Positions 1 to 64,000 of a stretch of 64,000 bases of DNA are shown here, in pieces. Origin of the DNA: Tetramitus jugosus. Taxonomy: Eukaryota; Protista; Heterolobosea. The position numbers were made by a program, and so were the translations under genes. How positions within the stretch are numbered: position 1 is the stretch's first letter; the number at the start of each line of letters is the position of its first letter. The stretch covers positions 620,001-684,000 of the forward strand of contig OW569344.1 of the NCBI GenBank assembly GCA_937625935.1, written 5' to 3'. A model generated the notes under the pieces. The model was not told where the DNA came from. It did not search any database and saw only the letters and a list, made by a program, of their open reading frames with translations.

Positions 1-496
1 CTTCTTCTTCTTGTGGTTGTTGTGGTTGTTGTGGTTGCTCAACAACAACAGTATTGGATTCGGTTAAAGGAGCAGTTTCAGTCGTAGTAGTAGTAGCAGG
101 TGCAACGGGAGTAGTAGCTTTCGATGCATCTCCCTTTATTGCAGTAAAGTGCTTCATGACACTGTTCAAGAACATGATCAACACTTTTTCATCAAAATCG
201 TCACCTGCACTAAAATCCTCCACGTCCAACAATCTTTCAATTCCCGATTGTTCAGCAGTGTCCAACGCCCACTTGATTCTCTCTTCTCTGTTCATTGTGT
301 TGACAATATCAGATGATGACCAATCATTTGTTGATGTTGCTGATAATGTAGTTTGACTGTGAATCAGTGCAGCAATGGCCAATCCGTCACTCGTGAAACT
401 TGCGTTGAAATTTTCGACTGAAATGTTGTATGGTTCAGCGGATGTGATTGATTTGATCCATTTGGCAATGGCTTGTTTTTGTCTCTTTGTTGCCAT
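1..496 (-). CDS. Calponin-homology (CH2-type) domain protein, N-terminal part; runs off the window edge
   Basis: Not in the ORF track. Manual translation from the ATG at 496: MATKRQKQAIAKWIKS...VENFNASFTSDGLAIAALIH...WALDTAEQSGIERLLDVEDF...DEKVLIMFL. Fits the CH2 consensus (NF..S..DGLA..ALIH; AE..GI..LLD.ED; DEK). Confidence 0.8.
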   Translation of the reverse strand, partial: MATKRQKQAIAKWIKSITSAEPYNISVENFNASFTSDGLAIAALIHSQTTLSATSTNDWSSSDIVNTMNREERIKWALDTAEQSGIERLLDVEDFSAGDDFDEKVLIMFLNSVMKHFTAIKGDASKATTPVAPATTTTTETAPLTESNTVVVEQPQQPQQPQEEE

Positions 497-1022
497 GTTG
501 TTGATATTTTGTTATTGTTGTTTGTTATTGTTTGTTAATATAGATGGATATATTAGAGTCCGGTTGGTTGGTTGATGGAGGAAAGAAATGAATAGGTGGA
601 TATGTGACAGTACAGAGCAGCAATCGTTGTTGTGAATTAAAAAAAACAAAGAGTGTTGTTTTGTGTGGTGTGCTGCTTTGTGTTTTACGGAATTGTTTTT
701 TGTTGCCCTCTCAAACCTGTGACACCATGTTATTTTCTCTATGAGCGGATGTCAAGTGTCAATGCTGAAACTGGTTTTGATGTTTGATGTGAATGACAAC
801 CAGTCGACTACAATGATTCGAACAAGAGTCGGACTACTTTTTTGGCGCCAAAGTGTTCACCCAAGAACTCTTGTTGTATTGTAGCAATGAAATTCTTATC
901 TCAAGTTCTTCAAATGTGATGTGAGTACACTCACATGAAGTCTCAACATTTGATCGGAAAATAGTCCTGGCGCTGAGGGATTCAACTTTGATTTGAACTC
1001 CATTGTTGTTAAGGGAAACAAG

Positions 1023-2534
1023 CTATTGGCCATTGATAAAGTCCATGATGGTTTTAGCTGCTTTTTCACCTCCATTGAATGTTTGGTTGTGATTACTAGG
1101 GGATTCATTGTGATAATTGACTATTTCCTGAGCACTTTGGAACAAGTACTCGCTTGCTTGCAATACATCGCTCGTCATTTGCACGTATTTACAACGATTA
1201 GGACCTAAAGAATCCAGCAAAGCGCTTTCCAGAAGAAAATGCTCACAGAAGCCAGGTCTATCGGTGTACAGAACTCCCTTTAGCATTGATGCAGATGAGT
1301 TTCTCTGGGCAGTCAATGCCAAAATCTCTGATACAATGCCATATCCAGTCTTGCAACAAATTACATCTACAACGGACATGACATCGATCATACTGATGTT
1401 GTTGCTTGTTAGTGCATCATGAGACAGAAATAAAAGTGTGGGATGCTTTCCTTCATACTGTAAATTGATGATCACCTTCCAATTCTTTGGTAAGGATTGA
1501 TGTGACCACCATTGCTCAATATACTTATCGTCGACTAATGTTTGCTGCAGCTCTTTTCCTCCTCCAAAACTAAAGAGCATCAAGTTGCAATCGCGGTCAA
1601 TAATCTCATCAGGAAACATTGCTTGCAATATCTTTTGCTTCTTCCGCTCGAGTAACAGAGCTGATCCATCATTATCATCCACGTGCTTGTTGGCTGACGA
1701 CGCTTGAGAAACATGCACACCTGATAGCCACGAATCCAAATCAACTTGCAACACACCAGGATCACTCAATCCAGGTATTCCTCGGGCACAATACGGCAAA
1801 CGAATAAACATGTTCGTGCTGGCATATGCATCTGTTTGCAATTGTATCACTTGTTGCAAACTGTTCATTTTTTCCGATGAGAGACTCTGTCCTTCGAAAT
1901 ACTCACAATTGGAGTCTCCCGAAATGCAATGCGTCAACCAGTCAGAATACAACCAATTCCATGCAAAATTACTAACGGCAACACTGGGCACACCCATCTC
2001 CCTAGCTACCAACGGTGCCAATGGTGTTATATCATAAATGATACCACTCACACGACGACAACAGCCATCAAACTGCGACCGCAGTTCATTCACCATGTGA
2101 TTCACTCGATTTGTTCTCTCCTTTTCATCCAACCAAAATCTCTCTAGTGCACTCACTGTTTTTTCCATGTCGACCACCAGTTCCTTCTTCTTATTCATCA
2201 TGTGTCCATCATCATCAATAATATTCTTGTCCACTCCTTTACTTACACTGCAAACATCTTGCAAAACTCCGACATCGACCTGAAAAGACACAATACGGAC
2301 TCGGGAATCGAACCAATGACCACCGATTCTCTCTCGTAAAAACCATTGAGGCACAGAAGTCACAACCACAATAAACACATCAGAATACAGTGTCAATAGT
2401 TGATGAATGAGCTCAGAAGAACGTGCAGCATGTCCGAATCCATGATCCGTGATAAAGTAGGCAATGATTCTAGTTGTTGTTGTTGATTGGTTGTTGTTGA
2501 CTATGGGTTGTTGTTGTGTTGTTGTCATAGTCAT
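1023..2534 (-). CDS. GT-B glycosyltransferase-like protein (L-arabinokinase N-terminal domain type)
   Basis: Motifs AYFITDHGFGHAARS, SNFAW and KTGYGIVSE; first ATG at 2534. Confidence 0.7.
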   Translation of the reverse strand: MTMTTTQQQPIVNNNQSTTTTRIIAYFITDHGFGHAARSSELIHQLLTLYSDVFIVVVTSVPQWFLRERIGGHWFDSRVRIVSFQVDVGVLQDVCSVSKGVDKNIIDDDGHMMNKKKELVVDMEKTVSALERFWLDEKERTNRVNHMVNELRSQFDGCCRRVSGIIYDITPLAPLVAREMGVPSVAVSNFAWNWLYSDWLTHCISGDSNCEYFEGQSLSSEKMNSLQQVIQLQTDAYASTNMFIRLPYCARGIPGLSDPGVLQVDLDSWLSGVHVSQASSANKHVDDNDGSALLLERKKQKILQAMFPDEIIDRDCNLMLFSFGGGKELQQTLVDDKYIEQWWSHQSLPKNWKVIINLQYEGKHPTLLFLSHDALTSNNISMIDVMSVVDVICCKTGYGIVSEILALTAQRNSSASMLKGVLYTDRPGFCEHFLLESALLDSLGPNRCKYVQMTSDVLQASEYLFQSAQEIVNYHNESPSNHNQTFNGGEKAAKTIMDFINGQ

Positions 2535-3001
2535 GAAGATGATTTGATTGCAAATGTGGTCGTTGTTGTTTTTTTGAGTTCTGACGCGCACCAAACAGGT
2601 ATCCACAGCCTGTGACCGAGCGCTAAATCAGTCTGCTGAGTAATTATGTGGCTTGAGTTTGAACGTCAGTTTTTTTTGAGCTCTGAGGAGAGGAAGAGAT
2701 AATCGTTCAAAGGCATGTCGAGAGAATGTTGGAGCTTCTTTTCAGACAGACACCGTGTGTTGTTTGAGTACCAAAAGAGCGAACAGGTTTTTCGGTTCTC
2801 TTCCAATCAAAAACAATACCTTCCAAAAACTTCTTCGAAGATACGTGTTTTTTCAAGGTTTTTAGGCGGGGGTAAGGAGTTTGCAAACAACTCCTGCTCC
2901 GAGACACGAACTTATCGTTATAAAAGTGCAAGCATCAGCCAATGTCTATATTCCACACACAACAACAACAAGAAAACCAAAACAACTTGTAACATTATAC
3001 T

Positions 3002-3949
3002 ATGCTTAAACTATCTGCACTCTTAGTCGCCTTGTTCTGCTTGATGGGCGTTGCTTTCTCTGCCTTGTCATTGAATGACCCAGAGTTGATCCGAACTATT
3101 AATTCTCATCCTACTGCTGCTTGGAGAGCTACATCTTATGACAAGTTCGAAGGAAAGACCATTAGTGATGTTGGTCACATGTTTGGTGCTTATTTGACCA
3201 ATTCTATCAGACCATCCATGTACGCTGTTGATCAACCAACAGACAAGAGCACCCTGAGAAATATTCCAGACACCTTTGATGCACGTGACCAATGGCCAAA
3301 GTGTGTTCATCCAATTAGAAACCAACAACAATGTGGTTCCTGCTGGGCATTCTCATCTTCTGAGATGTTGAGCGATCGTTTCTGCATTGCATCCAATGGT
3401 ACCATCAACACTGTTCTCTCTCCTCAATTCATGGTCAGTTGTGATAAGTATGATATGGGATGCAACGGTGGTAACATGGACAGCTTGTGGAAGTTCTTGA
3501 CCACTACTGGAACTGTTGAAGACGATTGCTGGCCATACGTCTCCGGTAAGGGTAACGTTCCAAGCTGCAGAAACACTTGTGTCAATGGTGAAGCAATGAA
3601 GTTCTACAAGGCCAATCCAAAGTCTGTCAAGAACTTCCGTTCTGGTGATGTCAAATCTATTCAACAAGACATTATGACCAATGGTCCAATCATGTCTGGA
3701 TTCATGGTCTACCAAGATTTTATGCAATACTCATCTGGTGTCTACCATCACGTCAGTGGAAGCTTGTTGGGCGGTCATGCCATCAAGGTTGTTGGCTGGG
3801 GAGTCGACTCTCAATCAAAGTTGCCATACTGGATCATTGCTAACTCATGGGGAACAGACTGGGGAATGAATGGTTTCTTCTGGATCAAGAGAGGTTCCAA
3901 TGAGTGCCAACTTGAGCAGTACATGTACACTGCCGAGGCACAAGTGTAA
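3002..3949 (+). CDS. Cathepsin B-like cysteine protease (papain family C1A)
   Basis: Signal peptide and propeptide, FDARDQWP, QQQCGSCWAF (catalytic Cys), GGHAI (His), ANSWG (Asn). No His-His occluding loop seen. Confidence 0.95.
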   Translation: MLKLSALLVALFCLMGVAFSALSLNDPELIRTINSHPTAAWRATSYDKFEGKTISDVGHMFGAYLTNSIRPSMYAVDQPTDKSTLRNIPDTFDARDQWPKCVHPIRNQQQCGSCWAFSSSEMLSDRFCIASNGTINTVLSPQFMVSCDKYDMGCNGGNMDSLWKFLTTTGTVEDDCWPYVSGKGNVPSCRNTCVNGEAMKFYKANPKSVKNFRSGDVKSIQQDIMTNGPIMSGFMVYQDFMQYSSGVYHHVSGSLLGGHAIKVVGWGVDSQSKLPYWIIANSWGTDWGMNGFFWIKRGSNECQLEQYMYTAEAQV

Positions 3950-4230
3950 ATCTATTATTATTAAACCCAAAACATTGTAATTCCTTAATTCCTTAAACTA
4001 GTCAAGATGTTGCTTTGCATAGATCATCTGAGTTTACAACAACCCTGTGTGTGCCAAGCAGGAATCTCAAAGAGTAGTTTATTATCTCTTGGATAGTTCA
4101 TTCTCTGCCAAGCATACAGCTTGAACGGAAAGAACCTTTTGTGAGTTTCAGTATCTCCATGATTTCACCCCAACGTTCAGATTTCCTTCCGAAGCTCAAC
4201 AAAAAACAAAATCAAATATTATTTTGCATC

Positions 4231-6168
4231 ATGCCACATAGCTTTCGACGAAGAGATCAATCAACAACATCACCAACCTCACCACCACCAACAACCACCA
4301 CCACTGACAAAATCAGAAGCGAAAACAATGACAGTGCTATGAATGATGACCACCAATTGACCAACAACAACAACAACAACAGTAGTGCAGATCATCATTC
4401 AATCATTGACAATCATGGTGGTGATGAAACAGATGATAACAATGATATTGATGATGACGATGATGACGATGATGAAGATGAACAATTTTCACTCTTTTCT
4501 TATCCATTGAGTTCACTGTCTGATTCGTTAAATCAAACAAACAGTGCATTCTTGTCTTCCTCTCGTCAATTTCTAAACAATATCACTCGTTTTCAATTTC
4601 CTTCTTCGACGAGTCAATTGTTTTCTTCTTCATCATTGCCTTATCAATCATTGCTCGTCAATCATAGTAATGATGATCATGGTGAGAGTGGTGGTGATAG
4701 TGGTAGTAGTAGTAGTAGTCAGGTGAATATTCGATTACAGCAGAGACAACAATTGGGTACTCAACATGTGTTTTATTGTCCAATTATTACCACTACTACC
4801 ACAACAGAAGAAGAAATGGGTGAAAGAGGTGATGGAATGACAATGAGTAACAATGATGAGAATGATGGTGGTGGTTCAGCAGCAGAACATTTGGTGACGA
4901 TACCTCTGAAGAGTGGTGAACGAGTCTTGTACGCCACTCGTCCTCCCATTCAATTCTCAAAGAACATTTTACTGTTGTTTCTGTGTGCGCTTGTGGTTGT
5001 TAGTTTTGTGTTCTGGGTTCCCATGCATTGGATATCGTACTATAGTCGTGTCAAGTTGGTGCGCTACTTGTGGTTGAATCAGTTTGCTAACATGATACTC
5101 GCACTGTCCTATGTGTTTATTGTTGTGTATGCACTGTGTTTTCGGTTGCTCTATCGAAGGTTATGTACAGTGTACGCGATTACGAACAAGAGAGTGATTG
5201 TGATTGAGGGATCTCATCGATTCGAACAATTGCTGTTGTGGATTCGGAGACAATTGTTGAAGATGAATCCAAAGTTGTCTCGTTCGATTCATCTATTGAG
5301 TCGGTGCTTGTTTGGATTGAGATATGCAAGTAGAAGTAGTGGTAGTGGTGTTGATAGTGGTGTATCAAGAGATGGATACAGCTGTTTGAGTATGAGAGAT
5401 CGATATGGTATCAATGTTTCCTCTGTCGACTCGGACGACGACGACAACACCGATCAAGAAATGGAGATGAATCTGATGAATGAACCGCATCCAATGACGA
5501 GCGCATCATCCGAAGTAATGAGAGAGAGAAGTATGACCGGAAACAACAACCACTCATCGTCAGTGGTTATCGATGTAGATACACAGGAAGAAACGCCGAA
5601 CGAAGAGAAGAATGAAACGAGAGCAAGATCGCTGAGTTCTTTGACTAGATATGGATCAGAGGTCGACATGTCGAATTATGTGACTAGTTGGACATTCTCT
5701 GAGATTGGAGACTTGTATTTCATGCTCTATCATGGATTCAAGCACTCTAATCACATTCAAAACAACAACCCTATTACTGTCAATTCGAATGATTGCATGG
5801 GATCAGTCTATTTTGGATACAAGATTGATGCATACACTCTTCCATTCACTATCGTGACTCACGCGGTAGCTACTGGATTCTTGTTGGTTCCGAATGTGTA
5901 CAAAGTGTTAGATATTTTAATCAAACAGATCCAGATTGAATCGCCCCATGCACCTCCTCAAGCCAGGCTCGTTCGTTCGAAGAACGACTCAGCAGTCCGA
6001 TCTCATATCATATCTCGAACATATGCTTGCTGTGGTTTAGAGATTTGCTTCTGTTGCCCGGAGGATGACGTGAGGGGTAGATCTCAACGAACGAGGAGCA
6101 CAGCCGTTCTAGGAAAGATAACACAAGAAGATTACCGTAATCTAACTGTCAACTATACATTAATGTAA
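4231..6168 (+). CDS. Membrane protein with low-complexity N-terminus, two TM helices and a bacterial-PH-like YAITNKRVI motif
   Basis: Long ORF; two hydrophobic segments precede YAITNKRVIVI. Confidence 0.55.
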   Translation: MPHSFRRRDQSTTSPTSPPPTTTTTDKIRSENNDSAMNDDHQLTNNNNNNSSADHHSIIDNHGGDETDDNNDIDDDDDDDDEDEQFSLFSYPLSSLSDSLNQTNSAFLSSSRQFLNNITRFQFPSSTSQLFSSSSLPYQSLLVNHSNDDHGESGGDSGSSSSSQVNIRLQQRQQLGTQHVFYCPIITTTTTTEEEMGERGDGMTMSNNDENDGGGSAAEHLVTIPLKSGERVLYATRPPIQFSKNILLLFLCALVVVSFVFWVPMHWISYYSRVKLVRYLWLNQFANMILALSYVFIVVYALCFRLLYRRLCTVYAITNKRVIVIEGSHRFEQLLLWIRRQLLKMNPKLSRSIHLLSRCLFGLRYASRSSGSGVDSGVSRDGYSCLSMRDRYGINVSSVDSDDDDNTDQEMEMNLMNEPHPMTSASSEVMRERSMTGNNNHSSSVVIDVDTQEETPNEEKNETRARSLSSLTRYGSEVDMSNYVTSWTFSEIGDLYFMLYHGFKHSNHIQNNNPITVNSNDCMGSVYFGYKIDAYTLPFTIVTHAVATGFLLVPNVYKVLDILIKQIQIESPHAPPQARLVRSKNDSAVRSHIISRTYACCGLEICFCCPEDDVRGRSQRTRSTAVLGKITQEDYRNLTVNYTLM

Positions 6169-6191
6169 CTGTTTATGTGATGGGATGATCA

Positions 6192-8313
6192 TTAGATGGC
6201 AACATCTGAGTCTGAATCTTGTTCGTCATCTGGTTCTGGGGACTCATCAACGACGGCTGTCAGAATAGGAACTATGCTTGAATCCAATTGTGTCTTGTCT
6301 CTGCACCCTGTAACTCCAAGTAACCCGAATATCATCACGGATATTATTAAGAATAAGCAACATGGAGCAATTACAATAGCTACAACGGTTCCAATTATTA
6401 TATATCTCGCTTGTTGGAAAGTACGAGCAGGACCGCTATCCCACAAGGGTGATATTCCTGTTAACCTATCATACTTATCCCATAGTTGACTAAATTGGAA
6501 TTCAGCATCCTCAGTCTTGTTGATGCAGAGAGTGGATGGGGCGACTGTGGAATTTTTGATAAAGTTAATCATAATGTTAAGTGCACATAACTCATCACCA
6601 ACTCCTTGAGCTGCATGGTAGACCACCCCATGCAAAGCATTGGGCGCCACTACTAAGTAGTTGTTGGTTCTGTTGTAGATCTGATTCCATGAGTCTAAAA
6701 ATGAGAAGGCTGTAGTTGTCTAGTGTTAGTGGCTGGTTCAACCTTTCAAACAGAGTCGATATCAATACATACGTGTGATGGGATCTAGGGAACTCTGGAT
6801 TGTTAGAACTGGTTTCATATGGTCAGTAGGATTCGTTTCAGTCGTATCCACGTATCTCTTTGATGAAAAAGCTATTGATCTCTGTGTAAGCTTTTTGGAC
6901 AGGTTGGCATTAAAGTACGTACTATTGTGGAATTCATTCCAATATTCTGTACTATATTGCACTGGGTATCGTGTTAGTTCGGATACTGTGATTATATTAA
7001 ATATTGGCGATGAGTATGGTGAAGGACCGTTGGCACCAAGCTTAAGATCATAACTATCATCTAATTTGAGCTTGACAACAAACTCGCCGAGATTTGTTAA
7101 CCAGTTTCGATCCCTCTTGGAGCATCTAGCTAAACGATAAAAAGTAGGAAACACTAATCTTCGATAGTACTTGTGGAGAAGGAATCGAGCCATTAATTTA
7201 GATATTGCATCAGGAGTATACACCGTTCCAACACAAGCGGTATTTTTGTCTGCTTGCTTCTTCATGACAGATGCCAAGGCAGAATCAACACTCTTACTCA
7301 TCATCTTCATGAATCTACCGTTACAATCCTCTGAAGCACGACATAGCCGAAGCAACTTCTCACCAGTCTCTAGAAAATCCTTGTCTCTCTCGTTCGAGTC
7401 TGCATCAGGAGGCACGACTGAGTCAAATATCGATATGTTGACAGTATTTGGTGATAACGTTAAAATTCGGTTCTTAATGAGAAGATAAACTTGTGTTAGA
7501 TGGAGATCTGTGACAACCAAATCATCATGAATCACTTACCAGGAGGAAACTTCCATAGGATGCTCCATATACTGCAAAAATGGAATCTGAGCTCGGTTTG
7601 GTAATCGATTGCAGATGTAGTACATCTTTCGCTGCATTCGTTGTTCCCCATTCGCTCAAAGCGCCCGAATATCTCTTCTCAATCTCGTCCCAACATTGCT
7701 CTGCATCTGTTAAATTATTAGTATCAAACGATCCAGTCTCACATTCAAGATAGCTCGATCTGGCAGTTCCTCTCTGATCAGGAAGCATAATGTCATAAGT
7801 GACGAGTTCATCTCGTAGGGTCGTTGCCATAATATCGAATGAATCTCCACCATAACCTGGTCCCCCTTGCAAGAGCCACAACTGCCCTACAGCAGGTCTC
7901 TTCTTGGCAGAGAATTTCTTCACGAACACGCTCACCTTTCTGCCATCTGAATTATTGTTCCAAGAGAATGGCAAGTCTACAAATGTGCACAATGCAGTTG
8001 GAGTAGCACTCGTGGCCATATTTTCCGTGCCACGCTCAATATCTTCATCAAACATTCGCGAATTCTTCATCACATATGAGTTCTCCATGGACTGGATCTC
8101 GGGCAGGTCGGTTATCTTGACTTCCGTGATCTCTGTGGTTGTCGGAGGAGGTGGAGGATTTGTAATTGCCTCACAAGTCTTCCATGTAACTGTTTTTGCA
8201 GGTTCAAATGCATGAACTGAACTACAAACAATAATAGCAAAGAATAATAGCAACAACAATGGAAATGTAGGATTCACGAATTTCACAATCGGCATTCTTT
8301 TCGTGCTCGACAA
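6192..8313 (-). CDS. Secreted/membrane-anchored alpha/beta hydrolase (S33, TAP-like peptidase), multi-exon
   Basis: Signal peptide, LLQGGPG, DQRGT, nucleophile motif GASYG. GTAAGT donor at 7539; three ORF pieces ending in a C-terminal TM helix. Confidence 0.75.
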
Positions 8314-8770
8314 TGAGGTGAAACGAATAGTACGGTGTTAACTCCTCTGATTTAGAGTTGAGAGATTTTATACTGTTTGAACCTTTTGTCTTGCAAGACG
8401 AACTGAATGATGTTGCTTCGGAAACCGCGATGCAAACGTGAGAAAAAAGGTGAGAAAACAAGAAAACTGTAGAGTTGCGAACTGACATCGGACGAGAAAG
8501 CGGTAACACACTACATTTTTGGGAGTCAAATATTTTTAGCAATTGGTTTTAAATGCATCAGATAGATCTTATCTGTCCGGACTCTCAGGTCTTTGTCTCC
8601 TCCAACAACAACAGAACAAAAATATCAGAGGTATAGATTTATTTTGCTCTCATCTGTGATCATAGACAACAAATCTGTACATTGCTAGCAGCTTTTAATC
8701 ACCACAAAACAACCATTGAAAAACCTAGGGTGAAAAAACAAACAAGCATAACCCACAGTGCACTGACAAC

Positions 8771-9328
8771 ATGGCAAGAGTACTCACTGGTGTGAAAGCA
8801 TGGTATCTGGATACCATGGAACCTGTATCTATTGAACAATTGGAACTTCTCGGAATTCAAGCATGGCACATTGACCACAACGACTCTGAATCATTGAACA
8901 ACATGTGTAAAAAGTTTCATGTTGACAAGCGGTCTCAAGTCATTATCTCCAAGAAGGAAACACCAGATATGTTCCTAAAACAACTCACTGCTGAACATTT
9001 GCATGAGAATGATGAGTTGAGGTATGTGACGGAAGGTAGTGGTTATTTGGATGTGAGGGACAGTGAGGATCGATGGATACGATACCATATGCAAACAGAG
9101 CACTTTTCGATTGTGCCCACAGGTATTTATCATCGTTTCCTATTGGATGAGAATGTGCATTTCAAGGCACTGCGATTGTTCAATGGTCAGATGAGTCCTA
9201 CGAGGAAAGCATTCCATCGAGACGAGGAATCAACGGATGAACTACCTGCAAGAACCTACTACATTCAGAAATATCTAAATCCACTGAAAAACAAAAAAGT
9301 TAACGGCAAGTTGTCCTCTACAGCCTGA
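8771..9328 (+). CDS. ADI1: Acireductone dioxygenase (methionine salvage)
   Basis: EHLHENDELRY...GSGYLDVRD..DRWIR...PTGIYHRF cupin metal-binding motifs. Confidence 0.9.
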   Translation: MARVLTGVKAWYLDTMEPVSIEQLELLGIQAWHIDHNDSESLNNMCKKFHVDKRSQVIISKKETPDMFLKQLTAEHLHENDELRYVTEGSGYLDVRDSEDRWIRYHMQTEHFSIVPTGIYHRFLLDENVHFKALRLFNGQMSPTRKAFHRDEESTDELPARTYYIQKYLNPLKNKKVNGKLSSTA

Positions 9329-9412
9329 CCCTGTTGTATTCTAACATCGGAAAAATTTCAACTTTTGACCAAAATAAAAAAAGCAACTGTTCAATCAAAT
9401 CACAAACAAAAC

Positions 9413-9847
9413 ATGAAGCAAGAGGATTTGAGAAGTGTAGTAAAGGGTTATGTTGGCTGGGTCATCACACTGCTTCTCGCTCTAATCTACTCTCTGTGGT
9501 GTCTTGTTCCCGACTCGTTTCTCCGGCAGCATTTTGTTCTTTCGCGCCATTTTCTGCCCGACAAGTATTGGTCAATGGCCATACCGGCGTGCATGTGCTG
9601 TTTCTACATGTGTCTCTATTTTGTAAACACATTCTGGGTTCATTATAAGAATCACGAGTTGGATTCGTTGCGTGTGATTCAAGATGGACACACGGTTTAC
9701 CTGCCCAGCGATTGTATTCGAAGCAGAAGACCAACCAATAAGCAAAACAAGGATCATGAAAAGAATGTTGTGTTGCCTGAGATCCCTCTCATCAAAGACA
9801 TTCCTATCCATCAATACAGTCGGATCATGTATCATGTTCGACAATGA
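9413..9847 (+). CDS. PIGP: GPI-GlcNAc transferase subunit P
   Basis: GYVGW...LW.LVPD..L...PDKYWSMAIP, two TM helices, C-terminal DIPI. Confidence 0.85.
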   Translation: MKQEDLRSVVKGYVGWVITLLLALIYSLWCLVPDSFLRQHFVLSRHFLPDKYWSMAIPACMCCFYMCLYFVNTFWVHYKNHELDSLRVIQDGHTVYLPSDCIRSRRPTNKQNKDHEKNVVLPEIPLIKDIPIHQYSRIMYHVRQ

Positions 9848-9913
9848 GATATTTTGTACCATAGTAAAAAGCATAGATTGTAGATTGTTAATACAATGAT
9901 CGTTTAATTAAAC

Positions 9914-11490
9914 TTAGTCTCTCTTGACCTTGTCTCCAGTGAACAGGAATACAACGACAAACACGAGGAATCCAGCCATGCTAGAGAACACACTGATATA
10001 GTATGGGTAAGCAGCAGGGATGAATCTCTCAAATTCGTTGATTCTTGTTGGTCGGATCGTGATGGCATCCTCAAAGATTAAACTGGCATATCCAGTTCTT
10101 CTGTAGTCAACCTTGAACTTGAAGCATCCATACACATCTGGTGCACGGATATCAGCCTCATACTTTCCATTGCCAACATGCTTCAACACTGTTCTGACAT
10201 AAGGATGGAGCATAATCAAATCCACTTGAATATCATCGGCAACAAATGGTACCCACTTGTCTCCTACCCACTCTTCAACAATGACAGTGTAAACAACCTC
10301 GTCACCTACTCTGTATTCGCTTGGTTGAACAGTGTGATCACCTTGCTTGTTATAATGGAACACTTGTCTGTGTCTCAAGACACCTCTCTCTTGGAATGAC
10401 CATTGGATCAACTCTTGAGCAAAGGCAGCGTTACCAGAAGGCTTTGATGCACTGCTGGATGATTGAGTGACAGATGCTTCAAAATACTTGTCACTCAACA
10501 AGTCCTTTGAACCGACAAAGGTAATTCTAGCACCGTTTCTGGCTTGGAGACCACCAACGAGAACAGTTTTGCGTCCTCTGACCAAAGGCTTTGTCTGAAT
10601 GGCTTCACTACCACTGTGAGAGTAAGATGTGCCTGAACCAGTCAAAATTGGCAACAACAATGGATTGCTTCTCTTGAGTGAAATGGCCAATCTACACCAA
10701 TATCAATGATAGAAACAAAAATTTGTCCAACATCTGTTGTTAGCTTTTTGATCTTAGTATAAAAAAATCAGACAAGGAATGATCGTGTTCACACACAACA
10801 CCAACAAAGCAAAGACAAACACACTTACCCATTGTACAAAACTGGATTCTGAGTGAATTGTCTTCTGTTGCTAATGACAGATGGTCTTGGAGAGAATTCA
10901 TATTCTTGGTTCAAAACGAGAACATTGTGCTTTCCATTGTCCAACTTGAGATCGTAAGAGAAGTGATCAATAGCACGAGTGCTATCATCATCAAACTGGA
11001 CACCACTCTCTGCACCAACGTCTCTCAATAGCTTTGACAATGCACCATCAGCAACAATCATGACATTGTTGCCATCATCGACAAACTTGTCGATCGCTTG
11101 AGTGCTGAGTGGTCCTAGAGCTATTTTTCATTGTTGGTAAGATGATGAAGGCGATCACAAAAAAAATGATGAGCACAGTGAAGATCAAATGAGAAGAAAA
11201 AAGTGGAATGACATACATGAAGCTTTTGGTGCCATGATGATCAAGTGATCATAGTTGTACTCTCCAAATTGAGAAAGCTTGATGGCATGTGCTTGAGCAG
11301 CAAGATAATAGTCCAAATGATGTCCCTTGGATTGCAGTTGAGCAAAGAATCTGCTGTGAGAGTTTCTCACATCTTGACTATCAATCACAACGAGGGTTCT
11401 CTTGAGATTAGGAACGCGACATAGTACAGGGCTTGTGCAAATGAAACAGAAAACCGCCAACAGAGCGAAAAGAACGATTTGCTTGATCAT
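9914..11490 (-). CDS. WBP1: Oligosaccharyltransferase 48-kDa subunit, multi-exon
   Basis: Signal peptide, FGEYNYDHLII, IDHFSYD, LQARNGAR..F.GS, PDVYG.FKFKVDY.R.GY, ERFI.AAYPYY plus TM and K.R. tail, spread over three ORF pieces. Confidence 0.93.
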
Positions 11491-11729
11491 TTTTGTTGTT
11501 TGGTGATCCAATTCTTTGTAATCTCTGATTTCGTTGAAGGTTCACCCTGAGGCGATGCCGGCGAATCTACAAAAAAGGAAGGTAAAATAGACTTAATCTG
11601 TGGGGGCTGTTGTCAGACATGAAGGACGGATACTGACAGCTCACCCGATGTCCCAATTAAACAATACGAAAAGCCACCCACCTCTATCACTCACTGCAAA
11701 TCATATTTGTTGAGTTCAGAAAGAGAGGC

Positions 11730-12698
11730 ATGGACTTGGGCCTAGACGATGATGGGCAAGAATCAGAAGAGTTGATCGAATTCGGGTATAATAGCATGGA
11801 TAGAGGGATAGAAAGCTACATAATCAATGATAGAGAAGATTTATATCCACAACAACAAAATCCAATGACCACTGAAGATCTCCTCCAATCTAGTTTCTCT
11901 ACTGAGTCGCACAACAATAGAAATGTCTCAAACGAGACATCTGCCATTTCTTCCAATTCGAGCTCTAACTCGATTCAAATCATGGACTATTCAGATGTAC
12001 TGACAAATGAAGACGTTTGTTTATCAGAACATCCATACTACGATCCAGAGACGAATGAAATGAGACAGTATTATGTCGTGACAGAGAGCTTGGACTATCT
12101 GACTCGCATAGGGCTGAAACAAGACGAGTTAAACCTTGCATCAAGAAATCAGCGTATTGATTTTCATCAAATCGATGAGGATTCTTCAACTAATTCTTCC
12201 TCTGATTTGCAATCTCATCGTCCAACCGCAAATCATAGTCATGTAACATCATCATCAAGTCACTCTAACCAACAAGCTACATCCCCTTTACGAGATTCGC
12301 TTCGTCCAGTGTGGTTCGAACGAGATGGTCCTTCTTCATCATCATCGCGACAACCACCAGAACTCGTTTATCATAACACTTTTATGCCTTCTCCCTCTCT
12401 GGCGACAAAAGAATATCGCTGGTATGACAATGATCCGTCTGTCAAGAAGCACGCAGCAAAGAGGCGGTGGATTTATGGACCAAATCGAACTAATGAAGAC
12501 ACCTCAGGAAATTCTTCCAGTTCTGGACAAGCATCTTCTTCGACTCAACCTGCCCAGAACGAAGGTGCTCTGCCGAACGATAAAGAACCTGCACAAGAGT
12601 CGAACAACCAAGAGCAAAACGCAACAAACAACAAAGGAATCAAGAAACGGCCCAGGAAAAAGCTGGACTATACTGTGTTCAGGTGGAGTTTGAAATGA
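11730..12698 (+). CDS. Hypothetical Ser-rich protein with basic C-terminus
   Basis: 322-aa ATG-initiated ORF; no family recognised. Confidence 0.55.
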   Translation: MDLGLDDDGQESEELIEFGYNSMDRGIESYIINDREDLYPQQQNPMTTEDLLQSSFSTESHNNRNVSNETSAISSNSSSNSIQIMDYSDVLTNEDVCLSEHPYYDPETNEMRQYYVVTESLDYLTRIGLKQDELNLASRNQRIDFHQIDEDSSTNSSSDLQSHRPTANHSHVTSSSSHSNQQATSPLRDSLRPVWFERDGPSSSSSRQPPELVYHNTFMPSPSLATKEYRWYDNDPSVKKHAAKRRWIYGPNRTNEDTSGNSSSSGQASSSTQPAQNEGALPNDKEPAQESNNQEQNATNNKGIKKRPRKKLDYTVFRWSLK

Positions 12699-12788
12699 AA
12701 CGCGAAAGATCTTCTGATCAAAAAAAATGTAACAAACACAATACAACGAAACAGATTTTGAATTTTAACTATACAACATTGTTGAATT

Positions 12789-13223
12789 TTAATTCCGTCT
12801 TCCTTCGACCAAAATGATATGGTAGCCGTGAGGTGACTTGCATGTCGTAATTTCTCCCACAGGGCACAGGAAAGCTGCGTCTTGGAACGCGCCAACCATT
12901 TTACCGCGCCCAAACCATCCCAAATCTCCGCCCTTCTTACCAGAAGAGCAATCGCTGTATTGTTGCGCCAATTTGGAGAATTCTGCGGCGGGTACCTTAT
13001 TTCCCATATCTAACCAACCTTCTCTGAGCTTGATCATGATTTCATCACTCTTTCCCATCTTCTCACACAAAATGTGTTTTGCCTTAATTTCTTTACAAGT
13101 GCCCATCTTATCACCGCCACCACTGGAGGAACCTCCCTTCTTTTCCTTCTTGGAATCTCCACTACCGCCAGATTTCTTTGCTCCTCCCTTGGATGCGGAT
13201 GCTGCCGCTGGTTTCTTTGCCAT
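12789..13223 (-). CDS. PIN4: Parvulin-type peptidyl-prolyl isomerase Par14
   Basis: K/G/S-rich N-terminus, HILCEK, GGDLGWF.RG.MVG.FQDAAF, GYHIILVEGR. Confidence 0.93.
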   Translation of the reverse strand: MAKKPAAASASKGGAKKSGGSGDSKKEKKGGSSSGGGDKMGTCKEIKAKHILCEKMGKSDEIMIKLREGWLDMGNKVPAAEFSKLAQQYSDCSSGKKGGDLGWFGRGKMVGAFQDAAFLCPVGEITTCKSPHGYHIILVEGRRN

Positions 13224-13379
13224 TTTCTTCTTCTATTGTTGTTTTTTCAATGTTGTTTTTTGTCGCTCTTTTGTCTGATTTGAAACACCGATCACAGCGG
13301 ACAAACGAATGATTATTCTCCGGATCCAAACAAAAAAAATCCAAGCTTGCAGCAATAACCAACAACCACAAAATATCGC

Positions 13380-16300
13380 ATGACGACCAACAACAAAATG
13401 CGATCATCGTCATCACCATCACAAAGATTAAGAATTCACTTCTTACTTGCTGTTCTGTTGTTATGTTGCTTCTTCACTTGTCAATCATTTGCACTGTATG
13501 AAGAAGATGCAGGAAAACAGGACTGGTACAAGGAAAATATGGGAAGAGTCAATCAAATGCTCCTTCCATCTCAACAACAACAACAAAAGTTACTCATTGT
13601 CAAAACGAGAGAAAATGTTTTGGCTGGTGTCAAGCTACGCACTGGAGCTATTGGTATGTGTGAAAATGGAACAATCAAATTTTTTTTTGTTTAGTGTCTA
13701 TGTCGCTTTTGAGTTCATTGTGTTGCAGAACAGTCATTGTTGACAAGTATCTTTTTTTTCTAAAATCTTCACTACTGTTGTTGTTGTTGTTGTTGAATGA
13801 TTGTATGTTGTGAATTTTGTGTGAAATTGTGAATGTAATGCTAGCATGGAGAAGATTGTTTGGAGACAATGATCGATTGGATCAATTGAAGCGTGTGTCT
13901 GATCAACAATTCGTTACATTTTCATCGAATTGTACCAATGTGAGATCATGGGACGAAAATGGATTGCAAATGTGGCAAATGAAGACCACTCTACCATCAT
14001 CATCATCATCATCAGATGCATCTTCCGTGTGTGACGCAATTCCGTTGACCATCAATCAACAATTGCACGTTATTCTCATGAATGCTCATTCTGTTTATAG
14101 TGTCAATGCTGCCACAGGTGCCATTGCTTGGCAATATCAGAGTCCTGCTTCTGTTTTGTTGTCTGCTGCGATCAAAGTCGATAGTGACAACAAATCCATT
14201 AGAGTTCATGGATTCAAATTGAATGACAAGCATGTGATTGAGCAAGTCATTCAAACAATTTTGAATGTGGAGAGCGGAGCTGTTGTGAAGAGTTTGGAAT
14301 CAGCAGAGATCAATGTTCGACCATTGGGTCAATTGAGTGATTCTGTAAGATCATTGCACAATTCTGTTCACATCTTGTCAAACGAAGGATTGTTTTCAAT
14401 TGATGCAGAGAACAATGAAAAGCCAACAAGTCAAATTTTGTTCAAGGTATGCACTACTTTTCATTTTGGAAGATGATGATGTTATTGGGCGAATATTTGG
14501 TTTGAATTTGGGCATTGATTGACTGTTGTTCTTCTTGTGTTGTTTTTTGGTTCTTTTTGATGATATACGTATTAGGATGTCAATATTTCTGGCACTGAGA
14601 ATGTTTCATTCGGTAGTGATGACAGCTCATTTATTCACTTGAATGAACAATCAACTCAAAGATCATATCGATTTGGAATTGATGGATCCAAGAGTGGAGA
14701 GTTGGTCCTTTTGGAGACCTATGAACCAGCAACTCGCTGCTCTGTGTCTGCTTCTCTCGATGGAGTATTGTATATTGCAGAGGTATCAAGCCAGACAGAG
14801 GAAGCCCATGTAGTTGTCAAGAACAAAGATGGTAAGCCAGTGCATGAGTTCTCATTTGCGAGACCACAAGTTCAACACGGCTTCATTGATGTCGTGTATT
14901 TGCAAGCATTTAAGAATGATGATAAGACATTGGGATTCAGAGTTGTAATCGTTTCTGAGGATGACTCTCTGACTGTTGCTAAGAAGGATAAGCAATCATG
15001 GACTAGAGAGGAGGGTTTGGCTGCTATTGAGTCTTCCCAATTCATTAACTTGCCAAGAAAGTTAGGATATAAGCCAAGAACAACTGAGAGCACTTATGTT
15101 TATCGCATTCAATCACAAATCAATCAGTTGATGAATATCGTTCCAACAATTACAGACTTTGTGTCATCTCTTATGAATCCAAAGTCAAATAATGCTACTG
15201 AAGCTGATTTGTTATTTGAGGACCACTTTGGATTCCAGAAGTTGATTTTGACTAGAACTGCCTCTGGAAAACTATTTGCACTGCATTCTGTCACCGGAGA
15301 GATTGTGTGGAGCATTTTACCAAAGAGTTTGATTGGCAACAGAAGATCAATTGCTGCTTCCAGTGTGACAAGAACTTTTGTCATTAGACAGCAAGAATCT
15401 GGCGAAGAGACTAGTGTTGCTCCAGAAATTGTAGCTCTCATTGCAGAGGGATCATCTTCTACAATTGTGAGATTGAACGCATTGCAGGGAACTGTCATTA
15501 GTGCAGAAGAGTTGCCAGCGCCATTCAAGAGTGCTATTGTCTTGCCAATCACCGAAAAGTTGTCCCTCTATCATCCATTGCTCATCTTAGACACCGATAT
15601 GAATGTTCATGTCTACCCAGACAAAACAAGAATGAGATCAACATTGACCATGTTCAACCAACAGATTTACTTTTACACTAGTGATGAGGCTACATCTACC
15701 GTCACTGGCTACTCTTGGTCTCCATCCTCAGCAAGTAGTAAGGCCGTTCCAGTCTGGACATCCAAGTTCGAAGGCAAAATATCCAGTATCAGTCCAAATA
15801 CCTCCCCTCAAAATGAGCACATTTACTCGTCTGTTATCATTTCTGGAAAGAAGGTGCTCCACAAGTATTTGAATCCAAACTTGTTCCTTGTCTCCTCGAT
15901 CGAATCACTCGAGGATTCCAAGACTCTGCACTTGTACATGATTGATAGTGTGACTGGTCGCAGAGTACAACATGCAACATTTGAGGATATTGAAGGTCCT
16001 GTCAGCACTCTCATTGACGACAATGTCGTTCTATGCCAGTACATGAGCGCTAAGCCAAGAAGACCACAATTGACTGTGTTTGAACTGTTTGTCAACAGCC
16101 CAAGCGACCAAGATGCATCTTTCATCCGTTCTGTCATTGACAGATTCTCTACTCAAAAGCAACAGGTGATCGCCTCTCAGGACTTACAAACACCCGTCAT
16201 GCTCCAAGCTACTTACATTCTTCCATACGCTGCCCGAACCATTGTTCCAACCAAGACATCCATTGGTGTGACATCCAAGGAATATCTTTTGGCTCTCACC

Positions 16301-16678
16301 AACGATCAAATCATGCAGTTGAACAAGAAGGCTGTTGATGTGCGAAGACCAAGAGCTGGAATGCCAATCGATGAAGAGTTGGTCCCATATAACCCATATG
16401 TGCCATACTCTACCTTTAACATATTAACTTATAATCGCACAGTCTATCATGTGAATCACATCCATACGGAGCCTAGTCGATTGGAGTCGACCACTCACGT
16501 CTTTGCTCACGGTATTGACAATTTCTACAGAAGAATTGCACCATCCAAGCCATTCGATTCCTTGGAAGAAGGATTCTCTCATACGCTCTTGCTGCTCACC
16601 ATTACTGGTGTCATCTTGTTGACCTTGGCCGCCAAGGTGTACTCTGAAAAGAAGGCTCTCACTCAACTTTGGCAATAA
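13380..16678 (+). CDS. EMC1: ER membrane protein complex subunit 1, multi-exon
   Basis: ALYEEDAGKQDW, WTREEGLA, DHFGFQKLI, KYLNPN, LESTTHVFAHG.D, PSKPFDSL plus C-terminal TM. GT-AG introns near 13653 and 14447. Confidence 0.93.
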
Positions 16679-16788
16679 AATTGTAGTTCTTTGAACTTGT
16701 GAACTTGTTCCTTGTGGAACGGTTCACTTTTTTTGTAATTTGAAACCAAAAAACGAAATAAGGTCAGAAAAACAGTTCATCATTTATC

Positions 16789-18747
16789 ATGCTTCGATTG
16801 GCTGCCCAGAGAGCGCTGTTTCGCCCTCCAATGCAACAACATCGATTGTTGTTGAATTCCATTCGTGGATCTACTCCCATTTCTTTGTCAAAGCCTTGTT
16901 CTTTCCACAGGAACATCCCGCATACCACCAGTGATGGCAGCAGTTCTGCTGTTGCTGATTCTGCTCTGAAATCTGCTGGCAATGAATTTGTGGCATCAAA
17001 CTTGTTGTCTTCAGCAGCAGCAGGCAAGAGTGAACAAGAGGATCCGCAGACACATGCGTTTGTTTCTGCTATGTTCACAAAGACTCTGGGAACTGAAGTA
17101 CCTCGCACGGAGAATGGTGCCATTACGAATGCAAGCTCCCAGGATGCACTGGTAGATCTCTTTTTTCACATGGTTGAGCCAATTGGATCGGCAAAAATTG
17201 TTGATTTGTTGAATAAGGCATGGGCACAAGATGCTGTTTGCTGTTTGAAGCTCATCTTCCAATTGAAGCACGTCAAGAAGGGCAAAGGAGAGAAAAGATT
17301 GTTCTATCAATGTATGAAATGGTTGTTGTTGAATCATCCAAAAACAGCTCTGGCCAATGTTCACTTGATTCCAGAGGCTGGCTACTGGAAGGACCTGCTG
17401 TACATGTTAGATAAGATCAAGAAAAAGAAGAAGAGAACGATGGAGAGTGCATTTGCAGACATTCCATACTACAGAGAATTGTACGATTGTGTCGTTGACA
17501 TGTTTGTTGAGCAATTGAGAAGCGACAAGGACAAATTAAATAGTGGAGTGAAAGTAATGTCTATGGCAGCAAAGTGGGCCCCAAGGTAAGTATTGAACAA
17601 CAACTAGTGTTATTATAATTAGTTTCATCCAATATGAGTAATGTAATTACTTACACTTACATCTTACGAATGGCTTAGTATCAAGCACTCGTTTGATAAG
17701 AAGCTGGGAATTGGTAGTGCCATTGCAAGAAAGTTGTTCCCGCAGAGTGAAATGTATGATCCCAATGCTACATATGCAAAGTATCTTCATATTGCACATG
17801 TAAAGTATCAGAATGAGTATTTGTCTCCTTTGAGGGCATCATCCGGTGTGATCGAGATACTCATGTCTGCCAAGAAGTGGAGTGAAATCCCTTATGAGAA
17901 TGTTCCATCCGTATGCATGAAAAACAACTCCAAATGGTTCCTTCGCCACGACGAGACAAGGTTCGAGCAGTATTTGAACTCTGTTCGAACAGGAGAATCA
18001 AAGATCAACGCTGGTGCCATCTATCCACATGAAATTGTAGAACAAATGATGTCGATTAAACACGATACAAACAACAACCAAGCTCTAGAGCTTCAGTGGA
18101 AAGAGATTGTGAGACAAGTGAAGAAAGAAGGAGTGTTGACAAATTGTCTTGCTGTGTCTGATGTTTCTGGATCCATGAACGGCACACCAATGAACGTGTC
18201 TATTGCTTTGGGTCTACTTGTTTCTGAAGTTGCCCAACCTCCGTTCAATAGTATCCTTTGCACATTTAGTGAAAAGCCAGAGTTCTTCACTGTGCCTGAT
18301 TTACCACTTGAACAAAAAGTGAAGGCTATAATGGCCATGGATTGGGGATGCAATACAGATTTTCAATCTGTTTTTGATATGATCTTACAGAAAGCAATTG
18401 AAAACAAGCTACAACCGAATGAAATGGTGAAAACCATATTTGTATTCTCTGATATGGAGTTTGATGAAGCGAGTGGGTCTGAAACAGACCTTAGCTTAGT
18501 CAGAAAGAAGTTCAGTGACGCTGGTTATCCAGTCCCTTTATTGGTATTCTGGAATTTGAGAGCATCATTCTCTGTTCCTGCTGTGAACAATGACCCCAAC
18601 GTTGCACTTCTCAGTGGTTTCTCTCACAACCTCCTCAAAATTTTCATGAATGGAGACCTCGATCTGAAGCAGGGCATCACTCCTTCTCTTGTTTTGAATC
18701 TAACATTGGATGATCCTTTCTTTGCTCGAGTGGTTGTTGTGGACTAA
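16789..18747 (+). CDS. DUF2828 / vWA (TROVE-related) protein with mitochondrial-type presequence; intron 17586-17678
   Basis: TENGA, LVDLFF, GYWKDL, AAKWAP, DVSGSM MIDAS motif, TDFQSVFD.IL, FSDMEFD, FWNL, LSGFS. Splicing joins WAP-SIKHSFD in frame. Confidence 0.85.
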
Positions 18748-18776
18748 TAAAATGGTAATGTCAAAGAGCTTGTTTC

Positions 18777-19151
18777 TTACTTGTTGATTTCATTGTCAGA
18801 CAGCCTGGGCAGGATTTGTGCTTCTGCTGCATGTTCCAACAGATTCCGAACATGCACACGAAGTAATGTCTTCTCAAACTGACTCATCCGTTCTTCTATA
18901 TCTTTCAACTGCAGAAACAGTTCGAAAGTGCAATGGATCGTGGGTAAAGTTGCATCCTGACTGTTCTGCTTCTCAGCCAGGTGAGACAACAATAGCTCGT
19001 GTTGTCTCCGAGAAAGAACAGGTCGAAAGACTGACGAGGCTTTGAGATCAGACTTGTTTCTGACGAGATACTTTTGATACTTGGTGTGAATTCGATCCAA
19101 GCGTTGCACATCTTCATCGTTGAGCTCCACACAATGATCGCTGTTTGGCAT
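18777..19151 (-). CDS. Small hypothetical protein
   Basis: 124-aa ATG ORF preceded by an AC-rich UTR-like leader; no family recognised. Confidence 0.4.
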   Translation of the reverse strand: MPNSDHCVELNDEDVQRLDRIHTKYQKYLVRNKSDLKASSVFRPVLSRRQHELLLSHLAEKQNSQDATLPTIHCTFELFLQLKDIEERMSQFEKTLLRVHVRNLLEHAAEAQILPRLSDNEINK

Positions 19152-19260
19152 CTTTTCTCTTTGTTTTTTTGTGTTGGCTTAGTTTTGGTGGGCAGTGCGT
19201 AAGTGCATAAATAGTTGTTTTATTCTCTCTCATGTTACATTGTACAGTCGTGTGCTTGTT

Positions 19261-22156
19261 TTACTGTGCCAAGTATTGCTCAGGGGTGAGCACGAGTTGG
19301 AATTCTGTAATCTCCACTCCATACTCACAACCACCAACAAACACTTGATTGGTTACTGCATTTCTCTTGCTGTCACCTCCCTCGACATAAACACCTGAGA
19401 AAACATGAGATTCACTGTTCAATTTGATTAACACGGGACCAGGTGCATACTGAGCATAATCAAGTGGATTACGGTTCATCTTAAATTTGGCAACCAAGGT
19501 CTCTCCCTGCTTCTGCTCAGGATTGAACTTGACATCTTGCAATCTCCACAACAACTTTTGTTGCTGTTGTGTCCATCTACCCTCAGGTTTTGACTGTGCA
19601 GCTAACACATTCAAATCATCGGATTGATGTTCTTTGGTGACTGGTTGGACGAGCACAGACAGATTCTTGAGCGGTGTATCGGGATTGACCTTGTACTTGA
19701 TTAGGAGCGTCATGACTGCATCTTGCACTCTAAACTTGGGCTGGAAGACAATTGGCATTGGATACATGTTCTCTTGGATCTTGTATCGCAAGAGTACGAC
19801 GGGACCCTTTGAAATCTCTTGAGCACCCACCGAGCAATTGAAATTATATTCGTCATTGATTTGACGGCAATACTTTGGATTGCATCGAATACTAGCAATC
19901 TTTTCAGTCTTGGACAAGCTGAGTACGAAATCATGTTGAGTCATACCGTGAGTATGATCAGAGGAGAACGGCTTCACCATCACCTCACCAACAAGTTGAT
20001 ACTTTGTCCGATTTGAACCAGTGTACACGACTTCAATCTTCTCCTTCACAGCAGCAGTCAAATAGATGACCTGGGCTCTCTCCTCGAATTTCTTCAGAAT
20101 TTGACTTGGATCAAATCCTTGCATAACCACTGGTGGTTGATTTGTATTGGCTGGCTGTGGTCTCTTTCTTGGCTCCTGTTGCGTCTTTGGCTGAGTTCTT
20201 GGAGGTGCAAAAGTCAAATTAGCGTTGAGTTGTGGTGGTTGAGGTGGTGTGAACGATGGCAGCGTACGGTTGTTATTCTTGTTCAGATCAACGTTAGTCG
20301 ATGTGACTGGAGGAGTTGGTTTTCCTAACAGGTCATCCAAATCGGAAAATACTGGATTTTGTACAGGTTTTGGAGGCAAATTGGATAGTGGAGTGGGTTG
20401 CAGTATACTAGACGAATCTGTAGCAGAAGCATCAAATCCACTCAACAAATCGTCCAATGATATTCCAAATGAATTATTGTTATTGTTTCGACTCGTGTAA
20501 TTTGCAGGTGAATCCATCATGCTGCTCGAAGATAAACTGTTTCTACCATTTGTGCCGCTCGTGTATACACTCGTATTTGTAAACGTGTCACTGCTCTCGC
20601 TATTGTCATGACTATCGGTATCCACTTGCAACAAACTAAAGTTGCTATCCAATTTCTTTCTCTCGTTTTCCTTCTTGATCGCATGGCTCGGTGGTTGATC
20701 AAACATTGACAATCCTCCATTATTCACAATATTCGTATTATTATTCGCATTGTTACTTGCAAGAATGGGTTGGAACGTGGGTGTCACAAGTGTTCCAAAC
20801 GTGTCGTCCAACATTTCCAAATTGTTCTTTGTAAGCGATGAGAGTTGCTTGAGTCGAGCACTCGACAATCCATTGTCTCTCTGATGATCCAATTGTGTTT
20901 GACTTCTCGTGCGATGATAGTGTGGCAATGGTTCATCCGTAGGTGCTCTGTTTTTGTTTGTTCGCAAGCATTTTCCAATTGACACGTACATATACATGGA
21001 TATCGAATAAAAATATAATAAATACATGACACACATAAAAACAACAATACACAATGGTCAATCATCAACTTGTCATCAACAAACAAACCACAAGAACAAC
21101 AACAACAACAATAGTAGTAGCTCTTGAACAATTCAACAAAACAAATAATCACGTACGAAAAATCTTGTCCAAACTGAGACAAAAACAACTCATTGTCACT
21201 GGCACTCGTATCCAACTCACTCGTCTCAAAACAAAACTTTTCCAAAATTTCAAATCTCTTTTGATGAACACTCGCCTGTTTCCTATTCTCACTCCACTCT
21301 GTATTAATGTTTGACATTTCAGTCATGCTCATCATCATTGCATCATTGTGTTTTCGTGCAGATGATGTCATGACTCCACCAATCATACTACCACCACTAG
21401 TGCCCTTTTTTCCCATGGCCATGCTTGCTGTTGTGATGGCGGCAGGTCGATTGGCCATGGAATGCATTGGACCAGTGTCCGACAGTTTACTCTTGGACAC
21501 AATATCCAATTCCTTGGTTGGTTCCTTGAATGTGTTGCTCTCGTGCAACAATTCTTCTAGTGCGAGCATGACTTGACCATATTTTCGATAGACTGCACCA
21601 ACAGATACCTCTACGCCCTTGCACGTCTCAAACAAAATACTATCATCATCACCATTTGAATTATCATTGTCATCATTTGAAACATCATATAGAGATGAAA
21701 AAAAAAAGGAAAAAGGCATAAATGAGAATGAGCATGATGCATAGAGAGAGAGACGAAAAAGAGAGAGAAACAGATAGGATACGGTACCGTTTGGCATGAT
21801 TGATACATCTCAGTGCATCAAACGGATAATCATTGACTGAACAAACAGCAACGACATAAATTTCGTTCAATAGCACAAAAACAGAACGAAACCGGTTCAA
21901 TAGCACAACGTCACCACTGTTGTTTGTTTGTTTTTTTTGACAAAAAATACATGTTAGTAAGCTGCTGTTGATGATGATGATAAAGAGAGAGAGCTAAGAT
22001 GTGTGATTCATACCGAACATCAGTCACTTTTTGAATATATTTTCCAAATTGTTTGGAGATGAGCAATGATTGGTGAAGCAATAGCTCATCACTAGAGTGT
22101 AAAAATAGGTTGAGTCGAGAGCGTTGCTCTTGAACGAATAGACATAGAACGCCCAT
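19261..22156 (-). CDS. TCUP: TSET/TPLATE complex medium subunit (TCUP/TML-like): N-terminal TUP domain, Pro-rich linker, C-terminal muniscin mu-homology domain; multi-exon
   Basis: RFRSVFVLLNEIYVV...ETCKGVEVS....RKYGQV.LALEELL resembles plant TML (RFRVVYRLVNSIYVL...ACRGVDVT....RKYAEIY.ALD). C-terminal AAVKEKI...GEV...SKPEGRW.....LLW fits a mu-homology domain. Confidence 0.75.
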
Positions 22157-22937
22157 TATTATTGTTGTTGTTGATGTTGATAGTGATGATCAAAAAACTT
22201 TCTTTTTTTTGCAATGGATTATTTTTTTTGGTGTAATGTAACAAATTAAGTTATCAAATCGTGAGCTCTCTTCTATTGAGAATAATCAACAAGTACTTGT
22301 ATCAATGTCTGTGTAGGCTGTTGATTGCTGCGTGGATAATGACAGACTTGTGAGCTTTCGTTCTTGCTGGCAGGAGAAATCACCGGACAAATCAAGAAAT
22401 TCGGAATAATATCGCTTGGAGTGGGAACTGGTGGGTCAATACAATCAAACATTCATGGGTTCACGCACTGCCTGAAACATTGAATGTTCACACAAGCAGG
22501 CTTGGAGTTGATAAATACTCTCTTGAACAAGAGAAAGAGGTCGCTGAGCAGAAGAGAATCGAAGAACGCGAGAGAAAGAAGAACAAGAGAAAAATAAGGA
22601 AGAGGCAATCCAAAATGATATTCAACCACAAGAAGACTTTTGAATTTACTGCAATCTTCTTGTTTTTGTAACCGATGAAAAACCAGAATCAAACTCACTC
22701 GCCATGCCTTCAATCATTGATCGCGCCAACTTTCCTTTGCTGCGGAAAATAATTATTCAATGGTTTTGTGCAGTCGGATCTATTATGCGAACAAGAAATT
22801 CAGCCCCGAAATCGAATTTTCACACATTCAGAGTATTCAACAAGCTCTCCGAGAGCTCACTGTTTCAAACAACAACCAAAAAACAAACAACAAAACAACA
22901 ACATCAACAACAACAACAACAAAACCTACTAACAACA

Positions 22938-24832
22938 ATGGCCAAAAAACCAACGACAAAAAAATTAACAAAGAAACAACAAGAACAACTTGCTAGACAA
23001 CAGCAACTCGAGGAAGAAGAACTCGCAAGACAAGCCGATGAAGAAGCAGAAGAAGAAGAAGAAGAATCTGTTCACATTACTGCGACTGGTAACTTGACCA
23101 GTCATCCACTGTCTATGGATCTCAAATTTGAGCATTTTTCCATTTCCATCACATCTCCACACAGCACTCAATCCGTCGAGTTGATTGATGACACTGATTT
23201 GTGCCTGAACAGAGGTCAGAGATATGGTCTGCTAGGTCTCAACGGTTGCGGAAAGTCTACTCTGCTAAAGTGTCTCGGAAAACGCATGGTTCCCATTCCA
23301 AAACAAATTTCAATCTTTCATTTGAGTTCAGAGGCCAAACCAACAGACAAGACCTCATTGGACTATGTGTTGGAGAGTGTTGACAAGGAGAGAGAGGCAC
23401 TCACAGTCGAATTAAACAGTGCAACAGTCACTGTAGAGAGACAAGAGTTGATTATGGATCGGTTGGACGAGTTGGATCCAGAGTGGGCCAAACCAAGAGC
23501 AGCCAAGATTCTTTTTGGTCTCGGTTTCACAAAGGATATGCAAGCCAAACCAACAAAGGACTTTTCTGGTGGTTGGAGAATGAGAATTGCGTTGGCAGAA
23601 GCACTGTTCAGAGAGCCTGATTTGCTCTTGTTGGACGAGCCAACGAATCATTTGGATATGGAGACTGTTGTCTGGCTGGAAAAGTATTTGAAAGAGTATG
23701 AAAAGTCATTGGTTCTCATTTCTCACTCTCAAGATTTTATGAACAGTGTGTGCACATCCATTATTCACATCAAGGATCAACGATTAACCTACTATGGAGG
23801 TAATTATGACACGTATGAGAAGACGAGAAGAGAATTGGAGACGAATCAAATGAAAAAGTATCAATCTGAACAAGATGAAATTGCAAGAATGAAGGACTAC
23901 ATTAACCGTTTCGGTAGCAGTTCCATCAAGTTGGCAAGACAGGCCAAATCAAAGGAGAAGACCTTGGAAAAGATGGTTCGTGGAGGTCTCACTGAAAAGG
24001 TGACTATGGATCGTGTGTACAAGTTCCGTTTCCCAGAAGTGGCCGATTTGCCACCACCTATTCTCCAGTTTACTGAAGTATCATTCCACTATCCAGTGAC
24101 CGAAGCCAATCCAAATCCAAAGCAATTGTTTACGGATTTGAACTTGGGTGTCGATCTGGATTCAAGAGTCGCTCTCGTTGGTCCAAACGGTGCGGGCAAG
24201 GTATGTTTCATTCAACTCTTTTTTTTTTTGTAATTTCCTTCCACTTTTCACATACTGACACACACGCTTTTATTGTTTACAACAAACAGTCAACTCTGCT
24301 AAAGCTCATGGTCAAGAAGTTGCAACCAACATCTGGACAAACATCGCATCACAGTCATTTGCGTATCGGATGGTACCATCAGCATTTGGCTGAATTGTTG
24401 GACGAGAACATGACTCCATTGGATTGGATGTTTAGAGAGTTCCCTGACATGTGTGAGAACAATTCACAGGGTATTGAAGCCATGAGAAGTCAAATTGGTC
24501 GTTATGGTATCACTGGTAGACATCAAACGAGTCCAATTAAGACCTTGTCCGATGGTTTGAAATCCAGAATTATTTTCGCATGGTTGGCATTCAAGGCTCC
24601 GCATATGCTCTTCTTGGATGAACCTACGAATCATTTGGATATTGAAACCATTGATGCACTGGCAGAGGCCATTAATGAATTCGAGGGAGGTCTCGTTCTC
24701 GTTTCTCACGACTTTAGATTGATCAATCAAGTTGCAAAGGAAATTTGGGAAGTCAAGGACGGAGTTGTGCTCAAGTTCAAGGACGGCATCGATGCTTACA
24801 AGAAGAAGATTGAACAAGATTTGAAAGACTAA
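22938..24832 (+). CDS. ABCF2: ABC-F family ATPase (ABCF2/Arb1-like); intron 24201-24289
   Basis: Two NBDs ([28 protein letters not shown]; GPNGAGK|[15 protein letters not shown]), no TM domains. Confidence 0.92.
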
Positions 24833-25711
24833 ACGCAATTATGCAAACATTTATTATCCTATTTGTTATTTCACACATGTGCTCGTTGATCCATGCTAGA
24901 TGATTCAGAATCGCCTTTTCGACGTCATTATTTAATGTTTCATGCAACACAAAGCCAGCCACCCTTTCAACACATGCACCACCATCTATTCGCTCAAGCA
25001 CACGACAACCCTTCCAATACAATGGACAGAAAATGGCCAACCATCACAAAAGTGCTTCTCTAACGAACACCATCAAACACCACCACAACAAAAGCAAACA
25101 ACAAATGGAGACTGCTGTGCACGTGCAACGAACCAACTGTATGTAAATGCCTTTGTGAATCCAAGCGAAAAGCTATGCTTCAAAGGATCACCAATTACAT
25201 TTCAATTTACACGTAAATATTTGAGGCAGTGTAATCACGAATGACGAAAAAGCTTTGATTCATTCATGTTCTATGCTGCCTCAATTTTACAACTATACGC
25301 ACATGCACGCACAATCACCTAATTGTAGCTTGCTATTTGCTGTTGCTATGCTCATAATGATCGCATCACAAAGAAGATGTCTTTTGGAGATCAAAGCTTT
25401 TTTCTCTCTGCCAATAAATTGACATGTGCGAACAAACGAGCATGAAAAAAAAGAGTAGCTAACCAACATGTTGTGTGAAACGTCATTATACACACAAAGG
25501 TGTACAATAAGATTATAGAAAATTCAGACCTTTTACTTCATGTCATCATAATCATCCATTCAATGGATCAACGCTCACACACAATCATAAAAAACAACAA
25601 GTTGTCTCTCGATGACAATGTTTGCGCGTTTTGTCTGCAAAGAGAAAAAATTCCTGAACTTTCCAATTTCCACCTCATCAGAGTAAAAGCTCACAACAAG
25701 AAAAAAAAAAG

Positions 25712-28700
25712 ATGGTGTCACCATCATCCACAACACCAATCACATCTTCATTATCCATGCTACGACTCTCCTTCCTCCTCTTTTTTTTATTATTATCAAG
25801 TCACCTCATCACATGTGCAACCACTACAACAACAACAACAACAACAACCAAAAACAACAACAACAACAGTCCTAGTCATAATTTATCATCATTTCATTGG
25901 CCATTGATCAACCATGATTCACTCAACAATAGACAAACAAGTCATGCATTCCCAGAGAACAAACCTATTGCCCTACCTGAAATTTCATCATCATCACCGT
26001 TTTCTCTCTATCATCATGGATGTGTCAAATCAATCACAAGTGTATCCACTACCACACCACCAAAAAGTATCGTTATTGATGAATGGAATCACTTGTACAC
26101 GTTTCAATTGATTGATTCACAGAGTGTTTTCATCATTTCATTGTTTGAAGATGGTAGTGTTCGATGGTTCAAGCGATTGACTCTTCCTAGTGCATGGGTC
26201 AATCATATAGACGATGAAAAGGAGATTGTTTCAATGGAAACTTGTCAATTGTCATTGATTCGAGCGTATGATGAAGCAGGACAAGCAAAGAGTGCGTTAT
26301 TAACGTTTTCTACGGTGGATTCCATTTTGTTTTTGAGTACGAGTGATGGTCAAGTGGTTCAGACGTTGAAATTGGATTATCCGAGCTTTGCATCCGAGTG
26401 TAGGAACAAGACTGGACATTCCATGGTATCAGAGGTCATACAGACAACGATAACAATGATGCCAAATATGATGGTATCAAGTGAGGATATTCTTATGAAG
26501 AATAAGAAGAGGATGGGCAATGGTGGTGATCAAAGTGAAAAAGAAGAAGAAGAGATTGAAGATGATGATGATGATGATGATGCGACAACAAAGATACAAA
26601 CGGCATTGACGATTGAGTGCAGTACGAAATTAGCTCTGTTGCAGCCGTTTTCAAAAACGAATAGTTTTCGATTTCGGTGGCAAAGGTTTGAGACGGATGC
26701 CAGTTTTTATTATTCGCCTCATTTGGCATTGACGAGCAAGTTTTTATATGCAATGGCGTACTATTATCACGAGAGTACCACCAGTAGCACTGATCAACTG
26801 TTGTCTTATTTGATTGCAGTGGATATATCCCATTCAGGAGCAGATCCGGAGGTGATTGCATGGCGGTTCGATGCAAATATTCATAATGAAACTGTGCAGA
26901 TGGACGAATTGTTTTCGAATCCTGTGGTTACGAACGACGAGAAACAAGTGTATGTCGGATTGTTAAAGTCTGGTCAAATTGTATCACTGGATGCTCAGTC
27001 TGGTGATGTGTTGTGGATAACTAGTATAAGCGATCATTTGAAGAAGTGTGATCCACTGTCGAGTGGCGCCATTTTGCATAGAGATCTTGCTTTGTTTACA
27101 AATGCAACAGAGACGAGCACAGACTTGTTCATCTATGTTTCTTCGGTGTGTGGTGATGTAGTTGCCATTGATGGATACTCAGGTAATGTACGCTGGGCTC
27201 AAATTCAAACTCAACAATCGTCTTCTCAACTCTCAGATAGTTCATCTCTTATTGTCTCCAAGCAGGGAAATCTCATATTGCCATACTTTACAACCAAGCA
27301 GGGAATCTCTGAATGGGTTGTGACCAATATGGATGCAACAACAGGAAATACTGTGTGGACAAAGAGTATCAAAACATTGGATTCACTGAAAAAGAATAGT
27401 CGCGCTTTTCTGTCAGATAACATAGGACCTATTTCTGTCTCGTCTCATGGTACCTTGTACTATCAAATCTCATCTAGAGGCAACTCCATACAGCGATTGG
27501 GACAAGTTATGATTAAAACTTTGTCGCCATCGAGCATCTACTTTGCAGAGATTGATAACAGTGATAGGCCAGTGAATATTACCGTTACATTTGAACAGCC
27601 AAACTCTACCCTGTTGAACGTGTACAATGACGGTCACTCAGTCTCTTGCTTTGTAATTGTTCCCTTGTTGTCCCCTATCGATGAGGTTCAATTCCCTGGA
27701 TACATTGTTGATGGAATAGCCCACTGTCTCATCAGCAACCTGACTTCATACTTTAAGTTCGTTACGCCGTTTAAGAGTGCTGCTACAATTGTTGTGATGG
27801 TGCAAGTTGGACAATATCGAACAAACAGTCTCCCAGTGTTGGTATACAACAGTCCCAGACTAGATAGCGCAATGCCAAAGTATGCTCCCGTCCGTTCTGC
27901 ACAACCCATTTGGGTCTATGGCCAGTTTAATGCATCGCTCAAGGATCAGACGATTATCTGCTCGTACACTGATCAAACTTCGCTGGCAGAATATTTGGTG
28001 AACGGTCGAATCATTGATGAAGGGAGGGCTCTTTGTCCTATTGCATGTGACTATCCCCAACGTACGCGGTATTCACTCAAGGTCTGTGTTCCAGTTCCGA
28101 ATCAATCAGCCCCCAAGGGAAGCAAATTAACTCCATGCAGCTACTTCTTTAGAGTGAGCAATTATACATTGCTCATCTATGATCCTCCAGTTTTTGATTC
28201 GGCAAATGGTACTTTGAGTCCTGTGAGTCAATCATCAACGCGCACACTCGTCATGACTGGCCGAGGATTTGAACCAGAGGTCATGAATGATAAGTCAACG
28301 AAAATGTCTTGCCTGTTTGAGACCTGTGTATCTACGGGACCAATCAGAACTGAGGCTGCTTGCTCATCCTTCAACTCGAAACAAATCCAAACAAAGGAAC
28401 AACAGGTCAAATGCATATGTGACTATCCAACGTACTGCACTCTGAACTCGCATGACGTTTACAAAAAGATTCCTATATTATTTAGTGAATCCTACCTAAA
28501 TTTGGGTGTGGGAGACATTGGTGGAGTATTCAATACAACCAACCAAGATGTTATCATTTATAGGGAACCTCGCGTCTCATCCATGGAACCAAAATCAAGC
28601 AACTACTCTGGTGGTCACCTATGTACTGTACATGGTTCTGAATTCTTCCCATCTCCTTCCTTGGCCTGCCGATTTGGCAATGAAATTGTACCTGCCAAGT

Positions 28701-29140
28701 ACATTAACCCTAAGTTGATTACATGTGTCATTCCACCATTGCATGGTGATATCTACCTGCCATTCCCTTTCAGAGATGTAATCACAGTCAGTTTGACAGT
28801 GTCAGAAAATGGCAAAGACTTTGCATTCCCTGGTCTATCATTCCAATACTTTGTCGAGACGGATTGTCCATTGAATTGTGCACCTCATGGATTCTGCAAC
28901 AGAATACTCGGCATCTGCAGTTGCTACAAGGGCTGGACGGGCGATACGTGCAACATTTCTGAACAATACTCGCGCACCAGCCGTATCATTTGGATCGTAG
29001 CAGTGTGCGTCACTCTGTTGAGTGTTGCCGTGTTCGCATTGGTCATGCTGATCAGTGGAATGCACTACAGGCATCAAGGCAAGCAATACCAGCGTCTCGT
29101 TCAAGAACGAATGCACAATGACATTTCCACTGCACTCTAA
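25712..29140 (+). CDS. Type I membrane protein: PQQ-like beta-propeller, IPT/TIG repeats, EGF-like domain, TM helix
   Basis: LDAQSGDVLW and IDGYSGNVRW repeats, P.VSSMEP....GG...VHGS.F...CRFG TIG motif, C..HGFC....C.C..GWTGDTC EGF motif, hydrophobic TM. Confidence 0.8.
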   Translation: MVSPSSTTPITSSLSMLRLSFLLFFLLLSSHLITCATTTTTTTTTTKNNNNNSPSHNLSSFHWPLINHDSLNNRQTSHAFPENKPIALPEISSSSPFSLYHHGCVKSITSVSTTTPPKSIVIDEWNHLYTFQLIDSQSVFIISLFEDGSVRWFKRLTLPSAWVNHIDDEKEIVSMETCQLSLIRAYDEAGQAKSALLTFSTVDSILFLSTSDGQVVQTLKLDYPSFASECRNKTGHSMVSEVIQTTITMMPNMMVSSEDILMKNKKRMGNGGDQSEKEEEEIEDDDDDDDATTKIQTALTIECSTKLALLQPFSKTNSFRFRWQRFETDASFYYSPHLALTSKFLYAMAYYYHESTTSSTDQLLSYLIAVDISHSGADPEVIAWRFDANIHNETVQMDELFSNPVVTNDEKQVYVGLLKSGQIVSLDAQSGDVLWITSISDHLKKCDPLSSGAILHRDLALFTNATETSTDLFIYVSSVCGDVVAIDGYSGNVRWAQIQTQQSSSQLSDSSSLIVSKQGNLILPYFTTKQGISEWVVTNMDATTGNTVWTKSIKTLDSLKKNSRAFLSDNIGPISVSSHGTLYYQISSRGNSIQRLGQVMIKTLSPSSIYFAEIDNSDRPVNITVTFEQPNSTLLNVYNDGHSVSCFVIVPLLSPIDEVQFPGYIVDGIAHCLISNLTSYFKFVTPFKSAATIVVMVQVGQYRTNSLPVLVYNSPRLDSAMPKYAPVRSAQPIWVYGQFNASLKDQTIICSYTDQTSLAEYLVNGRIIDEGRALCPIACDYPQRTRYSLKVCVPVPNQSAPKGSKLTPCSYFFRVSNYTLLIYDPPVFDSANGTLSPVSQSSTRTLVMTGRGFEPEVMNDKSTKMSCLFETCVSTGPIRTEAACSSFNSKQIQTKEQQVKCICDYPTYCTLNSHDVYKKIPILFSESYLNLGVGDIGGVFNTTNQDVIIYREPRVSSMEPKSSNYSGGHLCTVHGSEFFPSPSLACRFGNEIVPAKYINPKLITCVIPPLHGDIYLPFPFRDVITVSLTVSENGKDFAFPGLSFQYFVETDCPLNCAPHGFCNRILGICSCYKGWTGDTCNISEQYSRTSRIIWIVAVCVTLLSVAVFALVMLISGMHYRHQGKQYQRLVQERMHNDISTAL

Positions 29141-29228
29141 TAAAACAACTCATGCACCGATAGATAACGATTGCTACTTTATTAAGGTCTATATTTTGTT
29201 TCGTTGTGTGACACTGAACTGTTCTCTC

Positions 29229-29987
29229 TTATTCGACTGCAACTACACGTTGTTCCACTCCATTCTGTTCATTGACTGACTCACTCAATTCAATGTCATC
29301 AATTCTCACAACAGAAACCAATTGACGATGTCCTCTGGTTCTTCTATAACCCTTCCTTCTCTTCTTCTTGAACACAATGACATGAGCCGCTCTCTTTTGT
29401 TCACACACTGTTCCAGTCACAAATGTTTGTGGAATGATGGGACGACCGACTGCTGTGAAATCAGAGCCTCCGACCAACAAAACCTTTTGGAACTTGACTT
29501 GAGTGTCGACATTGACTGGAATTTTATCAATTGCAATCATGTCACCTGGTGCGACTCTGTATTGCTTTCCACCTGTTTGAATCACTGCAAACAACTGTGG
29601 TCTTTCAAATTGTTTTTGTTGAACCATCATCATTTGTTGTTTTGATCGATTTAATATTGTGGTGGTGTCTTCTGAAGATTCTTCGAATGATGATGATTCT
29701 TCAAATTCTGCTTCAATCAATTCAACAACAGTCTCTTCTGGTGCTTCTGCTTCTTCTTCTAGGTGAGATTCTTCACCACCAATAACAGTAGTATTGTGAT
29801 TGTTGATATTGTTTTTGTATAGTGTGCGATTGATGGATATTGATCGTATGGCCGAAAAGTGATTGTTCAGTTGGAATGGTGTGGTTGATGATGAAAACAC
29901 GTGTGATGGTTGTTGGAGGAATCGCAAATGGGTGTGGTTGTGAGTGCAAGAGGTGCAAGCTCTGGTGATGGCGTTTCTAAACATCAT
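29229..29987 (-). CDS. MRPL21: Mitochondrial ribosomal protein bL21m
   Basis: Presequence plus FAVIQTGGKQY.V..GD and VFKKKRRKGY....GHRQ. Confidence 0.93.
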   Translation of the reverse strand: MMFRNAITRACTSCTHNHTHLRFLQQPSHVFSSSTTPFQLNNHFSAIRSISINRTLYKNNINNHNTTVIGGEESHLEEEAEAPEETVVELIEAEFEESSSFEESSEDTTTILNRSKQQMMMVQQKQFERPQLFAVIQTGGKQYRVAPGDMIAIDKIPVNVDTQVKFQKVLLVGGSDFTAVGRPIIPQTFVTGTVCEQKRAAHVIVFKKKRRKGYRRTRGHRQLVSVVRIDDIELSESVNEQNGVEQRVVAVE

Positions 29988-30140
29988 TTTTTTTCTTTCT
30001 TTGACGATTTGCTGCGAAAAAATGTTTTTTTGTGGTAAGACACTTTGTTTGTGAAAATGGGTGTCGGGAATGAAAACGTTTTTTCCGAACGCGGAGAAAA
30101 TTTGGGTTGAGTTGTGATTTTTGTCCGATGTGAGTTGTAT

Positions 30141-32354
30141 TCAATTGTCTTCATCGTCAGAGAGGAATTGGAACATGCCACCTCTCGACACTGGAATCTC
30201 GTCGCTAATGATGTTGCCAACAAGTTCTGGATGTGCTTTTTCAATTTCTACGAAAATGTCTTCGTTTGCGTGGTCGTAAAGCTTGTTGTACTTGATGACA
30301 CCCTTGGCATAGTCCTTGATATAGATTCCTCCCTGCATTCCACCATAAATTTTGTTTTGTGACAAAATAGGGCATGAATATCCACCAATCTTAACATTGG
30401 AGAACTTGTTTCTGAAAATGTCATTGCTTTCAAGCAAGCCTTTACCAAACTCCTTGATGGCAACTCCACTCTGTGCTCCATCATAAATCTTGTTAAATCG
30501 CATGATTGGGTCAGAGCTGCCAAAAATACAGACATTTGGATGTTCGTTCTCAAAGATTTTGTTGGATTCAATGAGAGGCTTTGCTTGTTGTTTCAACCAA
30601 ATACCACATCGTTTGCTACGATAAATGTGGTTGCTCGTCAATGTTGGTTTAGCTTTATCACCCACTTCGACATTTGACAATGAATGACCATAAATATGAT
30701 TATTGGATAGTTGAGGGCAGGCATTGTCGCGAATATAAACACCTTTTGCTATGGCTGTTGAGTCATCACAATAGATTTGATTTTCGTTAAGAATTGGATT
30801 CGAGTCCTCAGTTATCAGAACATTGTTCTGGTCGTTGTTATAAATAGCGTTATTTAGTAGTTGGGCACAGCATTTTCCTTTGATGTAAACACCACCCAAC
30901 TTGCCACCATAAATCTTATTGCGTCGGACAACGACTTCACTTGTCCCGTACACATACAGATTCGGAAAGTCGTTGTTATAAATGTTGTTTTCATCGATTA
31001 AACCTCCTCCACATTCTCGTACACAAACACCTGTTTGTTTGCTGTTATAAATATTGTTCTTTCGAATTGTTGGTTTCGCATTTCCGCTCACACAAACATT
31101 AGGGAGATGGTTTCCGTAAATTTCATTGTCTTCAACCAAACCTCGTGCATTCTCCTTGATCCACAGACCAGATTCAAGACCAGCAAAGATTTTGTTCTTC
31201 TTCAGAGTAGGAGAACTGTTTCCTCGCAAACATACTCCAGAATATTTATGCCCATAAATTTCACAATCCAACAGTAGTCCCTGGGCCATTTTGCGATAGT
31301 ACACTCCAGATTTACCACAGTCATATATCTTACAATTCTTGATTATAGGTTGAGCACCTCCGCTCACAATGATACCACAATCCAAGCTCTTTGATATATC
31401 ACAGTGTTCGATCGTGGATTGCACACTTCTTGTTCCATACACACCAACAAGAGAGGCTAGTTTGTGACTCGAAGAGGTAGTAGGGCGCTGGCACTTTGAG
31501 GTAATCACCAAATGAGAGACAATGACATGTTGTGCTCGAATGGTAAGCATTTGAGTCGATGGATTGGTTTGATGCAGCTCTACTCGGTCATACTCATCCC
31601 CATTCGAGTACGCTCTCAGAATAATTCCCTCCTTTTCAATCACAATAGGTGCCGTAAAAATTCCTTGATGCACAGTAATGGTATCAAAAGGCTGAGCGGC
31701 ATTCAATGCATCTTCGATCGAACTATAGACATCCTTTTGTGGCATTTGTTCATTCTGTGACGACCGGACAAAGAGTTGCTTCCCTTCGCGAGGCCTGTTC
31801 ACCACGGGTGCACCAGATGGAGAGACAAGAGAAGAATTGACAGGTTTTTCGATTCGTTGCTTCTTTGCCGGTGTTGATAGTGAACACTGGTTGACAAACA
31901 AGTTCCTGGTCAGAGATATCAATGGAGCTCTCTTGGCTGATGAGCTCAAATCGATAGTCTTTGCAGCAACAGAAGAGGTAGAAACTTCAGTAGTGGCAGC
32001 TGGAGGAGGAAACTGCAATGAGGTCCTCATGTTTTCATTTCTATTCTCCATATTGTCATCATGATCCTCATGTTCACCGTCATTCTCCATCATCATCATT
32101 GTAGATAACAAGTTTGTGGCAACAGACTTCCTGGCGACTTGTGGAGAAGCCATTCTCTTTCGTTTCTTGGGACGTTGTGGAGAAGTGGTGGTGGTGGTGG
32201 ACATACTTTTTGCATCATCAAAAAAGCTTTCAAAGAGTGAAGGAGCCCGTAAAGCTTTTGACGATGTCGCTGTTGTTGAAAGATCAACAGCAGATGGGTT
32301 AGTAAGGGCAGATTCAATGTCATTGAATCGATTCAGAAGATTGAACGGCTTCAT
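30141..32354 (-). CDS. Parallel beta-helix (PbH1/CASH) repeat protein, FBXO11-like repeats
   Basis: YSSIEDAL...DTI.V..G followed by regular 23-aa N.IY.....GV.I......P repeats. Start taken at MKPFNLL. Confidence 0.8.
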   Translation of the reverse strand: MKPFNLLNRFNDIESALTNPSAVDLSTTATSSKALRAPSLFESFFDDAKSMSTTTTTSPQRPKKRKRMASPQVARKSVATNLLSTMMMMENDGEHEDHDDNMENRNENMRTSLQFPPPAATTEVSTSSVAAKTIDLSSSAKRAPLISLTRNLFVNQCSLSTPAKKQRIEKPVNSSLVSPSGAPVVNRPREGKQLFVRSSQNEQMPQKDVYSSIEDALNAAQPFDTITVHQGIFTAPIVIEKEGIILRAYSNGDEYDRVELHQTNPSTQMLTIRAQHVIVSHLVITSKCQRPTTSSSHKLASLVGVYGTRSVQSTIEHCDISKSLDCGIIVSGGAQPIIKNCKIYDCGKSGVYYRKMAQGLLLDCEIYGHKYSGVCLRGNSSPTLKKNKIFAGLESGLWIKENARGLVEDNEIYGNHLPNVCVSGNAKPTIRKNNIYNSKQTGVCVRECGGGLIDENNIYNNDFPNLYVYGTSEVVVRRNKIYGGKLGGVYIKGKCCAQLLNNAIYNNDQNNVLITEDSNPILNENQIYCDDSTAIAKGVYIRDNACPQLSNNHIYGHSLSNVEVGDKAKPTLTSNHIYRSKRCGIWLKQQAKPLIESNKIFENEHPNVCIFGSSDPIMRFNKIYDGAQSGVAIKEFGKGLLESNDIFRNKFSNVKIGGYSCPILSQNKIYGGMQGGIYIKDYAKGVIKYNKLYDHANEDIFVEIEKAHPELVGNIISDEIPVSRGGMFQFLSDDEDN

Positions 32355-32614
32355 CTTATCAATGAGTAGTATGTGTTTGTTTTTCGGTATGTGTTTGCTT
32401 TGATCACCCCTTTTTATTTCGGATGTGTTGTTGAGCTGTCTGATAATTGTGTGTCCGACTTCAAAAAGCGGGGAACAAAGTACACAAGGAAAAACGGTTT
32501 TGTAGAAGGCGCGAAAAAAATGGATCGGAGTCTCAAAACGCTTATCTACAAGGGGAAGTGATGTTATCAGAGGTGTATGAAGGATTGGTAGTGAATGCAC
32601 ATAATTCCTTGGGA

Positions 32615-34777
32615 ATGAGTTCTAATAATGTGGACGATTCCATTACTACGATTGCTTCCACTAGCCATAACAATGGTGCCTTCATGCCTCATGGCAATCG
32701 ACCCAGGTCAGCTGGTGCAGCTATTGGACAAAGAACAGGAGTAGGAGCTCCATCAAGACGGCCATCTTCTCGAATGAAGTTTTCAGAATTAAACTCTGGA
32801 AGTAGATACGCCCATAATCAGTTGTCTGGAATATCGAATGCAGGTCTATCTCAACTGAGGCCCAGCAGTGCCAGTTTAAACATGAAGCATGGCACTTCAA
32901 ATGGTGGGACAACGCTAATGAGTCGAAGATCACCCACATTGCTTTATTACTCAGGAACTGGTGGTGATTCTAACAAAGCTACTCATTCATTGGCCTACGA
33001 CCGGAGACAATCGATAGTACTGGAAGGCGATTATTCGAATGCTCCCAAAGCCAACGTTGGAGCAAAAGTCACAGGAAATTCTCTTTATGATGATTGCAAT
33101 GAAAGGAAAGAAGCGAATACAGATTTCAAATATGTTAAAACGGAAGAAAACGAAAATTCAGAATCGAAGTCTATTGAAACAAAGGGAGGTAATGATGAAG
33201 AAACGAATGAGTTGGAGAGCTTGAAGAGCTCTGACGAGATCGTCATTCATGTTTTTGACGAATCGAATGGAATCAATAAGGATTTTAAATGTCCAAGGGA
33301 ACGCTTGCTGAGAGAAATGAAATACTTTCGAGCTTATTTGGTAGATTCTTGCTCCTCTGAGGATATCGATATCAGTGTCCATTGTGATGTAAACATTTTT
33401 CAATGGTTGATGGACTACATTGCAGATTCCAGTGTTGAACGAAGAATTGACACCCTTTGGGCAATATCTATCCTAATATCGTCCTATTTTTTAGAGATGG
33501 AGAGATTAGTAGAGCTGTGTTTAACTTTTGTACATGACCATATTCAAGATATAATTAAGTTACCTATTGAGTTGGATTGTTTAAACGACGACCTCGTTGA
33601 GAAGATTGCAGAAACGTTCACGATCGAAGAGTTAGAGAGTGTAAAAGACAGAAGAGATAAGATTGTTGGGAGACTGTATTCGAAGAAACTTGAGGAGATT
33701 CTGCGAGTAGAGGACAACTATCTACACAGATGTGTTCATTGTGGAAAGATGTTTACAAAATCTCAACAATATTGGTCACCATGTCATAAAGCCAAAGTTC
33801 ACTTCAATTATTATGGAGAGGCCATATGTTTGCACGAGGTTGACAAAAAGTGGAACATTCACAGCCATCTAATTCATCTCCGACAAACAATGACTTGGAG
33901 AGATATCTTCTGGAAAGTCTGGGGAATGGTACATTCATTCTACTGCGTTTCATGCAAGAGTAATTTCATTGTTTCGGAGCTTGAGCATTGCTCGTATCAC
34001 AAGTCATTTCCAGTGTTTGAGAGTAACGAAAATGTTGGTTATTATCCCTGTTGTAACAGTAAGGCTCTTAAATTTGACACAAGTGGTTCCGTTGTTACGA
34101 GGGGTTGCTGCAGTCGGATGCATATTGTTTCAGATTCTAGTTCTAGTTCGAGCGTATACCAGACTGTTTTGAAGAAGCAAAATGAAATCTTAGTTCCTTT
34201 CCATCGTTTGGCAGAGAACGGAACGAAGGAAAATATTTTATATTCTCATGGAATTGATCAAAATTTATTGGATGAAGTAAGTAACATTCTTCAACTTTGA
34301 GGTACAAACTCACAAACTTAATAATGCTCGTAGATTCTTGATTTAGATGAAGACGAGGATAGTGATGATTCTATACAGCTCGATCTGTTCCCAACGTGCA
34401 AGAAATATGTAAGTATGTTCATCTCAGTACCTGATTTCTGTCAACACTAACACCATATCCACCAGAGTATATTTGATAGTGGTGCAATGTTAAGCACGAA
34501 TCCTTCCTCAAGTCTTTCAGAGCTATCTGAAACGATAAAGAAACAATCTATAGCAAAGAAACGGTACAGCAATATGGATTCTCAGAGGATCGAGGATAGA
34601 AAACAGTTATATGAAATAACAACACTCTTGGCAAAGAAAAGAGTGGATGGAGATCGGCATAAACGTTTTGAGAAGATGAAGAAGGCTCAGAGGAAAAAGA
34701 ACATCGCCAAAACACCTGTAGGTGATCCTACATCGAATAAGAAAACAGTCACGGTAAAGAGAAGATCATTTCGGTGA
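32615..34777 (+). CDS. SANBR/KIAA1841-like BTB protein (DUF3342), with 3' introns
   Basis: IVIHVFDE....KDFKCPR..L..EMKYF...IDISVHCD..IF.WLM.Y; SILISS.FL.M..LV; C-terminal CxxC/His motifs. Confidence 0.85.
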
Positions 34778-34831
34778 ACAAAGTGTTGGTTCTGCATTGG
34801 TTTTGTTCATTGTTAACAACTCTCACGAATG

Positions 34832-35560
34832 TTAATCGACAAACGTTTTATACAACTTGGGAACATGTTCGTCATACGCAGCTTGAAAGCTATCCATCGC
34901 AATTGGTACTCCCAAGTTGTACTTTTCAGAAAACTTTTGTACATTGAATTTTGCTCTTCCTTTTGACTGATTGCTATTCAGTCTAAACAACGAACAATTC
35001 ACTCCAGTTGTATGAGGTGTCGATGGTTCGACTTGCAACTTGTGATCATGTGCAAACACACAGAAAATGTATCGATGTAAACCCGTGTCTTTGGGAGGTC
35101 CTGCCCCAACATACCCGACCACTTCATCACCTTTTGATGCATTTCCCTCACCATCTTTGTTAGGAATGTTTATGACGAGCCAGTGGAGCCACTGTGCATT
35201 GATTGGATTGCTTCTGGAGGGTGCATCTGGATCCACCATGCACATGGTAAAATACTTTGCAGTCTTGTTCTGTGTATGAATGAGAAACTTCGGTTTGTGC
35301 TGGACTTGAGTTGGAGTCAGAACCATGTTATTGCTGGCCGTAAGGTATGCAGGATCATTGTATTCAATCGTGAAATTTGTCATGAAGGAGTCACCTCTAT
35401 AATCGGGGAAAAGATCAGTGTAATTGGCAGGTTGATATTTGCCCAAGTGAGTGGAATGTCCAGCAGTGAGGACAAAAGGGAGAGTGAACAACGAACTTTG
35501 GTTGATCAATCTCCTTGTCGTTGGTCGGACGGTACATTGGTTGGCGAGTTGTCTTATCAT
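34832..35560 (-). CDS. Phosphatidylethanolamine-binding protein (PEBP/RKIP family)
   Basis: MVDPDAPSR, WLHWLV.NIP, YVGAGPP..TGLHRY. Confidence 0.92.
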   Translation of the reverse strand: MIRQLANQCTVRPTTRRLINQSSLFTLPFVLTAGHSTHLGKYQPANYTDLFPDYRGDSFMTNFTIEYNDPAYLTASNNMVLTPTQVQHKPKFLIHTQNKTAKYFTMCMVDPDAPSRSNPINAQWLHWLVINIPNKDGEGNASKGDEVVGYVGAGPPKDTGLHRYIFCVFAHDHKLQVEPSTPHTTGVNCSLFRLNSNQSKGRAKFNVQKFSEKYNLGVPIAMDSFQAAYDEHVPKLYKTFVD

Positions 35561-35705
35561 CTTCTCTTGCTCTCAATACACAATGATGGATCAAACTTTG
35601 TTCATGAATGTGGTTTTCTGTTTTTATTGGGGTTGCTTTTGTTCTGTCGTAGAACTAATTTTAGTAGCTACGCATTTGCATACCCACAAGATCTTTTACA
35701 ATGGT

Positions 35706-35975
35706 TTACAACGGGTGGTGTTTTTGATCGTAGAAAATTTTTTTCTCGTTCATACCAATCTCATCTGGATCCACGAGGTTGGTTCCAACGTGTTTCTTCT
35801 TGGCTGCCAAGTCTTGTTGCGTGTAAGTGAATTCTTCTGGATGATTGGGATGAGGAATGTGGGTGTCTTTCTTGTTGAGTGCTCTGTCCGAGTTGTCCTT
35901 GTTCAGTCTGCCTGCCAATCCATAGTCCTTGTCATTTCTGAGCAGTCTTTTGGCATCTTTTCTATCCATATCCAT
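35706..35975 (-). CDS. Small hydrophilic hypothetical protein
   Basis: 89-aa ATG ORF with AC-rich leader and host-like codon use. Confidence 0.5.
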   Translation of the reverse strand: MDMDRKDAKRLLRNDKDYGLAGRLNKDNSDRALNKKDTHIPHPNHPEEFTYTQQDLAAKKKHVGTNLVDPDEIGMNEKKIFYDQKHHPL

Positions 35976-36201
35976 CTTGTTTGATTATTTGTCTTGTGGT
36001 GGTTTTTACAGTAGGTGTGGTGTTTTCGTTTTCTAGCAAATACTTTGTATTTTACTACTATCCGATAATTTACTCTGATCAGATTCAAAACTGCAACTGA
36101 TCTCATCTCATTAAAGATAAATAAAGATTATCTGGCAGAATCATAGATTCAATCGCACATGAACGATCACACTGGCAAAAACAGTAGGTGTGGTGTTTGC
36201 C

Positions 36202-38880
36202 CTATTGTAAAAGGCCCTCGATTCGATGTACCAGTTGAACGAATGAAGGTCTCTTGGTTGGTGTTTGATTCCAAGAAGTGGTAATTAGCTGTCTCAACTG
36301 CCCGTACAACTCAACCTCCTGTGCCGTGACTAAACTTTGCGAGACCAACTCTTCGGCAACGGGGAATTTAGGCCGCTCTCCTCTACCCACTAAATTGGCA
36401 ATCTGCATAGGATACATGGCATTGGGGAAAACGGGCAACATGGTTACAATCTCATACATGATGATTGCGAAGCTATAAACATCTCCTGCTTCCTCTATTC
36501 GATCTTGTTCACTCTCTGGGAGTTGAGTTTCTTCAGGTGCCCTCATCTTCTCTGGTGGCATATAATTCCAAGTGGAAACATAAGCAGTCTTGCCCATGGT
36601 TTTCGTCTTTATGCGAGACAACCCAAAATCGCTCACGTGCACATTGTAAGATTCATCGACCAATAAATTAGCTGGTTTCAAATCTCGATGGATCACGGCT
36701 GGGGTTCTTGAGTGAAGATATGCCATACCTTTTGCCACACTCAACAAAAGTCTTACTCGTTGAGGAAGGGTAAATATTTGATTAGCAAGCATTGCGTCTA
36801 ATCCACCCAAGCTCATGTACTTGGTAAATATACATAGTCGCTCTCGATCGCAGCAAACACCATATAATGGAAGAATGTTAGGATGATCCAACAATGACAT
36901 AATTCTCACTTCGTTTAAAAAGTCGCGGAACTCGTCTTTTGTCATATCAGATTCCAGCATAACCTTCATAGCAAACTGTTGCTTCTTTTGAGTGATATCA
37001 TCGATGAGTGTAACAAGAAATACTTGCCCAAAACCACCCTGAGCAATCTTTTTCACGATTGTTACATTCTTATAGTCAATCATTCGAACCTTTAGATTGC
37101 GTAATTCTTTCAATCGCTCATTAAAATCGTCATCTCTATTCTCCTCGATATCAATGTTCGTTTCAGTCGAGTACAATAATGACTCAGCAGGCTGAGATAC
37201 ATTAACTGTGTCTGGTAGTGGTCTGGGTGTATGTGATATGCCACGGAGAGCGTTGATCCATTCCGTTTTTGCCTGTTCAGTAGGAGCTGATAACACTAGT
37301 GTCTCATTTTCTGTCACCAGCTTGAAAACAAATCCTTTACTGTTCTTCACAGCAACGTTTGCATTAATGATAAATTGGTCATGGGCAATCTTGGTCTTGT
37401 GCGTGACAGTCAATGGTTCTTCAGTTCCTAAGCAACAGTACAAGTAATTGAAATCGGATAAGAAAAAATATCTCTCTGTCCATTTTGACAACTTTCTTTG
37501 CTTCGACAACCAGCCGTGATGTAGAGCTCTACTTTGATTTAACACTATACCCTCTGCAAATCTACTGTAATTGTCATTCACCTTCATACTTTTGTCCAAA
37601 ACTGTATATTGAGCCTTCTTCTTGGCATATTTCATGCTTTGTTTCGCTATGTTCTTCTCACTCGCAGCAAGTGTCTGCTTTGTGTTCCACGCAAGCAGCT
37701 TGTTCTCTTCCATTTCACGTTCTAGCTGCGTTAATATGAAGTGAACATGAGATGCTCTCGGCCTTCTTGTGGGATCCTCACTTAAGCACCTAATCACCAA
37801 AACGATATGCTTTTCATCACAACCCACATCCTTCATCCTTCTCTCGACTAGTGTTAAATACGATTCTTCGTTACTTGGAAGGAAAATATCATTTAACATG
37901 CTCACACTACTCAGTGTGATTATCATGTAGAATATAACACCTAGAACAAATACATCTCCCTTGTCAGTATTTTTGCACTTGCTCCATTCACACCCTTGAA
38001 TAGAGCGTTTGATTTCTGGAGCAACAAACGCATTGGACAAGTAAGAATCAGCTCTGTCCTGAACATCCTTCTCATTGAATACATTCACCGACTTTCCGAC
38101 ATCCAACACCAGCCGCGAATACATGTCCGTCATGTAGACATGCTGCGGAATCAGTTCACCCAATCCGTGAACATAACCTAAATGATGCAAATGAGAGATC
38201 ACAGAACTCAGTTGACTCATAAAATTCAATAGTATTTCATCTGAGAAACGACTCATTTCCTTCACACATGGACTCGCCTTCTCCTCCTCCATATAATCCA
38301 TCAAATTATCCGTAAATCTCTGCTTCACAATATAAACATCACTCTTCTCTACATAAATCTTTGTCGTACAAACAAGATTCTCATGCGTCTGCATAAATCT
38401 CATAAATCTCCAATGATCACAATAACTCTTATTGGCATCTTCCAACGATTCAAACGAAAGCTTTGTCGCAATAAATCTCTTACTCGTTTCATAGTCCTCC
38501 ACCAACAATAACTGTTCCCCAGTGATCACTCCTCCACTTTGATCACCTCCACTAACTCGTTCATTCGTGCTGCTACTATTCCTCTTGGAAACAGCGTTCA
38601 TTTCCAGCGTAGAAACCACACGAAAGTCCTTCTCAAATCGTTCCAATCCTTCCACAAAAGCTTCTTCCGCAGTTGTCGCTATTGGACTTAATGGCGACGT
38701 ACTTTCACCACTCTTATTGTCTCTCAAAGACAATCGAGTTGTTGCCGTGCTGTCCACATGAAGCACTTCATGTGCATTGACATTGTTACTTCTCGTTCTC
38801 TTGTGAATGATACTCTTGGCCTTTCTTAGAAAAATGGATTCGTCTTCCACACCTGAAGAAAAAAGATTTGTGTGAAGCAT
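36202..38880 (-). CDS. Pseudokinase-PH-TKL protein kinase
   Basis: C-terminal kinase intact (GGFGQV, AMK, HRDLKPAN, DFG). PH domain (GWLSKQ...W.ERYFFL...EWINAL). N-terminal kinase fold degenerate. Confidence 0.88.
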   Translation of the reverse strand: MLHTNLFSSGVEDESIFLRKAKSIIHKRTRSNNVNAHEVLHVDSTATTRLSLRDNKSGESTSPLSPIATTAEEAFVEGLERFEKDFRVVSTLEMNAVSKRNSSSTNERVSGGDQSGGVITGEQLLLVEDYETSKRFIATKLSFESLEDANKSYCDHWRFMRFMQTHENLVCTTKIYVEKSDVYIVKQRFTDNLMDYMEEEKASPCVKEMSRFSDEILLNFMSQLSSVISHLHHLGYVHGLGELIPQHVYMTDMYSRLVLDVGKSVNVFNEKDVQDRADSYLSNAFVAPEIKRSIQGCEWSKCKNTDKGDVFVLGVIFYMIITLSSVSMLNDIFLPSNEESYLTLVERRMKDVGCDEKHIVLVIRCLSEDPTRRPRASHVHFILTQLEREMEENKLLAWNTKQTLAASEKNIAKQSMKYAKKKAQYTVLDKSMKVNDNYSRFAEGIVLNQSRALHHGWLSKQRKLSKWTERYFFLSDFNYLYCCLGTEEPLTVTHKTKIAHDQFIINANVAVKNSKGFVFKLVTENETLVLSAPTEQAKTEWINALRGISHTPRPLPDTVNVSQPAESLLYSTETNIDIEENRDDDFNERLKELRNLKVRMIDYKNVTIVKKIAQGGFGQVFLVTLIDDITQKKQQFAMKVMLESDMTKDEFRDFLNEVRIMSLLDHPNILPLYGVCCDRERLCIFTKYMSLGGLDAMLANQIFTLPQRVRLLLSVAKGMAYLHSRTPAVIHRDLKPANLLVDESYNVHVSDFGLSRIKTKTMGKTAYVSTWNYMPPEKMRAPEETQLPESEQDRIEEAGDVYSFAIIMYEIVTMLPVFPNAMYPMQIANLVGRGERPKFPVAEELVSQSLVTAQEVELYGQLRQLITTSWNQTPTKRPSFVQLVHRIEGLLQ

Positions 38881-39159
38881 GAGCCCAATAACTATTCTCT
38901 TAGTGTGTGACTTTTTTTTTCAATGTGTTCTGTTGTTGTTGTTTGTGTAGTGAGGGGGTACTCGACGAGTCGGAACAATTTCCCTTTTGTGGCCAGATTA
39001 TCCCGCTTAGTTGTTCTTTATCCAGTGCCTGTGGTATTAATGAGGCAGTCGGAAGCTTCTCGAACTCCTGCCGTTAGAATCCTTGATCAGGCAAACCAAG
39101 CAACGTTGAGTTTCGGACAATCCTTTCAATCTCATTACATATTCAACAAGGAACTTGAA

Positions 39160-39202
39160 CTTAGGAATAACTATTGAATGTCCAGCAATAGTTATTCCTA
39201 AG
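39160..39202. repeat. Perfect 17-bp inverted repeat with 9-nt loop
   Basis: CTTAGGAATAACTATTG-aatgtccag-CAATAGTTATTCCTAAG. Confidence 0.95.
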
Positions 39203-39881
39203 CTGCATCCTCGAAATGTTCATTAACCAACCCCTTCCACACCTAACTCAACCTGAACTTTTGGTTTATTCGGTCTTGGTTTTCATTAAAACGTTGTCCC
39301 ACATATTTAACTCCTTACATTTACTGGAATCAGACTGAAATCGCCATAACCCAACTCACATCCATACTGAATAAAAATATGTATTGCAAGAACGAAAACA
39401 AAGGATGAACAACATTACCGTCAGAAAAGTACTCGCGAGCTCGTTCAAGGGAATGAGAAATCTTCCTGACCTCTCTCACACCAATTGATGGAGATTCATT
39501 AACTATTAGAAGAACTTCGAGGTGTCTTGTCACTGATATCTTTGACTGAGGGAGATTTGATGAACCATTCAAAGAGATGTTCTTGAATTTCTCAGACATA
39601 ATAGAAAGGAACCTATAACTGTTTGATCTCGGTCCAATGTCTAAACATACGGAACGTCAAATTGAGAGCGATGAACAAGCAGCTAATGATGAATTGCAGG
39701 AACTGGTTGATAATTTCAACGCATCCATTGATAGCTGAAGCACTCACCAATTATCTTCAACCACAAACAACCCAGAAGAAAGAATACTTCGTTGACGGCT
39801 TAGATGGATAAAAAACAATTTATCACACAGATAAAATATCTGGTATCTATCGTAAAGCTCTTGAAACATAGAACTTTTGGT

Positions 39882-41069
39882 TTATTCAGTCTTGGTTTTC
39901 TGTTTGTCACTGGTTTTCTTAATGAGGCCACAGAGTCGGAGCATGCCGAACAGAACCTTGCCCGAGCAGTACAATGCAACAATGAGAACCCACAACAAGC
40001 AACAAGCTAACCAGAAGACAATAGTGTTCGACTCTACAAAGGAGCAGGATTTGAATTGATAGGAATAAGCAGCATTTTGACTCGAGTTATCTTTCACAAA
40101 TTCGAACAGTCCAAAATAGCCTCCATGATCACCCATAATCGTTCTCACAGTGTACTCCATCGTTCCGACAGTGTTATTGTGCTTGTACGAGCATCCATGA
40201 TGATCGTGTCCATTAAAGATAAACAGCGGCTTCAACTCATCCAGAATGTACTTTGAAGTCTCAGGTGTCAGCATTGTCTGCTCATGAACATATCCATTCT
40301 CATCTAATCTCTCCAGCATGTACTCATCACCACAATGTGGTTGCTTCTCCTTGTACAGAGGTATATGAGTGAACAGGATAACAGGCAACGGATTTTGCTT
40401 TTCTTTCTGTTCACGAACCAATGTATGCAAGAATCTCCAAGTCTCATTCTCATCATCACCCTCGTAAATGAGTGGCGACTTGTCCAACACTAAAGAGTTC
40501 AAATGGACCAACAAATGCCCATTGCTCTCTTCCTTGTGTTCCTGACTTCCAAAATATCTCTTGAAACGAGCCAATTTGTGAGGAGTGAGCCTAATTTCTG
40601 CTCCGTAGCCAGTGTCATGATTCCCTGCGAGATGAAATTGCTTGGTAATCGTTCGATTGACTCCAAAGTTGGCATGATATCGCCTATGTCGCACATTGTA
40701 CTCTTCTACACTCAGATATTGACTACTGAACAAATCACCCAGCACATACTCGTACTCTGGTTTCAAAAATCGATTGATATTGTGTTGAATCAACCAAAAG
40801 TACCAATCATTGAAATCATTGTTCAATTGACCATAGGTACCCTCTCTCAACACTCTTCCATCACCTTCCATTTGTGGATCTGCAATCAACACGATCCTCG
40901 TCGGAGTAGGAGCAACATTCAACTGACTGTCCGCACCCGCTGTGGTGCCTTGTTCGGGGAATTTCCATTGGCAACTGAGCGGGGAGAAGAGAACGAAATT
41001 GTACAGATAGGTAGGAACGAGAACTGCCAAAAACAGGAATGATATCAGAAGAATGAACCACAATCTCAT
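39882..41069 (-). CDS. ER metallophosphoesterase, Ted1/Cdc1/MPPE1 family (GPI remodelling)
   Basis: N-terminal TM, ADPQ, GDL, GNHD, THIP, GHDH, C-terminal TM and KKxxxKxKxE tail. Confidence 0.85.
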   Translation of the reverse strand: MRLWFILLISFLFLAVLVPTYLYNFVLFSPLSCQWKFPEQGTTAGADSQLNVAPTPTRIVLIADPQMEGDGRVLREGTYGQLNNDFNDWYFWLIQHNINRFLKPEYEYVLGDLFSSQYLSVEEYNVRHRRYHANFGVNRTITKQFHLAGNHDTGYGAEIRLTPHKLARFKRYFGSQEHKEESNGHLLVHLNSLVLDKSPLIYEGDDENETWRFLHTLVREQKEKQNPLPVILFTHIPLYKEKQPHCGDEYMLERLDENGYVHEQTMLTPETSKYILDELKPLFIFNGHDHHGCSYKHNNTVGTMEYTVRTIMGDHGGYFGLFEFVKDNSSQNAAYSYQFKSCSFVESNTIVFWLACCLLWVLIVALYCSGKVLFGMLRLCGLIKKTSDKQKTKTE

Positions 41070-41230
41070 TTCTGTGTTGTTGTTGATCTGGCTTACTTGT
41101 GTTTTTTTTTTTGTTTATTGCTTTTCTGTTTGCACTGTGAAGAATCAGATTCTTTGATTTGGCTGTTGTTGTGACGTATGACAGATCTGCCAACTTTCCG
41201 AATTCCGGATGGATTTACGGAATTCCTGGT

Positions 41231-43213
41231 CTAGAGAACAAAGTAGTTGATCATGCCTGGATGAACTTCTACATAGGTTTCGACAAAGGCTCCCTCCTCA
41301 CCATCGATACTCACGACTGTTCCCTCTTCCTCGGGAACCAACTTAAACACCTGAGTTCTTTCAAAGTTGACTGACTCATGATCGGACAGAACCACTTCAC
41401 CCTCGTCTCCTTTCTCCATCTCGAAGAAATGTTTAACAAAACTGAACCGAGTTGTGGACTTGTCACGAGCTAAAACCCACATCAGGTCTAAGAATTCGCT
41501 GTTGGGATAGGCGCTCATCCCAAGAGGAAAGCCAGATGCGATATGAGAAGTATTGACAGCCAAAATTCCAAAAAAGTCATCTTCGATTGTCACAACTCTT
41601 GGGTTTGATTGCCCATACGGTATCAATTTGTCAGATTGGAAGTTTTCATAGAGCACGGATTGACTATCGACTACAGAAACCATGCTGAATAACTCGGGAA
41701 AGAATGCATGAAGTAAAGGACAGTCTGGTCCATCGGTGGAATCAGATTCAAAAGTTGTTCTTTCTCTCAATTCTTTGGAGTTGTAAACATTAGTTCTTTG
41801 GTTCTTGTGTCTATTCAGCATGTACTTCTCATTTGTTGTGTCATAATTCAAATCTCTCTCATTCAAATCCTGTTTCCCCAGGAACTCCATTCTATCCTCC
41901 TCCGGACAAATGAAAGGGACAAACGAGAGTTTAGCTCGATAGGACCTCTTGAGTAACATTTCTTTGAATGCACCAATTTTGTTGCGAAGAGACGTGATAT
42001 GAAGCTTTCTCAAGATATCTGTCTTGTGTGTTACATTAGCGAGGAAACCAAACATGAGGCATAGAAATGAGTATTCTCTCTTTAGCTCATAGAGTCCTGT
42101 TTCCGAGTTTCTAACTTTTTGGAAAGTACTGCAAATGTCCATCTGCCTCGTAAATCCTCTAGCAACACTAAACGCTGCCAAGGCAACATTCTGTGCTCCA
42201 ATAATAGAAACTTCGAAAGCATTGGTTGATCCACCCGGGATGTTACAGATGGGCAACTTGATTGCTCGTTGCCAATCAGGATGTCTCATCAACCCATTTA
42301 TGCATTCGTGCATGATACCATCCCCACCCACGCAACATATCTCATCCCACATTCCCAGGTCCAACTGCTGGCAAATATCTTGTGCGTGTTGCGCTCTCAG
42401 AGTAAGAATAGTAGTCATCACAACTCCTGGACAGTTGTCGAAGATAGGCTTGGCTCGCTCGTTGAAAGTTGTTAGAGCTGACTTCTTCCCTGCAAAAGGA
42501 TTTATGATGCATAGGATTCTCCTGGTAGGTAACTGCAAAATCATATTCGATGGATCGATAGAGTATATTGAATTCGGTTGATTGAAGAGAGCTGGCCGTA
42601 GCTTTTCGGGAAACCATATGGAAGAAGTCAGCATATGGACCCAAAATGCTCTCTCTTGATCTGTGGAACAAACAAATTGGAAGTCAATCATTTCTTCCTT
42701 GTCGATCAACGTGCAGACAGTAAAGCTGAATGAGTCACTGAGAGCTACACTGGTACTTGTCAGTAATGGACCATCAATCTTAACCGAGTAAATCTCATCT
42801 AGGAAAATACAACCACAATGATTCTCATTCACAAGGTACAGTTCATTGTTGTGAGTTAGCAGCAGTAATAAGTTTGGCAAGCTTGAACCTCCATGCTCTG
42901 GTTCTATTTGGTTCATGAAGCGAACTAGGGACCAAAATCGAATTTCTTCATTCGAAAGCATTGGTTGACTCACGCTCGGGGTTTGGGTTTCCGTTGAAAT
43001 TGGGTATCCGATAATCCTCCTGTAAATCTCTGAATAAGGATGAACTGAAGTACTCAACTCAGAAGTGACAAGGTTTTTATCCTCGATACCAGACTTCTGT
43101 TGTCTGTTGGACAACTTGAGTAAGACATCATTGACGCTCACTGGCTTGGATTGGAGTAATTTCTCAAGGAACATGTAACTTTGTCTGCAAGGATTTTTTG
43201 AAGCTCTTCTCAA
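41231..43213 (-). CDS. Sphingosine/ceramide kinase-like (DAGK catalytic domain) with upstream PH-like region; 5' end uncertain
   Basis: IINPFAGK, GGDG..HE.INGL, IPGGSTNA, MDI, IDGE. Confidence 0.85.
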   Translation of the reverse strand: MRRASKNPCRQSYMFLEKLLQSKPVSVNDVLLKLSNRQQKSGIEDKNLVTSELSTSVHPYSEIYRRIIGYPISTETQTPSVSQPMLSNEEIRFWSLVRFMNQIEPEHGGSSLPNLLLLLTHNNELYLVNENHCGCIFLDEIYSVKIDGPLLTSTSVALSDSFSFTVCTLIDKEEMIDFQFVCSTDQERAFWVHMLTSSIWFPEKLRPALFNQPNSIYSIDPSNMILQLPTRRILCIINPFAGKKSALTTFNERAKPIFDNCPGVVMTTILTLRAQHAQDICQQLDLGMWDEICCVGGDGIMHECINGLMRHPDWQRAIKLPICNIPGGSTNAFEVSIIGAQNVALAAFSVARGFTRQMDICSTFQKVRNSETGLYELKREYSFLCLMFGFLANVTHKTDILRKLHITSLRNKIGAFKEMLLKRSYRAKLSFVPFICPEEDRMEFLGKQDLNERDLNYDTTNEKYMLNRHKNQRTNVYNSKELRERTTFESDSTDGPDCPLLHAFFPELFSMVSVVDSQSVLYENFQSDKLIPYGQSNPRVVTIEDDFFGILAVNTSHIASGFPLGMSAYPNSEFLDLMWVLARDKSTTRFSFVKHFFEMEKGDEGEVVLSDHESVNFERTQVFKLVPEEEGTVVSIDGEEGAFVETYVEVHPGMINYFVL

Positions 43214-43524
43214 CTTTATTCTTGCTCCGCAGGTACTGGTATTCTTTTATTTTTTTATACAAGAGGAAACAGTCAACTGAGCATTCTATTAAAAAAATGT
43301 AGTGCTCAGAGATTGTTTACGGCGACGAGATTATTGACCTACCCGCTGGTTGAACTTGTGGAACTTCTGAATTAGGTATCCTTTTTTTTAAATTGGGTCT
43401 GGTTTGTTTGTGTGATTTCCATTGTTGTGATACTCCGATCCCTGTCCCGTCCTCCCAAACAACTCCTATCTTGTGACACACTGTGTTCCACACGTAGTAA
43501 TCATAAAAACAAACCAAACCCTTG

Positions 43525-45867
43525 ATGAGTCACATGGACAGGAAGCTCTATTCACTGCCCTCACTATTGTTTTTCCTTGTTGTTCTTCTTGTGAACCATC
43601 ATTTTGACTCTTGTTGGTTCACTACTCCTGGCAATAATGAACAACAACAACTAAACACATGGATGGTCGTACGTGCAGAATACAAGCTGGTGTTTAGTCG
43701 ATTTGATACGTACCCTCACTCAAAGAAATGGGATGTTGCATGCCAGAGATCTCCACTCGCATTTGCCCCATTGCCGACGACACATCATGTGACATTGAAC
43801 GGCACAGTGACAAAAAATGAGACTCTGCCCTTGGATATTGACTATCAAATGGTGATTGGCAACACTATATCCATTCAATTTAGCACACCATTGACAAAGA
43901 GTGAGAGAGCACTGGGCAGCTTTTTCTTGAATGAAACATTTTACTTTGCTTATGCAATGCAATATCCTGTCATACTCAATGGTAGCGGTATTCAGCCTCC
44001 GTTCGTTCCTGACCATAACAGTAGTACTCTCTCTTGGAAAAAACTATCGATTAAGACCTTGAAGCATCATCATTTGACTTCGAAATGGTTGACAATACCG
44101 TATTCGCACTCCAATGTGAGTCAAATCGCCTTAAAGGGCTCAAAACTGTTGAATAGTGTTGCGAGCCCTGTCATGCATATTAGATATGTGGAAAATCGAA
44201 CGAGTGAGGGCAAGATTGTCACGCACCATGTCTCCTCTGTTGTTTTCAATGATCTTGGAGCATTCAACCGATCGGAGTGCTTCGATTTAGACAATGTCAA
44301 CTTTTATCATCGGGCATACAAGATGCAAGATTATCGGATCGCTCTGGCTATTCACTCAATTTTCTTTGTACCAATGTTGCTTCTGTTCCTTGTCACATTA
44401 GTGACATGTAGGGGTAGGCTGGCCAAACGAAGAGCACCTGCATCAATCATTGGAGGATTGAGTATCATGTGCGTATTTTTGGTGAGCTTGCCATTCATCA
44501 ATGGTATTCGGTACAGTCAATACAAGGCCAACATTAATTTCAATTCGAAGACAAATGTATGGTACAATTACATACAAGTGATAGGAATTATTCTAGGCCT
44601 AGTAACTGCCGTTACATGCTACACTGCGACAATGGTATGTAGTTATCAATCCCTTCCACATTTGACATGCTGGCTAACACATGATTCCCTTCAGCTCCGA
44701 TTTCTTCACTTCAAATTCATTTACTACTATGCATTCAAGAACATGTCAACACATGGCAAGAGATCTTCAAAGAGTTCAAAAATGTGTGGATTGTTTAATC
44801 ATGTGATGAAACAGTGGAAGATTTTGACCTCGAGATGGTTGTTCTGGCCAATATTTATCCTCTCTGTACTATTGTTGTACATTGCTTTGTCCGTGGTCAC
44901 CACAGCGCTCATTTATGCCAAACGTAAGCCTTCCAAACAAGAATTTGTGACAATGTTCACTGCGCTCGATGTTCTCGATATCAACTACCTAGTTGTTCTC
45001 GGTATTCTCCTGCTCATTTACTTGATCGATACGCTCATGTCTATCAAGGAATTTAGGAAAGGAGTGGTGTACTTTTACTGGGTGAACGATCCATTATTGT
45101 TCCGTCTAGAAGCATTGGTGGCTGTATTCTTGTTTGCTGCTATGGTTGTAGCAATAGTCATCTACTTGAATTACAAGAGTGTTTACACATATGCAAAGGG
45201 ACTATGTTTCGACTTTGCTTACTTCTTCGCAATGATGCTCTTTGGGAACTCTCTCATTTCGTTTATTGAGCTCTACAGGTGGTTCAAAAACTTATTCAAA
45301 AAGAAGAATAATGCAGTGGACAAGGGGGAAAACAATGGTACCGTTACTTTACTGAACTCTTTGAATAATGAAGAGTTCTTTGCATTATTTGAAGACTACT
45401 GCTTGAAGGAATTGTCAAGTGAAAACCTACATGTATTCACAATGCTAGAACAAGCAAAACTCAAGGGCATTCTTGTCCTTGATACCTTTCACGACTTGCA
45501 ACATGATTATATTCGACCTGGATCGAACTTTGAAGTGAACATTACTTCAATAACGCGGTCACAATGTTTGTCTTTGTATGATCAAGCGGCTAAGGACAAA
45601 GTGGATATCGATCCCTCCGCACTGAACGCTCTCTACTACGAAATTTTGAACAATCTCAGTGACACCTTTGCCAGATTCATCGATACGGGCCATTACAAGT
45701 TGTATCAACAAAAGGTGAACCATCTAAAGAAAATGTTTGCAGTCGACTATAATCGAAGCAACAGTATGATATCAGGTGAAAAGCAAAACAGATCAAAATC
45801 CTTCAAGGTACCGAGTCTGCGGAGCGAGCCCGAAACATCAGAGAGAACTGAAAGTACTGGCGAATAA
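43525..45867 (+). CDS. Multi-pass membrane protein with C-terminal RGS domain; probable in-frame intron 44635-44694
   Basis: Signal peptide, about 7 hydrophobic segments, then LNNEEFFALFEDYC.KELSSENL...YI..GS.FEVNI...NL.DTFARF (RGS). Confidence 0.85.
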   Translation: MSHMDRKLYSLPSLLFFLVVLLVNHHFDSCWFTTPGNNEQQQLNTWMVVRAEYKLVFSRFDTYPHSKKWDVACQRSPLAFAPLPTTHHVTLNGTVTKNETLPLDIDYQMVIGNTISIQFSTPLTKSERALGSFFLNETFYFAYAMQYPVILNGSGIQPPFVPDHNSSTLSWKKLSIKTLKHHHLTSKWLTIPYSHSNVSQIALKGSKLLNSVASPVMHIRYVENRTSEGKIVTHHVSSVVFNDLGAFNRSECFDLDNVNFYHRAYKMQDYRIALAIHSIFFVPMLLLFLVTLVTCRGRLAKRRAPASIIGGLSIMCVFLVSLPFINGIRYSQYKANINFNSKTNVWYNYIQVIGIILGLVTAVTCYTATMVCSYQSLPHLTCWLTHDSLQLRFLHFKFIYYYAFKNMSTHGKRSSKSSKMCGLFNHVMKQWKILTSRWLFWPIFILSVLLLYIALSVVTTALIYAKRKPSKQEFVTMFTALDVLDINYLVVLGILLLIYLIDTLMSIKEFRKGVVYFYWVNDPLLFRLEALVAVFLFAAMVVAIVIYLNYKSVYTYAKGLCFDFAYFFAMMLFGNSLISFIELYRWFKNLFKKKNNAVDKGENNGTVTLLNSLNNEEFFALFEDYCLKELSSENLHVFTMLEQAKLKGILVLDTFHDLQHDYIRPGSNFEVNITSITRSQCLSLYDQAAKDKVDIDPSALNALYYEILNNLSDTFARFIDTGHYKLYQQKVNHLKKMFAVDYNRSNSMISGEKQNRSKSFKVPSLRSEPETSERTESTGE

Positions 45868-46072
45868 ACAAGCTATCAATGAACAAATACGTTTTTGTAT
45901 CCAGAACAAAAAAGCCTACATTACTGAGGGTTCTCGAGTAGTCTCCTATCTCAATACTAACTCAGTGCTTAACTTCTCTATTCGAAATGGGAAGAGGTGG
46001 TTCCACCATTGTATGAACGTAGACATCAAACATGTTTTTTCACATATTTTGGCCGTTTCGGCAAAAGAGGAT

Positions 46073-46227
46073 GACCAGGAGGATATTGCTACGAGCGTCA
46101 TTGGGAATTAATCAGAAGACCAAGAGCCATCGCTCAATGAGCGATGGCTGATGAAAATGTATTGATAATAAAGTGAGCAACCGCAATGGTTGTATTAAAA
46201 AAAAAAAAAAAGACCAGGAGGATATTG
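46073..46227 (+). mobile_element. Short poly(A)-tailed retro-insertion (SINE or 5'-truncated non-LTR element) with 16-bp target-site duplication
   Basis: GACCAGGAGGATATTG at 46073-46088 and 46212-46227 flank 123 bp containing a 12-bp hairpin (46125-46149), AATAAA (46167-46172) and A15 (46197-46211). Confidence 0.8.
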
Positions 46228-46326
46228 ATGGAGGAACTGGTATGGTAATCCCTCTCGATGATCAGGAGCAAGATCGAGAAGGGAGAGAAAAATTTCTTCT
46301 TGGGTTTATTCCAGAAATTTCACTTT

Positions 46327-47058
46327 TCAAAATTGTTTACATCCAGCTGGTTTAGGTCCCTCGTAAACATAACAAACAAACGGCAACATGTTGAATTCTA
46401 TATTGTTCTTCACCCACTCTGTGGTTTGTCCGTTCAGACCCATCCATGGCAACTGAAAGCTAGGGAAAGTCTTCAAGCTCTTTGTAGCCAAGGCCATTTG
46501 GTGCATCACCTGATTGCCAAGCTCACCATTGACACATGCATCCATCTCTTCAATATCAAGGTCAAAGTGAGGAGCACAGTCATGTGCAGCTGGAAGAGGA
46601 TCCAAAAATCGAATGTACAAGTTATTTGACATACAATTGATGAACGGGAGAGCTCTAGCTGAGTCATTACCCTTCAAAGCAATAGCACAGGCTTGATACA
46701 TGTTTCCCTCACATTCTATTGTTCCGTGATCACACTTGAACTGATATTGGTTGTTCTTTCCAATGGTTTCATTGGCCTTGCCAAATGGAACTAAACGCAG
46801 ATTGATAATCTCAGAGAGTCCCTGTGCTTGCATTGTGGGATACACCTCAGTTGTGATGAACTGCAAGGAGAAAAAGTCTTGTGTTTCATAGTAGACGTCC
46901 AGATTCAACTTTTCAGCATCGCCAGAAGCAGTATCAGCTGAAACCTTGTTGGTTGTGGTCTTGTGGTGGCGGTAGTGAACCTTCCTCTTTGAAGCCAAAA
47001 GTACGTTTAACAAACAAAAGATGAGCACCAAGAAGATGACGAGTTTGGAAGATTGCAT
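46327..47058 (-). CDS. GILT (lysosomal thiol reductase) family protein, paralogue 1, active-site CXXC absent
   Basis: Signal peptide, VYYETQDFFS..FI, LVPFGKA, CDHG..EC.GN signature. Confidence 0.88.
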   Translation of the reverse strand: MQSSKLVIFLVLIFCLLNVLLASKRKVHYRHHKTTTNKVSADTASGDAEKLNLDVYYETQDFFSLQFITTEVYPTMQAQGLSEIINLRLVPFGKANETIGKNNQYQFKCDHGTIECEGNMYQACAIALKGNDSARALPFINCMSNNLYIRFLDPLPAAHDCAPHFDLDIEEMDACVNGELGNQVMHQMALATKSLKTFPSFQLPWMGLNGQTTEWVKNNIEFNMLPFVCYVYEGPKPAGCKQF

Positions 47059-47408
47059 GCTGTCGTTGTTAAGTTGTGTGAGTTGTTGGTGTGTTTTTTT
47101 CCGTTTCAGAATAAGGTTGTTCTGAAGGGAGGGACTATCGGGTAAGATCTACGGAGGATTTCGATCGGAACTATTTTGATTGTACAAGAAACGGAAGATT
47201 TACTTCCCAAAGCATTTCGTTAATCCTGACTTCCTTACGTGGACAATTGTTTCTGAGATCCATATCTTTAAAAGCCAGCTGCAAGTTATCAAACTCCTCA
47301 TGGTAGTGAAGCGGAGCGATATGAAGCTCAATTTGTGAAGGTCTGCAATGGTGCAGTCTCTAGAGAATAAACACCAAGATTTAACTTTATTGTTCACGAT
47401 GTTTCTAT

Positions 47409-48134
47409 TCAATACTTGCATCCAGCTGGTTGAGGTCCCTTGTAAAGAGAACAAACATATCGCAACATATTGAATTCCATGTAGTTCTTCACCCACTCTC
47501 CAGTTTGTCCGTTCAAACTGAGCCATGGTAGCAGGAAGTCAGGGGTAGGTTTTAAGCTCTTTGTAGCCAAGGCCATTTGATGCATCACCTGATTGCCAAG
47601 CTCACCATTGACACATGCATCCAACTGTACGGTATCAATATCAAAGCGAGGAGCACAGTCATGTGCAGCTGGAAGAGGATCCAAAAATCGCTCATACAAG
47701 TTGAATGACATGCAATCGATGAACGGGAGAGCTTCAGCAGAGCTGTTACCCTTCAAAGCAATAGCACAAGCCTGATACATGTTTCCCTCACAATCTGGGA
47801 GCCCGTATTCACATTTGAACTGATATTGGTTGTTCTTTCCAATGGTTTCATTGGCCTTGCCAAATGGAACTAAACGCAGATTGATAATCTCAGAGAGTCC
47901 CTGTGCTTGCATTGTGGGATACACCTCAGTTGTGATGAACTGCAAGGAGAAAAAGTCTTGTGTTTCATAGTAGACGTCAATACTAATTTTTTCAGCATCG
48001 TCAGAAGCCACCTTGTTATTCATTGTGGTCCTGTGGTGGTGACGAGAAACTTTTCTCAATCTCTTTGCGGCCAAAAGAACATGGGACAAACATATGACGA
48101 GAACCAAGAAGAGGATCACTTTGGAAGATTGCAT
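47409..48134 (-). CDS. GILT family protein, paralogue 2, active-site CXXC absent
   Basis: Tandem duplicate of 46327-47058; CEYGLPDCEGN variant of the signature. Confidence 0.88.
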   Translation of the reverse strand: MQSSKVILFLVLVICLSHVLLAAKRLRKVSRHHHRTTMNNKVASDDAEKISIDVYYETQDFFSLQFITTEVYPTMQAQGLSEIINLRLVPFGKANETIGKNNQYQFKCEYGLPDCEGNMYQACAIALKGNSSAEALPFIDCMSFNLYERFLDPLPAAHDCAPRFDIDTVQLDACVNGELGNQVMHQMALATKSLKPTPDFLLPWLSLNGQTGEWVKNYMEFNMLRYVCSLYKGPQPAGCKY

Positions 48135-48356
48135 GTTGCTTATTAATGTGTGTGATGATTGTTTGGTAAATGGATTTTGTTGTGTTCGTTCACACAACAA
48201 ACAACCCAATGAGGAGAAACGAGGAAGATTTCCGGAGCATAGATTGTGTGCAGAATCATAATGGATGGTTTTGATGGATGGCAGCAGCGGAAGATTGTGT
48301 GGAACCGTTTCTAAAATGCATTCAACAATGCGAGTTTATGAGACTGGATTAAAACT

Positions 48357-49127
48357 TTAATTCTTTTGACGTGTTGGAGCCATGACCACCTCTCTGATAC
48401 ACACGTGAGGAGGCATCTCGTACACAAACTTGATGGTTTGAGCAACGTCCACAGACTGTAGGACCTCACCTTTCAATTCATTAGCTTTCCACTCCTCATA
48501 TGGATTCATCTGCTTCTCATCATTGTGAGACAAAAGTTCAGTGGAGGTGACACCTGGTGCGACACACATGACTCTCACATTACTGCCAGACACTTCTTCT
48601 CTGAGAGCTTCACTCAATCCATGAACAGCAAACTTTGTGGCACAGTAAGCCACGTGATTTGGGAATGCCTTTCTTCCAGCCACACTGGAAATATTGATAA
48701 TGGTACCTGTTTCTCTCTTGATCATATCCTGGAGCACTGCTTGAATACCGTTCAACACACCCATGATATTCGTCTGAACCATCGTTTCAATGCGATCATG
48801 TGGTTGCTCAGCCAACAGATCCAAGTACATGACACCTGCATTGTTCACCAACAAGTTCACCTGAATGTCGCTGCCAAAGTAGTCCTTGGCTTGCTGGATG
48901 GCTTGAATGACTTGATCTCTGTTGGTCACGTCACATGTGACAGCAAGTGCATTTGACTTGTTCAATGGAGAGTTATCCTCTTGTAACAGAGCTTCCAATC
49001 GATCTGTTCTTCTGGCCAATAGCAACACTCGATACTTGTCATTGCTTTGGACAAATAGTTTGGCAGTGGCTTCTCCAATGCCAGAGCTTGCTCCTGTGAT
49101 CACGATGAGTTCCTTTTGTGTGGACAT
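48357..49127 (-). CDS. Short-chain dehydrogenase/reductase (NADP-type, YdfG-like)
   Basis: TGASSGIG, ARR, NNAG, YCATK. Confidence 0.93.
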   Translation of the reverse strand: MSTQKELIVITGASSGIGEATAKLFVQSNDKYRVLLLARRTDRLEALLQEDNSPLNKSNALAVTCDVTNRDQVIQAIQQAKDYFGSDIQVNLLVNNAGVMYLDLLAEQPHDRIETMVQTNIMGVLNGIQAVLQDMIKRETGTIINISSVAGRKAFPNHVAYCATKFAVHGLSEALREEVSGSNVRVMCVAPGVTSTELLSHNDEKQMNPYEEWKANELKGEVLQSVDVAQTIKFVYEMPPHVCIREVVMAPTRQKN

Positions 49128-49432
49128 GTTTCTTGTTGTTTGTTTTTGATTGTTTTTGATTGTGGTTCTTTGTTTTGTGTACTCCTGCAGGAGGAATGTC
49201 TTTTAACTGGTTTTGAACTGAACTTGTGTAGTTCAGAAAGTGCGCAACCCCTGAACATATCGGATTCTGCAAGGTTTATTGACCATAAATGCGGATGATC
49301 TGTCTTCCAAGTTGGAATGGTGGAGCAAGCTGCTTCATTGATCAGTTGTATTATAACAGATGCCGAATTTTTGTCACCTTTTTATTGTTTGTCGATAACC
49401 GTTCCCAACTACAACACCTGGAATGCAATTTT

Positions 49433-50413
49433 TTACTTCTCAAATACAAATAAATCGTTTAGTCTACCTTCTTCACAATATCCTCCAAATAAGGCAATCT
49501 GTCTGTCATTGATGCATGTTGCATCTAGCCAGCCTCGCTCACTTGGTCTCTGATCCACATTATGCGAAGACACATCATCCATGCACTTCCATTCAAGTGT
49601 ATTTGTATCAAGCAAATAGGTGTCATTACGGAATTTACCTGCACCTAAATGTCCAACGGATGACGCCTCACGCTCTCCACCAAACACCAATATCTCTGAT
49701 TGGCCCAATGTTTTAACAACATGAACACTTCGAGCACCAGGAACTGATCCTTTCATTTGACTAGTTAAATCATTCCATGCATGACATCTATAGTCAAACA
49801 CGTGCAAATCACCCAGTTCATTGCCATTGAATCCACCAAATACATACAGCAGTGAATCACCAACAGCAGTGAATCCAGGCCCACCTCTAGCTGATGGTGC
49901 CTGTCCACTTCTTGGCTCAATGATAGTAAACTTTTGTGATTGAGCATCAAACTCCAACAACTCATTCAATCTTCCCTTGTCACTGCATCCACCAAACACA
50001 AAAAACTTGCTCTGGTCATGGTTGAATCTTGTGGCAGTGTGATAAGATCTACCAGCAATACCTTCATCTTGATTCACAGCTACAGACTGCCAAGTGTTAT
50101 TCTCAGTATCAAACACATGTAATTCATTCAAATTAACTCCATTGGCATCTCTTCCACCGTACACAAACAACTTTTCATTCAAATCAGTGGTCGTATGGGC
50201 TAATCTTGACTTTGGTGCTCCTTCAGATGGTCTTACCACTGACCAGCTCTTCGAACTCAGATCATAAATGTGAACATCACTGGAAATGGGAGATCTTGGA
50301 TCGTTCTCACCACCGAACACATAGAGTTTATTGTTCAAGTGAGTCACTGAGTGTGAGCTACGCTTCTGAGGCACAAATTGTTCATCTCTATAAACTTCTC
50401 TTGTCCACTTCAT
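49433..50413 (-). CDS. Kelch-repeat protein (nitrile-specifier-protein-like)
   Basis: Six R..H...(L)YVFGG Kelch repeats; FGGE.....GH.GAG.F. Start at MKWTRE. Confidence 0.88.
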   Translation of the reverse strand: MKWTREVYRDEQFVPQKRSSHSVTHLNNKLYVFGGENDPRSPISSDVHIYDLSSKSWSVVRPSEGAPKSRLAHTTTDLNEKLFVYGGRDANGVNLNELHVFDTENNTWQSVAVNQDEGIAGRSYHTATRFNHDQSKFFVFGGCSDKGRLNELLEFDAQSQKFTIIEPRSGQAPSARGGPGFTAVGDSLLYVFGGFNGNELGDLHVFDYRCHAWNDLTSQMKGSVPGARSVHVVKTLGQSEILVFGGEREASSVGHLGAGKFRNDTYLLDTNTLEWKCMDDVSSHNVDQRPSERGWLDATCINDRQIALFGGYCEEGRLNDLFVFEK

Positions 50414-50495
50414 GGCAAACGACTGTTGGTATTGGTTGTTATTCGCGAATTTAGGCGATGGGGCGGTGTTATTACAGTAAAACCCCAACAACAAA

Positions 50496-51050
50496 ATGCC
50501 GAAGAAAACTTCAACGACTCGACGGAGAACATCAACAGCGGCTGCGAGTAGCACTCCATCATCTCCACCAGTCTCATCAACGACCACCACCACTAGTTCT
50601 CGATCGAGACGAAGAGGAACATCTTCTTCATTGAACAAGGAACAAGCAACAACTCCAACCAAGGTCACCTCTCCTGCTGCAGGATTCTCTCCTTCCTCAA
50701 CAACACCACCACCAAATTCTGGTAGTGGTGAGAATGAAGCTGTTGGTTCGAGTCAATGGGATAAAGACCCATTATTGGATATCTGCTTGCTGGAAACGAT
50801 GGAAAAATTTCCTCCATTGTCCTATCACAGGGAATTTGCGATTGTGAATATTTGTGCTGAGATCAAGCAAATTCTTGGACAGACAATCAGCCCAATAGAT
50901 GTTGGAGATCGACTGGATGAGCTATATGCACTGTCAGATCTGGACAGAGACGGTGTTGACGTCTTAACCATGAAGAGTCAAACAGAATTGGAGGAAGAGG
51001 AACTGGATGATGTTGACTTGGACTTTGCATTGCCAGACTCGATGATCTGA
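50496..51050 (+). CDS. NuA4 subunit Eaf7/MRGBP-like
   Basis: LL....F.P...H.EFA...I...I....V...L..LY.L..LD and C-terminal DF.LP. Confidence 0.7.
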   Translation: MPKKTSTTRRRTSTAAASSTPSSPPVSSTTTTTSSRSRRRGTSSSLNKEQATTPTKVTSPAAGFSPSSTTPPPNSGSGENEAVGSSQWDKDPLLDICLLETMEKFPPLSYHREFAIVNICAEIKQILGQTISPIDVGDRLDELYALSDLDRDGVDVLTMKSQTELEEEELDDVDLDFALPDSMI

Positions 51051-51247
51051 AATGCGGAGAATAATTTGGTCCATTTTTTTGTTGAACCTCAGTCAACCAA
51101 TTGTCGGAAAAACGGACCACGCATTCACACAGAAGGAAAAATCACACAAGACATCATTTTTTCATTCTCTCCAAAAAAAGTTGCTCCGTTGCATCAAACT
51201 GAATTTATTAGCATTCTTCAAATCTTCTTTATATTTTTTTTGAGACA

Positions 51248-53893
51248 ATGTTGAATGCACATAAACATAGACTCTTGGCCCAACATAGACATGCAATCAG
51301 AGCCTTGATGAATAATTCTTCTTGTGAACATCGATCATTCTCATCACAGCAGAATGGTGATGGTAATAATGACTCTTCAAAGAATGCAAATGGGCAACAA
51401 CAGCGAACAAACAGACCTCAAAGAGGTGGATTTGCGAACAGAGGAGGCGCTCCTAGAGAACCATACAGACAGACCTCTGGAGAAAGACCAGCCTCTCGTC
51501 CAAGTGGAGAAAATGCTCCATCCAGAGGTGGTTTCCAATCGAACAGAGGCAGACCATACCCTCCTTCTGGTCAAAGATCGAGCCCTCAACAACCACAGCA
51601 ACAACCACAACAGCAAAATAGATCACAATCATCTCCACAAAGAGGAGGATTTTTCGCACGAGGTGGACACAGAGGAGCACACAGAGGAGGAATTTCTCGT
51701 GGCGCACCAAGACAATTCGAATCTGATGCTGATGACGTTGAAAACAAAATGACAATGAAGGTTGAAGGTATCGCTGATACTGTTGATGAAGTCATTGCTG
51801 ATTCGCTCTTGGATGAATCTGGACCAACAAAGAAGATTGATGCGAAGGTTTTGAAGAAGAAGGATTCTTTGAAGAAGGAACAACTTTATTTGCAAAGATC
51901 AAGTAATCAACCGCCAAGGGCAGTGAAGACATCCACCCCGGCTCCCTCTAAGAGAAGAGTTGTTGCTGACACAAAGGAGCAACAAACTACATCTGAAGAG
52001 GATGACGATGGTGAAGGTGGTCAAGAGGAAGTCGAGCCAGAAATTCAAATGCTTGAAAAATTCTCTGGATTCCTTCAGTCGAATGTCGCTCCAACAACTC
52101 ATTCATTGAACAATCTGTTCAAATTGAATAAGATTTTGGAAGACTCCCACGATGAACATTATGTCTCCACCATGAGTAATGCTATTTCTCAACATGTCGC
52201 AAGTCATAATATTCTTCACCCATTGGATTTTGGCTCCATCCTGACAAACAATGCAACTGAGAAGGTGTTGATTAGTGCAAAGGATTTGGTTAACAATCTC
52301 AGCCGAACAATTCAGGAAGCAAAGAGAGATGGTTTACTAGCACCTGAAATTGAGCAACTTTTCAGCGAATATGCCCCTGGTTTAATGTCTCCAGTTACTG
52401 AGAGTATCAAGACAAATGTCACTCTTGAAGAAGATGAGTCTGCTCCTCGCCCTGCTAAACAATCTGAGATGTCCATGATGAACAATCAATCAATTTCACA
52501 AAATTTGGCTGCTCTATCCAATTTTGTTGATGGTGGCATTAGTCCAGTGTTCTTTGAGAAGTTTAAGGAGTTGAGATTGAAGCAATTGAAGGAAGAAGGA
52601 AAGTTAACTACAGAAATCATTGATGCATACGGTCAGCTTTTACCATTGAGAGATTTGTTGAATATCGTGAAGCAGGATATTAAATATAGGCTTGGAAAGG
52701 ATAGTAATATTGAAAACTTGATTCGAACTGTTGTCAATGAGCACTCCGTGCGAGGATTGGCTGCTGAGAACATGAAGAAACAACTGCTGAGTGAATCAAC
52801 CGGTGAAGAAGACAAACAAGGAAAAAATAGCTTCACTGTGAACAGCCCAGTTGTGAGCACAGCAAATACTGAAGTTTTGAGAAGAATGATTCCTGAGGTT
52901 CAACAAATGATCTCGGAACAAATTGTTAACGAAGAGTATGCAGTCCAATTGAATCATTTCATTACTGCAAGAAACAAGAAATCACAAAAGGCTACAGATA
53001 TCTATCGTGCAACCCATGATATTATTGAAGCCAAGAGAAAAGCTGCAAGAACTATTGGTGATGTCAAAGACGAAGGTGTAAGTCTATTTGAACTGCCTAC
53101 GATGGTACGAGAGTTGGTTGACAAGGAAGATGCTGAACAAGAGCGATTGAAGTGGCTGAACCAAGGTGTTCCTGCTGACGGTATTGACCGTGAGATTTTC
53201 TTGGCACAGGATACTTTTGATTCTCATGAAAAGCTTGAGGAGAACTTGTCCCTCCTTAATAACGCTACTACAAATCTCGTCACAAAGAATCTACAATCAA
53301 AGGCACACCAAATCAGAGAAGAGGACAATGAATTGTCCTTCTTGAGTCATTCAGAAGGATTGGAGGAATTCGGAGGAAGTCTTCTTGATTCGCATGTTGT
53401 TGTTAGAAAGGAAAGATTCAGAAAGCGCTTGGAGGAGTACGAGGAGTATGTCGCCGGTCGTGAAGTTCAAATGCCATTCATAAAGGATGTTGAGTCCGTG
53501 TCAACTGTTGGTAAGGCAGGTAAATTCAGAATTGTTGCCCCAATAGAACGATACATGGATGAATACATTGACAGTGTACCACCAAGTTTGGCTAGAGAAA
53601 GATTGATCAACAACATCAGAGCTATTTCGACAAATCCTACCTTGACCATTAAGGAGAAGCAAGCTGTCATCCGTGGTCTGAGGGATACCTACATTAGCAA
53701 CGGATTGCACTTGCAACAACTGACGCCTGAGAACATGCCAACCAAGATTTATGGTGGTAAGAGAACTCACATGCATCCTAACAGAGTCAACCCAAGAGAT
53801 GCCGCCGCTCATCGTTATATGATGAACAAGGAAGCTCTTTTGGCAAAGTACAAGGATTTGACACAAAAGAAGCGACCTGAACAACAAGAATAA
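51248..53893 (+). CDS. Mitochondrial RGG-rich protein with C-terminal mS31/mS46-like motif
   Basis: Arg-rich presequence, RGG repeats; ISTNPTLTIKEK...I..LR..Y resembles the MRPS31 motif LSKNPYLSVKQK...I..FR.Y. Confidence 0.6.
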   Translation: MLNAHKHRLLAQHRHAIRALMNNSSCEHRSFSSQQNGDGNNDSSKNANGQQQRTNRPQRGGFANRGGAPREPYRQTSGERPASRPSGENAPSRGGFQSNRGRPYPPSGQRSSPQQPQQQPQQQNRSQSSPQRGGFFARGGHRGAHRGGISRGAPRQFESDADDVENKMTMKVEGIADTVDEVIADSLLDESGPTKKIDAKVLKKKDSLKKEQLYLQRSSNQPPRAVKTSTPAPSKRRVVADTKEQQTTSEEDDDGEGGQEEVEPEIQMLEKFSGFLQSNVAPTTHSLNNLFKLNKILEDSHDEHYVSTMSNAISQHVASHNILHPLDFGSILTNNATEKVLISAKDLVNNLSRTIQEAKRDGLLAPEIEQLFSEYAPGLMSPVTESIKTNVTLEEDESAPRPAKQSEMSMMNNQSISQNLAALSNFVDGGISPVFFEKFKELRLKQLKEEGKLTTEIIDAYGQLLPLRDLLNIVKQDIKYRLGKDSNIENLIRTVVNEHSVRGLAAENMKKQLLSESTGEEDKQGKNSFTVNSPVVSTANTEVLRRMIPEVQQMISEQIVNEEYAVQLNHFITARNKKSQKATDIYRATHDIIEAKRKAARTIGDVKDEGVSLFELPTMVRELVDKEDAEQERLKWLNQGVPADGIDREIFLAQDTFDSHEKLEENLSLLNNATTNLVTKNLQSKAHQIREEDNELSFLSHSEGLEEFGGSLLDSHVVVRKERFRKRLEEYEEYVAGREVQMPFIKDVESVSTVGKAGKFRIVAPIERYMDEYIDSVPPSLARERLINNIRAISTNPTLTIKEKQAVIRGLRDTYISNGLHLQQLTPENMPTKIYGGKRTHMHPNRVNPRDAAAHRYMMNKEALLAKYKDLTQKKRPEQQE

Positions 53894-54017
53894 GGGCCAA
53901 TAAAAGCTTGTTGTCAAAATTTTTCTTCCGACAAGAGAAACTCCGCCATTATTTTTTCCGATCAAACAAAACATTTTTCACCTGCACAACACACATCATA
54001 TTGGAGAGAGACTCAAA

Positions 54018-54664
54018 ATGTTGCGAGCACCCCGAACTGCATCATCCATTATTGCATTGAGAACAGCAATTACTCAAGTGCATCAACCACTGATAATAAC
54101 TCAAGCATCTTCCTTTCACAGAGTGACTGATTTTACACATGAACAGTTGACCAAGATTTTTGAAAAAAAGATGCATCCAGCATTCAAACAACGTGAGTAT
54201 CATATTTTATTTATTATTTTCCGCCCTATTGTTCGTCACACATTGCAGCATTGTCGATATCATACTTGAAATCCATTTGAGATGATATATGATCATATCA
54301 GGATTTGTTTGTTGTGTCCATGAGAGCTGCGTTTGTGCCCACAAAAAGAATATCATGAGAGCTTTGTGTTGACACTTGGCGCCAATTTTTTTCTTGTTGA
54401 TCAATAGCGGGAAAAGTTTTACCAATCAACATCAAGAAGGGTCTCCAGCATCCAACCATCATTCCAGACTCTGAGTTGCCAGAATGGGTGTTTGAGGCAA
54501 GTAAGCCTGAGAGATCACTAGAGGATTTGGAAACTCAATTGGCCAAGAAGGGACTCAAGAGCTTAACTGCTTACGAACAAAAGAGAATCAGAAAGCTAAG
54601 GAGAAGAAACAGGATTAAGAACAATAATTATGAGAGAGAAATTGGACTCGTTTTGTCAAAGTAA
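54018..54664 (+). CDS. MRPL54: Mitochondrial ribosomal protein mL54; intron 54193-54407
   Basis: Spliced product PGKVLPINIKKG..HP...PDSELPEWVF...R...R.RIKNNN fits the mL54 consensus. Confidence 0.8.
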
Positions 54665-54978
54665 ATTTGTGTGTTGGTCTTTGTCATTTGCTCACAATTG
54701 TATTAATTTTACTGAAGTCGGTCAGATTATACCCTTGAGTAAAGGAATAGAAAGTGAAATGTCAGCTCGCATACTGCATATGGTTCAGTTGCTTCAAGAG
54801 GTTCTAGGTATTCGACTCAATTGGCAATGTTCCTGAACGTTTTCGGATCATCAGGACGATCGGCGAAGATTCAAACTCCGAGTATTTGATCTTGAAATAC
54901 AATCGCGGGTCACACAAAACAATCAAAGAATTCTCTGTGTGAGTTGTTGAACCATATCTCTTCTCTTTCTAATATCAC

Positions 54979-57294
54979 ATGTGTTTTTTCTTTGCACACA
55001 AACAAGCAGATATTGGAGCTGATGTTCCCACTATTGCTCTACCGATTGAAACGTGGGCTGAATCACCAAAGTGGGAGAAACGAAACAAGAAGAAACATTC
55101 AACTCGGACGAGTCGTTGTTTGCGGTTTTCCTGGAGCTTTGGCACTGCATTTCTTTTCACAATCTTAGCTGCTCTGATAGCAGTCGGTGTGTCAGTGTGG
55201 CTCTTCAACTACGCACTGTATCGTCATAATGTGAATTCTATGGCCAAAGAAGCGAGAAGACTTCTCTTGTCGAGGATCGAGTTCCATGTCAACAATTTTG
55301 TCTCTAGAGGTACTTCAATTATCGAAGTGCTGAATTCCGAGTTTCAATGGACAGATGGCATAGGCAAGAGTAATCTGAGCACAGAAAAACTCAACGAAAA
55401 TCTCCCTTTCATCCTCATGTTTAGTCATCGAACGAATGACGAGTTTGGAGGTGTATGGTTCGGGACGGAGCAAGATGTTCTCAGGGGATGGGTTCTGAAC
55501 GACACTGTTGTTCCTCCTACAAAATTTCAACTAGTGTCATCAAACGGTGAAGGATTGTTGAAGTGTTACTTGTTCAATGACAAACTCGATAGAGCTCCAA
55601 GAGCGGCGTTCGAGCTCGAGAATTACTATCCAACAAGGAGGATTTGGTACTTGCGTCCCAAGACTGGTTTTCGGAGGCGATGGACACCTGTTTTTGCAGT
55701 ACTATCAGATCCCCACTTCCTATCAGTGTCTATCACTATGCCTTACTATAATGTGACAACAAACGAGTTTGTTGGCGTACTGGCCGTTCCGTTTGACCTA
55801 AGAACAATATCAAACTTCTTGAAGTCATTACAAACCGTGAAAGGGAGCCGGATTTTCATTGTTGAGAAGGGATTTGGTTTAGTGGCCGCGAGTCAAGGCC
55901 CGACCTCAAACACTACGATTCCTTCTTCGCCATCAACTTTAAGTGCTCTAAATAGCTCTGACCTACTAATCAGTGAAACAGCCAAGAAAATAACAGAAAC
56001 ATGGAGCGAAGAAGTAATATTCAATACAACCTACAAAGAGCTAAGATTTCGAGACTCCATGGGAGTGGCTCAAATCGCAACTGTGATTGGTATTCACGAT
56101 GAAAATGATTTAAATTGGGCAATAGGTTTGGTTGTGTCGGAAAAGGTTATTATGAGAGCGGTCATTACTTCCAATAGAGTTTCAGCTATTGTGAGCGGAA
56201 GTTGTATTGCAGTTGCATTGATTGTTGCCTTACTATTGAGCACCATAATATCTTTGCCTCTAATCGAGATTTACAAAGAGTTGAATATTATTTCAAAGAT
56301 GAAGTTTAAGGCTACTAGGACTTATCACTCCTTTAAGTTTAATGAGGTCGAGATCATGATTAATTCGATAGAGCAGTTAAAGAGGGGATTACAGTGTTTT
56401 GACGCATTCGTTCCTTCAGATGTTGTGAGAGTACTATTTCAGAATAATACGAGCGCTCGCTTAGGAGTTGTGAGAAAGAGAATCACAATTATGTTTGTTG
56501 ATATCACCTTTGAACAGACCAAGGAACTGTCGCCGACTTCATTTGTCGAGATTTTACAACAATTATCAATCTCACTGTCCCAGGTTGCTTCAGATCTTGG
56601 TGGAGTAGTCGACAAATACTTCAACGAATGTATAATGTTCCTATTCAATGCCCCATCTGATTTATTGTTCCACGAGTTACGGGCCGTTCAATCCTCGATG
56701 CAAATGATGAAGAAAATAGAAGAGTTAAACTCCCATTGGAAGTCATCAGAACTGCCCATTGTGTCTATTAGAGTAGGTATCAATACTGACAATTGTTTGG
56801 TGGGGAATATAGGAAGTACGACACGTGTCAGCTACACTGCTTTGGGAGATGCAGTAAATGTTGCAAGCAGGCTTGTCTCTCTAAACACCCGATATGACAC
56901 CCATACGATCATTGGGCCTAGTACGAAGGAAGCAACTGAAGAGATTTATGTTTGCAAGTGGCTGTCATGTTTATGTGTCAAGGGGAAGTGTGAACCCTGT
57001 ATGTATCCCTTTTCTTTTCTTGTTACATTGAGTTTGCAATTTCTAATCCATCTGAGAGTAGTGAATGTATACGAGCTAGTTGCAGAAAGAACAAGAGCTA
57101 CGGAGGATCAAAAGGATACAGAGGCTTTGTGTGAGAAAATTAAGAGATACATTGATGCTGAGGATTATCAAGCTGCTTTAACTCATGTACAGGAAATACT
57201 CGAGAAAAATCCGGAAGACAAGGCTGCTCTTGAGCTTCAACAGAGACTGACCAGTTCCAATTTCTGTCCCTTTCTCCAAATTCGAGACAAATAA
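54979..57294 (+). CDS. Receptor-type class III nucleotide cyclase (TM-Cache-TM-HAMP-cyclase); probable in-frame intron 56999-57061; 5' end uncertain
   Basis: YYPT.R.WY..., ITIMFVDI, RVGINT..C.VGNIGS..R..YTALGDAVNVASRL, VKGK.EP. Confidence 0.88.
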   Translation: MCFFFAHKQADIGADVPTIALPIETWAESPKWEKRNKKKHSTRTSRCLRFSWSFGTAFLFTILAALIAVGVSVWLFNYALYRHNVNSMAKEARRLLLSRIEFHVNNFVSRGTSIIEVLNSEFQWTDGIGKSNLSTEKLNENLPFILMFSHRTNDEFGGVWFGTEQDVLRGWVLNDTVVPPTKFQLVSSNGEGLLKCYLFNDKLDRAPRAAFELENYYPTRRIWYLRPKTGFRRRWTPVFAVLSDPHFLSVSITMPYYNVTTNEFVGVLAVPFDLRTISNFLKSLQTVKGSRIFIVEKGFGLVAASQGPTSNTTIPSSPSTLSALNSSDLLISETAKKITETWSEEVIFNTTYKELRFRDSMGVAQIATVIGIHDENDLNWAIGLVVSEKVIMRAVITSNRVSAIVSGSCIAVALIVALLLSTIISLPLIEIYKELNIISKMKFKATRTYHSFKFNEVEIMINSIEQLKRGLQCFDAFVPSDVVRVLFQNNTSARLGVVRKRITIMFVDITFEQTKELSPTSFVEILQQLSISLSQVASDLGGVVDKYFNECIMFLFNAPSDLLFHELRAVQSSMQMMKKIEELNSHWKSSELPIVSIRVGINTDNCLVGNIGSTTRVSYTALGDAVNVASRLVSLNTRYDTHTIIGPSTKEATEEIYVCKWLSCLCVKGKCEPCMYPFSFLVTLSLQFLIHLRVVNVYELVAERTRATEDQKDTEALCEKIKRYIDAEDYQAALTHVQEILEKNPEDKAALELQQRLTSSNFCPFLQIRDK

Positions 57295-57392
57295 CTCTGA
57301 TTGTTTTCCTGATATTCTGCTATCATGTACATCATACGAAACAAATAAGCTACACTTACGGTGTGGTGATAGTTAATTGTACATTCGTTTAT

Positions 57393-58466
57393 TTAGTTGT
57401 CGATACTATAACCTTTTCCTAAGAAATACAAGTACTGATTGGTCTGAGTGCTTGTCCCAATGAAATTATGAGGGAAGATTACATTTGGAGTGCTTTTGCT
57501 GACTTCATTCAATCTGTTGACCTGATCTGAAGTTAACTTGACATCAACCGCCCGCATCAGATCAGCAATTTGATCTGAATTTCTTGGTCCAACAATAGCA
57601 GATGGAACACCAGATACTTGAAGCATCCATGCTACAGCTACTTGTGCGGGAGAAACTCCCAACTCATCGGCCACTTTCAACACCTCGTCCTGAATGACAT
57701 AATCCTCCTCAGTCATTGAGACTTGTCTCTTTGAATCTGCAGAAACTTCGTTCCTCCTTTTACTTCCTGTTAGCTTACCTTGACCGAGTACGCCCCATGG
57801 AACAACACCGAGATTCAACTTGCGTGACATTGGTAATATATCTTGTTCTAATGAACGGTCATTCAGAGCATATCTTGCCTGGAAGGCAACAAATGGAGAC
57901 CATCCCTTCTCATCCGCAAAAGTGTTTGCGATGGAAACTTGCCATGCAGGAACGTCACTAATCGCCAAATGCAAGACCTTTCCACTGTTGACTAGAATCT
58001 GTAAGTCTCTAATCAGATCTTTGATATCTAGAGTGAAATCCCAGAAATGAACATAGTACAGATCAATATAATCCAGTTGCAATCTCTTCAAAGAAGCATC
58101 CAAAGCAGCAACAAAGTTCTTCTTGTGGTTGCCGGCTTGATTTGGATCAGTGCTCATTGGTCCAGTGTATTTCGTGGCAATCACCAACTTTTCTCTTGGG
58201 ATGTTATGCTTCTTGATCACACGACCGATAATCTCCTCAGATTGACCCAAGTGATAAAAGTTGGCCGTGTCAATAAAATTTCCTCCATGTTCAATGTACT
58301 TGAGAATGATCTTTTCGGATTCCTCTTCAGTGGCAGAGACGCCCATCTTTTCAGCAAATTCTGCTGTGCCAAAGTGCATGGCACCGAGACAGATTGGATG
58401 TACACGGAGTCCAGATCTTCCTAAGATTCTGTAGGTTGGTATTCTTGATGATTGTTCAGATGACAT
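57393..58466 (-). CDS. Aldo-keto reductase (aryl-alcohol dehydrogenase-like)
   Basis: LGRSGLRV..ICLGAM.FG, GGNFIDTAN.Y, ATKY, SL.RLQ.DYIDL.YVH. Start at MSSEQ. Confidence 0.92.
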   Translation of the reverse strand: MSSEQSSRIPTYRILGRSGLRVHPICLGAMHFGTAEFAEKMGVSATEEESEKIILKYIEHGGNFIDTANFYHLGQSEEIIGRVIKKHNIPREKLVIATKYTGPMSTDPNQAGNHKKNFVAALDASLKRLQLDYIDLYYVHFWDFTLDIKDLIRDLQILVNSGKVLHLAISDVPAWQVSIANTFADEKGWSPFVAFQARYALNDRSLEQDILPMSRKLNLGVVPWGVLGQGKLTGSKRRNEVSADSKRQVSMTEEDYVIQDEVLKVADELGVSPAQVAVAWMLQVSGVPSAIVGPRNSDQIADLMRAVDVKLTSDQVNRLNEVSKSTPNVIFPHNFIGTSTQTNQYLYFLGKGYSIDN

Positions 58467-58702
58467 GGTGGTGTGCTTGTTTCTTGGTTGTTTTAGCTCA
58501 AGTAACTTCCTTTTTGAAGCGATCGCCAAGTCGTAGATCTTCTGCGCACAAAGTGCGGTGTAATAAGCCGGAATGGCGATCTGCCGTTGGGTCCAGGGAG
58601 TTTTAATCACCAATCTACAGAGTTGTTGAATACACTTTAGTTTGAGCAAATAGTTGATATCAGTTTGACTCTTTATTCCTTTGCCATCACTAGATGATGC
58701 AT

Positions 58703-60391
58703 CTATACAGCTGTTAACAAGAGCGACATAACCACTAGAGTAACCAACCAAACTGCAGAACCAATTGGTGACAACCCAGAAGTTCCAGATGTATGGACAG
58801 GGGAAGTAGTTGGATTATGAGAAGTTACCGGATCATGAGAGGTGACTGGATCAGGAGAAGCAACTGGATCAGCAACACAAGAGGGCTTGAACTTTGTTAG
58901 AATGCTGGATGAAGGAGGGGTCGTGAAAGGATCGTTGTACTTCTTAGAATCAATGAATCTGATTGAGTCAATGTACAATGTCCTCATCTTAGATTGATCA
59001 ATCAGTAAGATGGAGAATCCACTGATTGATTGAATGCCAGAGAAATTCATATCGGTCAATGGAACACGAACTCTGGACCAAGCTGTTGAATCGATCTTGT
59101 AGTTTGAAATATATTTCTGAGTGACGTCAATACTGCAGATTCGAGTGTAATTCATATCGACCCACTGGAAGTTGATCTTTGCTTCTCCATCAGCACTCTT
59201 GACAAAGAATTCAAAGTAATCATACTTTGAAGTATCAATCTCAGGACTTCCTCTGTAGTTTGGATCAGTAGGGTTGAGCTTTGCATGATTGATCGTGACT
59301 GCTCCTTTTTGGATTTCAAGTTTAAGAGAATGGGCTCCACACAATGGTTGCTCAATGCTCGAAAAATTGGCCACAGGTTTCACTTCTCCCGCTGGCCACA
59401 CAGTAGTATAAAATCCCCATGTTGGCCAACCAGGCAGATCAGATCTCTCGTTATAAATTTTGAAATAATCCGATTGATTGATTGCACAGGCTGTTTGAAG
59501 AGTTGGGATGATAGGTGGCAGATCACACGATGAACCTGAACACATGATGTGGCCCATTAACTCTCCATTCGGATTCTTCTTTGTTGAAACCTTCACATAC
59601 AACTCGCCTTTGACCAGAGCTGTCCATTCACTATGTGATAGCTGTACAGAGGCACGAATAGGGCTATAGTAACTATTTTTCAATTCAATAGTACGTTGTT
59701 GTACTTTTGGATCCCCTTGTAATAGCGTCACACCAGTTGCAATTTCAGATAGGTCATGGTGAATGTTGAACTGCAATTCTCTTCGATTGGGAAGAAGATA
59801 GAAGAAACCAACACCACTACCACTACTTTCAACTCTACCAGGCATTTGACATGCTTGAAGCATAGCTTGATAGGCATTTTCATTGGTCTGTATCTGAGCA
59901 GGGATTGCGACCTTGTCAGAGCTGAGAGTGCAGTTGGTACATGATGCCTTGACAGTTAAACTGATACCATTGTAGGTGTAATCTACAAAACCCCAGCGCT
60001 CTGAGTAAAAAGCTTCGGTACTACGGAGATAGTTCTCAAACTTCAAATAGAGGTGCTCTCCAATCGTATCATAGTAGTAGGTAGCGTATTCCAAATCGCT
60101 AAGCTTGAACACTTGTTTCAATGAGGAAGGAGGTCCTTGCCATTTGGATGAGGTAACATTAAATGGAAGGGCACTTTGAGGGTATGGAATAGCGAGAACA
60201 ATCCAATCTCCGAGAGCTGTACTATCCATTTTGATCACTAAATTCTGAGGAGTTGGTGTATTACCTCTGTACCTAACTGTGTAACCTGTTCTAGCTCTGA
60301 TGTTACCCATTAATTGGAATTCGTCTGAGCCATGGTATCGTCCAAAGAGATCCGTTTTCTCATTCTGGGATCCTAGCTTAAGGATGTAGTT
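58703..60391 (-). pseudogene. 3' part of an interrupted TMEM2/CEMIP-like surface protein with CHRD-like domain, S/T/P stalk and GPI-type C-terminus
   Basis: GYTVRY....P..L.I.M.....GDWIVLAIPYP resembles CEMIP GYTIHW...P..L.I.L.....GDWIRVGLCYP. L..GELYV.V.T..NPNGE..G.I is CHRD-like; PVTSHD repeats. The ORF-track ATG at 60409 lies inside the inserted element. Confidence 0.8.
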
Positions 60392-60510
60392 CGGTGAAAT
60401 AAAACCCATAATAAAAAAATTATGATTTCCCGAGAAGACACCTTAACGCTCCTACATAATCTGGACTTACATAGCAGCTTGATGGAGTGAGCCTTGGAGG
60501 TGTTCCACCA
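60377..60510 (-). ncRNA. Predicted Fanzor omegaRNA (scaffold about 60510-60392 plus flank-derived guide of about 15 nt)
   Basis: Nested stems: GGUGGA/UUCACC (60509-504 with 60398-393), ACACCU/AGGUGU, GCUC/GAGC, CUAUGUAA/UUAUGUAG, and the CAUAAU/AUUAUG hairpin. It overlaps the Fanzor 3' end and abuts the element boundary. Confidence 0.7.
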
Positions 60511-62353
60511 TTTTGATTAATTCTTTTGCGACCTTTTTCTTCCTCTTGAAGGCATCGGGACGTGACTGTCCATCCATTTCTGTTCTCAGTAGATGGAGCA
60601 TGTTCTTGGCCGCATTGATGTCTCTGTTGTGAGTCACTAAACATTTAGTGGTTGCACACTGTTTAACTCCTCGGACGACAGAGACATTCAACGTTCCATT
60701 CTTGTCTATTCTCTTATGCTTGACTGGCTTGAGTTGACAATGACAGCCATTGCAAATCTGAGAAGTCTTACACTCATCCACCATATGGACTTGGAAATGC
60801 TCAGTCATTCTCTTCAACAATTTGACTTTAGGACTAACCATGTTACCCTTTTAACTATTCTTGAATCCACCATTGCCCATCCCAATCAACATACTTCTTC
60901 CTTTCGACTTCTTTTTCAAATCATTCTTCACACCAGAAAGAGTCTTGTCTCTCATCATGTAACTGTCCCAATTCAGTTTCTTCACCTTTGAAGAACAATA
61001 AAAGTCCAACAAATCTTCCTCGACTTCCAAAACCGAATCAATATGTTCTAGGTACAAGTCATTAGACGAGACATTAGAAGTCTTGATCGAGTTGTGGAGT
61101 TGATCAACATTCTTCCCACTCTTCTCATTCCACTGCTTTTGGAATTTCAATAATCGTTTCTTGTTCTTGGAATGGTGAGAGAGGTGATGGTAGGTCTTGT
61201 TACTCAACTCCCATTTGTTACCATCATTATCAACACAAGACAATAAGGTAACAATACCGGGATCAATGCCCACCAAGTATTCGGATTGAGGGATTGGAGG
61301 TTTTGGATCAACCTTTTTCTTCTTGGGTGCCTTTTCCTCTGACTTCTTCTTTTTCACCTTGTGGTTCACATGGTTATCAATCAATTGATGTCTAACAACC
61401 ACAGAGGCCTGTATACCATCTGTTCTCACAGAGTCAATCTGCAACTTTCTTGAACCGACATTCAAACAATCAAGGTTGTATGAAAACACTGGGCCTTTTT
61501 GGATCTTGTCTAACAATTTTTGAAATTCTTTGGTTCCAATTTCGATACATCTACACCTAAAATGACACTGTGGCAACAAAGTAAATGATTTCCTGTCTTT
61601 AGAGATCAAATATTTTTGAATGTGCCAGTAAAGTTTGAGAATTTGATTAGGATTCTTTTCGATGTAATCTTCACTCATTGGTTCTTTTGTGCCAACAACG
61701 TCATTCACTTCTTTGATCAATTGAGGGATTAAATAAATCAATTCTTGAGGAGGCAGTTTTTGAAAGTCATACACCTCAGCCGTAAAGATTAATTTTCTAA
61801 TGATGTAATCAATCACTCTTCTTTGTTCACTTTTTGGAATCTTCAAAGATGGATCAATCAATTCTTCCATTCTCAGTCTCAAATAGCGCTTCAATCTTTG
61901 CTCCAAAGTGAATTGAAACATATTGGAGATATTAGTGGCCAATGATTTGGCAACATAATTGAATGAATCTGAATAGCCATTGTATATTTTTCGCAACTTT
62001 TCGATTTCATCATTCATGTTGATGGTGGCATTGATTCTTTCAACATTCTTGGTTCTATCAACAGAGTTTCTTCCAAAAAGGACAGAACAAATTCTTTGAA
62101 TGAAGCCTTGATTCACCTCAGGAATATTCACTCGTGATTCCAAGCACTTCAAAACAAAGGAATTGAGGAGCCTAGAGATTCTAATAGCTGCTCTAGTAAT
62201 TCCTTTTGCTCTTTCTTCAATCACTGGAACTAAAGAAGGATGATTCTTCAATAGAGATTTCAAACCAACCTTGATGACATAATGAGAAGAATAGTTTTCC
62301 TTATTGACTCTTGTTCTCTTCCTCTTCCCACTCATGGGTACTCCTCGAGGCAT
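60467..62353 (-). pseudogene. Fanzor1-type (TnpB-related) RNA-guided endonuclease, about 628 codons, single in-frame TAA at 60853-60851
   Basis: VIKVGL, FTLLP, RTDG, RuvC-I VGIDPG, GNGGF....KG....P, RuvC-II VDE..TS, Zn finger CNGC...CATTKC, RuvC-III NRDINAA.NM. NLS-like KRKR and PKKKKV. The two ORF-track pieces are in the same frame. Confidence 0.92.
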
Positions 62354-62396
62354 ACTAATGGTTGTTTGGTTTGATAAAAATGAGATATGATTGTTA

Positions 62397-62444
62397 TTGT
62401 ATTTGTTGTATGGTGTATTTGTTGTGTGTTGTATTTGTTGTGTG
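62397..62444. repeat. Three tandem 16-nt repeats in the Fanzor 5' leader
   Basis: TTGTATTTGTTGTATG / GTGTATTTGTTGTGTG / TTGTATTTGTTGTGTG. Confidence 0.85.
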
Positions 62445-62732
62445 AGTTGAATCAAACAGCGAAAAAGACAGCGCTTTTTAAACCGAGGTAGATGGCCGTT
62501 GCCGTTGTAAAGACAGTCTCAACGGAAATTGTTACAACTGCACCAATTCCGCAGCTTAGAGAAAACATTTATTGTATTTTTTTATAATATATCCACCTAC
62601 CTATCCAATCTTGAACCAACGAAAAACTTTCTCTCTGACACGACAACAACAACGAAAAACACAAGTCGCACAACGAACATCAACAACAACAACCAAATCA
62701 ATCAAAAAAGATGGAGAGTCGACAAGAGGTGT

Positions 62733-63439
62733 CTATTTGCAGTGTGCATTGTAGATTCTCTGAGCAAGTTTCAAGTAGGAGAATACAAGCGGTACCAATG
62801 TGTATTGAATTCTCTTGACACCACCCTGACCAAAGTGCTTTCTGGCTGCGGCCAAAACTTTAAACAATTGATCAGTATCGCTATTGTCAAACAAATGAAC
62901 CAATCTGGCAATCAAGTTCTGTTCTTCTTCGAAATCTTCGAGCAATGTTGCAGCTATTGGTGAGTCGTCAGAAGGTGAGAATGTTGTCTGGTCTTCCTCA
63001 TCCTTCAACAGTGGACGAATCAAATCAAACAGTTTGTTTACTTGTTCAAATGTTGAAATCTTGTGTCCATTGTCAAGTGCGCATCTCACAATGCTCAGTG
63101 CAATAAACTTTCTCTGTTCATATCCAAGAGAATGAATAATATCACCATACTTCTCCAACTTCAAAACTGTTAGCACATTGTTGTATGACTCGAGTGGCAC
63201 CAACAACAATCGCTTCAACATGTCTACAATTTCATCTGAAGCAAGTGCAGTGATATTCAATTGACTAGCAATGTTATTAATAATCTTGTTGACATAGTCA
63301 GTGTTATCAGGATATGTTTGAAGAGCAAGTGTCATCAATGAGATCTGAATACTCAAGTTATCGGACAATTCAACATCTCTCTAATGGTATCAATAGTAGG
63401 ACAGAATTTGACAAACATCAGAAAACTCACACTCATCAT
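62733..63439 (-). pseudogene. VPS35: Captured internal fragment of retromer subunit Vps35, with upstream intron 63430-63381
   Basis: QISL..LAL..YPD..DYV.K, LL..P...Y....VL.L..Y, DFEEEQ.L.ARLVH, ARKHFG.GG..RI..TL.PLVF. Lacks the N-terminal and C-terminal thirds of Vps35. Confidence 0.9.
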
Positions 63440-63525
63440 CAGGTCACTCGCTCTCACGATGTCCTTCAGAGTGTTTGTTTTCTGTTTTTTGCAAGTTTTT
63501 TTTGATGAAAAAAATCAATGAACAA

Positions 63526-63846
63526 ATGGGAAAACAAGGAAAAGGCGCCAAAAGAAGACATAACCAACACCAACAATTGGTAAAGTTTGGAGTCAAAAGA
63601 AAAGTAAGAATAACCGATATACATATTGATTTATTTGTGTATCTAGTTGGTTCGTTCCTTGGTGTAGAAGATGTGTTGAATTTGGTATTGACGTGTCGGG
63701 ATTTTCGATCTTCGATAGTCAATAATCTATCAACAATAAGGTCTTATATGGACAATTTGTACTCACACTGTTTGGCCGTTTGCAAGTCAGGCTTACCGTG
63801 CAAATTGCAAAGGAAATTTTTTGTGCCTGTTTTGATTGCTTGTTGA
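63526..63846 (+). pseudogene. Captured, truncated F-box-like N-terminal fragment
   Basis: ITDIHIDLFVYLVGSFLGVEDVLNLVLTCRDFR fits the F-box pattern; its stop codon falls in the element's terminal hairpin. Confidence 0.55.
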
Positions 63847-63863
63847 ATCAACAAGTACTTGAC

Positions 63864-64000
63864 CGCAGTTCCGTTTAGTCCGGTGTGCTCTGTCAAATCG
63901 GCTTTTGGATCTTGAATAACCAATTGAACAAAACCTTCACCAAAGTATGGACAGGAATATCCGTTCCATTCTGGTTTAGCAGTACATGTCTTGGATGTCA
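63864..64000 (-). pseudogene. Upstream part of the interrupted TMEM2/CEMIP-like gene; continues beyond the window
   Basis: Manual translation TSKTCTAKPEWNGYSCPYFGEGFVQLVIQDPKADLTEHTGLNGTA resembles CEMIP C..VPDW.G.IC...YAQ.YIQ, which precedes the GYTIHW motif. Confidence 0.8.

Follow-up and report, generated by a model that had tools for sequence, protein, structure and literature searches.

The closest counterparts of the locus analysed here are found among Fanzor1 systems, in which a TDG motif in the WED domain marks the protein (PMC10711439), and the RNA has three stems and no pseudoknot, holds the TIR and the TSD in its scaffold and extends ~15 nt past the TSD (PMC10711439). In SpuFz1/Spu-1 of Spizellomyces punctatus, as here, the element in which Fanzor1 resides has inverted repeats (IRs), is multi-copy and lacks a transposase, and as is predicted here, a region of ~70-75 nt ends at the right IR, a 14-15-nt guide is taken from the flank and the TAM is made up of the TSD and upstream bases (PMC10432273). 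Spu-1 has a CATA TAM and 30-nt IRs, whereas the present element has TTAA ends and TIRs of 12-17 bp that are of two types (PMC10432273); the present locus further differs from it in its host-gene cargo (Vps35), in predicted stems that reach into the ORF and in a protein that is distantly similar (53 bits). The Fanzor1s of SfAV and related insect viruses also belong to a non-autonomous TIR element, with a pseudoknot-free three-stem scaffold that contains the TIR and the TSD and an RNA that ends ~15 nt past the TSD, as is also predicted here (PMC10711439). Unlike these, the present system is found in a cellular protist genome, has ~40 right ends and a TTAA TSD, and is a mosaic of ORF and TIR types. 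GtFz1 of Guillardia theta has a TTAA-containing TAM (TTAAN), as proposed here, and a 150-nt omegaRNA that overlaps the end of the ORF, as predicted here, but GtFz1 loci seem to be devoid of IRs, whereas the present element has TIRs (PMC10432273, PMC11423790).

The locus lies in a 64,000-nucleotide stretch of Tetramitus jugosus DNA, referred to as the window, in which a Fanzor omegaRNA had been predicted from the sequence alone (hereafter, the original prediction). Sequence and predicted RNA features place the locus in a known type of system, i.e., a Fanzor1 within a non-autonomous TIR element, and an omegaRNA that overlaps the 3′ end of the Fanzor1 ORF is very likely. The best explanation of the whole, which we regard as highly probable, is that the region analysed forms the 3′ end of a TTAA TIR element and would specify a Fanzor1 omegaRNA with a TIR/TSD stem and a guide from the flank, directing cutting of the empty site.

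A TTAA element with Kolobok-like ends

Comparison of copies shows that the region analysed belongs to the 3′ end of a TTAA-duplicating TIR transposon that carries Fanzor1, with the following features:

62733..63368, minus strand: captured Vps35 fragment, cargo inside the element (Pfam Vps35, E 7.5e-44)
60467..62353, minus strand: Fanzor1 ORF of 628 codons, interrupted by TAA at 60853-60851 (Pfam, PDB, sister copies)
60382..60398, minus strand: right TIR, type A (inverted match to left-end TTAA followed by GGATGTAGTTCG, 9 copies); contains the guide of the original prediction
60378..60381, minus strand: TTAA TSD, predicted last scaffold bases (TTAA flanks both ends of intact copies)

The genome contains ~40 matches to the 3′ end of the element, which is a young, multi-copy transposon. 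Several unlinked copies align with the window up to 60378 and diverge beyond, and at least seven unlinked copies share the right terminal end AACUACAUCCUUAA with unrelated flanks. Intact copies start with TTAA followed by GGATGTAGTTCG and finish with CGAACTACATCC followed by TTAA, the right and left type A TIRs being perfectly matched over 12 bp and at 15/17 positions overall. In a second, larger group (B) the TIRs begin with GGTGGCGGTC and are likewise flanked by TTAA; ends A and B diverge right after ATTATGG. ORF type and TIR type assort independently among the copies.

The signature of Kolobok DNA transposons, which have been reported from Naegleria, is a TTAA TSD with 5′-RR...YY-3′ termini (PMC9587614), and the present element resembles them in having TTAA-GG...CC-TTAA termini in both TIR types. 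It differs from them in that neither a transposase nor KolX is present within it; at the genome level, the PF20700 profile found no Kolobok/Mutator transposase, a negative that rests on one profile whose controls were likewise silent. No serine recombinase ORF was present in the copies inspected. A piggyBac origin (TTAA TSD, non-RR...YY termini) was considered and rejected because the GG...CC termini follow the Kolobok pattern. Judged by its sequence, the element is a non-autonomous TIR transposon with Kolobok-like ends, and Kolobok is not among the Fanzor carriers that are listed in a review (PMC13565253, section 5.5).

The Vps35 fragment is found in most copies inspected, as a 200-aa ORF, and a second ORF lies on the opposite strand to it at 63475-63846. 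In the RNA run X9, depth over the element peaks at the Vps35 cargo, to which the native Vps35 transcript may contribute. Elsewhere in the window, 46337-48138 is a tandem duplication with a period of ~1.08 kb and 79-84% identity.

The Fanzor1 protein and its relatives

In Pfam, the Fanzor ORF matches Cas12f1-like_TNB, with OrfB_IS605 below the cut-off, and in the PDB SpuFz1 is its sole significant match (E 1.9e-13, 53 bits), GtFz1 giving no match at E below 1. The RuvC triad, which is invariant in seven proteins, is formed by D373 (GIDPG), E536 (DE) and D587 (NRD). As in other Fanzor1s, RuvC-II E536 lies ~6 residues before the zinc finger (C543/C546), the TDG motif of the WED domain is present and invariant (R321-T322-D323-G324), and the ORFs exceed 600 aa (628-642 aa in the copies inspected). 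By its PDB match, the protein is nearer to Fanzor1 than to Fanzor2/TnpB.

As assembled, the protein of the window copy is dead. In place of the premature TAA, the two nearest sister copies have TAT, as do three public runs with coverage of this codon. The genome contains ~20 full-length Fanzor ORFs without stops, and intact sister proteins are encoded, for instance, at G000:C8:612180-614090 and C19:169658-171541. Both the TAA (60851) and a Y-to-C change adjacent to the catalytic E (60771) are missing from public contigs at this locus, each being either an assembly error or a private mutation.

At least three Fanzor ORF types occur, with 65%, 83% and 91-100% identity to the C8 copy (window 60700-62353 versus sisters), and their last 100 codons and RNA region are nearly identical. 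Sequence comparison suggests that this 3′ end of the Fanzor ORF and RNA region was spread by gene conversion. An element of 2.2 kb (G000:C32:2808-4989), which is bounded on either side by A-type TIRs and carries a diverged Fanzor of 42-44% identity, probably represents the donor family of the A-type end. Two Fanzor relatives (~61%; L052:4521-4556 and L054:3862-3897) have a 3′ end without CCTTAA, the common sequence stopping at CTACTCTAT, and in L052 a DUF4326 gene lies upstream; they suggest that the same Fanzor clade resides in another carrier. A scan of viral contigs gave no match to the family, and a metagenome scan gave two partial loci only.

The predicted omegaRNA scaffold

Region 60377-60510 folds better than shuffled sequences (z -3.1), and its MFE structure consists of three successive hairpins:

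60480..60510, minus strand: hairpin 1 (UGGUGGA/UCCAUCA), within the ORF (pair probability 0.94-0.99)
60448..60478, minus strand: hairpin 2, which holds the Fanzor stop codon, candidate SL1 equivalent (conservation of pairing)
60378..60446, minus strand: terminal stem-loop of 69 nt closed by UUAAGG/CCUUAA (z -3.1; MFE; relatives)

That a Fanzor omegaRNA overlaps the 3′ end of the ORF had been proposed before and is likely, the layout being that of published Fanzor1, but the boundaries, guide and TAM then assigned to it are wrong. The motifs on which the original prediction was built are real (GGUGGA at 60509-60504, UUCACC at 60398-60393, ACACCU at 60503-60498, AGGUGU at 60443-60438, CUAUGUAA/UUAUGUAG at 60474-60452 holding the Fanzor stop, and CAUAAU/AUUAUG at 60424-60407). 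Its 5′ limit near 60510 and its two local hairpins may be right; the hairpins are part of the MFE, and the stop-codon hairpin shows double-sided changes. The long-range GGUGGA/UUCACC stem that was thought to enclose them, however, has a probability of 0.00 on the full end, versus 0.94-0.99 for the local GGUGGA/UCCAUC, and forms only on a sequence truncated at 60393 (z -1.4). When the covariation check proposed along with it was run, this stem had 65% of cells paired across relatives, with no compensation, and the whole proposed structure 87%. The MFE instead pairs most of the supposed guide with UUAAGGUGU at 60446-60438. The ACACCU/AGGUGU pairing, which is kept at 87% across relatives, could be an alternative fold that forms prior to TIR transcription.

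In an unfitted 8-row alignment, the three-hairpin structure has 93% of cells paired and five doubly changed pairs (0/500 shuffles), the eight rows being kin and the shuffle counts not being probabilities. Most of this covariation sits in hairpin 2 (91-92% of cells paired, four pairs changed on both sides), which is common to the corrected and the original model; SL1 of Fz1 has 7 bp (PMC11423790). Hairpin 1 has 96% of cells paired and zero double-sided changes, is also present in the fold of the relative L053 (z -5.9), and may or may not belong to the mature RNA. The closing stem shows no covariation among the eight related rows because it is invariant; it is part of the MFE in seven of nine rows, within 0.2 kcal of it in one, and absent in one with a competing flank. 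The CCTTAA end is shared by relatives whose proteins are 75%, 59% and 42% identical; in these relatives an internal TTAAGG lies 75-82 nt before the end, compared with 69 nt in the window. The UUAAGG/CCUUAA closure recurs in L051, L053 and L057, with z-scores for the terminal stem of -6.9 in L053 and -3.3 in L057. Sequence conservation halts exactly after CCTTAA. The predicted closing stem would hold the TIR and the 3′ TSD base-paired, as in Fanzor1 omegaRNAs, and this corrected layout matches that of published Fanzor1 RNAs (PMC10711439, PMC13565253); the Rfam search gave no match for the RNA region.

The terminal stem might alternatively act as DNA, or as an internal copy of the transposase-binding end, with the functional guide fixed within the TIR. 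The internal TTAAGG is indeed the start of the left end, and the divergence of ends A and B just past ATTATGG resembles that of swappable cassettes; yet G-U pairs and family-specific compensated inner stems preserve an RNA-type hairpin in four families, and the published Fanzor1 layout already accounts for the pairing (PMC10711439), which makes this alternative very improbable.

An RNA scaffold remains our preferred reading of the terminal stem, whose two arms have different affinities. The 5′ arm of the window copy is identical to B-end copies at 31-34/34 positions and to L057, whose Fanzor is 42% identical and whose A-type end is native, at 19/34, whereas its 3′ arm is identical to L057 at 31/35 and to B-end copies at 24/35. 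The stem is therefore probably a hybrid of a 5′ arm from the B-end family and a 3′ arm from a distant A-end family, and the simplest reading of the sequences is that a crossover near ATTRTGG swapped the TIR and left the stem still foldable.

Some copies offer natural scaffold mutants: L033 (G000:C11), L015, L017 and L042 have deletions of 5-29 nt in the predicted omegaRNA, some of them with intact ORFs. In L038 (615-627, Fanzor orientation), a variant of the internal TTAAGG matches the right flank of that same copy for 9 bases past TTAA, unlike in its sisters, and is a possible template switch.

Guide and TAM

The predicted guide lies immediately beyond the end of the scaffold:

60363..60377, minus strand: predicted guide GCUAGGAUCCCAGAA, host flank past the TSD (flank varies between copies)

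The original prediction ended the scaffold at 60392, but the sequence common to copies extends to 60378. The guide that it read from there, AACUACAUCCUUAAG (60391-60378), is invariant among A-type copies, consists of right TIR and TSD sequence and is itself base-paired within the scaffold. In contrast, flanks differ among copies from the first base after CCTTAA, so that 60377-60363 is variable as expected of a guide; its length of 15 nt is assumed from the literature (PMC10711439). The mean unpaired probability of this predicted guide is 0.77, and no other site in the assembly has fewer than 2 mismatches to TTAA plus its first 13 bases.

The 5′ TSD forms part of the TAM in Fanzor (PMC13565253). 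Here, the base before the left TTAA is T in 15 cases, A in 5, C in 1 and G in 0, while the base at the mirrored right position is C in 11, A in 7, T in 6 and G in 1 (Fisher p 0.003 versus left). The TAM is probably (T/A)TTAA, although this skew could also reflect an orientation preference of the transposase. A (T/A)TTAA TAM would be expected to spare the element's own right junction, C-TTAA. An assay would need the corrected guide, TAM and scaffold; the versions first proposed would fail.

The disrupted host gene and the empty allele

The element interrupts a G8/CEMIP-like gene of the host:

63868..64000, running past the window, minus strand: portion of the interrupted host G8/CEMIP-like gene that lies 5′ of the element (82% aa identity to paralogue)
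63864..63867, minus strand: TGCG, element nt 194-197, with which the left-truncated element now begins
58703..60377, minus strand: portion of the interrupted host gene that lies 3′ of the element (CEMIP_X, CHRD, CBM-like; domains, homologues)

The paralogue with which the 5′ part shares 82% identity is intact, is 1301 aa long and lies on contig C28. At the junction, 16 codons of this paralogue and of a homologue from another species are missing or partial; 46-50 nt of the host gene, left TTAA included, were lost at the left break, and the first 193 nt of the element are absent from the window copy. The (T)GCG taken for the TAM in the original prediction is not host sequence but nt 194-197 of intact copies, and in six to eight other copies the same TGCG is preceded by element sequence; this TAM is unrelated to the present left flank, a finding which the prediction itself had named as decisive against it.

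An empty allele is present in two independent DNA runs (X1, X7), in which 63868 is joined to 60360 via 57 other letters. The runs were analysed as Logan contigs, from which RNA ends and strand cannot be read. The empty-allele contigs cease matching at 63868, and on the other side the allele departs at guide +17 and resumes at +18. Homologues lead to an expectation of 71 letters, so the allele is 14 nt short; its length is also off frame (57 is 0 mod 3, 2 mod 3 being needed), and it appears to be frameshifted. It belongs to a second haplotype, defined by SNPs common to X1, X4 and X7, which a single X7 contig connects to the joint. A search for a protein from the empty allele matched only homologues of other species.

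The empty allele of the original prediction, in which GGAACTGCG was joined to AACTACATCC, needs 35 letters, in contrast to the 57 found, and is 12 codons shorter than two homologues (4 versus 16 codons at the junction). The motifs exist, truncation of the sequence at 60393 makes the pairing the MFE, and the join is in frame, by a one-in-three coincidence. Nevertheless, unlinked copies whose flanks are unrelated carry the proposed guide unchanged, and this guide is an inverted copy of the left end. Copy comparison, pair probabilities and the empty-allele contigs lead us to reject the long-range fold, boundary, TAM and empty site first proposed, a model that is almost certainly wrong.

Signs of activity and their possible causes

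By extension from the Fanzor1 literature, a transcript of ~115-150 nt would start in the end of the ORF, fold into one or two hairpins followed by a terminal stem in which the TIR and TSD are incorporated, and continue ~15 nt into the flank, this last part being the guide. The RNP would recognize (T/A)TTAA and a match to the guide, i.e., the empty insertion site, and cut ~14-21 nt downstream, while a bias against C at -1 would protect the right junction of filled sites, C-TTAA. A filled copy used as repair template would restore the element, aborted repair would yield copies with an intact right end and a truncated left end such as the window copy, and end-joining would yield a broken empty allele. 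The RNA of the window copy could serve intact sister proteins.

Several observations bear on this scheme. The cuts made by Fz1 enzymes lie 14-21 nt beyond the TAM (PMC10432273), and because the departure at +17 falls within this range, a cut-and-repair scar is a plausible origin of the empty allele. In L044, TTAA and the first 12 bases of the right flank are repeated at the truncated left end, and in L037 and L043 the break leaves TTAA in place 4-6 nt away; these marks and the broken empty allele fit Fanzor cutting and homing in vivo, without proving it. Right ends without a recognized left end outnumber the reverse (~15 versus 2), a count that is not taken as proof because variant left ends could be missed, and the copies inspected include six truncated on the left and two on the right.

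The omegaRNA could also be as corrected here, with the truncations and the broken empty allele stemming from transposase excision and abortive gap repair or from ordinary deletions. Cut-and-paste excision breaks at TTAA and would account for L037 and L043, in which TTAA is retained 4-6 nt from the break, and the two right-truncated copies also agree with such causes, as does the window copy, one of three of the six left-truncated copies with no TTAA near the break. However, the 12 bases past the TSD in L044 call for a break downstream of TTAA in the empty site or for a templated insertion, and the departure of the empty haplotype at +17 lies in the Fz1 cut window of 14-21 nt (PMC10432273). This explanation is a serious contender that falls somewhat short of an even chance.

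Returning to Fanzor cutting, its fullest version is that Fanzor1 homing is at work here: one haplotype would be the outcome of homing that was aborted and the other a 'resistance' deletion at the cut site, the module would have switched ends by recombination in the terminal hairpin to give a functional hybrid RNA, and the carrier would be of Kolobok type. We advance this combination tentatively and consider it rather doubtful as a whole. If true, it would add a Kolobok-type carrier that is missing from the published list. The hybrid stem suggests a route by which Fanzor1 modules could move between transposon families with a foldable RNA kept. The natural role of Fanzor is treated as a hypothesis (PMC10432273, discussion). 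The present cultured amoeba appears to hold both filled and empty alleles of one site together with ~20 full-length sister proteins, and homing would therefore be directly testable in it.

Follow-up and report, generated by a model that had tools for sequence, protein, structure and literature searches.

A decayed copy of a probable TTAA-targeting transposon family carrying Fanzor1 and host-gene fragments in Tetramitus jugosus

Within the 64,000-nt stretch of Tetramitus jugosus DNA analyzed here (the window; contig OW569344.1, positions 620,001–684,000, ∼41% GC), a surface-protein-like gene is interrupted by a block that contains a Fanzor1 gene together with a Vps35 exon and part of an F-box-like gene. 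The block is probably a decayed copy belonging to a young and multi-copy family of non-autonomous cut-and-paste elements with TTAA target sites and terminal inverted repeats (TIRs) that carry Fanzor1 and cargo; a transposase supplied in trans and a homing activity would account for its spread. The positions of all features are given in Table 1.

Table 1. Features of the Fanzor element and its host gene (window coordinates)
Feature	Position	Strand	Remarks
Window copy of the Fanzor element	60382–63867		Fanzor and cargo on one block; 3′ TIR kept, 5′ side truncated
Host gene, portion on the 3′ side of the insertion, with CEMIP domain X, CHRD and CBM30-like domains and a hydrophobic tail at the C-terminus	58703–60377	-	
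Predicted guide, host flank after TTAA, starting at 60377	60362–60377	-	Inferred from Fanzor1 architecture (PMC10432273); altered in empty alleles
TTAA target site, 3′ target-site duplication (TSD) copy	60378–60381	.	Loose ends at 60377/60378 in runs X5 and X11
Predicted omegaRNA scaffold past the Fanzor stop	60378–60466	-	Terminal stem formed between TIR/TTAA and an internal arm
3′ TIR, variant A, 12 bp, element end CC	60382–60393	-	16/16 match to the L008 5′ end, TTAA counted
C-terminal Fanzor segment and scaffold, 98–100% identical among copies with different cores	60406–60730	-	Joint at 60730–60867 in X3 and X11
Fanzor1 gene, 628 codons	60467–62353	-	Motifs, profile, relatives; in-frame TAA at 60851–60853 (codon 501)
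Exchangeable Fanzor core (REC/WED/RuvC-I/II)	60731–62413	-	61–70% nt identity to the core of L006, L007, L009 and L010
Spacer with probable Fanzor promoter/5′ UTR	62354–62732	-	Upstream swap point lies in a 16-bp tandem repeat (62397–62444)
Captured Vps35 internal exon, 215 codons	62733–63380	-	Human residues 341–542; Pfam E = 1e-44 (62736–63380)
Retained GT-AG intron, 50 nt	63381–63430	-	47–50 nt in other copies
Captured 5′ part of F-box-like gene	63505–63846	+	Source-derived part stops near 63816; Pfam E = 0.03, under the curated cut-off
Truncation junction	63867–63868	.	Loose ends at 63867 in X5, X3 and X11; RNA contig stops there in X20
Host gene, upstream portion, continuing beyond the window	63868–64000	-	98.5% identity to L019 734–866

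The ends of the element are defined by comparison with other copies. Contigs from four public runs (X3, X5, X11 and X20) were aligned on positions 58700–64000 (contigs only, depth not being taken as copy number), and the similarity of other copies to the window breaks off at 60377/60378 and at 63867. A metagenome contig with the same cargo, L008, starts with TTAA and 12 bp that are the exact reverse complement of window positions 60378–60393. A second TIR variant (TIR-B), GGTGGCGGTC, begins L001 and part of it begins L011; it also ends L001, L002 and L025, followed in each case by TTAA. Beyond the 3′ TTAA, the window, L001, L002 and L025 have four different flanks. The family termini can thus be written TTAA-GG...CC-TTAA, with TIRs of 10–12 bp in two variants. 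One contig, L025, keeps the window scaffold as far as 60406 and then has the second end type, and L001 is a minimal element of 2.17 kb, flanked by TCAA and TTAA on its two sides, with Fanzor only between the TIRs. The variable 22 nt ahead of the terminal TTAA, considered as an internal guide, proved instead to be the two alternative TIR-bearing ends.

The window copy is flanked by TTAA at just one end and retains only the 3′ TIR. A 5′ TIR is present in L008, L001 and L011, and contigs L007, L008 and L011 carry sequence beyond 63867: 207 nt as far as TIR-A, or at least 119 nt toward TIR-B. Missing from the window copy are the 5′ TIR, a loss of about 120–210 nt of element, and about 42 nt of the host gene. 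An earlier, sequence-only reading had bounded the element at 60392 and 63865 and had placed it at a CG dinucleotide without TSD, with the next 15 nt as the guide. Removing that block does leave an open host frame, and its ends show an 8/10 inverted match, but copies diverge at the positions given above rather than at the CG, nucleotides 60378–60391, when reverse-complemented, match the start of L008, so that the proposed guide is TIR, and real empty alleles hold about 42 nt that the CG join omits. With L008, L019 and L025 contradicting it, the CG insertion is practically excluded, and IS607-type ends are rejected with it. The element instead ends on its 3′ side at the TIR followed by TTAA and on the other side at a truncation. 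Open reading frames and a Pfam search of the block revealed no transposase frame in it, as the same reading had noted.

That the two flanks are halves of one gene, another of its claims, is borne out by empty-site contigs. Contigs of X3 and X11 join 63868 to 60360 or 60362, and L019 gives one such empty allele in full, so both flanks belong to one gene, which from its domains we infer to encode a G8/TMEM2-like surface protein; its 3′ part has 95.8% nucleotide identity to L019. Between the joined points L019 has 57 nt. The window has nothing that corresponds to the first 42 of these, so host DNA was lost alongside the 5′ TIR. The remainder corresponds to window positions 60363–60377 inverted over 15 nt, and the TTAA is not intact. 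Identity resumes 18 nt after the TTAA in L019 and X3 and 16 nt after it in X11. The altered stretch is near-palindromic, such that a direct alignment (13/17) also fits and a shuffle test of the 15-nt inversion overstates its significance. L019 is itself rearranged and has another frameshift upstream. A pre-insertion allele with intact TTAA is not among the empty alleles found, of which L019 is the one fully read.

The truncated end allows another origin for the window copy, namely gap repair from a different copy into a break at the site, with no transposition of a whole element and with one exact end, one truncated end and a host deletion as the outcome. Such repair would fit the 5′ truncation with its missing host nucleotides, the alteration of the empty alleles at the site and the 5′ junction of L006 and L012, a second one with no TIR close by. 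The 3′ junction, however, is exact at the boundary of TIR and TTAA, which is transposase-like, and the junction in L006 and L012 is better understood as a longer capture of the F-box-like gene. Gap repair is therefore a decidedly unlikely origin, and we favor insertion of a full-length copy followed by deletion.

The cargo lies inside the shared boundaries of the family. The Vps35 piece recurs, with 4–6 differences from the window (about 99% identity), in eleven other contigs whose samples were soil, compost or water; most of them also carry the F-box-like ORF, five are joined to Fanzor, and L006 links both cargo pieces to Fanzor and to the window's 3′ scaffold. The 5′ TIR is upstream of the cargo in L008 and L011. 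These copies with their common cargo, and the absence of a transposase frame from the window block, support the proposal of a non-autonomous, Pack-like element with which the cargo travels, and the finding named in advance as fatal to that proposal, copies whose shared boundaries leave the cargo out, is not what they show: their boundaries include it.

The identification of one piece as an internal fragment of Vps35 stands, and the nearest native Vps35 found (45–53% identical) is from another organism. The intron ahead of the Vps35 exon sits where the native Vps35 gene of another eukaryote (L023) begins an exon; retention of an intron at this common position shows that DNA was the source of the capture. 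An oligo-dT run densely covers positions 62594–63478, intron included, in contigs that give neither strand nor level and that may reflect DNA carry-over. The nine variants in the Vps35 cargo (5 replacement, 4 silent) are too few to show selection. As for the second piece, the ORF reported earlier is present, on the plus strand, and its F-box identity is tentative at the Pfam score in Table 1. This frame is longer in L006 and L012, where it continues into a CCCH-finger and chromo-like stretch that is probably more of the same source gene.

The ORF of ∼630 aa previously assigned to Fanzor on its LLP and TDG motifs is confirmed, with LLP259, TDG311, a RuvC D-E-D triad (D364, E527, D578) and a C4 finger (C534/C537/C566/C571). 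The catalytic glutamate lies just before the C4 zinc finger, and a glutamate about six residues ahead of the finger is a feature of Fanzor1 (PMC13565253). The preference of that assignment for Fanzor1 over Fanzor2 is likewise upheld by profile and by structure model. Searches were run separately on the Fanzor pieces either side of the in-frame stop. Pfam gives a weak OrfB_IS605 match and a Cas12f1-like TNB match (E 1e-8). The best solved match of an intact relative, P0001 (56% identical), is SpuFz1 (E 2e-15), which the window's own N-terminal piece also matches (E 1e-6). A family profile scores E 1e-97 to 1e-72 against the three solved Fanzor1 proteins (SpuFz1, GtFz1 and PpFz1) versus 2e-11 against mimivirus Fanzor2, and a model of P0001 (pLDDT 91) has TM scores of 0.61–0.68 to Fanzor1 structures and 0.23 to Fanzor2. 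The enlarged REC/WED architecture, seen in the profile and in the P0001 model, is that of SpuFz1, GtFz1 and PpFz1, unlike Fanzor2 or TnpB. The window Fanzor is thus a Fanzor1 with an SpuFz1-type fold. Relatives at 55–65% identity are confined to a few metagenome contigs, and a metagenome scan returned three weak loci only. Scans of viral contigs found no close relatives, and a viral origin was set aside.

An in-frame TAA that the earlier account omitted interrupts the window gene. Every contig of X3 and X5 that covers the position has a sense codon there, and X3 includes a gap-free contig of 1558 nt with the window's core type. An alternative genetic code in which TAA is read through was rejected, as other copies have the sense codon and an adjacent aldo-keto reductase ORF ends in TAA. 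With a 5′ truncation and a nonsense codon, the window copy is immobile by its own ends, cannot give full-length nuclease and is probably nuclease-dead; the family has open-frame members. In the cargo it is about 1% diverged from other copies, which differ among themselves by 0.1–0.8%. Its omegaRNA could still be used in trans. The window copy is thus a relic, and it is the intact copies elsewhere that merit study.

Comparison of Fanzor genes reveals a mosaic. L006 and the window are 96–100% identical in the cargo and over 60730–60406, as against 61–70% over the core (one bin reaching 78%). Over the core, the L006 protein (P0021) shares 78% identity with P0001 and 60% with the window, but past residue 542 it is 100% identical to the window and 64% identical to P0001. 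L025 switches at the same point, as do contigs of runs X3 and X11, and the upstream switch falls within a 16-bp tandem repeat near 62414. This patchwork of identities with common switch points indicates that cores, TIRs and cargo recombine; it is drawn from pairwise identities, region trees being poorly resolved. In cores that differ at ∼40% of residues the frames are open and the catalytic residues intact in every case, which points to selection for Fanzor function. A dip in depth over the Fanzor core, considered as internal deletion only, mostly reflects diverged cores that do not align at 85%, and deletion joints occur as well.

Could the junctions or the core swaps be assembly artefacts at repeats? 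All of the support comes from short-read contigs, with no record listed that spans the element. Against this, one swap point recurs in contigs L006 and L025 and in both runs, the cargo is joined to a second core in L005, L006, L007, L009, L010 and L014, which come from different samples, and the empty-site contigs connect both flanks. We consider artefacts very improbable and take the exchanges as genuine. The retained C-terminal segment comprises part of TNB and RuvC-III, and these parts contact stem-loop 1 of the omegaRNA in a solved Fanzor1 (PMC11423790). This contact may keep the segment and its omegaRNA together, which simple linkage could explain too.

The element's 3′ end is predicted to specify a guide RNA. 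The 89 nt past the Fanzor stop can form a long stem closed by pairing of an internal arm with the TIR and, in the window and L002, with the TTAA. A similar long terminal stem is predicted in four ends, with fold z-scores versus shuffles of -1.0 (window), -1.7 (L025), -2.1 (L001) and -6.5 (L002), clearly better than shuffles in L002 only. An alignment-based fold of three ends gave no usable covariation, an Rfam search gave no significant match, and an RNA contig maps to 60428–60642. Known Fanzor scaffolds include the 3′ TSD (PMC13565253). By this architecture TTAA is the predicted TAM and the guide would be drawn from the flank starting at 60377, beyond the TIR stretch proposed earlier; in four ends the flanks past TTAA vary between copies. 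SpuFz1 cuts after 16–17 and 20–21 nt, and GtFz1 after 14–17 nt (PMC10432273). The empty alleles are altered up to 16 or 18 nt past the TTAA, in the zone where these enzymes cut, and a scar left by cleavage or excision would fit; with two or three alleles, a near-palindrome at the site and the further frameshift in L019, this is no more than suggestive.

A scheme that would join these observations has the following steps: (i) a DDE transposase encoded elsewhere, most likely of the Kolobok type, would have placed a full-length copy at a TTAA in the host gene; (ii) the 5′ TIR and some 42 nt of host DNA would later have been deleted, with the nonsense change following; (iii) intact copies would produce Fanzor1 that, with a TTAA TAM and a guide from the flank, cuts sites vacated by excision (restorative homing) and (iv) when such breaks are repaired with non-allelic copies or unrelated DNA as template, cargo would be captured, cores and TIRs exchanged, and internal deletions produced.

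It is also conceivable that Fanzor is a passive passenger, as Vps35 appears to be, and that the altered empty sites are transposase footprints or slippage products at the quasi-palindrome. The death of the window copy, the direct alignment that fits the near-palindromic stretch and the lack of a selection signal in the Vps35 cargo all agree with such a role. It is nevertheless unlikely, since cores diverged by ∼40% retain open frames and catalytic residues and the minimal relative L001 keeps Fanzor alone between its TIRs. We prefer a functional Fanzor1. A more specific version, in which active Fanzor1 on Kolobok-type transposons of a culturable amoeba cuts vacated TTAA sites, repair drives capture and a cassette-like exchange of cores ahead of a constant C-terminus/omegaRNA module, and the altered empty sites are natural resistance scars where the cut falls, is offered tentatively, as a possibility less probable than not. 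Restorative homing is the leading model for the native role of Fanzor (PMC13565253), and in the literature found it rests on prokaryotic TnpB. With many near-identical copies, filled and empty wild alleles and, in all likelihood, a strain in culture whose assembly is chromosome-level, homing is directly testable here.

How does this family compare with known elements? Kolobok transposons duplicate TTAA and have 5′-RR...YY-3′ termini, whereas piggyBac elements use TTAA with 5′-YY...RR-3′ (CC...GG) termini (PMC9587614). With termini GG...CC rather than CC...GG, membership in piggyBac is rejected, and the presence of TIRs, TTAA and a Fanzor1 protein likewise rejects the IS607EU/Fanzor2 group, which has no TIR or TSD, a dinucleotide crossover and a serine recombinase. 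The Kolobok superfamily, reported from Naegleria (PMC9587614), shares the target site and termini; membership is putative, with no Kolobok transposase in this element and none found elsewhere. Mariner, Sola2, MuDR, Harbinger, Helitron, Crypton, hAT, EnSpm and piggyBac are listed as Fanzor hosts, Kolobok being absent from the 2026 list (PMC13565253), to which this family would add Kolobok-type ends. Literature searches returned no paper on Fanzor with Tetramitus, and the one that mentions both Fanzor and Kolobok does not pair them.

The captured fragments invite comparison with the well-known Pack-MULE, Pack-TIR and Pack-TYPE elements, which are likewise non-autonomous TIR elements carrying host-gene fragments (PMC8277862, PMC8903248). 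Here too host-gene fragments lie within the termini in several copies, with an intron retained, in a protist; no Pack-type element with an RNA-guided nuclease is reported among the top literature matches. Fanzor TIRs are known to enclose additional genes in some cases (PMC10432273), but in the literature searched, outside Repbase, neither cargo from host genes nor exchange of cores is described for Fanzor elements. The exchanges seen in nature reveal which parts of a Fanzor1 are interchangeable on one omegaRNA, which bears on editor design.

Among individual systems, GtFz1 of Guillardia theta is a Fanzor1 with a TTAA TAM that cuts 14–17 nt after it (PMC10432273, PMC11423790), the TAM here being predicted; it differs in that its loci seem to lack inverted repeats, and identity is 14%. 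The closest known system is SPu-1/SpuFz1 of Spizellomyces punctatus, the prototype of the transposase-less Fanzor1 TIR element (PMC3627910), where, as here, a Fanzor1 of about 630 aa is the sole enzyme between TIRs (PMC3627910, PMC10432273) and the omegaRNA overlaps the 3′ TIR, an overlap that is predicted for the present family. SpuFz1 is also the best match in sequence and in fold (P0001, E 2e-15, TM 0.68). SPu-1 uses a TA target and TIRs of 30–33 bp, in contrast to the TTAA and 10–12-bp GG...CC TIRs seen here, and the proteins are about 18% identical. Captured host-gene pieces and exchanged cores distinguish the present family from SPu-1.

The host gene that the Fanzor1 element interrupts lies beside two ordinary genes (see table) and has a paralog, about 88% identical over positions 59030–59252, in contigs of the public RNA run X20 and of a second public sequencing run, X3. 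The host gene is thus a member of a family, and it may be dispensable. Its empty allele, represented by metagenome contig L019, carries two apparent frameshifts (at about 640 and at 867–925), each near short homopolymers; these would appear to reflect either a decayed allele or sequencing errors.

Genes neighboring the interrupted host gene
Feature	Position	Strand	Remark
Membrane nucleotide-cyclase-like gene	54979–57294	+	Probable intron near 57000; ordinary neighbor
Aldo-keto reductase	57393–58478	-	Ordinary neighbor

The cargo varies among copies. In metagenome contigs L012 (1–431) and L006 (1–5), the F-box-like frame reads on through a CCCH finger and a chromodomain-like region; the version in the window is cut short near 63816. 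In run X5 and in X20, the sequence jumps back from 63505–63513 to 63378, probably as a result of tandem duplication in some copies. A contig of run X11 matches the spacer at 62625–62714 and then continues into unrelated sequence, and reads as a variant element that either lacks the Vps35 piece or carries a different cargo. Coverage from an oligo-dT run is much denser at 62594–63478, in the Vps35 cargo, than over the Fanzor gene; the same interval contains an in-frame ATG pair immediately before the cargo intron.

Two Fanzors of the same clade, in metagenome contigs L003 (1725–3897) and L004 (2375–4556), share a 3′ end that differs from that of the window family, with neither TTAA nor a GG...CC terminal inverted repeat present there. 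Members of this clade may therefore ride another transposon type as well. A Fanzor fragment in contig L016 (40–624) ends near the equivalent of window position 60697, not far from where the cores are swapped; unrelated sequence follows. Finally, joints at 60807–62314 and 60761–62307, in contigs of X5 and X3, omit some 1.5 kb from the Fanzor core. We interpret these joints as internally deleted copies in which the scaffold is kept, and liken such Fanzor copies to ghost loci.
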